NCBI GenBank assembly: GCA_951804945.1
Contig: OX638151.1
Span: forward strand, 63,984,001-64,048,000
DNA length: 64,000 nt
Direction: 5' to 3'
From: Podarcis cretensis
Taxonomy: Eukaryota
Shown: positions 1 to 64,000 of the stretch, in pieces
How positions within the stretch are numbered: the stretch's first letter is position 1
Layout: each line of letters begins with the position of its first letter
The notes under the pieces: generated by a model
The model's database searches: none
The model's input: the letters and a program-made list of their open reading frames with translations, nothing else
What the model was told of the DNA's origin: nothing
Program-made: the position numbers and the translations under genes

Positions 1-393
1 AACACCTAGATGGCCTACTTTGCCTTTCAAAATACCTTATAGCCCTCCTTTCAGCTGTCTGTGCAAACTCACGTGAAAACTAAACCTGTATTACTTATTT
101 TTACTAGCCCCTCTTCTGCCAACCTCTCATATGAGTAAAAAGCCAGCTAGCACTCGCCCACCTCTATAAAATAATAAAATGGGAGACTAGTAACTGCAAA
201 AGTTGTGCCACATTATCTGGGCTCCAAGTAAATATCCACAGAACTTGCATTAGAAGGGGCTAGACCCAATTCACACATGCTAGGGAACCAGTAAGACTGC
301 CTTGGGCACAACTCAGCTACGTTTGGGAGAAATTGTTTTGCTTCTCCAGGTTTCTACATTTTTTTAAAAAAGAGAGTATGGAATGGATCTTAC

Positions 394-516
394 AGTTTTG
401 ATGATTTATGTTCAAGTAATAGAGAGCAGCAGACTTTTGCAAGCCGGGGTTCTCTGAAAACGCCAAGGTCCTCAGAGCCTCTAGGGAGACCTTGCCAAGT
501 GGTGACATTTCAAAAC
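394..516 (-). CDS. Vac8-like armadillo-repeat protein, second coding exon (GFEMSPLGKVSLEALRTLAFSENPGLQKSAALYYLNINHQN); gene continues beyond window start
   Basis: Acceptor ctttcttaag|, donor |gtaaga, 123 nt, phase 1 to 1, in frame with the upstream exon. LEALRTLAFSENPGLQKSAAL matches recalled Vac8 ARM1 [21 protein letters not shown]. Confidence 0.8.
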
Positions 517-1361
517 CTTAAGAAAGATGTGATAATAACAGAGTCTGAATTGTGTCAGAAGAAGTTAAATACCTGAAGAGTCCAAATGCACAGAATTTAA
601 AGCAACAGATAAAACACGACAGAGACAAACTTCCATGTAGAAATATTCTCTCCTTTAAAATTAGCATACTAGATAGAGCTGAATTTTTGCAGTCCAAACC
701 TCATGTGAGAAAAAAGTTGTTATATATGCCAGTTTGTGAGAGTAGTTGGGACATTCCAAACTTGGATTTCTGTTACTGTATTTAGCAAACCAGCTTAGCC
801 ATGCTATTTCCTTGATTATCAAGGATGAAAACAAAAGATGGGAGCACTTAAGAGTTGGAAGAAGTGGACAGCATTCCATTTGATGTCTTTCTGTTTTCAA
901 ATAATAAATTCAACTCCAATCCTCTAATACCTAATAGGTTTTTACAGAGAGTATTTCAATGTTGGCTTAGGAAAGTGCTCGTGCTTGTAGCAAAAGTACG
1001 ATATGTGTTTGTTAGTCTTTTAAGATGCCACAATATTTCTTGTTGCTTTTATGCAAGAGGCTAACAGGTCTACCCCTTGCTATGATGCCTTTTGTAGAAC
1101 TGGGATTTCAAATGCTGAATGAGAGTAATTTAATCAATCGGCCTGGAACTGGGATCCACTGCTTTGTCTGAATATTTGGTGCTGGTGAAATACTGGTTCC
1201 CCCATTCTCCCTTCATTGCTTATAAGAGCAGAAGCATAAACAGCTCTGTGTCATTCACTTTATACGATCACTGAACTGCATGATCTTAAACAAAGCAACC
1301 GAGCTCAAGTAAACATCTCTCCAACTTTGGCTGCCCCACCTTCATAACAGAAACTTCTCAC

Positions 1362-1587
1362 CTCTTTCAATGTGCTGCAGAAACTCCTGAGCAATCTCCT
1401 CTTCCTGGGTCCGAAGGGCAGGCTTGTATAGCTGCTTTGTTTTAAAGTTTTTCCGTTTCAGACAGGGGCACTCATGGATCTGACCCAAGCACTCCTGAAT
1501 ATCCTGCACCAGACCCGAAGACAGTGTTTTTACTGAGAGAGCCAAGTCACAAAGCAACTGGACACACTTTGTACACAGCTGACCCAT
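1362..1587 (-). CDS. Vac8-like armadillo-repeat protein, first coding exon (MGQLCTKC...QEFLQHIER-G)
   Basis: ATG in strong Kozak context (atcATGG). Exon is 226 nt and ends at a GAG|GTGAGA donor in phase 1. Its C-terminal part LYKPALRTQEEEIAQEFLQHIE resembles recalled fungal Vac8 YEPVLAxxEREAVxxLLxYLE. Confidence 0.8.
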
Positions 1588-2269
1588 GATTAACTTTCGG
1601 ATCCAACAGAAAATCAGAAATGCAGACTGAGAGTTTGTACTGCCACTGTTGCTTCTGTGTTCCCTTGTACTGGCAGATTGCGATCTAGATAACTCAAAAA
1701 ATAATTATCTAGACAAGTTGGAAGGGAAAGCTACTGCTGCTTTCTGTGTTCAAGCAGCATGGCTGAGCAAAATCTAACCACTGTTCTCTCTTGCGAAGCA
1801 TAAGAAATACTTTTAAAACTTTAGGCTGCAGCCAGTGGTGATCACCTTTCCTCTATCTTAGGAAGGAGAAAAATTAGGCGGTCAAACAAAAACAGTACAT
1901 TCAGAATCCACCTCTGTTCTGTAGCAGAGAAATCATGTTTTGTAAGCCAAGAATAAGGTCAACTGTTTTGGAAGGCTAGCAGCACCAGCCTCTGGGATAA
2001 CAAACAAAAGAATGCTTGCATATTGTGGAGTGACATCATGGGTGAGGGTAGCACACCTGCTGGGCTCCACCTCTACAACTGAACTGCCAATCAGAAAAGA
2101 CAAAAAATAATAATAAACTAACAAGAAATTCCAGTTTCTACCAGACAGAAACAATAGTACTGTCTGGTTGGCCAGCCAGCCATAATAGCTTTGAATACTT
2201 CACGTAGGCAAACGCAGAAGAATACACAAATGCAACCACAATCATTAATATTTAGTTTGCTGTCCCTCC

Positions 2270-2700
2270 CGCTCTGATGTCATCTGCAAATTTGATGAGT
2301 ATCCCCTCAATTCCTTCATCCAAGTTGCTTATAAGGACACCACAGGAGCCAACTCCTAGGGGCAAAACCCTGCAGCACCACACTTGCTACTTTTTTCCAG
2401 GATGATGGGGAAACAATGGGTCTTAGTAATCACAGCATCATTTTCCTACTACCTACATCAAGTTGACCAGTTTGTAGTTACCGGGGGGGGGGGGGAGGGG
2501 GAGGAGGAGGAAACATTTGCCCGCCTCCAGTCTGCAGGGACCTAAACCTAACCTGTTCTCCAAGAATTCTCAAAGATTATAGACAGAGGCTTTGAGATTA
2601 CACCCACAAGCTCCTTTAGTAGCCTTGGATGCAGCTCATCAGGCCCTGGAGATTTGAATTCATTTAAAGTAGCTTAGCTGTTTCTTTACCACCTCTTTTC
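2270..2700 (-). mobile_element. Degenerate CR1 LINE fragments (RT domain remnants)
   Basis: Minus strand encodes LIKFADD (about 2279-2299) and KSPGPDELHPR (about 2620-2655), typical CR1 ORF2 motifs. Confidence 0.75.
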
Positions 2701-2766
2701 TTATCTTAGTCTGTCCTGACTTCTATTAAGCCAAATTTCATCCTCACTTCCTGGCCACTGCCTCCA

Positions 2767-2913
2767 ATCATAGAATATTAGAATTGTAGAGTTGGAAGGA
2801 ACTACAAGAATCATCTAGCCCAACCCCTGCAATGCAGGAACCTTTTGCCCAACATTGGACTCGAACTCACAGCCCTGAGATTAAGAGTCTCATGCTCTAC
2901 CAACTGAGCTATC
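2767..2913 (-). mobile_element. tRNA-Lys-derived SINE with CR1-type 3' tail (POM-SINE-like)
   Basis: Minus strand: GATAGCTCAGTTGGTAGAGCATGAGACTCTTAATCTCAGGG...GTTCGAG head (tRNA-Lys CTT-like, A/B boxes), followed by CCTTCCAAC...ATTCTATGAT CR1 tail. Confidence 0.85.
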
Positions 2914-2954
2914 ACAATCAGTACATGAAATCCTACATAAAATAAATATAAATA

Positions 2955-3315
2955 CCGTATTTTTTGCCCTATAGGACGCACCGTCCCATAAGGTGCACCT
3001 AGTTTTTTTGGGGGGAAACAAAGGGGAAAAAAATTTTTCCCCCAGGCGTGGGGCTGGGGCGGGGGAAGCCCAAGCTTTCCCCGACCCCAGCCCCCAGAAC
3101 AGGCAACTCTCCGCAAGCCGTGGGAGCCCAGCACCGGGCTCCTGCGCTTTGCGGAGAGCTGCGCGAAGCCTGGAGAGCGAGAGGGGTCAGTGCACACCGA
3201 CCCCTCTCGCTCTCCAGGCTTCAGCGAAAGCCTGCATTTGCCCCATAGGACGCACACATATTTCCCCTTCATTTTTGGAGGGGGGAAAGTGCGTCCTATA
3301 GGGCAAAAAATACGG
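2955..3315. mobile_element. Tc1/mariner-superfamily (Tc2/pogo-like) MITE
   Basis: Perfect terminal inverted repeat CCGTATTTTTTGCCCTATAGGACGCAC, TA target duplication (2953-54, 3316-17), GC-rich internal hairpins. Confidence 0.9.
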
Positions 3316-4298
3316 TACCACATGGTGCAAATATTCCATTTATTCCAAAGGCCTGAATGCATAAATGCCCTTCAAATGGCAACAAATTGACAATACTGAA
3401 GGGGGCAGTCATTTCAACAATGGGAGGTATTTCCACAATTGTGGTGCTGTCACAGAGAAGGTCCTGCTCTGCATATGGGCAACACCTATCGCCAGCATAG
3501 CAAGCAGGGATGCGCTTGGTCGAAAACGTGGGTTGGGAAAGGCAGTCTGCCAAGCATTTAGACAATGAGATGCTCAGGGCTGTATACACATCAAAACCTT
3601 AAATTAGGGCTGGTAACATTTGCAGGAAATAGAAAAATGATAAAAAGCACCCTCCATCTCCACCACCTCCTCTCATTCTCTCACTTAATCATATCCACCC
3701 TCTCAAATTCAGAGCCCAATGCAAAGAGCTGATGACCTTTAAAGCTGTTCATTGTTTGGGACCAAAGTATCTGAAAGATTGCCTCTATTTATTACTTTAT
3801 TTTACTTGCTTTCACTTATTTCTCCCCTGGAAATGTATGATCTGAAGCACTTTTCTGGAAAACACAGTGGTAGCAGAATGGCCAACTTGATTTTATTCCT
3901 TTAAGGTCAGCACTACCTTGACATGCAAAACATAAGCCAATGAAGATGGTCATGTGATACATTCAGGAGTAAGTCCGCTGGATCACAGTGGGACTTACCG
4001 GTACTTCTAAGTATACATACGGGTATAGCTGTGCCCTGAATAACTTGACCTCATAAATTATTGCTTGTTAATCTGCTGGATCACAGGAATGGAACCACTA
4101 CAAAGAGTGGGGACACTGTGAGCCCTGGTTCTGCCTAGTGTTAACTATCCTGCCCCAGCTGTCAGTCTCCCATCCCTAATCCCAGCTGTATATTCCCTCT
4201 ACTTCCATTTTTATTCTATGCATTTGTTTTATAACTTATACTATTAGTATTAGTAAATAATAATAATAATACTATACTGTACTATACTATACTATACT

Positions 4299-4460
4299 CA
4301 GTGCTTTTTTCTAAAACAGTGTTTAGGAATACTATCATTTTGACTCAAGAAAATCACCATTTTATAGTTCAAAATGGGAAAAATAAATACAGTAAATGGA
4401 CAAAAGCACAAAGGTTCAAAAAATGTATAGGGGACCCCTGCATCCCCCCAGAAAAAACAC
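4299..4460. mobile_element. Short hAT-like MITE embedded in an (ATACT)n microsatellite
   Basis: Termini CAGTGCTTTTTTCT ... AGAAAAAACAC (imperfect TIR, right end eroded); ATACT repeats on both sides. Confidence 0.65.
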
Positions 4461-4525
4461 ATACTATACTATACTATACTATACTATACTATACTATACT
4501 ATACTATACTATACTGCACTATACC
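4461..4525. repeat. (ATACT)n pentanucleotide microsatellite (also 4269-4298)
   Basis: Directly visible tandem ATACT units. Confidence 0.95.
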
Positions 4526-5307
4526 TAAATTGCTTATACTTATACTATTACTAAGTGATATATAACGATAGCAGCATGAGTGAAGAGTGCCACCTATTGA
4601 TATGTTCTGTCCTTAGAGTCACAAAGTATACAATACGGCTTCTTTCCCTACCTATTCAATTTTGTAAAGACCCACAATGTACAAGCAATAGATGACAGAA
4701 GCTGCTTTATTTCTTTCGTAAATTGTTGCTTATAAGGTATTTACAAGAGGTGTGCTTTGGCTCTCTGTGAAGCCCAAATGACAATGTGAAATGAGGGATT
4801 TGGACAGTTTGTACGTGCCCAGGTCAGATTGTGCTGTTAATAAGGTGTCTCATGTTGAAACAGGGATACTCTAAAGTCCCAAGTCACTTTGTGGACTTAA
4901 GTGCTCATTTATGGCAAAACCATGCCAGCTAGGCAAACACCATAACCTTGAGTGGGGAAGGAATTGAGAGGTTGGGAGCATCTTTCATTTTGATGGATGG
5001 ACAAGTCTAGGTTTTAATAACAGTGGATCATTTCCCCAGGACACTCCATGTGAAAATGGATAGGGTCAGTTAGCCAGTTTTAAAAGATGGGTTCTATGAA
5101 ATCGAAATGCTAAGTAATGATGGTTGGGATTGATGGGGATGGAACTGATGATGGCTGGGAAATGTGCTCAGTGTTAGCCCCAAAGGTACAGAAGCTCACT
5201 GGATGGCAAGGAACAACTTGCTGTCTCTCAGTCCAACCTACATTAAATGGATGTTGTGATGCTACAACGCTGTTCTAAAACAATAAGAAGAGTCTTGTGG
5301 CACCTTA

Positions 5308-5550
5308 AAGGTAAAGGTAAAGGGACCCCTGACCATTAGGTCCAGTTGTGGCCGACTCTGGGGTTGCGGCGCTCATCTCGCTTTATTGGCTGAGGGAGCC
5401 GGTGTACAGCTTCCGGGTCATGTGGCCAGCATGACTAAGCCGCTTCTGGCGAACCAGAGCAGCGCACGGAAACACAGTTTACCTTCCCACCAGAGCGGCA
5501 CCTATTTATCTACTTGCACTTTGACGTGCTTTCGAACTGCTAGGCTGGCA
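5308..5550 (-). mobile_element. Sauria SINE, 5'-truncated
   Basis: (ACCTTT)n tail on minus strand and core GGGACCCCTGACCATTAGGTCCAGT...CTATTTATCTACTTGCAC. TSD TGGCACCTTA at 5298-5307 and 5546-5555. Confidence 0.9.
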
Positions 5551-5869
5551 CCTTACAGGGTATCAAATTAATTGTGGCATGAATTTGTTTTAAGATGCCA
5601 CAGAACTATTTATTCTTTTTGCAGCAACGGACTCAAAAGACTGAAAAATGCCGTTCTATACTTTTCCCAAGAAAGGGCAGAATAAGCTAAAAAGAGAAGT
5701 GCAAAGTAGGAGGCTGTACAGTATCCTGGATTTGGACCAAGGAACGCAGCTCAATGGCTGGTTTTAAGGCAGTTACACAATTTCCCTGCTAACCCTATGC
5801 ACGAACATTTTCCTAAATGAGCAACATAATGAGAACCCGAAATTATCTGCCCTTATGTTTTCCCCAAAA

Positions 5870-7150
5870 CTATGGCGTAATCCCGCAGCTATAGCAAAAC
5901 TCTGAAGACTCGAGCAATCAACCCTATTTTTTACCCGTGATTTGTTGCGCAGACGATAACTAACAAGAAAAAAAAGCGCGACAGGCGCATGCGCCTCAGC
6001 AGCATAGGCTTTTCCCTCTCCCTGCGTCCTTCCAACGCAAGCAAAGATCATGTGACGCCGAAGACTTCCTGCCAGGGCAGCTAGCGTCACTCACACCGCC
6101 TCGGCCGCTTCTTAACCGCCATCTTTCATACGGGTAGCCGGGGACGCCAAGGTAAAGAGGTCATATTTCCTCTCCGCCCTTTCTCCGAGCGGAAGTGATG
6201 CCATCGTGCTATTCTAACGTCGCAGAAAGTGGTTTTCTCTCTCTATGGTTCTTCCTTCCTCTCTGTCTCTCTCCCCCGCCGCCCCCCATTTCTTTTCCTT
6301 CGCCGTGACTGGAAATGGCCGCCGAGCGGTAGAGAGCCGAACGGAGCTGTCGCTCAGAGAAGGGTGAGCCATAGCCAACGCAGGACTTCGAACGGCCCGA
6401 GGAGGGCTGGAGCCAGAGAGGTCTTCTGCCTGCTCGGGTTCTTCCTCGGACGCCATGGGTGCCGCTCCCTCCAAACGCCCCCCCCCCGCCAGCTTTTGGA
6501 GCTCCGGCGCGAGAAGCCTCGTTAGCGCGCTCGGCAACTCTCCCTCTCCCCCCGCCCCCGCTTCCAGACGCCGTTATTTTTTGAAAAAATCCCTCGAGTT
6601 CTTCCCTTCGCAACCCCCCTCCCTTTTTCTAACTGAAGGCGGGGGAGGGGCTTGGTCTGCCTCACAAGAGCGGGAGGAACGGAGGGGGAGGGGGACTAGA
6701 GGCGGCTCCCATCTCCCTCACACGCACACACTGCGCGCAGCCTCCCTTGTTTGGACCAGGGCCCGTCATCTCTCCCCGTTCCCTCCCGCCTCTTTCCCCC
6801 ATGGGGCGGGGGGGAGGAAACAGGTAGGCCGGAACGAGGCCGGCTGGGCGGGGCCAAAGACAGCGGCCCGCCTCGCCCCTCGAGAGCAGGCGGGGGGGGG
6901 GCGTCGCTTTCTCTTTAGTCTTTTCCGCGCGACGAGCGGCGCCTGATAACGTTTTAACTTGCCTCCATCTTTCGCCACCCCGACCAGTTAGTTGAAGGGC
7001 GACGAGGTGTAGTAGCTAGGGGGAAGGCGAGTCCTTGGCAGCCTCCCGGCATACTAGCCGCACCGAGGGCCCTAAATGGATGCCTCGAACACGCGTGTCG
7101 GCATGCACGTGCCCTGCCAGACAGCTGCTCGTAACTGGCTGCGGCTCCTA
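5870..7150. promoter_or_regulatory. CpG-island promoter of BCLAF1
   Basis: High CpG/GC content. NRF1 GCGCATGCGC 5985-5994, TCATGTGAC 6048-6056, YY1 CCGCCATCTT 6116-6125, ETS/GABP CGGAAGTG 6190-6197. Confidence 0.85.
6200..6363 (+). other. BCLAF1: BCLAF1 exon 1 (5' UTR; start approximate)
   Basis: Lies within the CpG island downstream of ETS/YY1 sites; donor AGG|GTGAGC at 6363/6364. Confidence 0.65.
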
Positions 7151-9712
7151 GTTGAGCACCAGACCTTTTGTTGAGAAAGGCGAAAAGGTGTGCAGAGTAA
7201 TCAGTGGATCGTGCCTTCTTCACACAGTGCCAGGACTCTGGGCAAGTCCGCACAATTAAACTTGCTTCCAAGTGATGCTCAAGAGTGTTTCCAGGGAGGC
7301 CTTATCTTGAAGAAATGGGGTGTATCCTTAAGAATTTCATTCCCAACAGATACAAAAAATGACTTATCACAGTAATTGCAGTATCTTTCAACTGCAGCAG
7401 TGTGTGGATATTGCTCCAGGCTCATGCAAATGTCCTCTGAGAGCAGCATCTGGAGGTAAAATTTACAGTGTGATCCAAGCCCTTTCAATTCATTTCATGT
7501 GATTGAGCTTACCCAAGTCAAAGCAAGAAAAGAGTTGTTAATTATGACTTTTCCCCATTCTCCACAGTGAACTTGGTATAATTATTATTTGGCACTTGGG
7601 AAGCTGCCTTACACCAAGTCAGCTCATTCGTCTATCTAGCTCAGTAGTGTCTTCACTGACAGGCAGCTGCACTCTGTGGTTCCAGTCTTTCCTTGCTGTA
7701 TCTGGGGCATACCAATCAGCAGTTGCTCTATCACTGAGCTATGGTTCCTTGATATGGTATACTTCCTTCTTTAAGTATTAAGACTTTAAAATAGCATTAT
7801 GGGAGATTGTATTAGCAAATTGTATTAGGGCTTGTACCTGTACTTTCACACAGGAAAGAAAAGACTTCACTATTAGGCTGCAACACTTTCCAAATTATGA
7901 TGGCAAGGAACAGGTCACATACCTGAGAAGGTTTTACTTTCAGAGTGTAAATGTCAGGATTACTTGCTCTCCTGTTCTGAAAGCTGGTAAGCCTAGCTCA
8001 GTGACTCACACTGAGATGGAACAGGCAGCCTACTCTGTCTGCATCAGAAGTAATTGAATGGTCAAGTCACACTTGATAGTGGTGGTAGAATTTTCCAACA
8101 TCAGCAGAGGCTTATCAGAAAAAACAAGCTGGATCAGTAAATCATGCAAATGCACCAGGAACACTCCTTAATGAATGGGTGTGTCATGCTTATTATTTTA
8201 ACCGCTCTAACTGCTGTACCAAACTAGCTCTCATTTATGTATCTTGGGAGTGTGTGTGCTGGAGGGTGGCTCGTAGCTTTTGTTTTTTAATGTTTTCTTT
8301 AATGAGATTTGCAAGGACAATAAAAAATAAAACATCAAGCTGAAAAATTATTGAGTCCCTTCTTAAGAACTATACCTTGAGGGAAGACAGAAGGAAGAAG
8401 TTTAGATCAGGGAGCAGATTTCATCAGCTCCTGACAGAACCATCACAGTTCTACAGAACTCTTAGGCCAGCAGAAGGGTGGTATATAAATGACATAAATT
8501 TATATTTCTCATAGCAAGTTAGGCTACATTAAGGTTTTCTCCATTTCATATTAGGCTGAGCATCTTAGAGTTATTGCTGTAGGGTTAATAAGTAACAGCA
8601 CTGTTACTTACTAGTCAGAACTTTTTTTGAAGAGAGTCCGTTGTACTCTCCTTTTAAAAGTGTTAGAAGTATAAATCACTTTAAAAGTGGCTAGTAAGTG
8701 GTGCAGATTAGTATGTGCAGTATTTTTCTCCCATTATGGATTTGTCATAGACTTGCAGTTCTGGAAGAATTGTGAAGTTCTGGAAGAATTGTGAGATGTG
8801 TTCATTTGAGTTGGTTGTTACCAGATAACATTAAAAATGTGTGATTAATTTTAATCTGGCTTTTTAAAATAAAAAAGTTCATTTTTATTTTGCTAAATGT
8901 CTGGGCTTACATTGCTTGGTCTGAGGACACACATTGAAGCTTAAGTTAAACAGGTCTGGTTACTAGTTAGCACTTGGGTGGGAGACCACCTGATAATTCC
9001 ATATATGCCACTTTGAGCTCTATGATGAAATGAAGACAGGATATAAATGCACTAAATAAAATAAATTCTTTAACTATGCTGGAATACTGAAAATTACATT
9101 CATATTCAGAAAAGAGGCAGGTATTGAGGTATAAGCAACCGTATATGTTGAGCATATATTTTTTGTGATTCATTGAGAGCTCTTACATACAGAAAATATA
9201 CCATTGTTCAGCACTTTAGGCGGATTAGGCACTGCATTCAGAGGCAAAGAGCATTGGCACCTTCACATCAGGACAGGGCCTTAGATTTAGGTTTCCTGTT
9301 GCTCCCAAGCAGGTAAGGGGCTCTGACTAAGCTCTGGCTTTTATGCCCCAAACCCAAACCTCTTTATTAATTTGTGGCACCACAATAGGTGGTGGCACTA
9401 GGATAGGTTACTGTAAGATACAAGAACGTTGTGATACAATGCTTATATATTCTTACTGAGCAATTTTTGGAAAGGCCAATAAATTAAGTCAATTTGAACA
9501 TGTACTGTATTTCTGAACAATCAACTTAAACTCAGCAGGCTGTGAGACAGTGTTGCACTGAGTAAATGCTACTCTGAGTTTGAAACAACATAACCCACCA
9601 CATCAGACTGTGCTTCAGATCTTCTCTGTTTAAATACTTCAAGCATTTTTTAAAACCTGTATTAACTATGCAGTCAAATAACATCTGCTTTTGTTTTGTT
9701 TTTTAAAAACAG

Positions 9713-9776
9713 GAATTAAACATTTGAGTGCATACCAAGAATTTTAAATCCATTTCTTGTCTAGCAGGATTGCAAG
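9713..9776 (+). other. BCLAF1: BCLAF1 exon 2 (5' UTR)
   Basis: T-rich acceptor ...aaacag| and donor AAG|GTAAGC; positioned between exon 1 and the ATG exon. Confidence 0.65.
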
Positions 9777-9824
9777 GTAAGCTAAATACTTAGCTATTTT
9801 AAATATTTTTAAGACCATTAAAAT

Positions 9825-9880
9825 GGAAGCCGCCCAGAGTGGCTGAGGAAACCCAGCCAGATGTGCAGGGTATAAATAAT
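9825..9880 (+). mobile_element. L2-type retroposon 3' tail fragment
   Basis: GCCGCCCAGAGTGGCTG...GGGTATAAATAAT stem-loop/tail typical of L2-mobilised squamate elements. Confidence 0.55.
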
Positions 9881-10516
9881 TTGTTGTTGTTGTTATTTTA
9901 TTAAACCATATATTTATAGTTTCATTTGGGGGGATGGAGTTTGCTGGCATCCATCTGTCTCAAGAGACAATAGAGTGCATCTCGGGGGGTGAATTCAAAC
10001 CTCTGGAGAATCACAGCACCTGCTGTGGCTACAAAGATTGGTACTTTGTAACTGCTCCCAAAAAGAATTGGTGTTTTGAGTGACTTTCTGAGTTATGGAT
10101 CAAAGGTAGATCTTTGGGGTAAAGAACAGTAGAGTAGTTAGTGACTATTTTTAGTTCAATATAGACAAGGATAAATGAAAGGTCTTTTTAATCAAGAAAG
10201 GAACAGCACACACACAAAAATGCATAAGCATTAAATGTATTTAGTGTGAATATTGAAAGAATAGTTGACATTTTTGTTCCCTGTTACCTATAGTGCTTTC
10301 CACTGATCTTTGCCATAATGTGGAACATAATGTTTGAGGATATTAGTGATAATTTGAAAAGTTTTTTTTGAAGGGTGGGATGGCTTCTTCTTGATTTTTT
10401 TTTTTAAAAAAACATAATTTACCACTATCCATATATGAATTGATCATCCTGAAACTAAGGTAATGTGTTTCAATTTACTATTTTCTATTTGGTAGGTGTA
10501 AGCTACTGGGGGAAAA

Positions 10517-10620
10517 ATGGGTCGCTCTAACACTAGATCACATTCTTCAAGATCAAAATCCAGATCACAGTCCAGTTCAAGGTCAAGATCCAGATCACAC
10601 TCTAGAAAAAAGAGATACAG
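10517..10620 (+). CDS. BCLAF1: BCLAF1 first coding exon (exon starts 10496; MGRSNTRSHSSRSKSRSQSSSRSRSRSHSRKKRYS)
   Basis: Characteristic BCLAF1 RS-rich N-terminus; ATG 10517; donor CAG|GTACAT, phase 2. Confidence 0.95.
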
Positions 10621-11195
10621 GTACATTTCTTCCATTTATTAACATTCTCAGTGGTTTAATTTTTTTAAAACATTTGAAAGACAGACTTTATTATTAGCAG
10701 AAATTTAAAATGCATGCTAAGAATCACATAATAGCTTAAGTGCTGTTTTAAGAAGATTCAACTGATTTTAGAAGACATTTTTTGCTTTGGCTACTGAAGC
10801 TTGTAGACTACCGTTGGGTGTGGAGTAGTTGCAGAGGATGTACAGGACTTAATGCTTATAGCAGATGAAATATCAAGAAAGAAATGCTTATAAACAAGAG
10901 AAACAAAGGGAATTAGTTGCTCTGATTCTTTACCCTGACTCTCCCCAGCCCCCTCCAGCTCATTTAAACAGAAAGAATAGCTATCTGCACATTTCTTTGA
11001 GGGAGGGCTTCTATATTTTATTCCATTGACACAGCACTTTGACCCTCAAAAGGCTGCTGTTCAGAGTGCCTCCTGACCTTAATGGAGCTACTTGGGGCAG
11101 GGGTGTCTCTGGGCCATGCCACTGTACATAATATGGGTAACTCTTATTTTAGAAGAGTCATAAACTATGGGCACTAACATTTCTATTTATCTTAG

Positions 11196-12101
11196 TTCTA
11201 GGTCTCGGTCTAGGACGTACTCACGATCTCGCAGTAGAGATCGTGTTTATAATAGAGATTACCGCAGAGATTACAGAAATAATAGAGGAATGAGACGCCC
11301 CTATGGCTATAGAGGAAGAGGTAGAGGATATTACCCAGGAGGTGGAGGTAGATACCACCGTGGAGGTTACAGACCTGTTTGGAATAGAAGACACTCTCGA
11401 AGCCCTAGACGAGGTCGCTCACGTTCTAGAAGTCCAAAGAGAAGGTCAGTCTCTTCCCAGAGATCTCGGAGCAGATCTCGCCGATCCTACAGATCTTCCA
11501 GGTCTCCAAGATCCTCTTCATCTCGGTCTTCATCTCCATATAGCAAGTCTCCCGTATCTTCTAAAAGACGTGGGTCATCAGAAAAGCAAGCAAAGAAAAC
11601 GGAGGGAGCTGCTTTACAAGACAGTCCATTAAAAAATAAATCACAAGAGGAGGAAAAGGGCGCATTTGAACATGATCCTTCTGAGGCACTAGATGATTTC
11701 AGTAAATCTGCAGCAGCTTCAGGTGATATTTGGCCTGGCCTTTCAGCATATGATAACAGTCCGAGGTCTCCCCATAGTCCTTCTATTGCTTCCCCACCTA
11801 GTCAGAGTTCCTCATGCTCTGATGCCCACTTACTCAGCACAGTCCACTCAGCAAAAAACACACCTCAGCACTCGCATTCCATTCAGCATAGCCCTGAGAG
11901 GTCTGGGTCTGGCTCCCTTGGAAATGGCTCTAGTCGCTATAGCCCTTCCCAGAATAGCCCGCTGCATCACATTCCTTCAAGGAGAAGTCCTGCTAAAGCA
12001 GTTGCATCACAGAATGCTCCACGTGAGGAATCTCGGATACGTTCTTTTTATCCTGAAGCTGGGGATCAAGAAAGTACAAAGGGTGCAAAATTTCTGAAAA
12101 G
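11196..12101 (+). CDS. BCLAF1: BCLAF1 exon 4 (RS domain)
   Basis: ORF 11167-12105 contains [27 protein letters not shown] and [15 protein letters not shown]; 906 nt, phase 2 to 2. Confidence 0.97.
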
Positions 12102-13365
12102 GTAGGAACCATAACTACAAAAATAAAGATAACATAAATAGTACAGTAAGCATACTTCTTTATACATGTATATTGTGCAATGAAAAGTACCTGAATTTTC
12201 TCTAATTTTATGCTGGTTATACTAAGGTTCTGACTTAGGAATGTATACATGAACTTTTCATTGTTTCTCAGTCAGAGCTGTAAATATACGTTTTCATTAG
12301 TATGTTACAGTGTCTTCATTGGAAGCAATTAAAGAAGAAATATACTGCCGATTAATGTGTATTAACAGAGTCCTGTTATGAGAGTGATTTTCCCATATTT
12401 TTTACAGCTTTAATAAGAGTTGCTCTATCAGTGTTAGGCAGTAGTGCTGAAAGATCCTTTTGTCTTGGTAAAGGAAATACCATTGTGGTGGCCCAGATTT
12501 TTCAAAAGTGCAAGATTGTATCTATCTATTCTACAGTAGAGAAATTGTTAAATTTAAACTGGACATTGGCAACTTTCTAGCTGACAAGGTTCTCACCTTT
12601 GTTTATAATGTATCTGTAGAACTGAACATAGCTGTAACCATTTATGCAATGTTGTGTCTTTTAAAAATGAAATAATCAACCAGTTGGAAATCTGTTTCTC
12701 TGAGCTCTGCAGGATAGATAGTACAATTCTGTTCACTTCTCAATTTACTGAATATATCTTCTGAAATATATTATTTTTTATAAAGGAAAAATTGTTCTAT
12801 TAGCTTAGTAATATATAATAAATGGCATACAAATATCGTAGAAGATTACAAATGAAATAGACTAGGGGGCTAGATGTACTTTTAATATATAGGATAGAGA
12901 CTAAAAACCACATTGTATTGCTTCCGTAACTGCTTTGGCAAATGCCTTGCAATTTATTGTATCCAGATTGTAAGTGTGTTCTACTATGTAAGCAGTGTAA
13001 GAAGACATTTTTATAAGCTTTTTTTGACAGTGTTATATGCTCTGAACTTCTGGAATTAAATGGGATACAGATACTGTATTTGTGCTGAAATGTATTTAAG
13101 AAAAATATTGTTTTGTAAAAGAGAGCAGTTTTCTTACAAAATAAAATAGGCACAGAAGTACAGGAACTTGTGCAAGAAATAGCTAAAAAATCTGAAGAGC
13201 CACTGAAGAATCTCATCAGTCAATATATAAAAAACATTATAATTGTATAATTAAATTTGTTTGCTTTGGTACTCATTTTGTGGAGTTGGGATGCCATAAG
13301 GATAAATGCTACAAACTGAAATGAAAGCAGTTGGGAGTTATTCTTCTCTTCTTTGCCATCCACAG

Positions 13366-14034
13366 GTACACAGATGAAGAGTCTAGAGTATACCTGCTTG
13401 AGAGGAGTAATGCTAGGGAGAAAGATGCTCAGAAGGAGAGAGGGCTAGAAAAAGGGAGGACAGAGGGAGAGAGAGAGTGGGAGGACCAAGAAGCTTTGGA
13501 ATATTATATGGATAAAGAATCTGGAAAACAAAAATTTAATGACTCTGAAGGGGAGGACACAGAGGAGACTGAAGATTATAGACAGTTCAGAAAGTCTGTT
13601 TTGGCAGATCAGGGTAAGGGCTTTGCTGCATCTCACCGGAATGCTGAGGAGGAAGGCTCAAAGTATAAATCTAAAATCTCTCTGAAGGCAAACAGAGACA
13701 GTGAAGGATTTAGAGAAGATAAAAGTTACAAGCTTAAAGACACAACTAGCTATGTAGTGGAGAGGCCTAGTGCACTAAAAGATAAGCACAAGGAAGATGA
13801 GAAAGTATCTGAGAGAATGATGAAGAAAGAAACCCAGTCACCTGAGCAGGTAAAGTCTGAGAAGCTCAAAGAACTCTTTGATTATAGTCCTCCCCTGCAC
13901 AAGAATTTGGATGCAAGAGAGAAATCTACTTTCAGGGAGGAGAGCCCACTTAGGATCAAAATGATAGCCAGTGATTCTCATCGACCTGAAGTTAAACTTA
14001 AAATGGCACCTGTACCACTTGATGATTCAAACAG
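13366..14034 (+). CDS. BCLAF1: BCLAF1 exon 5 (including alternatively spliced 5a portion 13366-13887)
   Basis: YTDEESRV...LFDYSPPLHKNLD...MAPVPLDDSNR; acceptor cacag|, donor |gtaatt; 669 nt. Confidence 0.97.
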
Positions 14035-14126
14035 GTAATTATCTGAATTTGTAACCGTTTTCACTTATCCATGAAGGAATTGCTTTTCATAAATTTTTGT
14101 TCTTCTTTTTGTGTTATGCACTTTAG

Positions 14127-14296
14127 ACCTGCTTCCTTGACTAAAGACAGGCTGCTTGCTAGTACACTTGTCCATTCAGTCAAGAAGGAGCAAGAATTCC
14201 GATCCATCTTTGACCACATTAAGCTACCACAGGCCAGCAAAAGCACATCAGAGTCATTTATTCAGCACATTGTGTCCTTAGTTCATCATGTCAAAG
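14127..14296 (+). CDS. BCLAF1: BCLAF1 exon 6
   Basis: [36 protein letters not shown]...HHVK; 170 nt after a 92-nt intron; phase 2 to 1. Confidence 0.97.
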
Positions 14297-17208
14297 GTAT
14301 GCTTTGAATTTGCCATACAAAGTGAGCATCATATGGCATTAGGAAAGTGATGGTGAAATCAATCCATTGGGAAATTCAGCACTTTTATGTTAATGTAGAC
14401 TTCATGCTTTCCCCTTATGGTTATATATCCTACCATTCAGCATTCTAGGAAATGGATATGTAGATTTTGATGAGTGTTGCATAGTTTTAGAGAAGCTTTG
14501 GCAGATGTTACTTAAATTATTCCTCTTTTCCCTGGATTCACATGAAAAGGAGGAGGAAATGAGATTGAGATTAAAGAGATGTGTAGGACAGAGAGATGGG
14601 AAAAGATGGGGATGATAGAGGTGAGAGAGCAGATAGTGTTAAGAGATACACAGTGAAAAGATGGGGGAAACAGAAATTGAGCTGCAGAGACTCCTGTAGG
14701 TGGGGAGGAAATATTAAAAAGAGGGTTAACTGAGAAAGGTTTGGGTGGAAAGATGAGTGTGTGCTATGATGTACAGAGCAACCTAGTTAGAGATGATTAA
14801 ATAAAGTGCTGGCATAAAATCATAACATTGTGGGAAATATAGTGGTTTCCTAATAAGAAAGTGGCCCTCGGGGTGATTTGAGTTTTGTGCCTCTGGCATA
14901 GGCCAGTCTCTTGCATCTAATTGTGTGCATGTGTATCTGATACAGTTACAACTTGCTGAGATTTCATCTGGTCTTGAATAATTTTGGTTTGCACTACATG
15001 TCAATATAACAGAGAAATGCAGCATAACGTCTTTTTAGTTAAGTCTCCTTGATCCTTACTGTCACACTCCAGTAGGAATTCTGTAGTGACAAATTAAGTC
15101 ATCCTCATGTCTATATGTAGTGGAACTACATGACTAAATAGCCTTGCATAGGTGTAAGTGTTTGTTTTTCAACTTACAGCCAGAAGTTGGGTCTACTGCT
15201 CCAGTGTTAAGGAGCTTAGGCAGTCCATTTATAGCTGGGTAGGCCTTGGATGGTACCCAAAGGGCAGAGATTGGCATGGGAGTGTGAAGTTAGTTGTCCT
15301 TAGTTGTACAGGGCTGAACTTCAAAATCATTAGTTGTTTGGGAATCCAGAGACACACAGCATTGCATAGCCCCAGTGGGCAAATGGAATGCATGCTCCTC
15401 TCCATAGTTGCATACTCTATTTTGAGATGAATATGAATAATGTCATATAAAATCTCCCAGTGTGCCCCCTCCATAGTCCCATGAACTCTCTGAGTGATCT
15501 CCATTGTCATGTGAGTGGACTTCCACTTGCTCAATGGGACTTCCTATTTCTCTTCTCCACCCTGTTGCCCTCTGCAGATCTTCTCTGAAAGGTCTCTGAA
15601 CTATCAAGCAGATTTGAGGGGCATGGGAGCTAAAAGTGGGAAGAGAGGAAGGGGAAGTTTGATTGTACAAAGAAATATATTACACAGTTGGAACTGTAGT
15701 CTTGGATGTTACCCTTTCTGTGCATAGGAGCAGATCTACTAAACACTATGGGTAAGAGCAATCTTATGTCACTTGGAAGTACAGGGGGCACAGACAGACA
15801 TTATAACCCCAGCCTCAGTGCACTGGACCACCTGTAAAGTGAAAGATGGAATGGCAAGTTGGAGGCCAGGCTGTAGCCTAGCTGTTACATGTACAAGGAA
15901 CAGTGCACTGAAGCCAATCTTAGTTAGATTTTAGTGTGTTAGCACTTTTCTTATTTTGTAATTAAACGAGTTGCATTTAAATTAGTTATATTTAAAGCTG
16001 ATTGGGATTGCCTGACTGATTCAAATGATATTCTTCTAGAAATATATATTTAAAGACACCCTGGTTACTAATAGATTTCTAAGTTTCTCCTCAAAACGGT
16101 GATAACTCTTACTTGCTAGCTAGAAAGCTGCTACTTGGTGTAGGCAAGTCCCAAGACCTACCTCCGAATCCAACAAAACAAAACAAAAGCATCTACATAT
16201 GACATTGCTCAGTCACATATTTGAATCAAGCTGGGATTAGAAGGGGAAGATTTTCAGTTGCAGCCAGAGGCATGTTGCTGTGTTTGCAAAACACTAGCTG
16301 AATGTGTTTAAATATAAGTCTAGAGATGTTAGCCATTAGGGTTCCCCCCTGGTGAAGTAGGCATTTGGGAAGAGAACATAGGTAGCTACCTTAATTTTGG
16401 TCAGACTTTTTGTCTACTTAGCCCAGTATGGTTTTGTGTAACAATCAGAGGTCTTTCATGTTACCTACTCTTCTTTTTAACTTGAGAGGCCTGGGATTCA
16501 ATATGGAACCTTGAGCTTGCAAAATATGTGCTTTATTGCTTAGCTACAGTTAATTCTCTTATCTAATGTTACTGATATGTATAGCTGTTTTCCTAACATT
16601 TCCACATGCATATACTTTAGTTTGAATAGTGGGTCTGCCAAATGTATTCATTGGAAGGCACCATCACTCAAGCTCAGCAAATACCAACTGCAGGACATCT
16701 TGATTAAGGACAGATTTTGGGTTGTGTTCAGTGTAGCACTAATGTGAACATTCTGTTGGTGTAAGGATTTCCTTGTGCAATGATATGTTCTTCCCCTGTG
16801 CACCCATGAAATCTGTTCTGGAGTTCCCCCAGCCCTCCAGAGCAGATTTGGGCATGATGGGGGAGAAGAGGGGGTTTCATTTTGCTATTTCAAGAATGTA
16901 GTTAAATACCACCCTAAATTTCCTGCTTTATGTTGCTTTTTCTTGAGGAACAGCTAGTTTTGTTACTATAGTAATAAATCATGAAGAATTTCAAAGATGT
17001 GAATTTGCTGGTGAAAATATTGAAAATAACATAGTATATGGACTGATTGACCAGATCTCTAACAGTTATGCAACATGGGGCACAATATTATAATAAAGTT
17101 ACTGAAAATTCATTTTCTTATGCTTTTATTTCTCTCACTGTACTAACTTAGATGTTGCTAATTGTTCATCAAGGGAGGAGCAGACAATTGATTTTTTTGC
17201 CTACTATA

Positions 17209-17430
17209 GGATGAGATCCAACATAGCAAGAGCCAGCATTTGTTCTCGTAACAAGCCATCTTCTTCTCCTTCTCTCCCTTGCATGCCCCCAAATCTGCCC
17301 TGGCGAGTTGGGGACCCTTGAGCAGATTTTGGAGCTGCAAGGAGCTGGAGGGTGGAGAAGAGAAACCAATAGTCATATTGCATAAGCAAATTTTCTTTAT
17401 GCAAGTGGGTGTACATCACTGGATGTCTCC
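17209..17430. mobile_element. Old palindromic MITE-like repeat; related degenerate copies at about 15565-15640, 16720-16900, 30650-30820, 55340-55520
   Basis: Shared core CCCCAAATCTG...GTTGGGGA...GAGCAGATTT with decayed inverted arms. Confidence 0.55.
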
Positions 17431-18962
17431 CTTAGAATGAAGTATTTATCTTGGCCTAGATAGAAAGTTGCATTTCTGTATGTCTTGTGTTATATTTGTA
17501 CATCGACTGTAGTTGTCAGCTGATCTTCTAAACATTTTCAATTCATGCCAATTTGAGAACTGCAAAACAAATCTTAATAAGCTTCCCTACCCAGAAAATG
17601 TTTTACCAAATTATGAAATCCCTGACATTATGCTAGCTAAAGAGATCATTTAAATTGAATGGTTCCAGTGAATATATAAAATACACAATTTGACCAGATA
17701 TCACTAATCTGTGACCAAATTAGTGCTGTGTCTAAATCATAATTTGTTTCCAAAGGTATTTCAATCTTTTTACACACTTGAAAAAAACAAAACAAAACCT
17801 GTGGATCGAGTTTTGGTAAAAACATAGTAGTAATTTTACATTATTGGTGCAATGCAGCTAGACTAAACAGCTCTTCACTTTCCTAGAGCTGAAAATGCCC
17901 AGTGATATTTTCTTTTTCATTGCAACTAGGTCCTGGAATGTGTTTTGAAATGGCAAAATCCATATTACAAAAGTAAAATAGCTGTTGAAAGATAACAGAT
18001 GCACAAACAGGCAAAGTTGAACCTTCTATCTTCCTGGCAAAAATGGCACAAAAACTGAGTTGCTAGCTCAAATTCCTGTGTTTGATGGAATTATGATTGA
18101 GGCACTACCCTTGTAGTGGCCATATCAAGTTTTAATGATTGGTTATGAGAGATGTGCTGGATGTTGGGCGGTAAGTTGATACAGATGTACATTGACCTGT
18201 TAAGCGGATAGCTTGCTTTATTTGTAGCATTTAACAGTCCGTTATAATTTTACACGTGTTTCTATTTTACATTTACATTCAAACATCTGTTGAACTGGTC
18301 TTTCAAAATGTAATGTGTGTTACTAATTTAATGGTCTTGGGTTAAAAAAAGGAAACTTTTAAATATGCTACCAAGTTTGCCAAGATGCCAGATGTTTAAA
18401 TATATTCAGCTGTTAAGGTCTTCATTCTGGTCTGAAAAGAAGAAGTTGTGTTTCTTTTAAGGAAAAAACCTCCCATATCTTTATCTTATATATGTTTACT
18501 TAGAAATGAGTCCAAGTGAATTTAAGAGGGCTTACTCTAATATAAATGTATGTAGGGTTACAACATTAATGAAGAACACTTAGCTCTATATCTATCAATT
18601 AATTAAATAACCAAAGAAGCTCTCTTTAAATTTGTAATATTTTCCTCTACAAATACAGCAATGTATTCTGCTCTTCTGGGCACAAAGCAAAAATGTTTGG
18701 CAAAAAGAACTGTATCCGGCATTAAAAAGTTACGTTTTTTGAATTCGTAGTCGTACTGGGCAGAGTGTATGTGTAGAGAAAATTGTAAAATAAAATGGTT
18801 ACCTGTTGCTGTACTTTAAGAAAGATCTGGGGACAAATGTTATTTTTGTGTCTTGTATATTTTAAGAATTCATTTGCTTCTTTTACATCCTTGTTTGGTA
18901 TTATATATATGTCTGTGTGTGTGTAGTGAAATTAGACAGTATTTGTCCTCTGCAACCAACAG

Positions 18963-19068
18963 AACAATATTTCAAGTCAGCTGGAATGACCCTAAGTGAG
19001 AGGTTCACTGCTTATCAGAAGTCTACTGAAGAACATAGCACCCGACAAAAGAGTCCTGAAATACACAG
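18963..19068 (+). CDS. BCLAF1: BCLAF1 exon 7
   Basis: EQYFKSAGMTLSERFTAYQKSTEEHSTRQKSPEIHR; 106 nt, phase 1 to 2. Confidence 0.95.
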
Positions 19069-19879
19069 GTGCAGTATTACATAATTTTCTCTGCTTCTTG
19101 CTGAGCTGAAATACTAGTTACTCTCCAAAAGATAAGTAACTTCTTAGTGAAACAACAAGTTCCTTATGGAGAAGAAATTATTGGGGGAAATCGCCAGATC
19201 AGATGTGATACATACTTAATTGTTAAAGTCTGGTGATAATAAAAAAATGTTTCATGAATTGAAAATGTTTCTGTAACAGGACACACTCCTGACTGGGTTT
19301 TTCTTTCTTTCAAAAAGGCAGGAGGTTGGAGATCTGAAAGTGGGGAATTTAACATGAATCCCTTGTCATGGTTACTTCCTCTTGAGGTTTAGATTTCCCC
19401 CCTGTGAATGGATGGAGACCTATTGAAATGGGTCACCCCTGAAGACTAATGGGGGCTCTGTAGGACTTCTGGTATGTTTGGCCCTGCTGTTGAAGCCTTA
19501 GTTGCTCTGTAGAATATGGAGATGACTTGGCAGTTGACATCATAGTGCCCAGGTGTCCTTCTCCTTAGCAGAACCTGGGCAGCATTTTGGTATATAGCTA
19601 TACTGATACCTGTTTCTGGGGAAGAAGCGGGATATTATTATGGTTATGGTTATGGTGAGGGCAATTAAACAAGATGGGAGACAGCTTAAATACAGAGAAA
19701 TGAAGACTTGTGCTGAGACCTGATCATTATATTGAGATTATTCTGTGGGAGTGTTGCTGCTAAATTAAAAAATTATGTTCACCACTGTATTCTCAGTGTT
19801 ATTTAGCTGAACCTTTCCAGATGTATAAAGGCCTGTTTACAGTGCAGTTCTGAAAGGAAAGCAATAGGAATACCACAAT

Positions 19880-20405
19880 GAGATATATATGGAGTTGCCT
19901 TAGAAAACAGTCCAAAAAATCCAGCTGGTTTAAAATAGGACAGAAAGAACACCAATGCTTTGTTAACTGCACTGACTCCTAGTCAATTTCTGGGCCCAGT
20001 GTTGGTATTGACTGAAGATAGTCTCCTCCCGTGTAGATGTACCTGGACCCCAAGATCATCTTCAGAGGTCTGTCTGTAGGTGCTCCCACTCAATGAGGTG
20101 AGGTGGGTGGCCACTGGGTAAAGGGTCTTTTTAGTGGTGAGGCCCCAGTTGTAGACTGTTATCTCCAAAAAGGTTGTGGTCTTTTTGGTGCCAAATGAAT
20201 ACTTTTTTATTTTCAAATGTCATTTAGATTTAGTGTATTTTTAAGTTCTGTGCACTATTGTTGTTTTCTGATGCTGTTTTAATTGATTAATATTTTATGT
20301 CTTTCTTCTATTTTTACATTTCATAGCTTAACTTCTATATGTAAACTGCCCAGAGAATTTTTTGTTTATGGGCAGTATAGAAATATTGTAAGTAAATCAA
20401 TAAAT
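19880..20405 (+). mobile_element. Degenerate L2 LINE 3' fragment
   Basis: Decayed ORF2 C-terminal sequence and L2-type 3' end TGTAAACTGCCCAGAG...TGGGCAGTATAGAAAT...AATAAAT. Confidence 0.65.
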
Positions 20406-21375
20406 GCTTCATTCAGTTTAAATGGTAATTGTGTATATTGGCAGGACCAGCACAAAATTTCCTGGTACCTTAGGGCACAGCCAGCACTGCTTCCCAGTGT
20501 ACCATTCCCATGGCAGCCAGCAAATACCTTTTAAATTTAACAGTGTACTACTTTTAAACTTTAAACTGCTTACTCTTCCTTAGAACAAGGCTGGGTGACC
20601 CAGTTCCAGTTAAAAGCCTTGTAGGAACTCTTTGAGTGCTAAATAGAAGGATGACCAGACTGAGGGACAGTGTGTGAATATGCTACTCTTCTCAGTCTGC
20701 CATCTGAAGAGAAGGTCTCAGTATAGCTAATGGATGGGCTGGGCCTGTTGGGGAGGGGATACGAAACTTTATGGCCAGGATACAAAGAGCAAAGGGAACT
20801 TTATGTGCTTTTTCCATAGCTATCCTCTGTACTGTATCACAAACTGTATGTAGTTACAAAAGTACATACAGTGCAATTGCTCAAAGAGAATTGGAATTCT
20901 CACTGGGGCTTTCTCTGATATACAGCTCTTTGACTCAAGGCCTAAGTTTGCAAAAAGTTAAATAGGATATAAAACATTACTCCCTAACTCTAGCTATGTG
21001 TGTTTAAGTGAATGATGATACCTGTCAAATGAACTACAGATTTTGTTTTTCTCTGTGTGGAGTTGCTATGTCTGTGTATTGTTAATGTAAAAAGGCTTTG
21101 AATTTTCTAGTTTGAAATTGCCCCTGAAAGAATATGTTGCATTATGTGGTTTTTGAATACTGCTGTTGGTTTAACTTCGTGGAAATGTGTAGCTGTTGCT
21201 ATTTTGATTTGACTGGTAGGTCTATGGGTTTTATTCTTGAGATGTATCTGTACTTTTAAATGGGTTCAATTTTAGACTGCACAATGGCACTTCTTCTTTT
21301 GTGTTTCCAGTTTTCCACTTGACAGAGATGAATGTTGGCAGCCATAATTATTACTTTTAAAAATCTTGCATTTAG

Positions 21376-21460
21376 GAGGATTGACATCTCTCCAAGTGCC
21401 CTGAGGAAGCATACCCGTTTAGCGGGAGAAGAGAGAGCCTTTAAAGAAGAAACTCAGAAA
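21376..21460 (+). CDS. BCLAF1: BCLAF1 exon 8
   Basis: RIDISPSALRKHTRLAGEERAFKEETQK; 85 nt, phase 2 to 0. Confidence 0.95.
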
Positions 21461-22264
21461 GTAGGTTCTAAATTGATATTCTTAATTTTAGTTTTGGTTT
21501 AAAGCATCCAAGCCCTTTATCCCAGAGGCATGTTTTACAAATTGTGCTTTTATCATTTTATGTCTTAAGTGATAATAGGTCTGACCTAGTTCTGATCATT
21601 TTCAAAGGATGCAGTGGAACAGTTTTGTGTAATCTAATTGTGACATTTTATCACTTTAACACAAAAGGATTACTGTACTTTTTGTTCTTAGAAAAATAGA
21701 CAATGGATTCTCTGAATTTGCTTAATTCTCGAATTTGCCAGTCGCACTAAAGTCTTTCACTCTCAGGAGCAGTTTTTTTTTCTTTTAAGTGGGGGTGGGT
21801 GGGGGTGTGATATCCAGAAAGCCCTGTTTCACGAGTGGTATCCTATCTCTGGCTTCAGTCCATTAATTACCAATGTTATCCACGAAGGATGTAAAATAAA
21901 CTTTTCTTTAGACTGTCCTAGTAATTGTTAAAGATGTTGTTATATTGAAGTTTTGTTCCTGGATAATACTTGAAAGCTTCTTTCAGGTCTGCTTTCTTTT
22001 TGTAAGAGTAACTTTTCAGTCCCACACTCTTCTGTGAAAGATCATTCTACTAAATGTGCAAAAGAGCTATTGGGAAAGGGAATATCGCTTACATAGCTGG
22101 GTAACAATGGAATCCTATGCCTGTTTATTTAGATGCATTCCCACTAGGTTCATTATGATTTACTTACAGGAAAGTATGTATAGGATTGCATGCCAAGAGG
22201 TTGATTTCCTATTTCATTCTCTTAAGGGTTTTTAATACTAAAACACTGCACATTTCTGATCCAG

Positions 22265-22440
22265 GGAGATAAAAAATTAAAGTGTGATGCTGCAGATCTT
22301 CGACATGACATCGACCGTCGTAGAAAAGAAAGAAGTAAAGAACGAGGAGACTCTAAAGGTTCCAGGGAATCCAGTGGATCAAGGAAGCAGGAGAAAATTC
22401 CAAAGGATTACAAGGATTATAAATCTTACAAAGATGACAG
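22265..22440 (+). CDS. BCLAF1: BCLAF1 exon 9
   Basis: GDKKLKCDAADLRHDIDRRRKERSKERGDS...YKDD; 176 nt, phase 0 to 2. Confidence 0.95.
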
Positions 22441-22529
22441 GTAAAAGGCTTAGCTCCCATAACTAGGCTTTTAGCTTCTAATTAGACTTTTGTAATTATA
22501 AGCTTAATTGCTTTCAGTTATCACTGTAC

Positions 22530-22803
22530 NNNNNNNNNNNNNNNNNNNNNNNNNNNNNNNNNNNNNNNNNNNNNNNNNNNNNNNNNNNNNNNNNNNNNNN
22601 NNNNNNNNNNNNNNNNNNNNNNNNNNNNNNNNNNNNNNNNNNNNNNNNNNNNNNNNNNNNNNNNNNNNNNNNNNNNNNNNNNNNNNNNNNNNNNNNNNNN
22701 NNNNNNNNNNNNNNNNNNNNNNNNNNNNNNNNNNNNNNNNNNNNNNNNNNNNNNNNNNNNNNNNNNNNNNNNNNNNNNNNNNNNNNNNNNNNNNNNNNNN
22801 NNN
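22530..22803. other. Assembly gap (274 N) in BCLAF1 intron 9
   Basis: Run of N. The flanking exons join in frame, so no constitutive coding exon needs to be hidden in it. Confidence 1.
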
Positions 22804-23503
22804 TTTACTGACATGTAGGCTTAATGTGGGAAAGGGGGGTGAGAGTTATTTCCCCCCCTCAAGACAGATAGTGGGCTCAGAGGAACAGGTTAGTCTTTAA
22901 TAAAGCAACTTACTCAGTGTGAACTTGTAGCAGTGATAAGAATTACTTCAGGTATATCTACCTTTGGGGATTTGTATTATATTCTATAAAAACTGTAAAA
23001 TCAATGCCAAATGTATTTGCTTTGGGGAAATTGAATGTGAAGATCATATTTTCCTGCTCTTACTTACATAATAATGGATTTACTTGCACTTTCTGTTTAC
23101 TTTCTTACACTGATGTCCATACAACCATCAGTTGCTGATTATTTCTGCACCCTGGGTTTATATAGCAAAAAGGCAATATCAATTTTTGCTTCTTGGTAAG
23201 ATGTACAAAATAAATGAAATAGTATCACTTTAGAATTTTAACTTTGGGGATTTTCCCCTACCTTTTATTCTCTCTTCCATTGTAAAGCATGCATATATAT
23301 TTAAATTAGTTTGCTGGCTAATAAGTTCTCCTTGTTAGGTGCTATGAGCCATTAGCTGTTAAAGAGTTATAGATGGAAACTGGATAGTGTAATAATACTG
23401 CACGTTAGATTCAAACAAGAAAAGAGGATAGCTTCTATGGGCACGGAACATAAATCCTATGTATAGGATGCTACAGCAAACAGTATGGTTTCTTATTTTT
23501 CAG

Positions 23504-23684
23504 TAAACAAAAAAGAGAGCAAGACCGTTCTCGATCTTCCTCAACTTCCTCCCCATCTTCCTCCTCATCCAGTTCCCGAGAAGAAAAGGACAGCAAGAAA
23601 GAAAGAGATGAAGAATTTAAACCCCATCACGAGCAGAAAGAATACCCAGGTTTCACAGGAGTTGGAAGACCTAGAGGCACATTT
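23504..23684 (+). CDS. BCLAF1: BCLAF1 exon 10
   Basis: SKQKREQDRSRSSS...GVGRPRGTF; 181 nt, phase 2 to 0; donor |GTGAGT. Confidence 0.95.
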
Positions 23685-26372
23685 GTGAGTTTCTACCATA
23701 CTTTTCCTGGGGTTTTTTTTTTTAAAAAAAGTCATAATTATAATAATTGCATTCAAATTATTAGGGTTTAGTTGTTTTATGTGAAATATTATGGAAGTGC
23801 ATTTTGAAGAAGTTCCTGCTGGAAATTTAGCTAGCAAGGAGGAAATATATAAAATCCTATCCTAGATAGGGATATATTTATCTTTTTTGGCTTAAAATAA
23901 TAAAAATATGCACAATAAACATCTAGTAACACCTGCGGTGTTTCCTATTGTGTTCTACCATTAGCTTGCAGATATGCTTGGTAGTCATAATTTTAAGTGT
24001 TTGAAAAGTTGATTGTGAATTTTCTCACAGAATATTCTACCTTGTTGGTAGAATTGAGGAGTAAGTTTTTCTGCTGTGTGTATTCCTTTTTCCATATTCT
24101 TTGTTTTACTTTTTTGTATTTCTAGTCTCTTTTTAATCATGAGCAGTGTTTTGAGCAGGAGGGACCAAATTAACCAGAGTAATGTGTGACTACAAGAGAA
24201 AACAGTGCCATCTGGGCTTTCACGTTCAGTGACAAATAAGGAGCCGAGTCATCCATTATTTGAGATTGGCATGAGAGACAGGTGTATAAAATTTTAAAGC
24301 AGTTGCTTTATTTGTATTGGGCTAAAGTTCATTGCACTCTGGATAGTATCATATGCTTTAAAATGGGATGAGAGAGTTCATTATGGGGAGGAGCGAGATG
24401 CATTTTTACTGCCTACATCTCATTGCAGGCCAAATTGAACAATGGATTACTTACACCCAACCCAAACATCACTAGTAAGGTGTTGGTTTTGTGTGACACG
24501 TAGTCACACAAATTGCCCATTAATTGCAAATGCCAAAAACCTGAGGCCCTTAAAATTGCAATATTTAAATAATCCAGAGTTGGCTTGTTGTTGGCTCTCT
24601 TCTTTGCTGTGCTTATGGTTTCATTGTTTCATAATAGAGTAGGATAGCTAAATTCTTAATAGTAAAATATTACAGTTTATCAAGGGTACCTAAACTAGGG
24701 CAAAGTACTTTAAAGAATTACAATAAATTGTTATGTTCAATTGGACTGTGAACAACCAATATTTGTAAAAACTGACCTAAGAAGTTAGACAAGAATATAA
24801 TCAACAAAAAAGGGATATATAACATTCTTGTTATGGAATGACATGTATGCTGTGAAATATAAAGCAACATTTTAACAGCTTAGTAGTTTAAATGGGAAGA
24901 TGGAATTGGGACTGGTTATTATTACTGAGGGTGTATCCAGTTTTAAATTTTAAGAAACACTATTACTTGGTGGCAAATAAGTATATTAGAGAGAGATGAT
25001 TTAGTGGTGCTTGCTTTTATTTCTTTAAAGTATTTTTATTCTGCTCTTCATGCAAAAAACCCCAAAAAAACGGCTCTGGTGTGACTTACAAAAATCATCA
25101 AAAAGGTAGTCCTTGCCCTTGGGCTTTAGATCAAAAGAGAGACACACGGAAGCAAAAGGGGTTTGAAGGGGGCGAGAAAACAAGCTCATGCACTTGAGCT
25201 TCTTGTAATGACCAGCTGGAATTGAAAGATTTGGGAAAGAAGAGCTAGAAGTTGCTGGTCTTTCAGCAGACTCTTAATGTGCGCTCAATAATTTGGTTTG
25301 TTTTCTTCACATGATGTGAGTGGACTTAAAGGGCAATACAATGCACTTGCACTTGCCGAAGCATGCAATCCTGTATGCAAATTCTGTTTCCCCATGTTAT
25401 ATATTAGATTTAGAATTTACATACTTAATATAAATGTAAGTATGTAATTTTAAGAACCTAAGCTTCAGGCACCCTATTCTTTTCTTCCTTATAGCAGTTG
25501 CTCCTCCACATCTGCCTCAACGCTACACCACAATCTTTTTATCTTTTCAGAAATGTTACCAAAGTCCATTTTCCAAGATCTTCAAATTAGTTACTTAATG
25601 TGGTTTATACCTTAGTTATAATCATTTAATGTTTTGGTGTAAGTAATATTGTGCCATATAGTTCCTGTTATAAATGAGCCTTCTATATAGGATAGTGTAT
25701 GAAACATTGAAAGGCAGCTATGACTTGGACCGAACTTTGGGTCTTGCCATGCCAGCAACTAGAAACAGGTCAAGACTGTTTTTTAATGCTACTTCTTTTA
25801 AGTTACTTGAAAGTATTTTTCCTATTACATCTCTGTTGTGCTATTTCAGTTAAAATGCATTTTAAAAAATCTAGGCTCTTTCCATGTCTCTTACTTTTTC
25901 TCCTTTCTTGCTTTTTATGTTGAATATTCTAGACTACCAGACTTTGATTGTTCATTGCAATGTGCAGTAAGAGAACAGTAACTCCCGAACACATGTGTTT
26001 AATTTCTCCATCCTTCAAAGCTAGGCTTTTAAGCTGCTTCTTTGGAGAACTAGAAGCATCAGCAAAAATTGCTGAATTTTGTGTTTTCTGTGGACTACTA
26101 GACATTAGAAATTTCTCACTATCATATACTACTTTTTCAAAGTGTTATCTTGGATACGCCCCTTTTTTAAAAAATATGTAAACGCTCTTCTGCTAGCTAG
26201 AATGCCATTACCTTAAAGTGGCTGTTAAATTCTGTAGATTGATCCATAAGCCACTTCATTTGTGTGTGGTATTATCTGATGAATGATAACAAAGCATATT
26301 AGTTCATGCATTAGGAATTTATCATTTGCTTTGTGTAAACAAATTAAATGCATAAATGCTTTGGTTAATCAG

Positions 26373-26519
26373 TTTCGAATTAGGGGCAGAGGAAGAGCCA
26401 GAGGCGTGTTTGCTGGAACAAATACTGGTCCCAGCAACTCAAACACTACTTTTCAAAAGAGACCGAAGGAGGAGGAATGGGATCCTGAATATACCCCAAA
26501 AAGCAAGAAATACTTCTTG
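26373..26519 (+). CDS. BCLAF1: BCLAF1 exon 11 (147-nt cassette exon)
   Basis: [15 protein letters not shown]...[17 protein letters not shown]; symmetric phase 0; weak pyrimidine tract. Confidence 0.95.
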
Positions 26520-26777
26520 GTGGGTGCCATACTATTATGCATGCATCTTTTCTCAAAGCTTGTCTTATAAGCAGATTTATGTAGGCAATATCTAAAGCAT
26601 CTTCTATCATTTGAAGAATCTTAAGAGTTCTATAGAGGGAGCATTAGAGCTCATACTTGCTTTTATATCCATCTACGTAGACTGATAAGAAATGACTAGC
26701 TGTAGAAGACAGCTTTTTGCACAACCTCTTGCTTTTCAGTTGTGAAGAGAAAAGGAGAGAAAGTCTAGCACTTACAA

Positions 26778-26913
26778 CAGGTGTCCCCAAACTCGGCCCT
26801 CCAGATGTTTTGGGACTACAATTCCCATCATTCCTGACCACAGGTCCTGTTAGCTAGGGATGATGGGAGTTGTAGTTCCAAAACAGCTGGAGGGCCGAGT
26901 TTGGGGGTGCCTG
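26778..26913. mobile_element. hAT (Charlie-like) palindromic MITE
   Basis: CAGG...CCTG termini, near-palindromic body (CCCAAACTCGGCCCTCCAG / CTGGAGGGCCGAGTTTGGG), imperfect 8-bp TSD acttacaa/acttactc. Confidence 0.85.
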
Positions 26914-28565
26914 ACTTACTCCTGCAATACAAAGTTGTAAATACCTTATTCTATAGCAGATTTCACAGTTGTAATACCTGCAACTGTAAGGTGTTTGGCT
27001 TGCATAAGAGCTGTGAGAGAAACCAATAGTAATTGCACCACTGGTTTCAGTTGAATAAAAATTAAAACCTTGCCCCTCCTGTTCACCCCAACTGCCACCC
27101 CCAAGTACCTTTTAGGCCCTGAGGAAGTTATAAATGCTTCCCTGACCCAAAGCCTTTGGTCAATATATGACCAGAGAAAAAAAACACATTTTTGCATTGT
27201 ATTCTCCTGATGCCCCTTAGACCCGGGTTTTTTTTTTGGGGGGGGGATGTTTACAACAAACTTTACCTGCACCATAACCTTGTGCTGCTTTTATGAGGCA
27301 AAAGAGAGTTATTTATGCCTTCCCTATCAGTGTTAGCCTGGTCATCCAGGGTCAGGTAATGGGCAAGTTTATGTCACAAAAGGGTTGCCCCCAGAGTATA
27401 GCATTTCCAGTAGCAATTCATTTATTGGAGGGAAAGTAAAAGCATCCATTCAAGGAAGCCACCGAAGTCCTGTCTTCTATCCAAAGTGATTTGGGCTTTG
27501 CAATTCCTTAACTTGTTTTTAGCCTATTTGCATTGGGAAGAAAGTCAAGGCTATATCTGAATAGCCTTGTCTATCCTGTGTTCTGTTTCATGGTCTACAC
27601 TATGTCAATATTGGGAACTTGCATTTCTGTGTAAAATCTTTCTGATTGCTCACTTGGCAGATTTTTATAGATGAAAATCAAAAAATATAAAGTAAGTGTG
27701 ATCTGCAACAAAATGTTAACAGTGCTTGTTCCCCTTTCTCCCTCCTCCAGCAGCCAGCCAACATTTTGTAGGCATTGTACATACCTAGCACTAATTGGGC
27801 TGTTTTGGGAATCCTCCACTTTATTCTGTTTTTTTGTGCAAATCTTGGGAGTTCCTCTAAGTTTTGACTATATAAGTTATAGTTGCAACCACACTCATTC
27901 CTCAGCATTGGAAATTGAAAGAATGATATGGTAGGCATGGTTAGTTTTCTTTGATTTTTTTGATGTAGCAAATCTGCCATGTGACTTTTCAGAAAATATG
28001 TACCGGTATATTAACCCATTATTTACTGTTTCTTCCCATACATTTTTTGCATTCCATCAATTAGTACTGGTAAACCCAAGGGTGTGGTATAGATAATTGA
28101 AACATAGACAATTTATATTGAATCAGACAAGCAGAAGTTTAGAAGCCTGTGCAAATGACTAAGATACTTTGTTGCACCTAAAACTATGAATAATCTGTTC
28201 TGTGTCCCTTCAAATCAACGAGGGCCCTTAGATCAGTGGTACAGCATATGCTTTGTATATCTAACACACTAAATTTAATCACTGGCATCTCCAATTAAGG
28301 CATCTTTGGTAGCAGCTCTGGGAGATGCCTCTACCCAAGACATAGTTTTGCACAAGCTTTCCAGTCCAAATGGACAATGCTGAGTTTGATGGACCCAGTA
28401 TTCTAACTTGATATTGGGCAATTTTGTATGTCTGTATGCTTCAGAACATCAAGAACAAATGACTCAGCTACAGTTTTTAGAGATGTGAAGCAGGCGGTTT
28501 AAACTTTTCCAAATAAAGTGTGTTAGATGCTTAATTTTCCATTGTTAATCCATGTTTTACTCTAG

Positions 28566-28772
28566 CATGATGACAGAGATGATGGTGTAGATTACTGGGC
28601 TAAAAGAGGAAGAGGTCGTGGCACTTTCCAGCGTAGCAGAGGAAGATTCAACTTCAAAAAATCAGGTAGCAGTCCAAAGTGGACACATGACAAATACCAA
28701 GGGGATGGGCTTGTGGAAGATGAAGAAGAAACAATGGAAAATGAAGACAAGGAGAGACGTAAAGAAGAAAAA
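28566..28772 (+). CDS. BCLAF1: BCLAF1 exon 12
   Basis: [19 protein letters not shown]...[13 protein letters not shown]...KEEK; 207 nt, phase 0; donor AAA|GTAAGT. Confidence 0.96.
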
Positions 28773-28889
28773 GTAAGTAGTTCTGGTTTATGAACTCCTT
28801 TATTGCTCTATGAATTCTAATTCTAATTTTAAATGGCTTAAAAACCCAAAGTGTAAATAGTGCAAACATTTTCATCTCTTTTGGCACAG

Positions 28890-28895
28890 GAATAG
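28890..28895 (+). CDS. BCLAF1: BCLAF1 terminal exon, coding part (E-stop); 3' UTR follows with AATAAA at 29285, 29921, 30193, 30901
   Basis: Acceptor ctcttttggcacag|GAA TAG; gives a 2757-nt CDS = 918 aa ending KEEKE, like mammalian BCLAF1. Confidence 0.85.
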   Translation, partial: E

Positions 28896-31084
28896 TAAAT
28901 TTGAAGATGAACTACAGCTGAAAACATCTATGTGCTATCTACACAGCATTATAATATGACTTGTCTTCAAATGAATGTAAGCATTTTACTTAAATTTTAT
29001 TGTTGGAGAGTAGTTTAGTTTAGTTTTTGTTTTTTGTTCTTTTGCAATCTCACTAAATAGTAACTGTTGATGATTATACAAAAGCAAGTAGAAAAAGTAC
29101 AATACTATTTGTCATGAGCAACTTTTTAAAATGTTTACTGATTGTTATAAGCAGTGTAACTTTGCTTTGTCCAGAATATATGGTGAGAACCCTGAAAGTT
29201 GTATTTCATTGCCCCTTCCACAGCTGTGTTTATTCTAAAGTAAAACTTAGGTCTGCACATCTAAATCTTGAGGCAGCGTTTTAAAATAAATCAGTACTAA
29301 AGATCAATTCTATGATGGAGTTAGTAATTTCCTGAACTTTTTATTTGTGTGGCTTATGTTTAAATTGCAGCATAATATTACTTTGACTGATTTGGGGTGG
29401 GAGACTAATAATTTGTTTAATGCAGCCACCAAATGTCTCAACATTTGAACAGCACTGCAAGATTAAGGATTTGTAATCTGTTTTCACAAAGCTTGCTATT
29501 GATCACGTTTGAGAACCTGAGTACTTTGCTATCTTTTGTATCCCATTTTCTGAAAAATGAGTGCAAATAGGACATTATGCAAGTCAGTGTTGGGATCTTA
29601 TTAATTCTCTCATACATTCACATTTCTAGAACACGATGGGAGTTCTCTTCTGAACTGATCTAGATCTGACAAGTAGAGCTGTAGCTTAACAGGTGCTACG
29701 TTTCTCCGTCCACATACCCTTACTGCTAATGGGGAAATGCCTCAACTGTTTGTGCAACAGCACTAAAAGTAGCTTGACCTTCTGCATACTTTTCTTACAA
29801 GAAGACTTGTCCTACATTCCAAACCTTTAGGCGTACGACAGAAAGAGGTAAATTGTAGTGAAAAAGTTACCTTTAACACAAGCATGTTTCAGTGTTTCCC
29901 CCCCCAGAGTTTACATGCATAATAAACATAGTCTTATGTAAAGCACTAGATGCTATCCATTTATAACATTTAAGCAGTGTGTATAACGAAATGACATTAT
30001 TACTGCAGGAACATTAGAGGAAGACTCACTGACATCTCGTGAAAGTGTCGGCCAGAAAACTCATGGCAATATTGATCCAGCTACCAAATGTATCAATCTT
30101 TTCCCCAGTTTGTAAAATAGTATTTTCCGTGGGTTTTCTTCAGATAAATAACTTGACCATTTGGATATCTTCATGTTTTCAGTCTTCAGTGGAATAAAGA
30201 TGTGAAAATTCTAAAATGACATGAGACTTTCATTTGCAGGTCCAACACATGTCATAGAAACATTATTAAAGCTGTATGTTTAAGTCTAAGCTATAAGGAT
30301 TCTTGGAGGAAAGTCTGACATTCTATTTTACATTTAAAAACCACATATTGAAAGAGTAATTTAAGCCAAACTTGAATTCATGTGTCCATTTAAAAGCTGA
30401 AGACCAGTGTTTTGTCCAGTAAATTCTACTGCTTGAAATCATATTTCAGTAATTGCTAAGTTCTGAAAGTCACACTGTTGGTACTTGTACTCGACTGCTG
30501 CTGCCAGGTATTAGACTGAATGGCATCTATAAATGCAAAGCATTGAGGTGTACCGTTGAGCATACCCTGCTCAGTATCTTAATGGTAACATGCAAAGTAC
30601 TGTATTCAGTAGTAAAAAAAAATCATTTTTTTGTAAGGTAAACTGTGATATGAAGATTATGGTCTACATTATGACATCACAACAGAGCTTCTCTTTCCTA
30701 TTCTCCCTTCAGGCCCCCAAATCTGTTCCAGAGAGTTGGGGAACCCTATGGAGCAATTTTTGGGAGCTCGGGGGGTGAAATTGGAAGCTCTGTTGCACAA
30801 GCAGATGGGTATTATGGATGCAGCCTAATTTATTCTTACCTTGTTAGGTTAAGTAACCAAGAAGTCTAGATATAGGTGTCCAAATTACTTGTTTTCACAA
30901 AATAAATTCTAGGCTTTTGTAATGTACGACCATGCATCTCCTTTATAAAACTGTAGTTTGGATCTAAAATGGAGATTTATGCTTTCTTAATCTAGTCACA
31001 GATCACACAGGATTTTATTTTTATAAGCCCTTGGGTGGAAGCACAGTGCCTATTTTAAACAAGGTTACAAGAACAGAGTTTACA

Positions 31085-31264
31085 ACTAAACATTAGGAAT
31101 AACTTTTTGACAGTAAGAATTGTTTGAAAGAGGAACGAACTCCCTCAGAACGTGGTGGACCCTCCTTCATTGGAAGTTTTTAAGCAGAGATTGGATAGCC
31201 ATCTGTCATGGACGCTTTAGGCTAGATGCCCCTCAGGGTCCCTTCCAACAGTTCTATGATTCTA
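31085..31264 (+). mobile_element. CR1 LINE 3' end fragment
   Basis: TTGGAAGTTTTTAAGCAGAG...GGTCCCTTCCAAC...TTCTATGATTCT tail. Confidence 0.85.
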
Positions 31265-31393
31265 AGGTAGATTAGCTCAGAAGTCATCAATTTACAACAG
31301 TAGCATAGATTTGCAACATTGGGAGCAATGGATTGTCTCTGACTAAATCATATGAGCAGACCCATTGAAATCAGTGGGCTTAATTTAGTTACT

Positions 31394-31725
31394 AACATGA
31401 GAACATAAAAAGAGTCTGCTGGATCACCATCTAGCCCAGCATCCTTTTCACAGTGGCCAACTGGATGTCTGTGGGAGACCCACAAGCAGAATTCAAGAAC
31501 AAGAGCACTCTCCCCTCCTGGGGTTTCCTGCAACTTGTATTCAGAAGCATTACTGCCTCCAGAAGTGAAGGCAGAACGTAACCATCAGGGTTTGAAGCCA
31601 CCAGTAGCTTACTCCTCCATTAATTTGTCTAATCCTCTTTTTAAGCCATCCAAGTTGGTGGCCATCACAGCGAGTTCCATAGTTTACTGTAACTATACAC
31701 TATGAGAAGACGTACTTTCATTTAT
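31394..31725 (-). mobile_element. CR1 3' fragment inserted into an older palindromic MITE (about 31330-31803)
   Basis: ACATGAGAACATAA tail-end motif and GCCATCCAAGTTGGTGGCCATCAC; flanked by inverted arms CCCATTGAAATCAGTGG / CCATTGATTTCAGTGG. Confidence 0.7.
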
Positions 31726-32438
31726 ATATCCTATTGGACTATTACTAAAGTAGTCCATTGATTTCAGTGGTTCTACACTGAGCATTACTTAATCAGATAC
31801 AATTCAATATCTACAAAAGCGGGGAGGTTTTGTGAAGTAGTGGAAAAATTGGCCAGCTCATTTCAGGTTGACAAGTTTATGCACCAAAACCCACCCATTT
31901 GATTGAGCTGCAACTTGATGTTCAGGAGGGCAGGTGTGCCCTTTATTTTAAAATCTAGTAAGGTAAAGGTATTATGACATTGTCACATTTATTGAATTCC
32001 CTGACATCTTCTATTTTCAGGAAGTACAGTCAGATGTGACCCCTTCTGATAATAAAAGGCATCAAAGTCTGATGGTAGAATGGTATTCTTAGGCATTGAA
32101 ATAAACAACTCAGTCCTAGAGGCAAGCCTAGTGATGATTAATATAACAACCGCAAAATAAATCTATCTGTTGGTCCTCCATAGCTCTTGCTTATGTCATT
32201 TCCCCATTAATTCAGATTACTAAAGATGTGCTCAAAGTGAGTTATGTTTACTTGTATACTATGGTCCTGTCAAGTCCTGGGGTTTTGTGGGGTTTGAAAA
32301 GGCTAACCAAAATAATTTTGCCATTGATGTTTCTTCCTCGAGAAATTCACAAAGTCACTTCCAAGAGCATTGGCACAAGAGCATTGCAACAAGCTTAGTT
32401 CTGGTATACTGAACATACTGACAGACATATGATATAAA

Positions 32439-32515
32439 AGCAGTGGAAGACAGGAGTGCCTGGTGTGCTCTGGTCCATGGGATAACGAAGAGTCGGACAC
32501 GACTAAACAACAACA
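32439..32515 (+). mobile_element. RTE-BovB 3' end fragment
   Basis: GAAGACAGGAGTGCCTGG...GTCCATGGG...AAGAGTCGGACACGACTAAACAACAAC. Confidence 0.85.
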
Positions 32516-33366
32516 GACAGAACTGACCACCTCCATCTACCTTCTCATACACCAGACACACTTCTGCTCTATTTCTTTATTCAAACCCAGCCACCTTAAA
32601 AAATGTGTTGGTGATAACCACTTGTACTGTTCCAGGAAGAACTGATAAATGAAAATAAATGACTTGGACATAAATGTGTTGGTTAGTTTTATAATGTGGC
32701 AGGAGATGGAAAGTTTGTAGTGTATTAGATATATTTATATCAAAACTCGGAAGATTAGGGTAAAAGTAACAAAATCATCAGGATCATCCTACATATTGGT
32801 GAAAATCCCAAGTAGTCAGGCACGTGCAGCACTAGTTCAGAAATGGCAAGAAGAATGAGCTACGGCACAGAATTTGAGCATTGGGGAAAACCAAAGAGCA
32901 AATGCAGTGAGCAGCAAGGCCTGAAATACCATTCTTTAGTTTCTGTTTTGGCTTAAATTTAAGAACCAAATACATTACAATGAACAAGGGTTAAAAGCAT
33001 GGATGTGGTGATACAGACTTCCAAACCACTTTGACTGAGCAAAGTAGCAAACAAGGAAGGCCCTGTCAGACAAGTGAAATAAGGTATGTGTTTTGACATG
33101 CAGGACCAATTCAGTGTTTCCATGACTGAAACTGCTGTGTTTCCTGATGAGAGAGTTACACAGAGACATGTTCCAGGAAGCTGCAACTGGCCATAGATTC
33201 AAGATGTGATAGATCGGAGTGACCACAGACACAATCTCAATTTGGAAACAAGATTTTTCTGAACCAGATGAGAGGTTTGTTTCTTGGACTATGGAACAAT
33301 CACAGTGCCAGTAGTGGTTAAGCACTAAGGTAAACCTGAAGGCATTGCTTTCTTGAGACTATTGTA

Positions 33367-33592
33367 CAGTGGTACCTTGGGTTACATACGCTTCAGGTTA
33401 CAGACTCTGCTAACCCAGAAATAGTACCTCGGGTTAAGAACTTTGCTTCAGGATGAGAACAGAAATCACGCGGTGGTGCAGCAGCAGCAGCGGGAGGCCC
33501 CATTAGCTAAAGTGGTGCTTCAGGTTAAGAACAGTTTCAGGTTAAGAACGGACCTCTGGAACGAATTAAGTACGTAACCAGAAGTACCATTG
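33367..33592. mobile_element. Tigger/pogo-like MITE
   Basis: TA|CAGTGGTACC ... GTACCATTG|TA; internal GGTTAAGAAC repeats. Confidence 0.85.
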
Positions 33593-33825
33593 TATCTATT
33601 TGTTAACAGTGCATGTTGCAAGCAGAGAAAAAGGCTACAACTTGGGAGTGAAAGCACACCTGGCATCTTTACAACAACCAACAGTGTTTAGTGGTGGGAG
33701 CTCATACACTTTAAGCGGGCTCATACTCTGGGAAGGGGATTTATAGCAATAATCAAGACTAAATTTGAAAATAAAGCAAGTTGAAACCTGGAATTTTCCT
33801 TTGCACAAAAATTAAATCAGATTTA

Positions 33826-34156
33826 AGGTAAAGGGACCCCTGACCATTAGGTCCAGTTGTGACTGACTCTGGGGTTGCGGCACTCGTCTCGCTGTATTGA
33901 CAGAGGGAGCTTCCGGGATACAGCTTCCAGGTCATGTGGCCAGCATGACAAAGCCGCTTCTGCAGAACCAGAGCAGCGCACTTCCCGCCAGAGCGATACC
34001 TATTTATCTACTTGCACTTTGACGAGCTTTCAAACTGCTAGGTTGGCAGCAGGGACCAAGCAATGGGAGCTCACCCCATTGCGGGGATTCAAACCAACGA
34101 CCTTCTGATCGGCAAGCCCTAGGCTCTGGTTTAACCCACAGCACCACCCGCGTCCC
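33826..34156 (-). mobile_element. Sauria SINE with tRNA-derived head (near full length)
   Basis: Minus strand begins GGGACGCGGGTGGTGCTGTGGGTTAAACC; B-box GGTTTGAATCC; ACCTTT tail; 12-bp imperfect TSD aaatcagattta/aaatcaaattta. Confidence 0.92.
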
Positions 34157-34779
34157 AAAATCAAATTTAGGAAGGTGAAATCTAGTAATACTGTTCATTA
34201 GCATGTGCAGAATTGCACTCCTGTTTTAGATATTTGCATAGCCATCAGGAAACCATTGATTTGTAGTATACACTATTCCCTAGGGTTTAGCAGTTTTGAG
34301 ACTTCATCTGCAGAGTGGTGGTTATCAAGGCAGGTCCTAAACATTCTGCTTCCTGAGCAAAGGACGGCTTCCCCCATTCCATGTAGAGAAGCGGAACCTG
34401 AATCTTCAGCCCTGGTAATGGCATATCATCCTCCAATGCACCCGTGTGGCGCTTTGAGATCCCTGTTCGCTTAGGGCGGTGCACAAAAAAAGATTCGTGG
34501 CACACAACCTCGTTCTCCAATAAGCTAGTGGACCTCTGGAGGAATGGCTGAGGGGCTGCCATGGCAGCTTTTTTTTGGAAATTGGCTCACCTAAGCCGCC
34601 CTGAGTCGCTGTCAGAGGGAAAGGCGGGCTATAAATAAATATAATAATGGTAGGGATGGCAACGGTTGTTAAGTTTTCATTAGCTTCAATGGGTACTTGA
34701 TGAGATATTAGGTGATTATAGCTTTTGTCTTGTGTGCTGTCTCCCATAAAAGCAGCTAGAAGTGCAACTAAAACCACAA

Positions 34780-35830
34780 CCCCTCGCTGACGTATGTTTA
34801 ACATATATGAGACACTGCCTCTGTGCACACTGCGGACGCAACAGCACCTCAGCGACTCTGCCGCCGACCGACTAGAGCTCGCTGCCGCTTCCCATCAGCC
34901 CCCGCGGTCATAAAGCGTCTCTCCTACGGTTGGGCTCCGCGCCGCGCCGCGGCAAACCACACCCTTTCCAGAAACGTCGCCTTAGCGCTGCGGGATTGGC
35001 TGCAGAGCGAAGCCACGCCTCTTCCCGCTCGTCCAATCAAGAGAGGGAGTGCCAAGGTTTGATTGCGCTGAGTCCTTGTCTCGCGCTCAGCGTCTTTCCG
35101 CTCCACTCTCGCTTCGGCGTCCGCGCGCGCGTGTCTGTGAGAGAGAAGTCTCGCGGTGGCGGGTGAGTTTCCCCTCCGGCAGCTGCTTCGGTCTCCGCGC
35201 GGCGCGCTCGTGCTGCGGGGCGGGCTTCGTTCTGCGCCCTGTTTTAGCTGACGGTTTGGCAAAGTCGTATGAAAGCAGCCCCTCAACGGCTGAAGGAGGA
35301 CCGTTGGGGCGGGGTTGGCTCTCTCCACGCGAGTTGTGGGTAGCTCCCTTCCCGGCCGATAGGAAGCGGGCCTGTCGAGAGAGAAACGAGGGGATGCAAA
35401 AAAAAAAAAAAAGGCCACCAACAGCCCCCTCACCGAATGGTAAAACTCCCCTTCCTGATCCCTCAGCAGCTGCAATTAACGAGCGAGGAAAAGGGATTCC
35501 TCTGCTTGAGACCTCTCGCCCGCTCTCCCTTCTTCCTGTCACATTGTTGAGGTCTTTGCAAAAGCTGCAAAGTTTGTCCTGATAACAGTTTCTCATTCAG
35601 CTAATACTTTTTTTTGTTTTCAATATTTTTATATAACGGTTTAATCATGTTTCCAGGTCTGTTTACAAAAAGTCGTTTCCTTCCGCATCTAAACGCACGA
35701 CCGTCCCTTTCCCTTTCTTCCGTAGAAACGTGACCCTCCGAATGGTGCAGCAATAAAACTGCTCGCACATTTGCAAAGCTGAACCGGGTCCAGGTTGGTT
35801 TCGAATTGGATCGGGGAGCGCGGGTTGAGG
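34780..35830. promoter_or_regulatory. CpG-island promoter of MTFR2
   Basis: CpG-rich; CCAAT boxes 34995-34999 (reverse) and 35033-35037; E2F-like TTCCCGC 35022-35028. Confidence 0.85.
35070..35162 (+). other. MTFR2: MTFR2 exon 1 (5' UTR; start approximate)
   Basis: Donor CGG|GTGAGT at 35162/35163, just downstream of the CCAAT boxes. Confidence 0.65.
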
Positions 35831-35834
35831 TTGC

Positions 35835-35893
35835 TGCGTTGCAGAGGGTTGGACTAGACGACCCTGGGAGTCCCTTCCAACTCTACAATTCTC
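35835..35893 (+). mobile_element. CR1-type 3' tail fragment (SINE or LINE)
   Basis: GGGTTGGACTAGACGACC...TCCCTTCCAACTCTACAATTCT, the same tail as the SINE at 2767. Confidence 0.65.
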
Positions 35894-36372
35894 AGTTTGA
35901 GGTGTTGGTGAAATGGTGGTTGTGTTAAACATCAGCTGCCTCTTGAGTTAAGGGGCGGGGGGGGGTGTTTTTTGAGAAATTGTGGTTCATTCTCTTGGGT
36001 GTAAAAGTGTGGCAATGTTTTTTTAGTTGTGTGTGAGAGGTGTGTCCCTTTTGAATATTAATACTGCTCCTGCAAACACATGCTATGGATCGAGCTTGAG
36101 TTTGGGGAAAGTACTCTACAATTCAATGATTCAATTATTATTTCTAATAATTTATAATACTCCTTCCTTATTACTCTTTTAACTAATTGTGCTTTTACAT
36201 TGCATTTATAAATATTTCATGTGGATGTATAAGTAAACTGAGTTTGTAGTTTTACCCTAATTATGAAATAAACTCTTCTCTTTGCAGCTGTAGCAAATAT
36301 TTGCTGAGCCCCTCTGGCATGTGCAACAGTAATTTTTAACTGGCACTTGAGTTAATTCAAGTGCTTTGTACT

Positions 36373-36435
36373 ATGTCTCTTGTACTGAATCTCTTAAGAC
36401 AACTGCTGGAATATTATGGTGTGCCACCAGAATTG
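36373..36435 (+). CDS. MTFR2: MTFR2 first coding exon (exon starts 36288; MSLVLNLLRQLLEYYGVPPEL)
   Basis: Matches recalled human MSLILNILREMLEYFGVP; donor TTG|GTAAGC, phase 0. Confidence 0.92.
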
Positions 36436-37490
36436 GTAAGCAAATATTATTGACAAACTCAGGAGTGGGGATGTTTTATGGAAGTTTTGTATTAAAACAG
36501 AATTAGAGCTATACAGTTTTCACAGTGTTCCATGACTCCATTCTGTATGCTTACCATCAGCGTCTAGGGTTCTTCTGGTGAGTGTGGAGGAGTAGAGCAG
36601 GAAGACGGCTGAATGATTGAGAAACTTGTATATCCTTCCTGGAGAGGAGGAGTCTTGCAGTTTCAGACTTGATTTCAGCACTGAAAGTGCTTAGAACTGC
36701 ATTTATCACCAATAACATAGTAGTAAAGAAGAACATCATAAGGGACAAGAATTAGGAGTCCAACAATGTCCTTAACAAAAAAAGGACTATAATAAATATC
36801 ACGGAAGAGAGGCATAAACCACCCTCTATAATCTGATTGATCTATATAATGTGAGTTTGCCTCTCTGTTCCACTCCCTGCTGACCTGAAGAACAAAGCGA
36901 GTCCAACTTTCTGTTCTCAATCAGGAGGGTAGTGCACCAAATAGCAGAGGGGTATTCAGTAGAATAAAGTCTCGGATTGTGAAGGCAGAGCCACCATGAC
37001 TAGAGCTACCATGCTTTTCTCTAGAAGGTAGAGCTGGAAGGTTCCTCCTTCCCAGGGATGGCATGAAGTTTTCCCCTCCTGATCCTGCCTTCTTTCTGAA
37101 GAAGAGTTAGCTCTTTTCTGTTTGCTTTCCTACCCTGCTGACTGAGAATCTAGAATGTTTGAGTTGTTTATAGATTCTTGGATTTGCATAGATTGCCTTT
37201 TTATTACATTTTTCTTTTTACAGCTTATACAGAGGTGTGAAGTTTGTCTTAATGCCTTTGCTCATATGATTGCATCCCATCTTCCTTCAAACACCTCTTC
37301 AGGAGCACACTTCCAACAGTTATGTGCCATCTCAAGAAGCTATGCAGTAAGATCATCAACATTTTTCTTTTTTCCTTAATTGTGCTTATGAAGTGTGTAG
37401 GTGTTGGCTTCTTCCATAGCAATTTTACTTCATGACTAGCTTCACATTTCTGCACTATCAGAAATGTTCTCCAGTGTGTCCTTTCCCTTC

Positions 37491-37493
37491 ACT

Positions 37494-37525
<32 letters not shown>

Positions 37526-37527
37526 TT
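37491..37527. repeat. (TTTC)n microsatellite
   Basis: Directly visible. Confidence 0.9.
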
Positions 37528-37775
37528 CTATCTTGGGAGTCTTCCATACATGATGATGATTAATGATATTTCTATGCCATCCTGTAACCAAAGTTATTGG
37601 TGGCATACATAAAAATGTTTAAAATAAAATATAAGCAATGAAAATAAGTTGCAGTATATGCAACACAGGACAGATTATGTAATAAAATTTAGCAAATATA
37701 TGCTTTTTCACAAGCAGTTATCTTTTTGTAACTTCTACAGTTCTACACTGCACCTTTTAATAACTTCATGTGCTA

Positions 37776-38315
37776 TTTATTTTTGTTGATGAAATTTCAA
37801 GACTGCCCTTCATCACACACGGTTAACACAGGGTGGTTTCCCACATAATGTAACACAGCCTCATATAACATAAAACAGTAATAAACTTAAATTGCTAATA
37901 AAAACAATAATCAGTCAAACATGTTGGTGCAGAGTAAATACAAAGGCCCATAAAAACAAGTGTATTTTAATTTGACTGTTGACTCCCAGCAAGGATGTTG
38001 CCATCTGTGCCTTCAGGAGAAGAGAATTCTACACTCATGGTGCTACGCCACAACAGACAAGTTCGTATCCTCCATCCCGGTAACCGGTTGGTATGGGAAG
38101 AAGTATAACAGGGTTGCAGGTCATTTGAAGCTTTAAAAGTCAACACTAGCATCTTAACTGTGCCTGCTAACATATAGGCAGCCAATACAGATCATGCAGA
38201 ATAGGTGTAAAAACAGTGCAGATGCACCTATCAATACTCCAGTGGCAGAATTTACCACTAGCTGGTTAAAAGACATCTCTGGATGTCTTTAAGGGATCCC
38301 CAGTGTAGAGTGCAT

Positions 38316-38317
<2 letters not shown>
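37776..38317 (-). mobile_element. Old degenerate L2 fragment
   Basis: L2-like 3' stem-loop near 37800 and decayed ORF2 remnant (KMLVLTFKA). Confidence 0.55.
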
Positions 38318-38351
<34 letters not shown>

Positions 38352-38355
38352 ATAA

Positions 38356-38476
38356 TTCAAGGGGGTTTCCCAGGTAAGTAACACCCAGACTATTGAAATG
38401 CACTCTAATAGAATAGATAATAGATAGAGTGCATTTCAATAGTCTAGGTGTTACTTACCTCGGAAACCCCCTTGAA
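38356..38476. repeat. 52-bp inverted repeat (50/52 identity) with 17-nt spacer, preceded by (ATTT)n
   Basis: 38356-38407 is the reverse complement of 38425-38476 with 2 mismatches. Confidence 0.95.
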
Positions 38477-38609
38477 CTTGGTACAACCTCCCTTTGAGTA
38501 GACATTCACAGGATTGCACTGTCAGTGTGCTTTATTGAATCTCTCCACCCCCAACCCCATTATTTCACGTCAAGTACTTTTTGACTACTGAAATAATAAA
38601 AATAAAAAA

Positions 38610-39655
38610 GTATTTATATCCCGCCCTTCCCAGCCAGAACCGGGCTCAGGGTGGCTAACATCAAAATATATAATACATTAAGACATAAAATTCAGCAATC
38701 GACTGAAATACAGCTTAAAATCGGATTTAAATCAAAATAAAATCAGATGGCTACCCGCAAATTATAACTATGACTATAGGGGTTGGGAACTTTAAGTACT
38801 CACCATGCTCAGCTATTTGTATGAGCGGGTGAGAAGAGTTAGAGAGGCCACTTATATGCAGGGTCTTGTAAAAGGAGAGGGGTCAGACTGAGCCCCAACC
38901 AAAGGCCTGGCGGAACAGCTCCATCTTGCAGGCCCTGCGGAAAGATGTCAAGTCCCGTAGGGCCTAGTCTCTTGCGACAGAGCATTCCACCAGACGGGGG
39001 CCAGGGCCAAAAAGGCCCTGGCTCTGGTCGAGGCCAGTCTAACCACCTTGAGGCCCAGGACATCCAAGATGTTATTATTTGCAGACCGTAAGGTACTCTG
39101 TGGGGCATACCAGGAGAGGCGGTCCCATAGGTACGAGGGTCCTAGGTCGTATAGGGCCTTAAAGGTTAGAACCAGCACCTTAAACCTGACTCTGTACTCC
39201 ACCGGGAGCCAGTGCAGCTGATATAGCACTCGTTGGATGTGGTCGCACGGCGAAGACCCCGTACGTAGTCTCGCCGTGGCATTCTGCACCCGCTGGAGTT
39301 TCTGAGTCAGCTTCATGGGCAGCCCCGGAGGAGCAAATTACAGTAATCAAGCCTGGAGGTAATCAAGCATGGATCACAGTGTCTAGATCAGGGCAAGAAA
39401 GATAAGGAACCAGCTGCTTAACATGGCGGAGATGGAAAAATGCTGCCTTTGCTGTATCTGTAACCTGCGCCTCCATAGAGATGGAGGCGTCAAGGGTTAC
39501 ACCCAGACTCTTGACAGAAGGTCTGGCACTAATTGCGCCCCCGCAAGGGATGGGAGTTTAACCCCCAACCCCATGTCATCTCGACCCAACCAGAAGACCT
39601 CTGTCTTTAAAGAATTTAGCTTCAACAGGCTCCCACGCAACCATCCAGCCATGGC
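38610..39655 (-). mobile_element. L2 LINE 3' portion with ORF2 remnants
   Basis: ORF 38948-39316: KLQRVQNATARL...LYQLHWLPVEYRVRFKVLVLTFKALYDLGPSYL; L2 3' stem-loop and tail at about 38610-38660. Confidence 0.92.
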
Positions 39656-40066
39656 CTTTTGAGAGATACAACACATAAATTAATGTATCAGGTAAAATAA
39701 ACATGCTGAATCAGACGTCAATCAATTTATGAAAACAGTTTCCAACTGAAGCATTCCTGGGGAAACCCCCCCTTCCCCCCCCAAATGTATGATTAAAATT
39801 GATGATTCGTGTTTACCTTAAAATCCTGCACAGTAACAATCACCTTTATTTGCCCAAACAGTAAGTGTTGCATCTGCTACTAAGCTGAAAACCAGCCTAC
39901 ACTTTTTTAATTCCTTCAAAACGCATCTATCTTAAGGTTTCGGTAATGTGCACATACATTTTATTGGCTAAAATATAGATGACAAAGCAACAAAAGTCAT
40001 TTTATTGGTTGACAGCTGTTTTAAAAATATTCTCATTTAACTTGAAGAGGATTGCTTGATTCTTAG

Positions 40067-40174
<108 letters not shown>

Positions 40175-41239
40175 TAGGGGTTATTGCAAAATGTAAGATT
40201 AATACAATTTTAATACATTATTTAAAATCATGTTCTGTGTGGCATATAATAATGTAGGGAACAAACAGCAGGCATCCCTAAATGAATTCTACTGGAATTG
40301 TGCTGTTTAGCATTTGGAAATTGGTAATAGAAATGTATTTTGAGTTATGGTAGAAATAATTATTATTCAGCACTGAGAATTAAGGAGGAAAATGGATAAA
40401 GGGAAGGGAAAATCCTAAATATTTCTATGCTATGAATATGAAAAATAAGTATTTGAGAGTCCAGAGCCAAATTATTTTGGAGACAATGAGATCATCTATG
40501 CTGTAGTACTTGGGGGGGGGGAAGTACTGAATACTATCTGCTAGCCATTGCAATTCAGCTAAAAGATGGTGCTGTAACTGTGCTCCTGAAAAACAAATTG
40601 AGAGAATTGTGCTCTCTCCCACCTAAGTGTTGGCTTTTCAGAAGAGTTATGGTGGTAGTGCCTCCAAACCTCTTGAAACAATATGTATAACCCTGCTGTT
40701 GACAGTTCTAGTTTACCTCATCTTAAATGAATGATTAGAACTTTCAAAGATAAAGACAAGAGTAAAAAAGTGGTTGGAAGTATGGCATTGCTACCAAAGA
40801 GGGCAATAAAGAGTTGTCATGTTGGAGGCTGCTTCTTGCCATTTGTGTACAGTGGCTTGCCATGCAGATCAGGTGATACTCACCACGTCTCACTTCTCTT
40901 TGCCCTTGCGGTTTGATCCATGCAGTGAGCCTCTGCGCATCACATATTGACACACAAAGGCAGGCAGTGGCTTAATTGGTGGCTGATTTGTCTGTTCTTG
41001 CTCTCAAAAGGTTATTCTGCTTGACAAATAGCTGATAGGATATTGGACAGGACAACAACATGGTTCTCCTGCACCACTCACTAAACAGAGAAATAATTCA
41101 TTAAAATACTAGAACTAGTGGATGCTTGATATTTTTATTTTGTATATATACAGTATATTTTGTATATATACAGTATATATAAATGTATACTGATATACAT
41201 TTATAGACTTTTAATAATATTTCTTCCCTGCTGCCTTAG

Positions 41240-41361
41240 GTAATCCAGAGTTTGAATTCTTTGACATCTGAGCAAAGTATTTCTAGTAGCTCTGTTACAC
41301 CATCTCTTGCTGATGTTTTGTGGATGGCAGAAAATGAAAGAGAACCATACGCTAGATTTAG
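41240..41361 (+). CDS. MTFR2: MTFR2 coding exon 3
   Basis: ...VTPSLADVLWMAENEREPYARFR; 122 nt, phase 0 to 2; donor |GTAAGT. Confidence 0.95.
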
Positions 41362-41739
41362 GTAAGTAAAACTGACATGTCTTTAGAATAAATGTTTGTT
41401 TTATAATGGAATTGTCTCAGTGATTCTTAGCTACTGCTTTCCTTACTTGAGAGACAATAACAATCAGCATTTGATTTTTTATAAGAACATTATCCAAGCT
41501 TTTGCAGTCACATTTATATTTCTCAGTAATGGGTTGTATCCTGAGAATGGAAAGTGAGAGAAGATGAGGATGATGGCTTTCTCATTCCCTTTCCTTCTGC
41601 TCACCCACTGAGAAATGCCTCTCTTAAATGTCAGGAGACACGCCCCCCCAAAGAACAGTGGCATGGGGGGTTTTATTGAGAGAAGAAGATTGCCCAATAT
41701 GTAATAGAAGCACTCTGTACAAGTAGACTTCTGATTGTG

Positions 41740-41880
41740 CATAAGAATATAAGATGAACCTGCTGAATCAGGCCAGTGGCCCACCTAGTCAAACATCCAG
41801 TTCTTTCAGTGGCCAACCAGCTGCTTATGAGAAGTGAACAAGCAGGATGTGAGTACAACTGCACTCTTCTGCACCTGAGA
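41740..41880 (-). mobile_element. CR1 3' end fragment
   Basis: CATAAGAATATAAGA...CTGCTGAATCAGGCCAGTGGCCCACCTAGTC, similar to the 31394 element. Confidence 0.7.
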
Positions 41881-42049
41881 GAAATGCCCATAAAACACAG
41901 ACATATATAGAATTGTGCTGCAGACCACCTAATGTTGAGTTCTGTCATGGTCAGATTGAATATGTTTGTATATCTCTTTACAGTAATAATTTTGGCTTCT
42001 TCAGTGTTTCCTCTGTTCACTTATAAATATATACATTGGTATTTTCTAG

Positions 42050-42225
42050 ATATGATGAATGGAGAGGAATTATGCCGGTTGCTACAAAAGGAAGTATGCA
42101 AAACTTAACTGTTGTGAATGAAGATGCATTCAAAAAAATTTCTGCTCTTGAGAATGAATTAGCTCATCTTCGTGCACAGATTGCAGCAATTGTGGCAGTG
42201 CCTAGATCAGGAAATGATCAACCAT
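42050..42225 (+). CDS. MTFR2: MTFR2 coding exon 4
   Basis: NEDAFKKISALENELAHLRAQIAAIV coiled-coil motif; 176 nt, phase 2 to 1. Confidence 0.95.
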
Positions 42226-43336
42226 GTAAGCCTGTCTTTGTGATTCCTGATACATGTGTCCATGCATGGCTCCTGCTCTTCATAATGTCCAGTCACACTG
42301 ACATCTCATAGCAACATTTATATAGAAAACTGTCTTCATATTTCATTATCCAGCACACAGTGTTCATATGTTTAAAAGTTAGATATGTAGTGTAGGCAAG
42401 AGAAAACGAAATAACATATATTAGAAATAGAAGTCTAGTCAACACACTAGATAGGAGAGTTATTGGGAATTTTGCCTGAATCCAAAGAACTCGCAATTAT
42501 TTCTATATATTCCTAGGAGGGAACAGCATTCTTCCCCGCCCGCCCCCCGCCCCCCCGCAATGCTGCCTGGTAAACTTCTTTTCAGATTGAGGGAAAGATC
42601 AAAAGCAATTGTGAAATAGTATAGAGGTCTACTGTTCAAACAAAAAAGGGGGAGTCATGGTTGTTGTGTGTTATAAAATATTCATTAATTATGTAAATGA
42701 AAGTTGGGGCTCTGTGCATTGCCCATATTTTACCATTGTACCATACCAGCCGAAAATGTTACTATATTCTTCAGGATTCAGCCTTTTAGAAATGAGGATT
42801 ATAAACACTTTAACAAATAAATTTGTAAACATTTTCTTTTAGCCCATATAACTATAGTAATGTGCTTGAAAAGGTGTAATTGTGATGTCTGAAATCTTAA
42901 ACTAAAGAAGGACTGTGAGTGACTTTAGTGGTGGGAGGTTGTCCAGTATAGTTTATTTATCCAATTCTTTCTCCATGGAATTCATGGCACTATTTATAAT
43001 ATTACATTTTACCCTTGCAATATTTCTGAGGAAACCTAGGTTAAGAGAGAGTCACTCAGTGTTCATGGCTGAACAGTGATCTGAATCCAGGTCTTCCTTG
43101 TCCAAGTCTGAAATCTGCCAGTACCACTGTAGCATAATGATTTGTCTGTTGAATAATCTTTTTAAAAGAACCTTTCAAGGTAGTATGATTTTGTTCCTTG
43201 GAGTCTTCTGTTGTTTCATGGAAGACAACACTTGCTAGACTTTGCAGGTAGTGTTAAAAGTGCATCAAAGGACCTTCATGCCATTGTCATATCAACATTA
43301 AAGTTCCCTAATATCACCTCTTGAATTGTTTAATAG

Positions 43337-43643
43337 GTTCAGGCATTGTGAATTCTTCAAACATGGCCTTTAATGCTCTCCCACAGCCAGGAGTGACTTC
43401 GACACCAGTCCCAAGTTCTCACATTGCTGTTCCTCCACCGCCACCAGCACCACCATGTCCAGCTGTACCGCTATCTAATTTTGATTCCCGTAATTCAGCC
43501 ATTGAGCTTATTAAACAACGTCGGGCTTCAAGTAAGATAAGAAATACTACAGATAGTACAGGTTGGCAGAAGGAAGAAGCTCTTCCCACTATGATGGATG
43601 TTCTGAAGGATATAAATAAGATCAAACTAAGAGCAGTTGAGAG
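43337..43643 (+). CDS. MTFR2: MTFR2 coding exon 5 (alternative in-frame acceptor at 43343)
   Basis: Poly-proline tract and PTMMDVLKDINKIKLRAVER; phase 1 to 2. Confidence 0.92.
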
Positions 43644-44043
43644 GTATGTTGAGCAGAACATGCGTTTGAAGATAAAATAATGAATATAAAATATGGTCAA
43701 CATCTTCCCTCTGAGAAGTTATTTAAGAGTGCCTGAAACTGGTGTTATATGCACAGGTGCCTAGCTGCTGTCAGCGCCCACTCCTGCTTGAATGCACTTG
43801 GACTGATGAGTGAATGCATAAATTGTGCAGAGAACTCACACTGAACTAGCAGAATTATTTCCCCTGAAAATCTAAGTTGGTGCTCATAACCTTCCTTCCT
43901 TTCCCTGTTCTGCTGAGTGGGTGACAGAGGACATGGCATTGAAACCTCTCCTGATAGTTCATTATAGCTGCTACAAATCATTTTTGCCATATAATGTATT
44001 TATTTTTATTTAACAAACTGTGTATACAACTTAACTCTAAATA

Positions 44044-44284
44044 CAGTCGCACCTTGGTTCTCGAAGGTAATCCATTCCGGAAGTCTGTTTGACTTCCAAA
44101 ATGTTCAAAAACCAAGGCGCAGCTTCCAATTGGCTCCAGGAGCTTCCTGCCCTCAAGCAGAAGCTGCGTCGGACATTCGGCTTCTGAAAAACGTTCATAA
44201 ACCGGAACACTTACTACAAGGTTTTCAGCATTCGGGAGCCAAAATGTACGAGTACCAAGGCATTCAAGAACCAAGGTACGACTG
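44044..44284. mobile_element. Tigger/pogo-like MITE
   Basis: TA|CAGTCGCACCTTGGTTCT ... AGAACCAAGGTACGACTG|TA. Confidence 0.88.
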
Positions 44285-45021
44285 TACAACCTCAAAGCGG
44301 TTTACAAAGATGATAAAAATCACATCAAGATGGCCAATAAAAATCAATTTTTAATTAAAAACAGTTTATTTTGAAAAGGAAGATCAATAAAATCAAAAGC
44401 TAAAAATATATGTTCTACAATTTGTTGAATTCAAATAATAGCCATAATAGGTTAGCTTTCTTTTTTCCCTAAGGAGTCTTTTCCTAGATCTGAAAATGAA
44501 CTGAAATCAAGAATGAGGTGTCTGATAGCAAATGCATGCATTTGATACCTGAATGCATCAGCACATCACATAAATTTGCACGAGATTGTGCTGTTGTGAA
44601 GATGCCTACTTGTCATGTAGTTCAATGCGTCTTGGTGTCAGCTCCCCAGACATAGATGAAGAATTGGTTACCAGTTTTATTTGAAAAGTTCAAGTGCCTC
44701 CTTCATGCTCTCTCACATGCAGCTGAACTCATGGGAAAGGATCTACAGTGGACTCAATGAGTTCTTTAACTCTCTTCCCCAATACTAGGCCAGGTGCACA
44801 TAGTGTCAAGTGGTACAGCAAGATACTCAGAATTTACTTTGCATGAGAATGCATTGATTCTTTTCAAAGTGACCCTTTGCTTTCAGAAAGCACTTTGATC
44901 CAACACTTTGATCCTGTCTGTCAAACTGGGAAGAAAACAACTTTCACAGATACACCTCTCCTTGTGACACTTCCCATGCTATTCTGAAGAGTACCCCCAA
45001 TCCTCTGAAGCAGATTTGTGA

Positions 45022-45465
<444 letters not shown>

Positions 45466-45610
45466 TGAATACTAAATATATATGGCATGAATACTAAAAT
45501 ACACTTACACCTTACAGTTTATATTAAAATAAAACAGTAACAATCATAACAGGTGAAACCGTAGTACAGCATAAAAAAGATTAACAGCATTGAAGAGATC
45601 TAAAACATAC

Positions 45611-46063
45611 TGTCAGGGAACTGCCAATCAGTGCCGGAGAGAGAGAGCAAAAGCCAGAGGGATTCCAGAGAGCGTCCAGGGATCGGGAGGAGCAGCGCAT
45701 CTTCTGGGGAAGAGAATCAGCGTAGCACCAGTGGAGAAGGGGGGCAGGTGGGGGAAGCGGCGAGGCGGTCCCATGACTCCTTGCCGGGGACCAGCGGGGA
45801 GAGTAAGGGTCCTCCGCTGCCCACGCCCTCCTTGCGCAGAAGGCTTTCGCACAGAGAGAGTAGGAGGAGACTAGGCGTCAAAGAGCTTTGCTGGAAGAAG
45901 TTTAAGAAACGCCCACTGATGGATTCTGCCAGCGATTGAGTCAGCCACGGGTGAGTGGCTGTCCGGACAGAAAAGGTTCACTTAGGCAACCCAGCCAGGT
46001 GTTTGCACCCAGCTGGGGAGATAAGCACCGGCTTACGCACGAGCAACCCCTAGAACCATTACA
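45611..46063. mobile_element. Solo LTR (453 bp)
   Basis: Begins TG (TGTCA), ends CA (TTACA); exact 5-bp TSD CATAC at 45606-45610 and 46064-46068; GC-rich relative to the intron. Confidence 0.85.
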
Positions 46064-47150
46064 CATACTAAGAGATGTAACCAAATTTAAAAGGTTAATG
46101 CTGCTACAAAAGCATTAAGCATGGTTTTAAAGCTAGTGGAGAAAACTTGAGAGTGGACTTCCTGAAGGAGGCTCCCATGTTGATCATTTACCCATGATTA
46201 AGGATTGGGAGAGGGTTGCCTCTGCACTAGTTGAACGTCTTTCCCATCCTTGCCCAGTGCTGGCAAGGGCCTTCCATCTTCTGCATTAGAGGCCAGTAGA
46301 AGGGGGCTTACTTTCAAAGTACAGGGATGGCTTGAATTATTCTGTTGTCTTACAAAGAGGATGCCACACAGTAGCTGTACAGTTGTGATCTCAAGTTTAT
46401 TTTCTTGTGATACTTTCTCTTGACCCTTATTGAATTCAGGAAATGAGTTAAAAAATAAACTGCCATGCAGTAGTTTCAGTTATTCAGAAGCTGGTGGGAG
46501 ATTTACAGAAGCATTTTTAATTAAATAAATAACTGAACAACAATAATTGCATATGTATACTGCCCATATTTACAGAGACATTAAAAATACAACAGCTACA
46601 TCCAAAATTAGCAAAACCAGTTATAAAAGCATTTGCAAAATATACCAACATAGATACAATGGCTAAGAACAATTAAAAACCCATATAAAATGAGTTTAGC
46701 CACATAATACTAGAACATGACAAACTCAAAGTGGGAAAGGAAGTTGTGAAGCAACCCATGAAACTCTTTGTCGTGAAGAGCAGTCGATTTGTTCACATTG
46801 GACATAGGAGCAGGTGATGAAATAATTCATTCTGAAAAATGAGTAAAACTTGTGGCAGACTGTCCTGTTACCATTTTGTTTGTTTGTTTTGCTAAAATAT
46901 TTAGTGCATATTTCCATCTAATATATGGAAGCCCAATATATTTCATATCAAAATGCTTCTTTTAAAACAGATAAGTTATTTCCTAACAAATTGGTTGTTT
47001 ATTGTAGGTCTATGTTTGACATTCTCACTCGCTCTACATTGAAGTTTCTTGCTTGGCCTGTTCATTAAGATTGGAGAAAAGTGTTAATCAACTCATATTT
47101 TCCTTTTCAATCTTTTCTAAAAATAGCATTTAAAATGTGTTTTGTTTCAG

Positions 47151-47198
47151 GTTGGCTGTCGCATTTTGAAGCCAAGTATGAAGCAGACGCTTATTTGA
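47151..47198 (+). CDS. MTFR2: MTFR2 last coding exon (VGCRILKPSMKQTLI*); total 333 aa
   Basis: Strong acceptor tgtgttttgtttcag|, phase 0; TGA 47196-47198; candidate AATAAA at 48137 and 51959. Confidence 0.85.
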   Translation, partial: VGCRILKPSMKQTLI

Positions 47199-49695
47199 AC
47201 TAATGAGCTGATGTAGGTATCACCTGCAAAACCAGCAATTCATATTTAGCCATGGTGTAGAGCTTCTTGAGAAAAGCTCTGCCACTGGTTTCGTAGACCT
47301 TGATACTGTGCTATAAAGCAACGGCTTTTAGAGCTAGCTGTTTTTCATTAATCTACTTCAGCAGCCAAGCATCTGGAATTTGTTTGCGTAAAATATTTTA
47401 TCAGCAACAGTATGTTTTACTGGTTTTTATAACAACTTTCTAGTCTGGGCTGCAGAATTTAAAGTAGACACATAAACATGTCAAAAAAGGGAAGAGAATA
47501 GTACCATAGAAACAAAATATAAATTAATTTGGTTATATGTAGATGATAATATATTTACGAAACAGTATCCTGTTCATTTGTTTTCCTGTAATGGGATTAG
47601 CTATTATGTGAAGAGTTGATGCGTGCTGTGGCTTTTGGCCTCTCCCCTGCACATTCACATTCTCGGCAGCCTTACTTCAACACATTGAGGATATCTCTGC
47701 AGAAGGAGCATCTGTCCCACCTAACACATGTAGCCTTTCCCCATCAACTGGGACCCTTATGTACGGAGCTTGCATGTGCTTGATGGGCTTTCCCTTTGCG
47801 ATCTTGCCCCCAATGCATTTACAATGAGGGAGAGGTTGGGGGTGAAGACACAAAGACAGGACCAGTGGACAGAGCCCCACTTCCTCTTACATGATTGCTA
47901 ATTTCATGATGGGAACATCACTGAATAGGGCTAATGTGTTGATAATAAGGAATAGCTTCCTCAAAATTATTCCTTTCTCAATTTGATTCAGTGGTGCAGC
48001 CTTATAAGATCTCAATAATTGGCACCAGTGGTGTTTGCTTGGTTTTGAGTAAGAGACCATTAATTTCCTTGAATACTGTAAAAGTTTGTAAAAAAAAAAA
48101 ACAGGAACTGTGTGCATATTTGAAATGCATGATTCAAATAAATATTGCTGTTGACTATTTGCACTCCAGTAAATTTTGCTTACAAAAGAAATCTTTATGT
48201 CTAAACTGTATGATCATTCTCCATGACTGAAATATTTCAGATTTCGTAGTCTTGTGTATGAAGATTTGTGGAGGAATATAAGCTATATGATATGTCATTC
48301 CCCTTGTAACTTACAGTACACTATACAGGATCAAAGTGTTATCTAAAAAAAGTTTGCATCTCTTCTACCACAACCATTTAAACTCTGGATGCCCCGTCAT
48401 ACATGCAACCTAGATATTGCACAGCCCAGAGAGTTTCTGGATTTTACCCATAATGTGTGTTTATCAGGTTCTCCCCATGTATTCAAACCTTCTGGTGGAC
48501 TCTTGTGGACTTTTGAATGTTGCTTTTTATTTATTGTATTTTTATATTTTTATTTACTTACCGTATTTATATTTTTATTTATTTTCCCAGTTACAGTGCA
48601 TTGTTCCTTATAATTCTTGCAAATGGGTTTTTGTGTGTGGATGGCAAACAGAGGAAATTTGGCTCAATATATTGGTTTCCTTCCCTGAGATTAAATTGCT
48701 TCCTTCTGATAATTTGTTGCTTGATATTGTATTCTGTTCCATCATTGCATGGTTCTTTCTCAAGGGAGAGATAACTTTTAGTTCTGTATTGATATTTGCA
48801 CAGACAAAGACATTACTTGGCCTGTATCATAAATAATGTGATAGCAGTAAATGCATGTAATTTGAATGTTGGCTATGTGTGCCTGTTTAGTTATTGAGTG
48901 ATGTGCCACTCTAGAGCTAACAGTACATTGATGTCTGTCTTAGTATGTCACCTCTTAATTGTAAACAATTAGCAGTGTGTGATATATAGCCTTTTAATAT
49001 TTAAACAGTGGATTAGAGATAACTTGGAAGCCATGTATGGTTGCGTGTTTTTTTGTGGCAGTAATGGAAATTCTAGGACAAATTAAAAGATATGCAATAC
49101 TTGCCTTCTTATCAGACCTAAACCTATTTATCTTCTTGAACAACAACAAAAATGCAATGTATAACTTGCAAAGTATTTCTCAGTTAGTTTTGTAGCATTT
49201 TGTCTGTCTCTCAGTTGTTTGAGGGGAGAGGTGAAAAAGGAGTCAGCTTGGAAGGACAGCAGATGCAGGAAACTCTGCTTCTAGCAGTATGTCTAAGCTA
49301 TATCAAATGTCTCCAGAAGGCAAGCAGCAATTCACAAGATAATTAAGGCCCTGCATACACTTTGCATAACAATGTCAGTAACAGCCCCCCCAAAAACACA
49401 TTTTGGATTTGAGTGTTTTCTGTATCTCCTTTAGACACGGCAGTTATTACTCTCAACTGTTGTAGATTTTATTGCATAAAAATCTTTATACCATACATTT
49501 TGAGTGAGTAAAAACCTTGTCTTAATGAGTGTTTCACTCATGCTAAAAGAGAAATATTTTATAGGAGTTGTTTTTTCCATGTTTGTCATAATTTTCAGTT
49601 GCTTGTAACTTTTCCAAACGGAACTCATTTTGTATTTGAATGTTCAGTTGTGGTTGTATTTTGAACAATGAAATTTTGAGAGTGAGGTTGGTTTT

Positions 49696-49860
49696 CATAG
49701 AATCATAGAATTGGAAGGGACCCTGAGGACTATCAAGTCCAGGGTTTCCCAAACTTGGGTTTCCATCAGTTTTTGGGCTACAATTACCATCATCTATGCC
49801 CACTGGTACTGTTAGCTAGGGATGCTGGGAGTTGCAGTCCAAAAACTGAGAGAGACCCAA
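49696..49860. mobile_element. CR1 tail fragment (minus, 49696-49739) abutting a truncated hAT MITE (49740-49860) of the 26778 family
   Basis: CATAGAATCATAGAATTGGAAGGGACC followed by CAGGGTTTCCCAAACT...GTTAGCTAGGGATG. Confidence 0.75.
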
Positions 49861-50058
49861 CCTAAACTAGCCTAAACTAGACTAGCCTAAATCCATTTTG
49901 TTTCACTGTCACTGGTCCTCAATCATAGGTTCATTCCATCCCTGTTTGCGGACTTAAAAATTAGGATGATGTTGATGCATTTTACATGCACTTCCCCACA
50001 AAACACACAGATTTCAATGCTTTTGAATGCATTTCCTCTTTTAATATGACTTAATTTA

Positions 50059-50485
50059 CCATATTTTTCGCCCTATAGGATGCACTTTTTCCCCTCCAAA
50101 AATGAAGGGGAAATGTGTGTGCGTCTTATGGGGCGAAATCAGGCTTCAGGAAGCTATCCGCAAGCCTTGGGAGCCCGCGGGAGTTCCTGCTGGGCTCCCA
50201 AGGCTTGCGGACAGCAACCTGCAGCCTGAAATCCGGGGAGTGCAGCGGAGCGTGCCCCGGGCTTCGGGCAGATTTCCGCAAGCCTGGGGAGACCGGCGGG
50301 AGTTCCCGCCAGGCTCCCTAGGCTTGCGGATAGCAGGCTGCATCCCGAAGCCTGGGGCACGCTGAGTAGCGCGCCATGGGCTTCAGGCAGATATCCGCCT
50401 GGGGGGGAAATAATTTTTTTTCTTTATTTCTCCCCCCCAAAAAAACAACAACAACTAGGTGCGCCCTATATGGCGAAAAATACGG
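50059..50485. mobile_element. Tc2/pogo-like MITE, same family as 2955-3315, opposite orientation
   Basis: TA|CCATATTTTTCGCCCTATAGGATGCAC ... GGCGAAAAATACGG|TA; shared subterminal CCCCTCCAAAAATGAAGGGGAAAT. Confidence 0.9.
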
Positions 50486-53400
50486 TACATAAAATACGTA
50501 TTATTGTGCACAGTTTTTTGGACCAAAACTATTGCAAAATCCAGAGGAATGTATGGTTGCATTCTGAGCCAAAAGGACGATTGGAAAAATACGGAACAAA
50601 TTCCCCCGTCATCCTGATTGTGAAAATGGTATCTCAGTCACATCCTTTACCGTAGATGTTAATGACCAACCCATGTATTTTAAATGTGATTAACACATGC
50701 TTCTAACCACCAGAGGGCAATCTGATACTATAGCTTTGCAAAAAAAAAAATAGTTTTGCTTTTATATTGCCTGTCTTCCATAGACAGCACCTTTTCTTCC
50801 CAGAAGTAGAGTTTAACAACCAAATACCTTGGTTTTGTTTTTAGTCTGTTGATATTCATGCTATAAAGTTTCTAGGTCTTTGTGGATACTAAAAGAACTT
50901 GAGCGTAGAAGGCTAGTTTCTCAAAAGCTGCAGTTGCCTGGTGATAAACAGGATTCCTGCATATCCAGAGGTAAATTCCCCTCTCTGTGGGCTCATTACC
51001 ACATATTTCTCTACTATTGTGCTATGCTACTTGTTCTGTTAGCAGTCCCCCGCACCCTGATTTGTATGGCATCCCCATTCTGTTGGTGTCTTTAGAAGAT
51101 TACAGCTGCACCAACACTTGGAACTAGACCAGCTAGCTGACCAGCTATTTCTTAATGTAGTAGTATGTGGACTGTAATGACCGTAGTATTTCTTGTGTGA
51201 GTTCTTTGCTCAGTGTGCTTGCTGCTGTCTTCCCCTTCTCCCTGTGGTCTGTTAATATTTATCAGTGGAGTGAAACCTCTACAAGTGCTTAGTCCTCATG
51301 ATGCATGGTTGTTCTTTGTCTTCTGGTGCTTGTGCGTCTCCTGATACTGTATGGGAGCTCTAACTCTTGGCAGTTGTGTTTTGCAGTTCTCTCTTACATT
51401 TCATACGGTCTTCTTTCCAAAACCAAAAAATCAATGCATTGCATGGCATAGAGTTACCATTGCCTGGCACAGAATTAGTAATCACCTCTGTAGCCTGGAT
51501 TTCTTGGATCTCCTGGATCCTGAGATGCAAATGGGACTTGAGGTTCCTTTATCTGGAGCATATTCTAGGGCTTATTTTTTATAAAGCAGAAGTGCCATCT
51601 GGTGATACACTGCTAATCATAAGAATTTTGGTGCACTAACATACCTCCCATAATCCAGTAATCTGCCCTCAAGTCATTTTTAGTATCTTAAATAATACAT
51701 TTTATCTGATAAAACTTTTTGCTTCATCTAAGGAGTTTTGCATCTTTTAAAATACTGATGTTTCTTTCTACAGCATTTTACCATGCATTAAGCATTATTT
51801 CAAGTTAAATAAGTAGAAGGGGGAAACTCAGCTATAGAAAATATCATCATGCGAATAGAGACAGCACTTTGGTTGTGGTTTATTATTTTTAATTTGCTTA
51901 TCTTTCAATTGATAAATGAGCATTGGCTTATATTTCACACTAGGGTTAATATAGGTTGAATAAATTCTCTGTACTTGGTGTTGACTAACTTTTATATTTA
52001 TGGATATTTGATAAAAAACACTGCACAGAACTCTGACACTTGGAAAATTATGGAGTGCAGTATGTTCTCAACTGCTGGAAAAGCTCGAAAATGGGATCAA
52101 AATTTCTAGCATATTAACTCATAATGCAGATTGGCATAGGCAGCCCAAGTAACAAATGGCATGAAATTGAATGTTGGGCTATAGGAGTCATATTACCCTT
52201 TCCCACCCTCATCAGTTTTTGATTTGGTAATGGAGAATTTCTACTAGCAGTCAGAAATACATGGTTTGTTTCCTTGACTCACAAATATAAAAGTTATTAG
52301 GTACTTCTGTGACCAAGAAGGGCTTCAAGAGATCCTGATTGGGGGGGGGGAGAGAATCCTGATTAAAGAAAAGTGAGAAAATAGGGGATGTTTTGACATC
52401 TAAAAGTTGAAGTGCATTCTAAGAACTTCTTACTAATTGTATGACGTGCTCTAAGAGGGCCAAACCACACGGATTGCTGTGATAAGAAGTATTACCCACT
52501 CCTGAACCAATTCTGAACTGTAGGGGGATTTTCAGAAATAGTCTAGAGTGTTCAGCAGGCTTGTAGAATTCAGCCTGTATTTATAAACAGCATCTGAAAG
52601 TGGCAAAAATTCTTGTGAAGATGCAAGCACAAAGCAAATGCTTGACTAAATTGGCTAAAATGTGAGATATGCACATATGCAAACATCATCCTTCTGTATT
52701 TTTTTTTTTATTAACAGTTATCTTTTGACATGAATACTTACAGCAGTATGTTAAAGATACAGTTTAGTTCTTGGCATCACTGCATAGCAGTCACAATTTC
52801 ACACAAGGCCTTGTTCAGACCTAACACTAAACCACAGTTTGTCTGTTTAACTTAACTGTAGTTTGTACATCCAAACCCTCCCCAGCCACCTAACTATGGC
52901 TTATATACAACCAGGATATTAGAATATGAAATCATGGTTTGAAGCTGGTTCATGATTCTCTGCTTGCTTGAACTATGTTCGTCATTGCAGCCAAACTTGC
53001 TATCCTGGGTTAATCCCTTTTGTTCCAGCCTTGTATCCCAGCCACCCACATGGGTAAGAGTTGTTAGAAAATGCTCATGCAGCCAAGTGAATCTCACTGG
53101 CAGTTTTCCAGCTCTTTCCTTCGTTCCTCCTCTGCCTAGCATTAGGGTTCCCCACACCCATGCCATGACAAGCTCTTCCTTTCCAGCCTGCCAACCTAGC
53201 TCCACTTTGCAATGAGAAAATTTATGCCATTTTTTTACTAGCATGTATCCAAGAGCACATGTTGAAAGCATTCCTTTGTTCTTAGTATCTTACCCCAATT
53301 TTAAAGATAAATGCAGCTTCACAAAAATCCTATCTATAGCAAGTACATGAAGCTGATCTTTGTTCTTCCCCATTTATGTGCTTTTGGCAGTTCTGCTTCT

Positions 53401-55858
53401 GGGAAACACTCATGACCCTTCAGTACTTAGCTCTCTGAAGTCCCCCTTTGGTCAGTATCATGCTATCACCATGGACTCAGGCAGTCCAAGGATGATTGCT
53501 CACTCAATCATACTAGTACCAAGGTTTGAAGATTGTAAACAACGTGTGATAGCAATTATTGGGGAGAGTGGTTTTTTTTTATTTAAAAAAATTACATAAA
53601 CACTCTGTGTTACTTTGTATTCCCTTGGAAAGATGGTGTTGTTTATGTGCGTCAGCTGCATTAGCAATATCTCAGCTCTGCTGCTGCAGACTAGTAGTAG
53701 CTGTTGTTACAGAAGCAAAGGACAAGAAAGTGAGAGGGATTTTTGTTGACACATGAAGAAAAGTACAAAAGGGAACTCTAGAATATGAACTGCATTGAGG
53801 CGATACTTAGCCAGCTGTCCAAAGAAATGTCCTTGAAAGGGTTCAGTTATTGCATTCTTCAGTGCTGTGCAAAGATGAACACTCTTAAAAGCTTTTAAAA
53901 ATTCTCACTACTCACAATAAGCACTCTGGGGTAGAACCATGCACTATGCTGTTCTACTATAAACTAGCCGCACTCCTAGATACAGATGTCACCCTTGGCT
54001 ACTGGGCAGTCAGCAGCATTGGTGGCCAAGACAGGCTGCTCCATTGCTGGCTAGGCAGATCATCTCTTCTGCTTCTGGAATTTCTGGAGAGGCATCTTCG
54101 GTGGCAAAGCTTCAGTAAGTGCCATTATCATGGTAGCCATGTACAAACATCAAGAGGACAAAGAGGCTAATGGTGACTGTACCAGAAACAACTGCTATAT
54201 CAGCCTGAATGTGCTGTCAGGTGCCTCAGAGGAACTGTGCAATGGGACCAAGAGGGCTGATGAATTGCTGTGTATTTCCTACAGTCTTTTGAGGACTGGT
54301 TCACCACCTTCCTTAGGTTCCAAGATAGGAAAAGAAGAGGAGCAACCACCATCCAGAGCTCCAACTACAGGTAAGAAACTTGACATAATGCAGACCTTGG
54401 CCCCATAGATAGGTCTGTCAGAAGTCGGAGTCAGGAATTGATTTTTACAAAGTTGGGAGCAGACTTCAAATATGTTCAGGTATGAAACAGAGGTTGGTGG
54501 TTTGGGGTATGTTCATGTCTCTGGAAAGAGTCCATCTTACACTGCTTATGGTTGGGAAGTTTGGTGTTTCATTCCCAGCTATGAGGGTCTCTGGAGGCAG
54601 AAATTGGGCAAGAGTCTTTTGTGTTTACTGGTTGATTGGTAAAGCTGGGTGGGTAGTTCTTTCAGAGCTGGTGTCGGATGATTGAGTATCCACTGGAGTA
54701 GTATATGCATCCCTTCCATTATCATCAGTCATATTTTGGGGTGGCTAACAAATTTCAAAGAAATGGCCATGGAACTGCAGGGAGATGTCTTGCAGCAAGA
54801 AATTATTTTATTCAGGAGGGTTGAGAGGGAAGGATTTAGAGATGTGTAGGGCATTCTGAAGAACTGGGGAAGAGAGGGAAAGTTTGTGGCTTGTGTTTGG
54901 CATGAGGTGTAACAAGTATGTTCCTGCCCCATTTTTGTAGCTAGGTAGTAGTAAGAGAACCAGTAATGTGAAGGCCATGCCATTCCTTGGCCACTGCAGA
55001 GGCAGCAGAGTGGGCAACAAACCAGCATTACACAAAACAATCCATTGTATCAATTGTGAACAAAATGCATGGCTTGGTAAACAAACTGGTTTTAACGAAC
55101 TGTGGCTTGGTGTTATGCTCAAACACAATCTGTTGCTTCCTTTCAGCTTAATGCATATTCATACACAATCATAGTAGCTAAAGTTTGGTCCTACATTTGG
55201 TTTTGTTAGGACCATGTGATACTATTTGGCATAGCTTTATGTAAAAAGATGTGTTTTATACTCAAGTCTAACTTCTATTTGCATGTAAAATTTATGTACC
55301 TAAATATATATATGATTATTACCAATGTTATGCTCATCATCTGTTAGCAGGAGAGGAATGGAGCAAATTTTCAGTGATCCCCAAACTAAAAAATCTTTGG
55401 AGGATCCCCCAGCCCTTCAGAACAGATTTAGGGAGGCATAGGTAGGTAGCGGAAGGGCGGGGAATAATTGGAAATTGCCTAAATTTCTGTTTTGCTGACA
55501 TGCCTTCCATCAGTTCAGTGGAGAGACAGCAGTGGATGCCATCCGCTGTGCTGAAATATTTGCCACAATACAAAAGCAAGAGTTTCTTTTTTGCAGTATG
55601 GTTCCCTCAGAAATAAATGCTGTTGAGGGTGTCTTATGCCCATATCTAGTTAAAGAACTCAGACTGACCCGTGAATAGACTGCTTGGTACATGACCTATC
55701 AGAATAAAATTGTCCATGATAGCCATTCTTCCATTCAAAAATGAAAGAAGATAATGCCCAGAGAAATCTTGTTTTTCAGACTTGGGGAGAACATCAACAT
55801 ACTCTAGAATTTTTGTTTATTCGTCACTTCCAGGTAAATGTGCTTAGGAATTGCAGCC

Positions 55859-58800
55859 TTTATTTAAAGTGTGTTTCACTGAAATCAGTGAGACTTCTCA
55901 CAAGTATATGAATATAGTTTTGGAATATTTGAGTAAATTGCAGCTAGGGTTTTAAAGTGCACTGGTATCACAATGTGGCCCACTTGCCCACCTAAATTGA
56001 AAAAGAAAGGAATCTGATAAGAATTGTAGAAAAATGTCAAAGTGGAGTTAAATATTGAAACATTCAGTAATTTATCCTTTTCAGCAATCTGTTCATCCCT
56101 CCTTTATGGTTGACTTCAATCTTCAGAAAGACACAGAGATACCACGGTAGGTAATTAAGGTTAAAATAATAATCTATGGAATCCTAATTAGCTTTTTCTT
56201 ATCCTGATATGTGGAAGAAAATCTTGAACAATCTTTGCTATAGTTTTGACAAGTTAATTCTGCTATTACTATTTATATAAAGCTCCTTTCTTCACAGAGT
56301 GAAATGTGGCTTCAAAGTCCATTTTCACACTAATCTAAAGAGATCACACTAGTATTTTATTTTTTCAACCTAAGCTTTCCTTTCTGCCTTGGGACTTACT
56401 AAGGTTTACATTCCTTTGGCTTGGAGACTCTGTGGCTCTTGCTGTGTATTTCTTAGTTCTGGTTTTTGGCAAATCACCGATATTTCACTTCTTAATGCTT
56501 GCTTTTAGTATCTGTTTTTTAAACTAATGGAAGTAGCACTTCAAGACATTCATTCACACAACCAGGTTTCTCCTACAGTAGGTTGTAATTTATCATGTGC
56601 TGGTGGCACAGATAGAGCTCCCTTATTAAACGAACAGTGCACTCATCTGTGTCAGGGAAGCTGAGACAGAAAAAACTGATTACCGCTCTAGCTGTGTGAA
56701 TTGGCTATATGGAGTTGCTATAGGCCTCATTAAGGCAATGAAAGTGTGGGTGTTTCCTAAGCACAGATGTACCATATCTCGTCTAGAGAACTCTGAGTTT
56801 AATCAAAATGTAATGCTGTTGTGTAGCTGTATGTCATAGAGTTCTTGAGCACTGTTCTTCAGTCAATTTCTTGCAGTATGTTGCAACTAAAATGTGTGCC
56901 TGAAGCTCTGTTTGCTCAGTACACTTTCTTCCACGTTGTGGAAAAGGGAGAAAAGGCTTTATATTTCAATCTCTGAGCAGAAGTAAGCTCTTGATTTGAC
57001 TTGCAAACAAAATGTTCTTTTGCATTGTTGTGAGTTTGCTTTTCTGCTGTGTTCCAATTCAGGCATCACCTAAGATTTCATGGTAGTTGACTTGTTCCTT
57101 ATTTTGATGATGATTTTTTTGAAATCAAAGGATAGTTAAACTTTATGATGATTCACATTTCCATTGCAGGATGCATACGGAAGAATGGGCTGACGTGTAA
57201 TTGTATGTACTCACTTGCCTTTTGAAATTAATCTGTCATAGAAACTCCCTCATAATTGTATAACAGTTTGGTTATCATGGAAATTAAGGAGTACTTATGT
57301 AATAAGCAATTTTATGGCAAATCTGGAAGTAGATCACACCTAATAGTCACATAACTTATATATGACTAGTGTAAAAAAATAATGGATTGGATGATTTTCA
57401 AGATGATTTTTCTTTAAATTGTTAAACACATCACACTCTCAAACAAGTCTAGGAAATCTTGTATTTTTCTCTGAATTTCAGCAGCCCAAAATAAGATGTA
57501 ACTATCATCATGAAATGTGCTTGGTGAAGCACTAGTAGATAAGCAAAACCATTAATGGTTCTACTTGTATATAGGAGAAAGTGAGTCCAGAAAATCCCCC
57601 CCCCTATATATTCAGTAATCATTTACTGTACTCCCATATTTCTGCTAATTTTGGCATGCAAAACTGAGTTCATGAGATTCAAAATGAGCTGTTTGTGATT
57701 GTTGTAGGTAGAGTACTTCTCATTATATGATAAAAAGAATGAGCTTATGTCTGACAGGAAATATGACTTTCAACAAATTTTTGGTGGGGTGTGCCTCTCT
57801 ACTCCCAATGATTGTGGATACATCTCAGCATATTCAATTACTGCAAAATTTCAACAAGATCCATGACTACGATGAAGCCCTTGCTGATTTTCCCTAAGTG
57901 TTTATTCTCCAAGCTTCATTGGGTTGCAGTTTGCCACCATGTTCCTAAATAAGGTAAAATTTTGTGAAAAATATGGACAGATCATTTGAAAATACGAGGA
58001 GGGTAGGGACTGGCAACAACTGAACTGAGTGCAGCTTAACTAGAGCAGTGTGGCTTAACACTACGGAGCCGCAGGTGTATCAAGCATTCAAATAAATTGC
58101 CCTTCTAATCTAACCCTTGGGCTACTGAAAACAGGCCGGACTAAAATGAGATGACCTTTGATAGCCATCAGAAAGTAATGGATGCTAGAGGTTAAGGCCT
58201 TTATCTGCAAACAAAAGTGTATTAATAGTCTAACATCTTTACAAATGCTTCCAATACTAAAACTAAAAGTATTTTGTTCACAGTGCCATTGTTTATATAG
58301 GTAGCTTTCCCATAATACTTTGTTATTTCGGTATGGGATCAGTAGCGCCTTATATGTACAGGAGACACACATGTGCGAATATAAACAGGTCACAGATACA
58401 GTCATCAAAAGAGACATCTGGAAACATTTAAACTGTACAACTCTTCCCTTTTGGATTTGATAGGAAATACTGTTCTTGCAGTGAGAAGAATGCCAGTCTT
58501 TTACCTAAAGTGGCATAAAATGGTTAACAAAATGGGGCACCACCATGAAAATGCTTTGTGTACACAGAATAACCTTACATCAAGGTTCTTAGATTCCTTG
58601 TCCAGTGCACCAAATACAAAAATTAAAAAGGCTTTAATTGTTTAAAATGAGACGCTTTTCTCTTGCATGGCCAGATGTCCTTCTGACGGTGCTGGTGGTG
58701 GGTTTTAATGTGCAGCCCAGCTGCCAGACTGAAGACTGTACATTGCTCTAAGCCGTCATTCACAAACACACGTCACAGCATGACCCAAAGTGAATGCAAT

Positions 58801-59148
58801 AGATAACCAAGAATGCATTGGTCTTGCCTGTATCCTCTAATCCTCTTATTAGTTGGTACCTGCCTACTGCCCCAGCTTCAGCACTACTGAAAAGCTTCTC
58901 ATTCAAGCAGTTTGTGATCAGAAGTGATGAATGGCTTCAGATAGTAAGATGAGGAAGTGGGATTTGGCTGAACTTTAGGGCCAAACCCCGAAGTGGTGTA
59001 GGTTTAGTTGAGGAGGACATCTGTCGCTTTGGCTTTCCTCCCTGATTTCTTCGCTTCCTGCATTGTTGACCATGGCCCAACAGACCCCTTAGGGTTTTGT
59101 TCACTGTTGTGAAAGGTAGTAGCACTGCAGCAGAGTGCTAAGCCAGCA
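55859..59148 (-). other. PDE7B: PDE7B 3' UTR (distal end uncertain)
   Basis: TE-poor AT-rich stretch after the stop codon; minus-strand AATAAA at 57901-57906, 55859-55864 and 55816-55821. Confidence 0.5.
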
Positions 59149-59366
59149 CTATGGGGCTTCTCCTTCATTTAAAGTCTGTTCTTCATTTTCAGTCATTGGG
59201 ACTGTATGGTCAGTGCTCCTGCTGCTGCTGTATTGCTTATGAAGCAGACTTCTCCACTTGGTCTTGTTCCTCCTCAGATGGTTCAGCATGTTTTCAGATA
59301 AGGGTGTGTTCCCAGTAAAGTTGGCCCATTCTTCAAAGAGTGGCTCTACAATGTAGGTCATGAAGC
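59149..59366 (-). CDS. PDE7B: PDE7B last coding exon
   Basis: GFMTYIVEPLFEEWANFTGNTPLSENMLNHLRRNKTKWRSLL...EGEAP*; acceptor ttttccctcag|, phase 1. Confidence 0.95.
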
Positions 59367-61160
59367 CTGAGGGAAAACACGAGGCAGAGCATATCAGCAG
59401 CTAAGTCAGCTAGGCCTTCCTGCTAGTACAAAGCTTGAAATAAAACCTGTGGACCATGTTTTCTTCAGCAGTGATGGGGGGCGGGGCAGGGGGAAGATGG
59501 CAACATTGAAGCCTCATGTAGCTTCAGGCCTTCAATTTATTTAAATTTAATGTAAATTTATGTTAATTAAGCTGGCAACACCACCAGTTGCTTCTACGTC
59601 AACTCCTTTCTTCTGTTTTCAGCAATGGAAATTGTCTAATAAAAAAGGGCAATGGTATACCACTTGAACTGTGCGGACTTGCCCCATGCAGAAGCTTGAA
59701 TTAGTTGTCTAATCCAATTTTAAGTTTAAATTGAATTAAATTTGCATTTGTTTAATTCCTGCAGAGACGTTGACCTAGCTCATCTATTAGTGCCCCCTGT
59801 CCTAAGAGCTTATTTACTAGTTCAGGAAGTCTTAGGGCTACTTTGCACAATCCAGAAAAGGATATTACAATTGTATATTTTCATGGTGACCACTGTTATA
59901 ATGTGAACAGGAGCTGGAACTGAGAACTCCTGATAAACATCTGTTCAATGTCTGAAACAGTAATTAAAGTTGGGCCATAAATTGTTGCGAACACATTTCA
60001 TGTGATGCTGCTACTATTATAAAAATATCAGACATTTATCTTTTTGAATTTGATCTCTGGGTACATTCATATTTAATTACTCAAAGAAGACAGACACCAA
60101 AACAATTTAATCTGTCATTGATTTTAACCATAGCTGGTCCAACTTTTGAATACCGCAAAGCTCAGAGAAAAGTAGAAGCATTTCTTTGAGCAAAAGATTT
60201 AAAGGTTATAACTATCTTTTTTTATTTGGCAGGCACAGGACCAAAAGACAGAGGATTTATTTTTAACTGGAAAACAACCATTGAGTTATTCAACTAAGGA
60301 GCCTTGTCCTTCAATTCTGTCCTAGACTTAAGAGGACTTTGTAAATAGTCTATCCAGGTTTAGGGGAGAATGGAAGTTTTTTGTATCTTAGTGACTTGAA
60401 TCATTTGAAAGAGGTGAAGGTAAAGTAAATCCTCCAATTGCTTATTCAAAATGTGCAAAACTGGGGTGCATCCCACCTCTCAACTTCACAGGCGCATGTG
60501 CTTTGATGTGTACAAAGGGGGAAAGGGGAAGATGTGGAGGATTCCTGGAAAACCACAAATACAGGATTTCAGATATTGTTTCCTTGTTAAGTATTTAATT
60601 GAGGCTGTGTTGCAGAAGGTAAGCAACAAGGTTCATCTAGAGGTACTTCATGCAGCACCCTTTTTTACTGGGTTGGTGGTCATGAATTCTGTTTTTTTTT
60701 ATTATAGCTAGTAATGGAACCAATGTCTGTCCCATTACACATAGATTTTTCTCCTCAGAACACTGAAAGTGATTTGGAAACAGAAACACTGAGCATGGTG
60801 TCTACATTATATCTACTTTTCTGTCTGGTAAGGAGGCTTCAGGTGGTGGTGGGACTATTCTGTTTCTTCAAAATTTTGCAAAATGGGTTTTGACATAGCA
60901 ACAGGACATGGGGAAAGAGCTTTTACCACCACATGCAGCTTTCCATCTGCTGTCTGTTTCCAGCCTTAAAAATGTCTGAGGCTTCATTTTCATATTTCAT
61001 CTTTCACTCTCCTTCCCCAACCCTCGCATTTTACTTGTCTGACAAAGCATCAGATCATGCGAGTGAAAGATTCCATACGGCTGATCTGCCCTGTATGTAC
61101 TTTTTAGTTACAAAAAAGTAGATACTTTTTGTATATACTTTTTTGTTGCAGCTTAAATTG

Positions 61161-61665
61161 CAGTGGTACCTCGCAAGACGAATGCCTCGCAAGACGAAAG
61201 AGTTTTCCGTTTTTTGAGTCATTCCGCAAGACGAATTTCCCTATGGGCTTGATTCACAAGACGAAACGTCTTGCGAGTTCTTGCGAGTTTGTTTCCTTTT
61301 TCTTTACAGATAGGTAGCCGTGTTGGTCTGCCATAGTCAAAACAAAAAAAATTCCTTCCAGTAGCACCTTAAAGACCAACTAAGTTAGTTCTTGGTATGA
61401 GCTTTCGTGTGCATGCACATGAAAGCTCATACCAAGTGTATCTGAAGAAGTGTGCATGCACACAAAAGCTCATACCAAGAACTAACTTAGTTGGTCTTTA
61501 AGGTGCTACTGGAAGGAATTTTTTTCCCTTTTTCTTTAAGCTGCTAAGCCGCTAATAACTGCTAATAGCCGCTAAGCCGCTAATAGCCGTGCTTCGCAAG
61601 GCGAAAAAACCGCAAGACGAAGAGACTCGCGGAACGGATTAATTTCATCTTGCGAGGCACCACTG
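61161..61665. mobile_element. Tigger/pogo-like MITE interrupted by a Penelope insertion
   Basis: TIR CAGTGGTACCTCGCAAGA ... TCTTGCGAGGCACCACTG; internal GCAAGACGAA repeats; flanked by TG/TG. Confidence 0.88.
61307..61526. mobile_element. Penelope-like element foldback (inverted pLTR fragments)
   Basis: GGTAGCCGTGTTGGTCTG start; inverted repeat of about 74 bp (61345-61419 / 61451-61525) containing GCACCTTAAAGACCAAC; 12-bp duplication cctttttcttta at 61295-61306 and 61527-61538. Confidence 0.85.
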
Positions 61666-61786
61666 TGGTCTCCTGGATTGTTTGCAAAACTAATTTGACT
61701 TTGGGTAACTTTTACATAAATAATCTATTTGTACTTCACCATTTGGTTTATGTTCAGGCTAATGATGGAAGGCATTGCATACTCAC

Positions 61787-61867
61787 CAATTTGTATACTA
61801 GGTATTGTGTCTTTCTGCTGATTACAAAGAGGGCTTACTTCCAAGTCAAATTTCTTCTCCAGGTCAC
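61787..61867 (-). CDS. PDE7B: PDE7B penultimate coding exon
   Basis: GDLEKKFDLEVSPLCNQQKDTIPSIQI-G (contains the invariant PDE Gln); 81 nt, phase 1 to 1; donor |GTGAGT. Confidence 0.95.
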
Positions 61868-62429
61868 CTACCAGAAAGAAGGAACAACTTTTGAAGGCTT
61901 ATCTGGGTGGTTGCGGTTCTTTTGTGTCTGTGTGATATACAGGACACAGCTTAACAAGAGTTTAGAAACATCTATTAATATACTAACCACGTTTGAGGCT
62001 GTAAATGTGCGGGCAAACAAACAAAAAGCTTTGTCATTGTCTAGTACTCTTGCACTGCTGTCTAAAAGACACATTGTAAATAGCCTTTACAAAACCATGC
62101 GTCCTAACAGTGCTATCCTAAAAATGTCTACCAGAAGCCCTGCTGGATCAGAGCAAAGGCCCATTAGTCCAGTGATTATTCTTACAATATTTCTACAAAC
62201 CAGGTACCTATGGGAAGCCTGCAAGCAGGTAATGAGCACATCAGCACTCTCCCCATGTCTGCTGCTCCTCAGCAAATCTGTATGATACTGGAGGGTAGGA
62301 TGCAGCCATCATTGCTAGTAGCCACTGGTTGCCTTATTTTCCATAATTTTATCTCTAAACCTAGTGTTCATTATTATATTTTGTTGTTAATTCTACAGTT
62401 CAACTATGTGTTTGCAGGAGGAAGTATTT

Positions 62430-62745
62430 CTTTTTTCCCTGTCCTGAATCTCCCACCATTCAGCTTCATTTGATGAAAATGGTTTCTAGTATTTTTAGAA
62501 CTTCTCTCTATCCACGTTCTCCACATGATGCATAATTTTATAGATCTCTAGCATATCCCCCCTTCTCCACACTAAAAAGCTCCAAATATACCTTTCTTCA
62601 TAGGGAAGTTGCTCCATCCCCTTTATCATTTTGGTTGCCCCTTTCTGAACCTTTTTCAAGCCCTTTCCACCTTTATAAGATCCTTTTTGAGATGGTACAA
62701 TCAAAACTACACAACATACCAAGTACAATCACACCATAGGTATGT
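62430..62745 (-). mobile_element. CR1 LINE fragment (ORF2 C-terminus)
   Basis: ORF 62495-62728: LKKVQKGATKMIKGMEQLPYEER...RGDMLEIYKIM. Confidence 0.85.
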
Positions 62746-63473
62746 ATGACAGTCTGATATATGTAAGGTTTTTCTCTCTCTCTCTCTTCATTTCTTGCCT
62801 CTAATATCTTCCTTGATTCTGCTTGCTATCCTCTTGGCTTTTATGGGATACTCAGAAGGAAGTCCCATTGAGTTCCATGGGATGTACTCCCTGGTAAGTG
62901 TTAATTTCCCCTAGGAAATTTTACTTAATCCTGGTTTGTGTCATTCAGAGTTACTGCGCTGAAGATTCTTAGACTCTTGATTTTCATAGATTAATGATTT
63001 TAAAATTTAATTTAAAACAACAACAACACATTTAAGAGATTTTGTAATGACTTGTAACTTACCAAATTGTAATTTTGTATGACATGTTTGCAATGCCCTT
63101 TTGGAACAATTAGGACTATGTGAAGCTCAATGAATAAAAGATAACATGAAACTGTGTGATCTACTGGCATCTCCCTTGGTGTGCCTGACAAGTGCATTCT
63201 AATCATTAGCAACTCTAATGACATGCACAATGCTCAAGATGATACCTCACTTTGGAGGCAAGTAGAGATTTGTCCAGAACAGAAAAGTTTCTGAGTGAGT
63301 TGGGTTCATGTTGTCCTCAGATGTTATCATACCATATAATGTGACCAGGTACTAGTAGACAAAAGCTTGTCTGAAAACCCTTCTGCAGGTGGTTTGTCAC
63401 TTGTAAGGACTGCATTTTAAGAATGATACATGCTTGCAGGCAAACTCAGACATCGTTGCCCAATATCTGGTAG

Positions 63474-63715
63474 GTAAAGGTAAAGGGATTCCTGACCATT
63501 AGGTCCAGTCATGGCCGACTCTGGGGTTGCGGCGCTCATCTCGCTTTACTGGCCGAGGATGCCGGCGTACAGCTTCCGGGTCATGTGGCCAGCATGACTA
63601 AGCCACTTCTGGCAAACCAGAGCAGCGCACGAAAACGCCGTTTACCTTCCCGCCGGAGCGGTATCTATTTATCTACTTGCACTTTGACGTGCTTTTGAAC
63701 TGCTAGGTTGGCAGG
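63474..63715 (-). mobile_element. Sauria SINE, 5'-truncated
   Basis: Same core as the 5308 and 33826 copies; TSD caatatctggtag at 63461-63473 and 63720-63732. Confidence 0.92.
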
Positions 63716-63936
63716 TTGACAATATCTGGTAGTCCAGCTAATTAAACAGCCTTAGTTCTATTAACTTACTTCTGCCCTTTAATCCTAGCCACTTATTCAA
63801 GGAGGCCTGTCAGCATATTTTTGTGGGAGGTTTAAAGTGAGCATTGGGCACTGTGGGATAAGTAAATGCCATTTCCCATTAACAAAACCGGATTGAGTGA
63901 CTGGAAACACAAAGTGAAATGTATGAGCCTGCTGAC

Positions 63937-64000
63937 CTTGCCTGTAGAATTCCTCACAAACCCGTTCACTCCACTGTTTGCTCATCTCCCAGAGCCGGCA
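63937..64000 (-). CDS. PDE7B: PDE7B catalytic-domain exon (partial, extends beyond window)
   Basis: CRLWEMSKQWSERVCEEFYRQ-G; donor AAG|GTCAGC, phase 1. Confidence 0.95.

Follow-up and report, generated by a model that had tools for sequence, protein, structure and literature searches.

Yeast Vac8 acts as the hub through which the vacuole is linked to the initiation of autophagosomes, to nucleus-vacuole contacts and to its own inheritance, and autophagy papers state that the existence of a Vac8-like coordinator in mammals is unknown (PMC8664900). A locus in a 64,000-nucleotide stretch of lizard (Podarcis cretensis) DNA, here called the window, raises the question of whether other vertebrates keep such a protein. 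The original prediction described two minus-strand exons with canonical splice sites that join in frame to encode the N-terminus of a Vac8-type protein. Reading the window directly gave the same exon pair (1587..1362 and 516..394) with GT/AG borders, and the exons, splice sites and quoted peptides were all reproduced exactly. The features of the locus are as follows.

1362..1587, minus strand: coding exon 1, with its ATG at 1587 (226 nt, phase 1; 75 codons plus 1 base); predicted product, a helix at the N-terminus bracketed by cysteines, then a basic linker and H1
1564..1587, minus strand: codons 1 to 8, MGQLCTKC, with Gly2, Thr6/Lys7 (a myristoylation-type context), Cys5 and Cys8
1450..1470, minus strand: codons 40 to 46, CPCLKRK, in which Leu-Lys and a basic stretch come after Cys40 and Cys42
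1366..1410, minus strand: codons 60 to 74, the predicted counterpart of Vac8 H1, a helix in the AlphaFold2 (AF2) model, gapless against Vac8 residues ~22 to 36
517..1361, minus strand: intron 1 (845 nt, GT..AG), skipped by contigs of three runs
394..516, minus strand: coding exon 2 (123 nt), encoding the post-H1 linker and first ARM repeat, covered by contigs of three runs
1..393, minus strand: start of intron 2, with donor GTAAGA at 393-388; further exons lie beyond the left window edge
1588..2137, minus strand: 5′ untranslated region (UTR), minimum extent, contiguous with exon 1; the contig of run X5 aligns continuously from 1360 to its end at 2137

Exon 1 opens at 1587-1585 (minus strand) with the earliest in-frame ATG downstream of a stop; position −3 is A and position +4 is G. 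Exon 1 ends in the donor G/GTGAGA. Before exon 2 comes a pyrimidine-rich tract whose last letters are TTAAG, and the exon closes with the donor T/GTAAGA at 394/393. The window holds 116 of the ~576 codons of the gene, and the remainder was deduced from the Podarcis orthologue and from transcripts of relatives. The exons were translated, searched and scored singly; full-length analyses were run on database orthologues.

Sequencing data from close relatives were used to examine splicing. Eighteen sequencing runs contained 9 to 17% of the sampled words of positions 300 to 1700, approximately the share taken up by the exons and adjoining UTR; none of the runs matching in this search was recorded as RNA. 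Four of the 18, from three organisms and four studies, were aligned to the window, their RNA nature being a guess. In three runs, from three related species and three studies, a single Logan contig (865, 2669 or 2876 nt) spanned both exon 2 and exon 1 at 95 to 99% identity to the window. The spanning contigs skipped 845 bases, from 514 to 1360, a placement that can be shifted by +2 to 516/1362, which gives GT..AG on the minus strand. They thus matched exactly the 1362-to-516 junction that had been proposed from the window sequence. A GT..AG skip common to three species is hard to obtain from DNA and is strong evidence of a spliced transcript. In close relatives, then, these exons are spliced to each other and expressed.

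The contigs also delimit the transcript on both sides of the exon pair. Upstream, they were collinear with the window to 1995 (run X11) and to 2137 (run X5), so that the 5′ UTR is at least 550 nt long and the transcription start site in these relatives is at or upstream of 2137. A contig of run X1 ended at 1837 in 28 loose letters, which gave 0 matches when searched in the window for an upstream 5′ exon; this loose end may be that of a chimeric contig. Downstream, the two long contigs (2669 and 2876 nt) continued for ~2 kb past exon 2 in sequence that the window does not contain, a length that fits the ~1380 nt of remaining coding sequence plus a 3′ UTR.

At the end of exon 2, the contig alignments reached 384 rather than 394; taken at face value, that end would have a TT donor. 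In the Podarcis orthologue the sequence is ...HQN-LNIQLPREHLEIYY, and the loose-end letters of the contigs translate in frame to QLPREHLEIY. An exon 3 starting with T(G/A)-AA(T/C)-AT(C)-CA (codons for (L)NIQ) would agree with the start of the intron, GTAAGATCCA, at 7 of 10 positions, and each long contig has exactly 3 mismatches that are unlisted in the difference table. The 7/10 match and the three unlisted mismatches per contig identify the extension to 384 as an alignment artifact. The noncanonical exon end was therefore rejected as an over-run of the aligner by 10 extra bases with 3 mismatches, and the donor at 394/393 stands. An exon 3 pattern derived from the contig loose ends had 0 matches in the window, so exon 3 lies outside it.

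Selection on the coding sequence is suggested by the differences from the relatives. Across 348 coding bases, comparison with the four aligned runs yielded eight listed differences, five of them synonymous and three nonsynonymous (R59Q, Q31R and R91S). Arg59 occurs in the window species alone, with Gln in all four aligned runs and in the Podarcis orthologue. For run X1, 3 differences were listed in the 348 coding bases versus 13 in ~250 bases of the UTR (1588-1837). The density of differences was thus ~1% in coding sequence versus ~5% in the adjoining 5′ UTR, ~5-fold lower in the coding part.

The exon peptides were then compared with database proteins. They agree with the first part of the Podarcis muralis protein LOC114594173 (576 aa) at 73 of 75 and 40 of 40 residues and with the Zootoca protein at 71 of 75 and 40 of 40, which places the window in a lacertid lizard. 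An exhaustive phmmer search of the exon 1 peptide against 1.84 billion representatives returned 18 matches (best E value, 1.5e-28), and all those that could be identified were N-termini of one and the same vertebrate protein; named matches came from king cobra, timber rattlesnake, birds, coelacanth, bichir, a newt and a shark. These 18 specific matches, together with the low coding divergence, indicate that exon 1 is not a chance open reading frame. A Pfam scan of the two exon peptides assigned no family, the peptides being too short, while full-length orthologues of 570 to 580 aa contain Pfam Arm repeats (E values of 1e-18 to 1e-29).

The gene is widespread among vertebrates. A search with the coelacanth protein retrieved at least 120 full-length relatives, with E values from 1e-205 to 1e-168 among the matches listed. 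Those matches covered cartilaginous fishes, sturgeon, coelacanth, amphibians, tuatara, squamates, turtles, crocodilians and birds, and no mammal or teleost was among them or among the matches listed in the other searches; full-length orthologues were also present in chimaera and bichir. RefSeq and UniProt list the relatives under the names "vacuolar protein 8," "vacuolar protein 8-like" or "uncharacterized protein LOC...," and the gene has such entries in more than 100 vertebrate species, including Podarcis, chicken (LOC421690), Xenopus tropicalis and Latimeria (XP_006007785.1). These "vacuolar protein 8(-like)" predictions are the same gene, and the lizard window holds another species' copy of it. 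The original prediction named no protein-coding gene at this position next to human BCLAF1; the gene is not unknown, since the databases already name it through automatic predictions.

A quick maximum-likelihood tree of 38 orthologues (a short search with SH-aLRT support only) reproduced the species tree. Chimaera grouped with elasmobranchs, turtles grouped with archosaurs, and tuatara grouped with squamates, among which lacertids were placed with an amphisbaenian; coelacanth, sturgeon and amphibians formed the other groups. The tree covers vertebrate orthologues. Because the gene tree follows the species tree, vertical descent is indicated. This is probably a single-copy gene of the Vac8 family that has been passed down vertically from the jawed-vertebrate ancestor or earlier, and the window carries its lacertid orthologue.

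The surroundings of the locus were also inspected. THRAP3/BCLAF1-family exons were found on the plus strand at 11167-12105 and 13331-14038, which bears out the placement next to BCLAF1 made in the original prediction. The Vac8-like gene and BCLAF1 lie head-to-head, with start codons ~9.6 kb apart. The window also contains a GC-rich island at ~6.0 to 7.0 kb, upstream of the BCLAF1-family exons, and a mitochondrial fission regulator exon at 43321-43680.

To which ARM-repeat family does the protein belong? Since the window holds only residues 1 to 116, orthologues were used as queries, and the set for comparison with Vac8 consisted of solved structures. A phmmer search of the coelacanth protein against all PDB sequences found yeast Vac8 at 202 bits (E value, 1e-58), in one collinear stretch that aligned query residues 59 to 530 with chain residues 13 to 481; the natural runners-up were beta-catenin (67 bits) and importin-alpha (62 bits). 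A profile of the 38 orthologues widened the gap, with 281 bits (E value, 1.6e-82) for Vac8 versus ~82 bits for beta-catenin or importin-alpha. In the printed phmmer alignment, no gap interrupts the match to Vac8 over the H1 helix, the linker and the first ARM segment, as had been claimed from the two exons.

Structure prediction agreed with the sequence searches. The AF2 model of the Podarcis protein (mean pLDDT, 87; pTM, 0.78) has a helix at 6 to 39, a disordered segment at 39 to 59, a helix at 60 to 74 and an ARM solenoid at 84 to 572, with a 9-residue linker after H1. The top five Foldseek matches of this model were all Vac8 (7YCJ, 5XJG, 6KBM and 6KBN), with target TM scores of 0.79 to 0.84 and 28 to 30% identity over ~500 columns, versus TM scores of about 0.55 to 0.63 and 14 to 19% identity for beta-catenin. 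The predicted protein matches Vac8 collinearly from end to end, through H1, a flexible linker and ~12 ARM repeats. The idea of a Vac8-type ARM protein is thus upheld by both sequence (281 versus ~82 bits) and fold (TM scores of 0.79 to 0.84), and the PDB searches placed Vac8 best. None of the findings that the original prediction had named as refuting it was made. The assignment to the Vac8 family is well supported, and we hold it with high confidence.

Other ARM proteins resemble the vertebrate protein less closely. Beta-catenin/plakoglobin and importin-alpha are likewise ARM solenoids with an Asn-lined peptide-binding groove, but they lack an N-terminal Cys-rich anchor and a Vac8-type H1. 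Membership in either family was rejected, with scores of 62 to 82 bits versus 202 to 281 bits for Vac8 and, for beta-catenin, a TM score of ~0.6 versus 0.8. A feature search of the ESM Atlas listed Rap1GDS1 (SmgGDS) as a neighbor (rank 4; score, 0.96); kinship with it was also rejected, since no SmgGDS chain was named among the best 60 PDB matches of either search. ARMC3 has been put forward as the homologue of Vac8 in mammals (Lei et al., 2021, as cited in PMC8664900) and, according to the papers that cite this work, is like Vac8 an ARM-repeat protein tied to autophagy (ribophagy in spermatids). In the ESM Atlas feature search, ARMC3 ranked 13th, below chordate and fungal Vac8 clusters. A study of the catenin family recovered vac8p and armc3 as separate monophyletic groups and treated vac8p as a fungal and plant protein (PMC3141441).

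We next considered the residues through which yeast Vac8 binds its partners. In Vac8, H196, N234, N277, R317 and N318 read the backbone of the partner, and mutation of N234 or N277 abolishes binding; H1 residues V28, L31, L32, Y34 and L35 and ARM1 residues L52, L55 and L63 form the H1/ARM1 core (PMC10161063). These residues were mapped via the phmmer alignment (chain index + 8 = native number, verified at V28, L52, N234 and N277). N234 and N277 are kept (coelacanth N273 and N317), in columns that are nearly invariant in the orthologue alignment. The position of H196 is occupied by H, Q or R in vertebrate orthologues, and R317/N318 are replaced by S/T in coelacanth, R/I in lizards and W/I-V in birds. 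In the part encoded by the window, H1 V28/L31/L32/L35 correspond to A66/F69/L70/I73 and ARM1 L52/L55/L63 to L90/L93/L101. By these substitution patterns, the central groove and the H1 switch look functional, and one end of the groove appears changed.

The N-terminus precedes the region of alignment to Vac8. In the window lizard it reads MGQLCTKC; by the usual rules, Gly2 together with a small or polar residue 6 and Lys7 suits an N-myristoyltransferase well, and on its face the sequence is a good predicted motif for myristoylation and palmitoylation. The original prediction was of an acylated anchor with Gly2 and Cys5/8/13. Gly2 is indeed present in the lizard, and Cys5 and Cys8 are invariant in all 38 orthologues, but Gly2 and Cys13 are not general. 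Gly2 occurs in 25 of 38 orthologues and is absent in 13, being replaced in turtles (MA or MD), a caecilian (MD), sharks, rays and chimaera (ME or MA) and bichir (MS), so that all sampled cartilaginous fishes are without it. Cys13 is lizard specific (7/38).

That earlier reading of the N-terminus also missed a conserved Cys40-x-Cys42-Leu-Lys motif, in which (by orthologue columns) Cys40 and Cys42 are each present in 38/38, Leu43 in 33/38 and Lys44 in 34/38, followed by a basic stretch. Between the two Cys pairs, the helix at 6 to 39 was predicted with moderate AF2 confidence and has a hydrophobic moment of 0.3 to 0.4; a tether of low confidence follows it. Yeast A21 aligns with vertebrate residue 59, which would put the yeast Cys cluster at ~42 to 45, atop Cys40-x-Cys42, a placement that assumes gapless extension through the disordered linker and is a lead rather than a result. 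In yeast Vac8, Cys7 is presumably followed by Leu-Lys, as is Cys42 in the vertebrate protein. These similarities suggest that the vertebrate protein may be a Vac8 in which the ancestral Cys cluster was kept internally and a new N-terminal helix of ~38 residues was added, with another pair of cysteines on it and, in many lineages, a candidate myristoylation site. The ~38 extra residues, which had been proposed as an insert of 35 to 40 aa before H1, are better viewed as a helix at the N-terminus between two Cys pairs, and they may be an extension before the ancestral Cys cluster.

Compared with yeast Vac8 (PDB 5XJG, 6KBM, 6KBN and 7YCJ), the vertebrate proteins share the general layout of an N-terminal lipid-anchor region (putative in vertebrates), H1, a short flexible linker and ~12 ARM repeats. 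They differ in the ~38 extra N-terminal residues, with their helix bracketed by Cys5/Cys8 and Cys40/Cys42, and in lacking the long Asn/Ser-rich C-terminal tail. The counterpart of yeast Gly2 is lineage restricted among vertebrates. Yeast Vac8 is acylated at G2, C4, C5 and C7, and palmitoylation, not myristoylation, is essential for vacuole inheritance (PMC2132703). Invariant cysteines together with a dispensable Gly2 in vertebrates fit this dependence on palmitoylation.

The features described above can be put together in a mechanism. The first ~46 residues would act as a membrane anchor, which in the lizard would comprise myristoyl-Gly2, S-acylated Cys5 and Cys8, the moderately amphipathic helix at 6 to 39 and S-acylated Cys40 and Cys42 beside a polybasic stretch. 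A disordered tether (residues 47 to 59) would keep the ARM solenoid next to an endomembrane, on its cytosolic face, where the inner groove of the ARM repeats would bind extended peptides of partner proteins, making the protein an organelle-bound adaptor in the manner of Vac8. We regard this mechanism of an acylated anchor and adaptor as reasonable and give it a probability of about 0.5 to 0.6.

Three other explanations bear on different parts of this reading. One is that the copy in the window lizard is decaying or truncated and looks intact only at its 5′ end. Only two exons are visible in the window, and Arg59 is unique to the window species, both of which would fit decay. Set against them are two open exons with an intact start, donors and acceptor, 97 to 100% identity to the Podarcis peptides, five synonymous changes among the eight coding differences, coding divergence far under that of the UTR and full-length-sized transcripts in close relatives, and we consider decay very unlikely. 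The invariant cysteines (C5-x-x-C8 ... C40-x-C42) might instead form a structural metal site or a redox or dimerization element, with any membrane binding being peripheral. Zinc ligands are commonly arranged as CxxC plus CxC, and the four cysteines are present in 38/38 orthologues while Gly2 is not invariant. However, the AF2 model places the Cys pairs at opposite ends of a 34-residue helix, ~50 Å apart, a geometry that does not support a single zinc site built from the four cysteines of one chain, and that form of the idea was rejected. The Leu-Lys-Arg/Lys basic patch after Cys40/42, of a kind typical of S-acylated segments, and the acylated Cys4/5/7 of yeast Vac8, at an equivalent distance from H1, likewise argue for acylation, so that a structural role for the cysteines seems improbable.

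A stronger competitor concerns function rather than descent: the clade may belong to the Vac8 family by ancestry and yet have been repurposed at the plasma membrane, Golgi, cilium or secretory granules, unrelated to lysosomes or autophagy. The yeast Vac8 partners Nvj1 and Vac17 have no animal counterparts, and Nvj1 is without a homologue outside Saccharomycetes (PMC6240307). Because these partners are fungal, the vertebrate partner set must differ, and function may have drifted. Loss of the groove residues R317/N318 and a 38-residue N-terminal helix specific to vertebrates would also fit repurposing, as would the sole expression record found, a chicken pituitary list in which the gene appears at low level (PMC5148799). 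On the other side, the central groove asparagines and the H1/ARM1 contacts have been conserved for more than 1 billion years, which points to a retained binding mode, and no datum favors any particular other compartment. We consider repurposing a serious but unlikely alternative to the anchored adaptor.

No functional paper on the vertebrate gene was found in the searchable literature; the lone mention found was a row on chicken LOC421690 in a table of a pituitary transcriptome study (PMC5148799). For genome annotation this is an ordinary find, as RefSeq already contains a named prediction of the gene. The family was known and the gene annotated before, but the vertebrate branch is functionally unexplored, and the detail of its N-terminus is new. 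For the biology of the family, a closer relative of Vac8 than ARMC3 is present in sharks, frogs, reptiles and birds, conserved, expressed and with its binding asparagines intact, and the question of an animal Vac8 coordinator becomes directly testable in chicken or Xenopus. We tentatively propose, as a possibility that we do not consider the likeliest, that this protein is a true Vac8 orthologue of jawed vertebrates except mammals (and perhaps teleosts), that it would sit on lysosomal or late-endosomal membranes via a vertebrate-specific N-terminal helix S-acylated at Cys5/8 and Cys40/42, with myristate added where Gly2 is present, and that it may recruit autophagy or tethering factors there. 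If so, the lack of a Vac8-like coordinator in mammalian autophagy would have arisen by secondary loss, and the ancestral animal system could be studied in chicken or Xenopus.

The Vac8-like gene, a minus-strand vacuolar protein 8-like orthologue, and a THRAP3/BCLAF1-family gene form a head-to-head pair in the window. The neighbouring features, with Pfam matches where these were obtained, are as follows.

2252-2383, minus strand: LINE-type reverse-transcriptase remnant in an open frame, with a ...KFADD... motif
About 6000-7000: GC-rich, CpG-rich island, putative promoter of the THRAP3/BCLAF1-family gene, upstream of its exons
11167-12105 and 13331-14038, plus strand: two large coding exons of the THRAP3/BCLAF1-family gene (PF15440, E = 1e-29 and 4e-30)
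34000-36000: GC-rich stretch
38948-39316, minus strand: LINE-type remnant in an open frame, with the conserved ORF2 C-terminal tail (HWLP...FK.L.L.FKAL)
43321-43680, plus strand: exon whose product resembles the C-terminal portion of mitochondrial fission regulator proteins (PF05308, E = 5e-20)

By comparison with the human BCLAF1 neighbourhood, the fission regulator exon is probably MTFR2, and the GC-rich stretch at 34 to 36 kb may be the promoter of that gene. The two LINE-type open frames are retrotransposon fragments within intergenic and intronic DNA. At about 22530-22810, a stretch of N, which appears as X in an ORF translation, marks either a gap in the assembly or masked sequence.

At the upstream end of the Vac8-like transcript, the contig from one relative (run X1) diverges from the window at 1837 on the minus strand and continues for 28 GC-rich letters. 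These letters had no match anywhere in the window with up to three mismatches allowed; possible sources are an alternative 5′ exon lying upstream and beyond the window, divergence between the species, or a contig end that is chimeric. Within intron 2 of the same gene, a short contig from a second run, X11 (167 nt; low depth, 2.9), lies at 109-274; it probably derives from unspliced pre-mRNA or from carried-over DNA rather than from an exon.

Codon 59 of the Vac8-like gene (window position 1412, exon 1) is CGG (Arg) in the window species, whereas all four runs compared, as well as Podarcis muralis, carry CAG (Gln). Arg59 is a lineage-specific or allelic nonsynonymous change, within the disordered tether that precedes the H1 helix.
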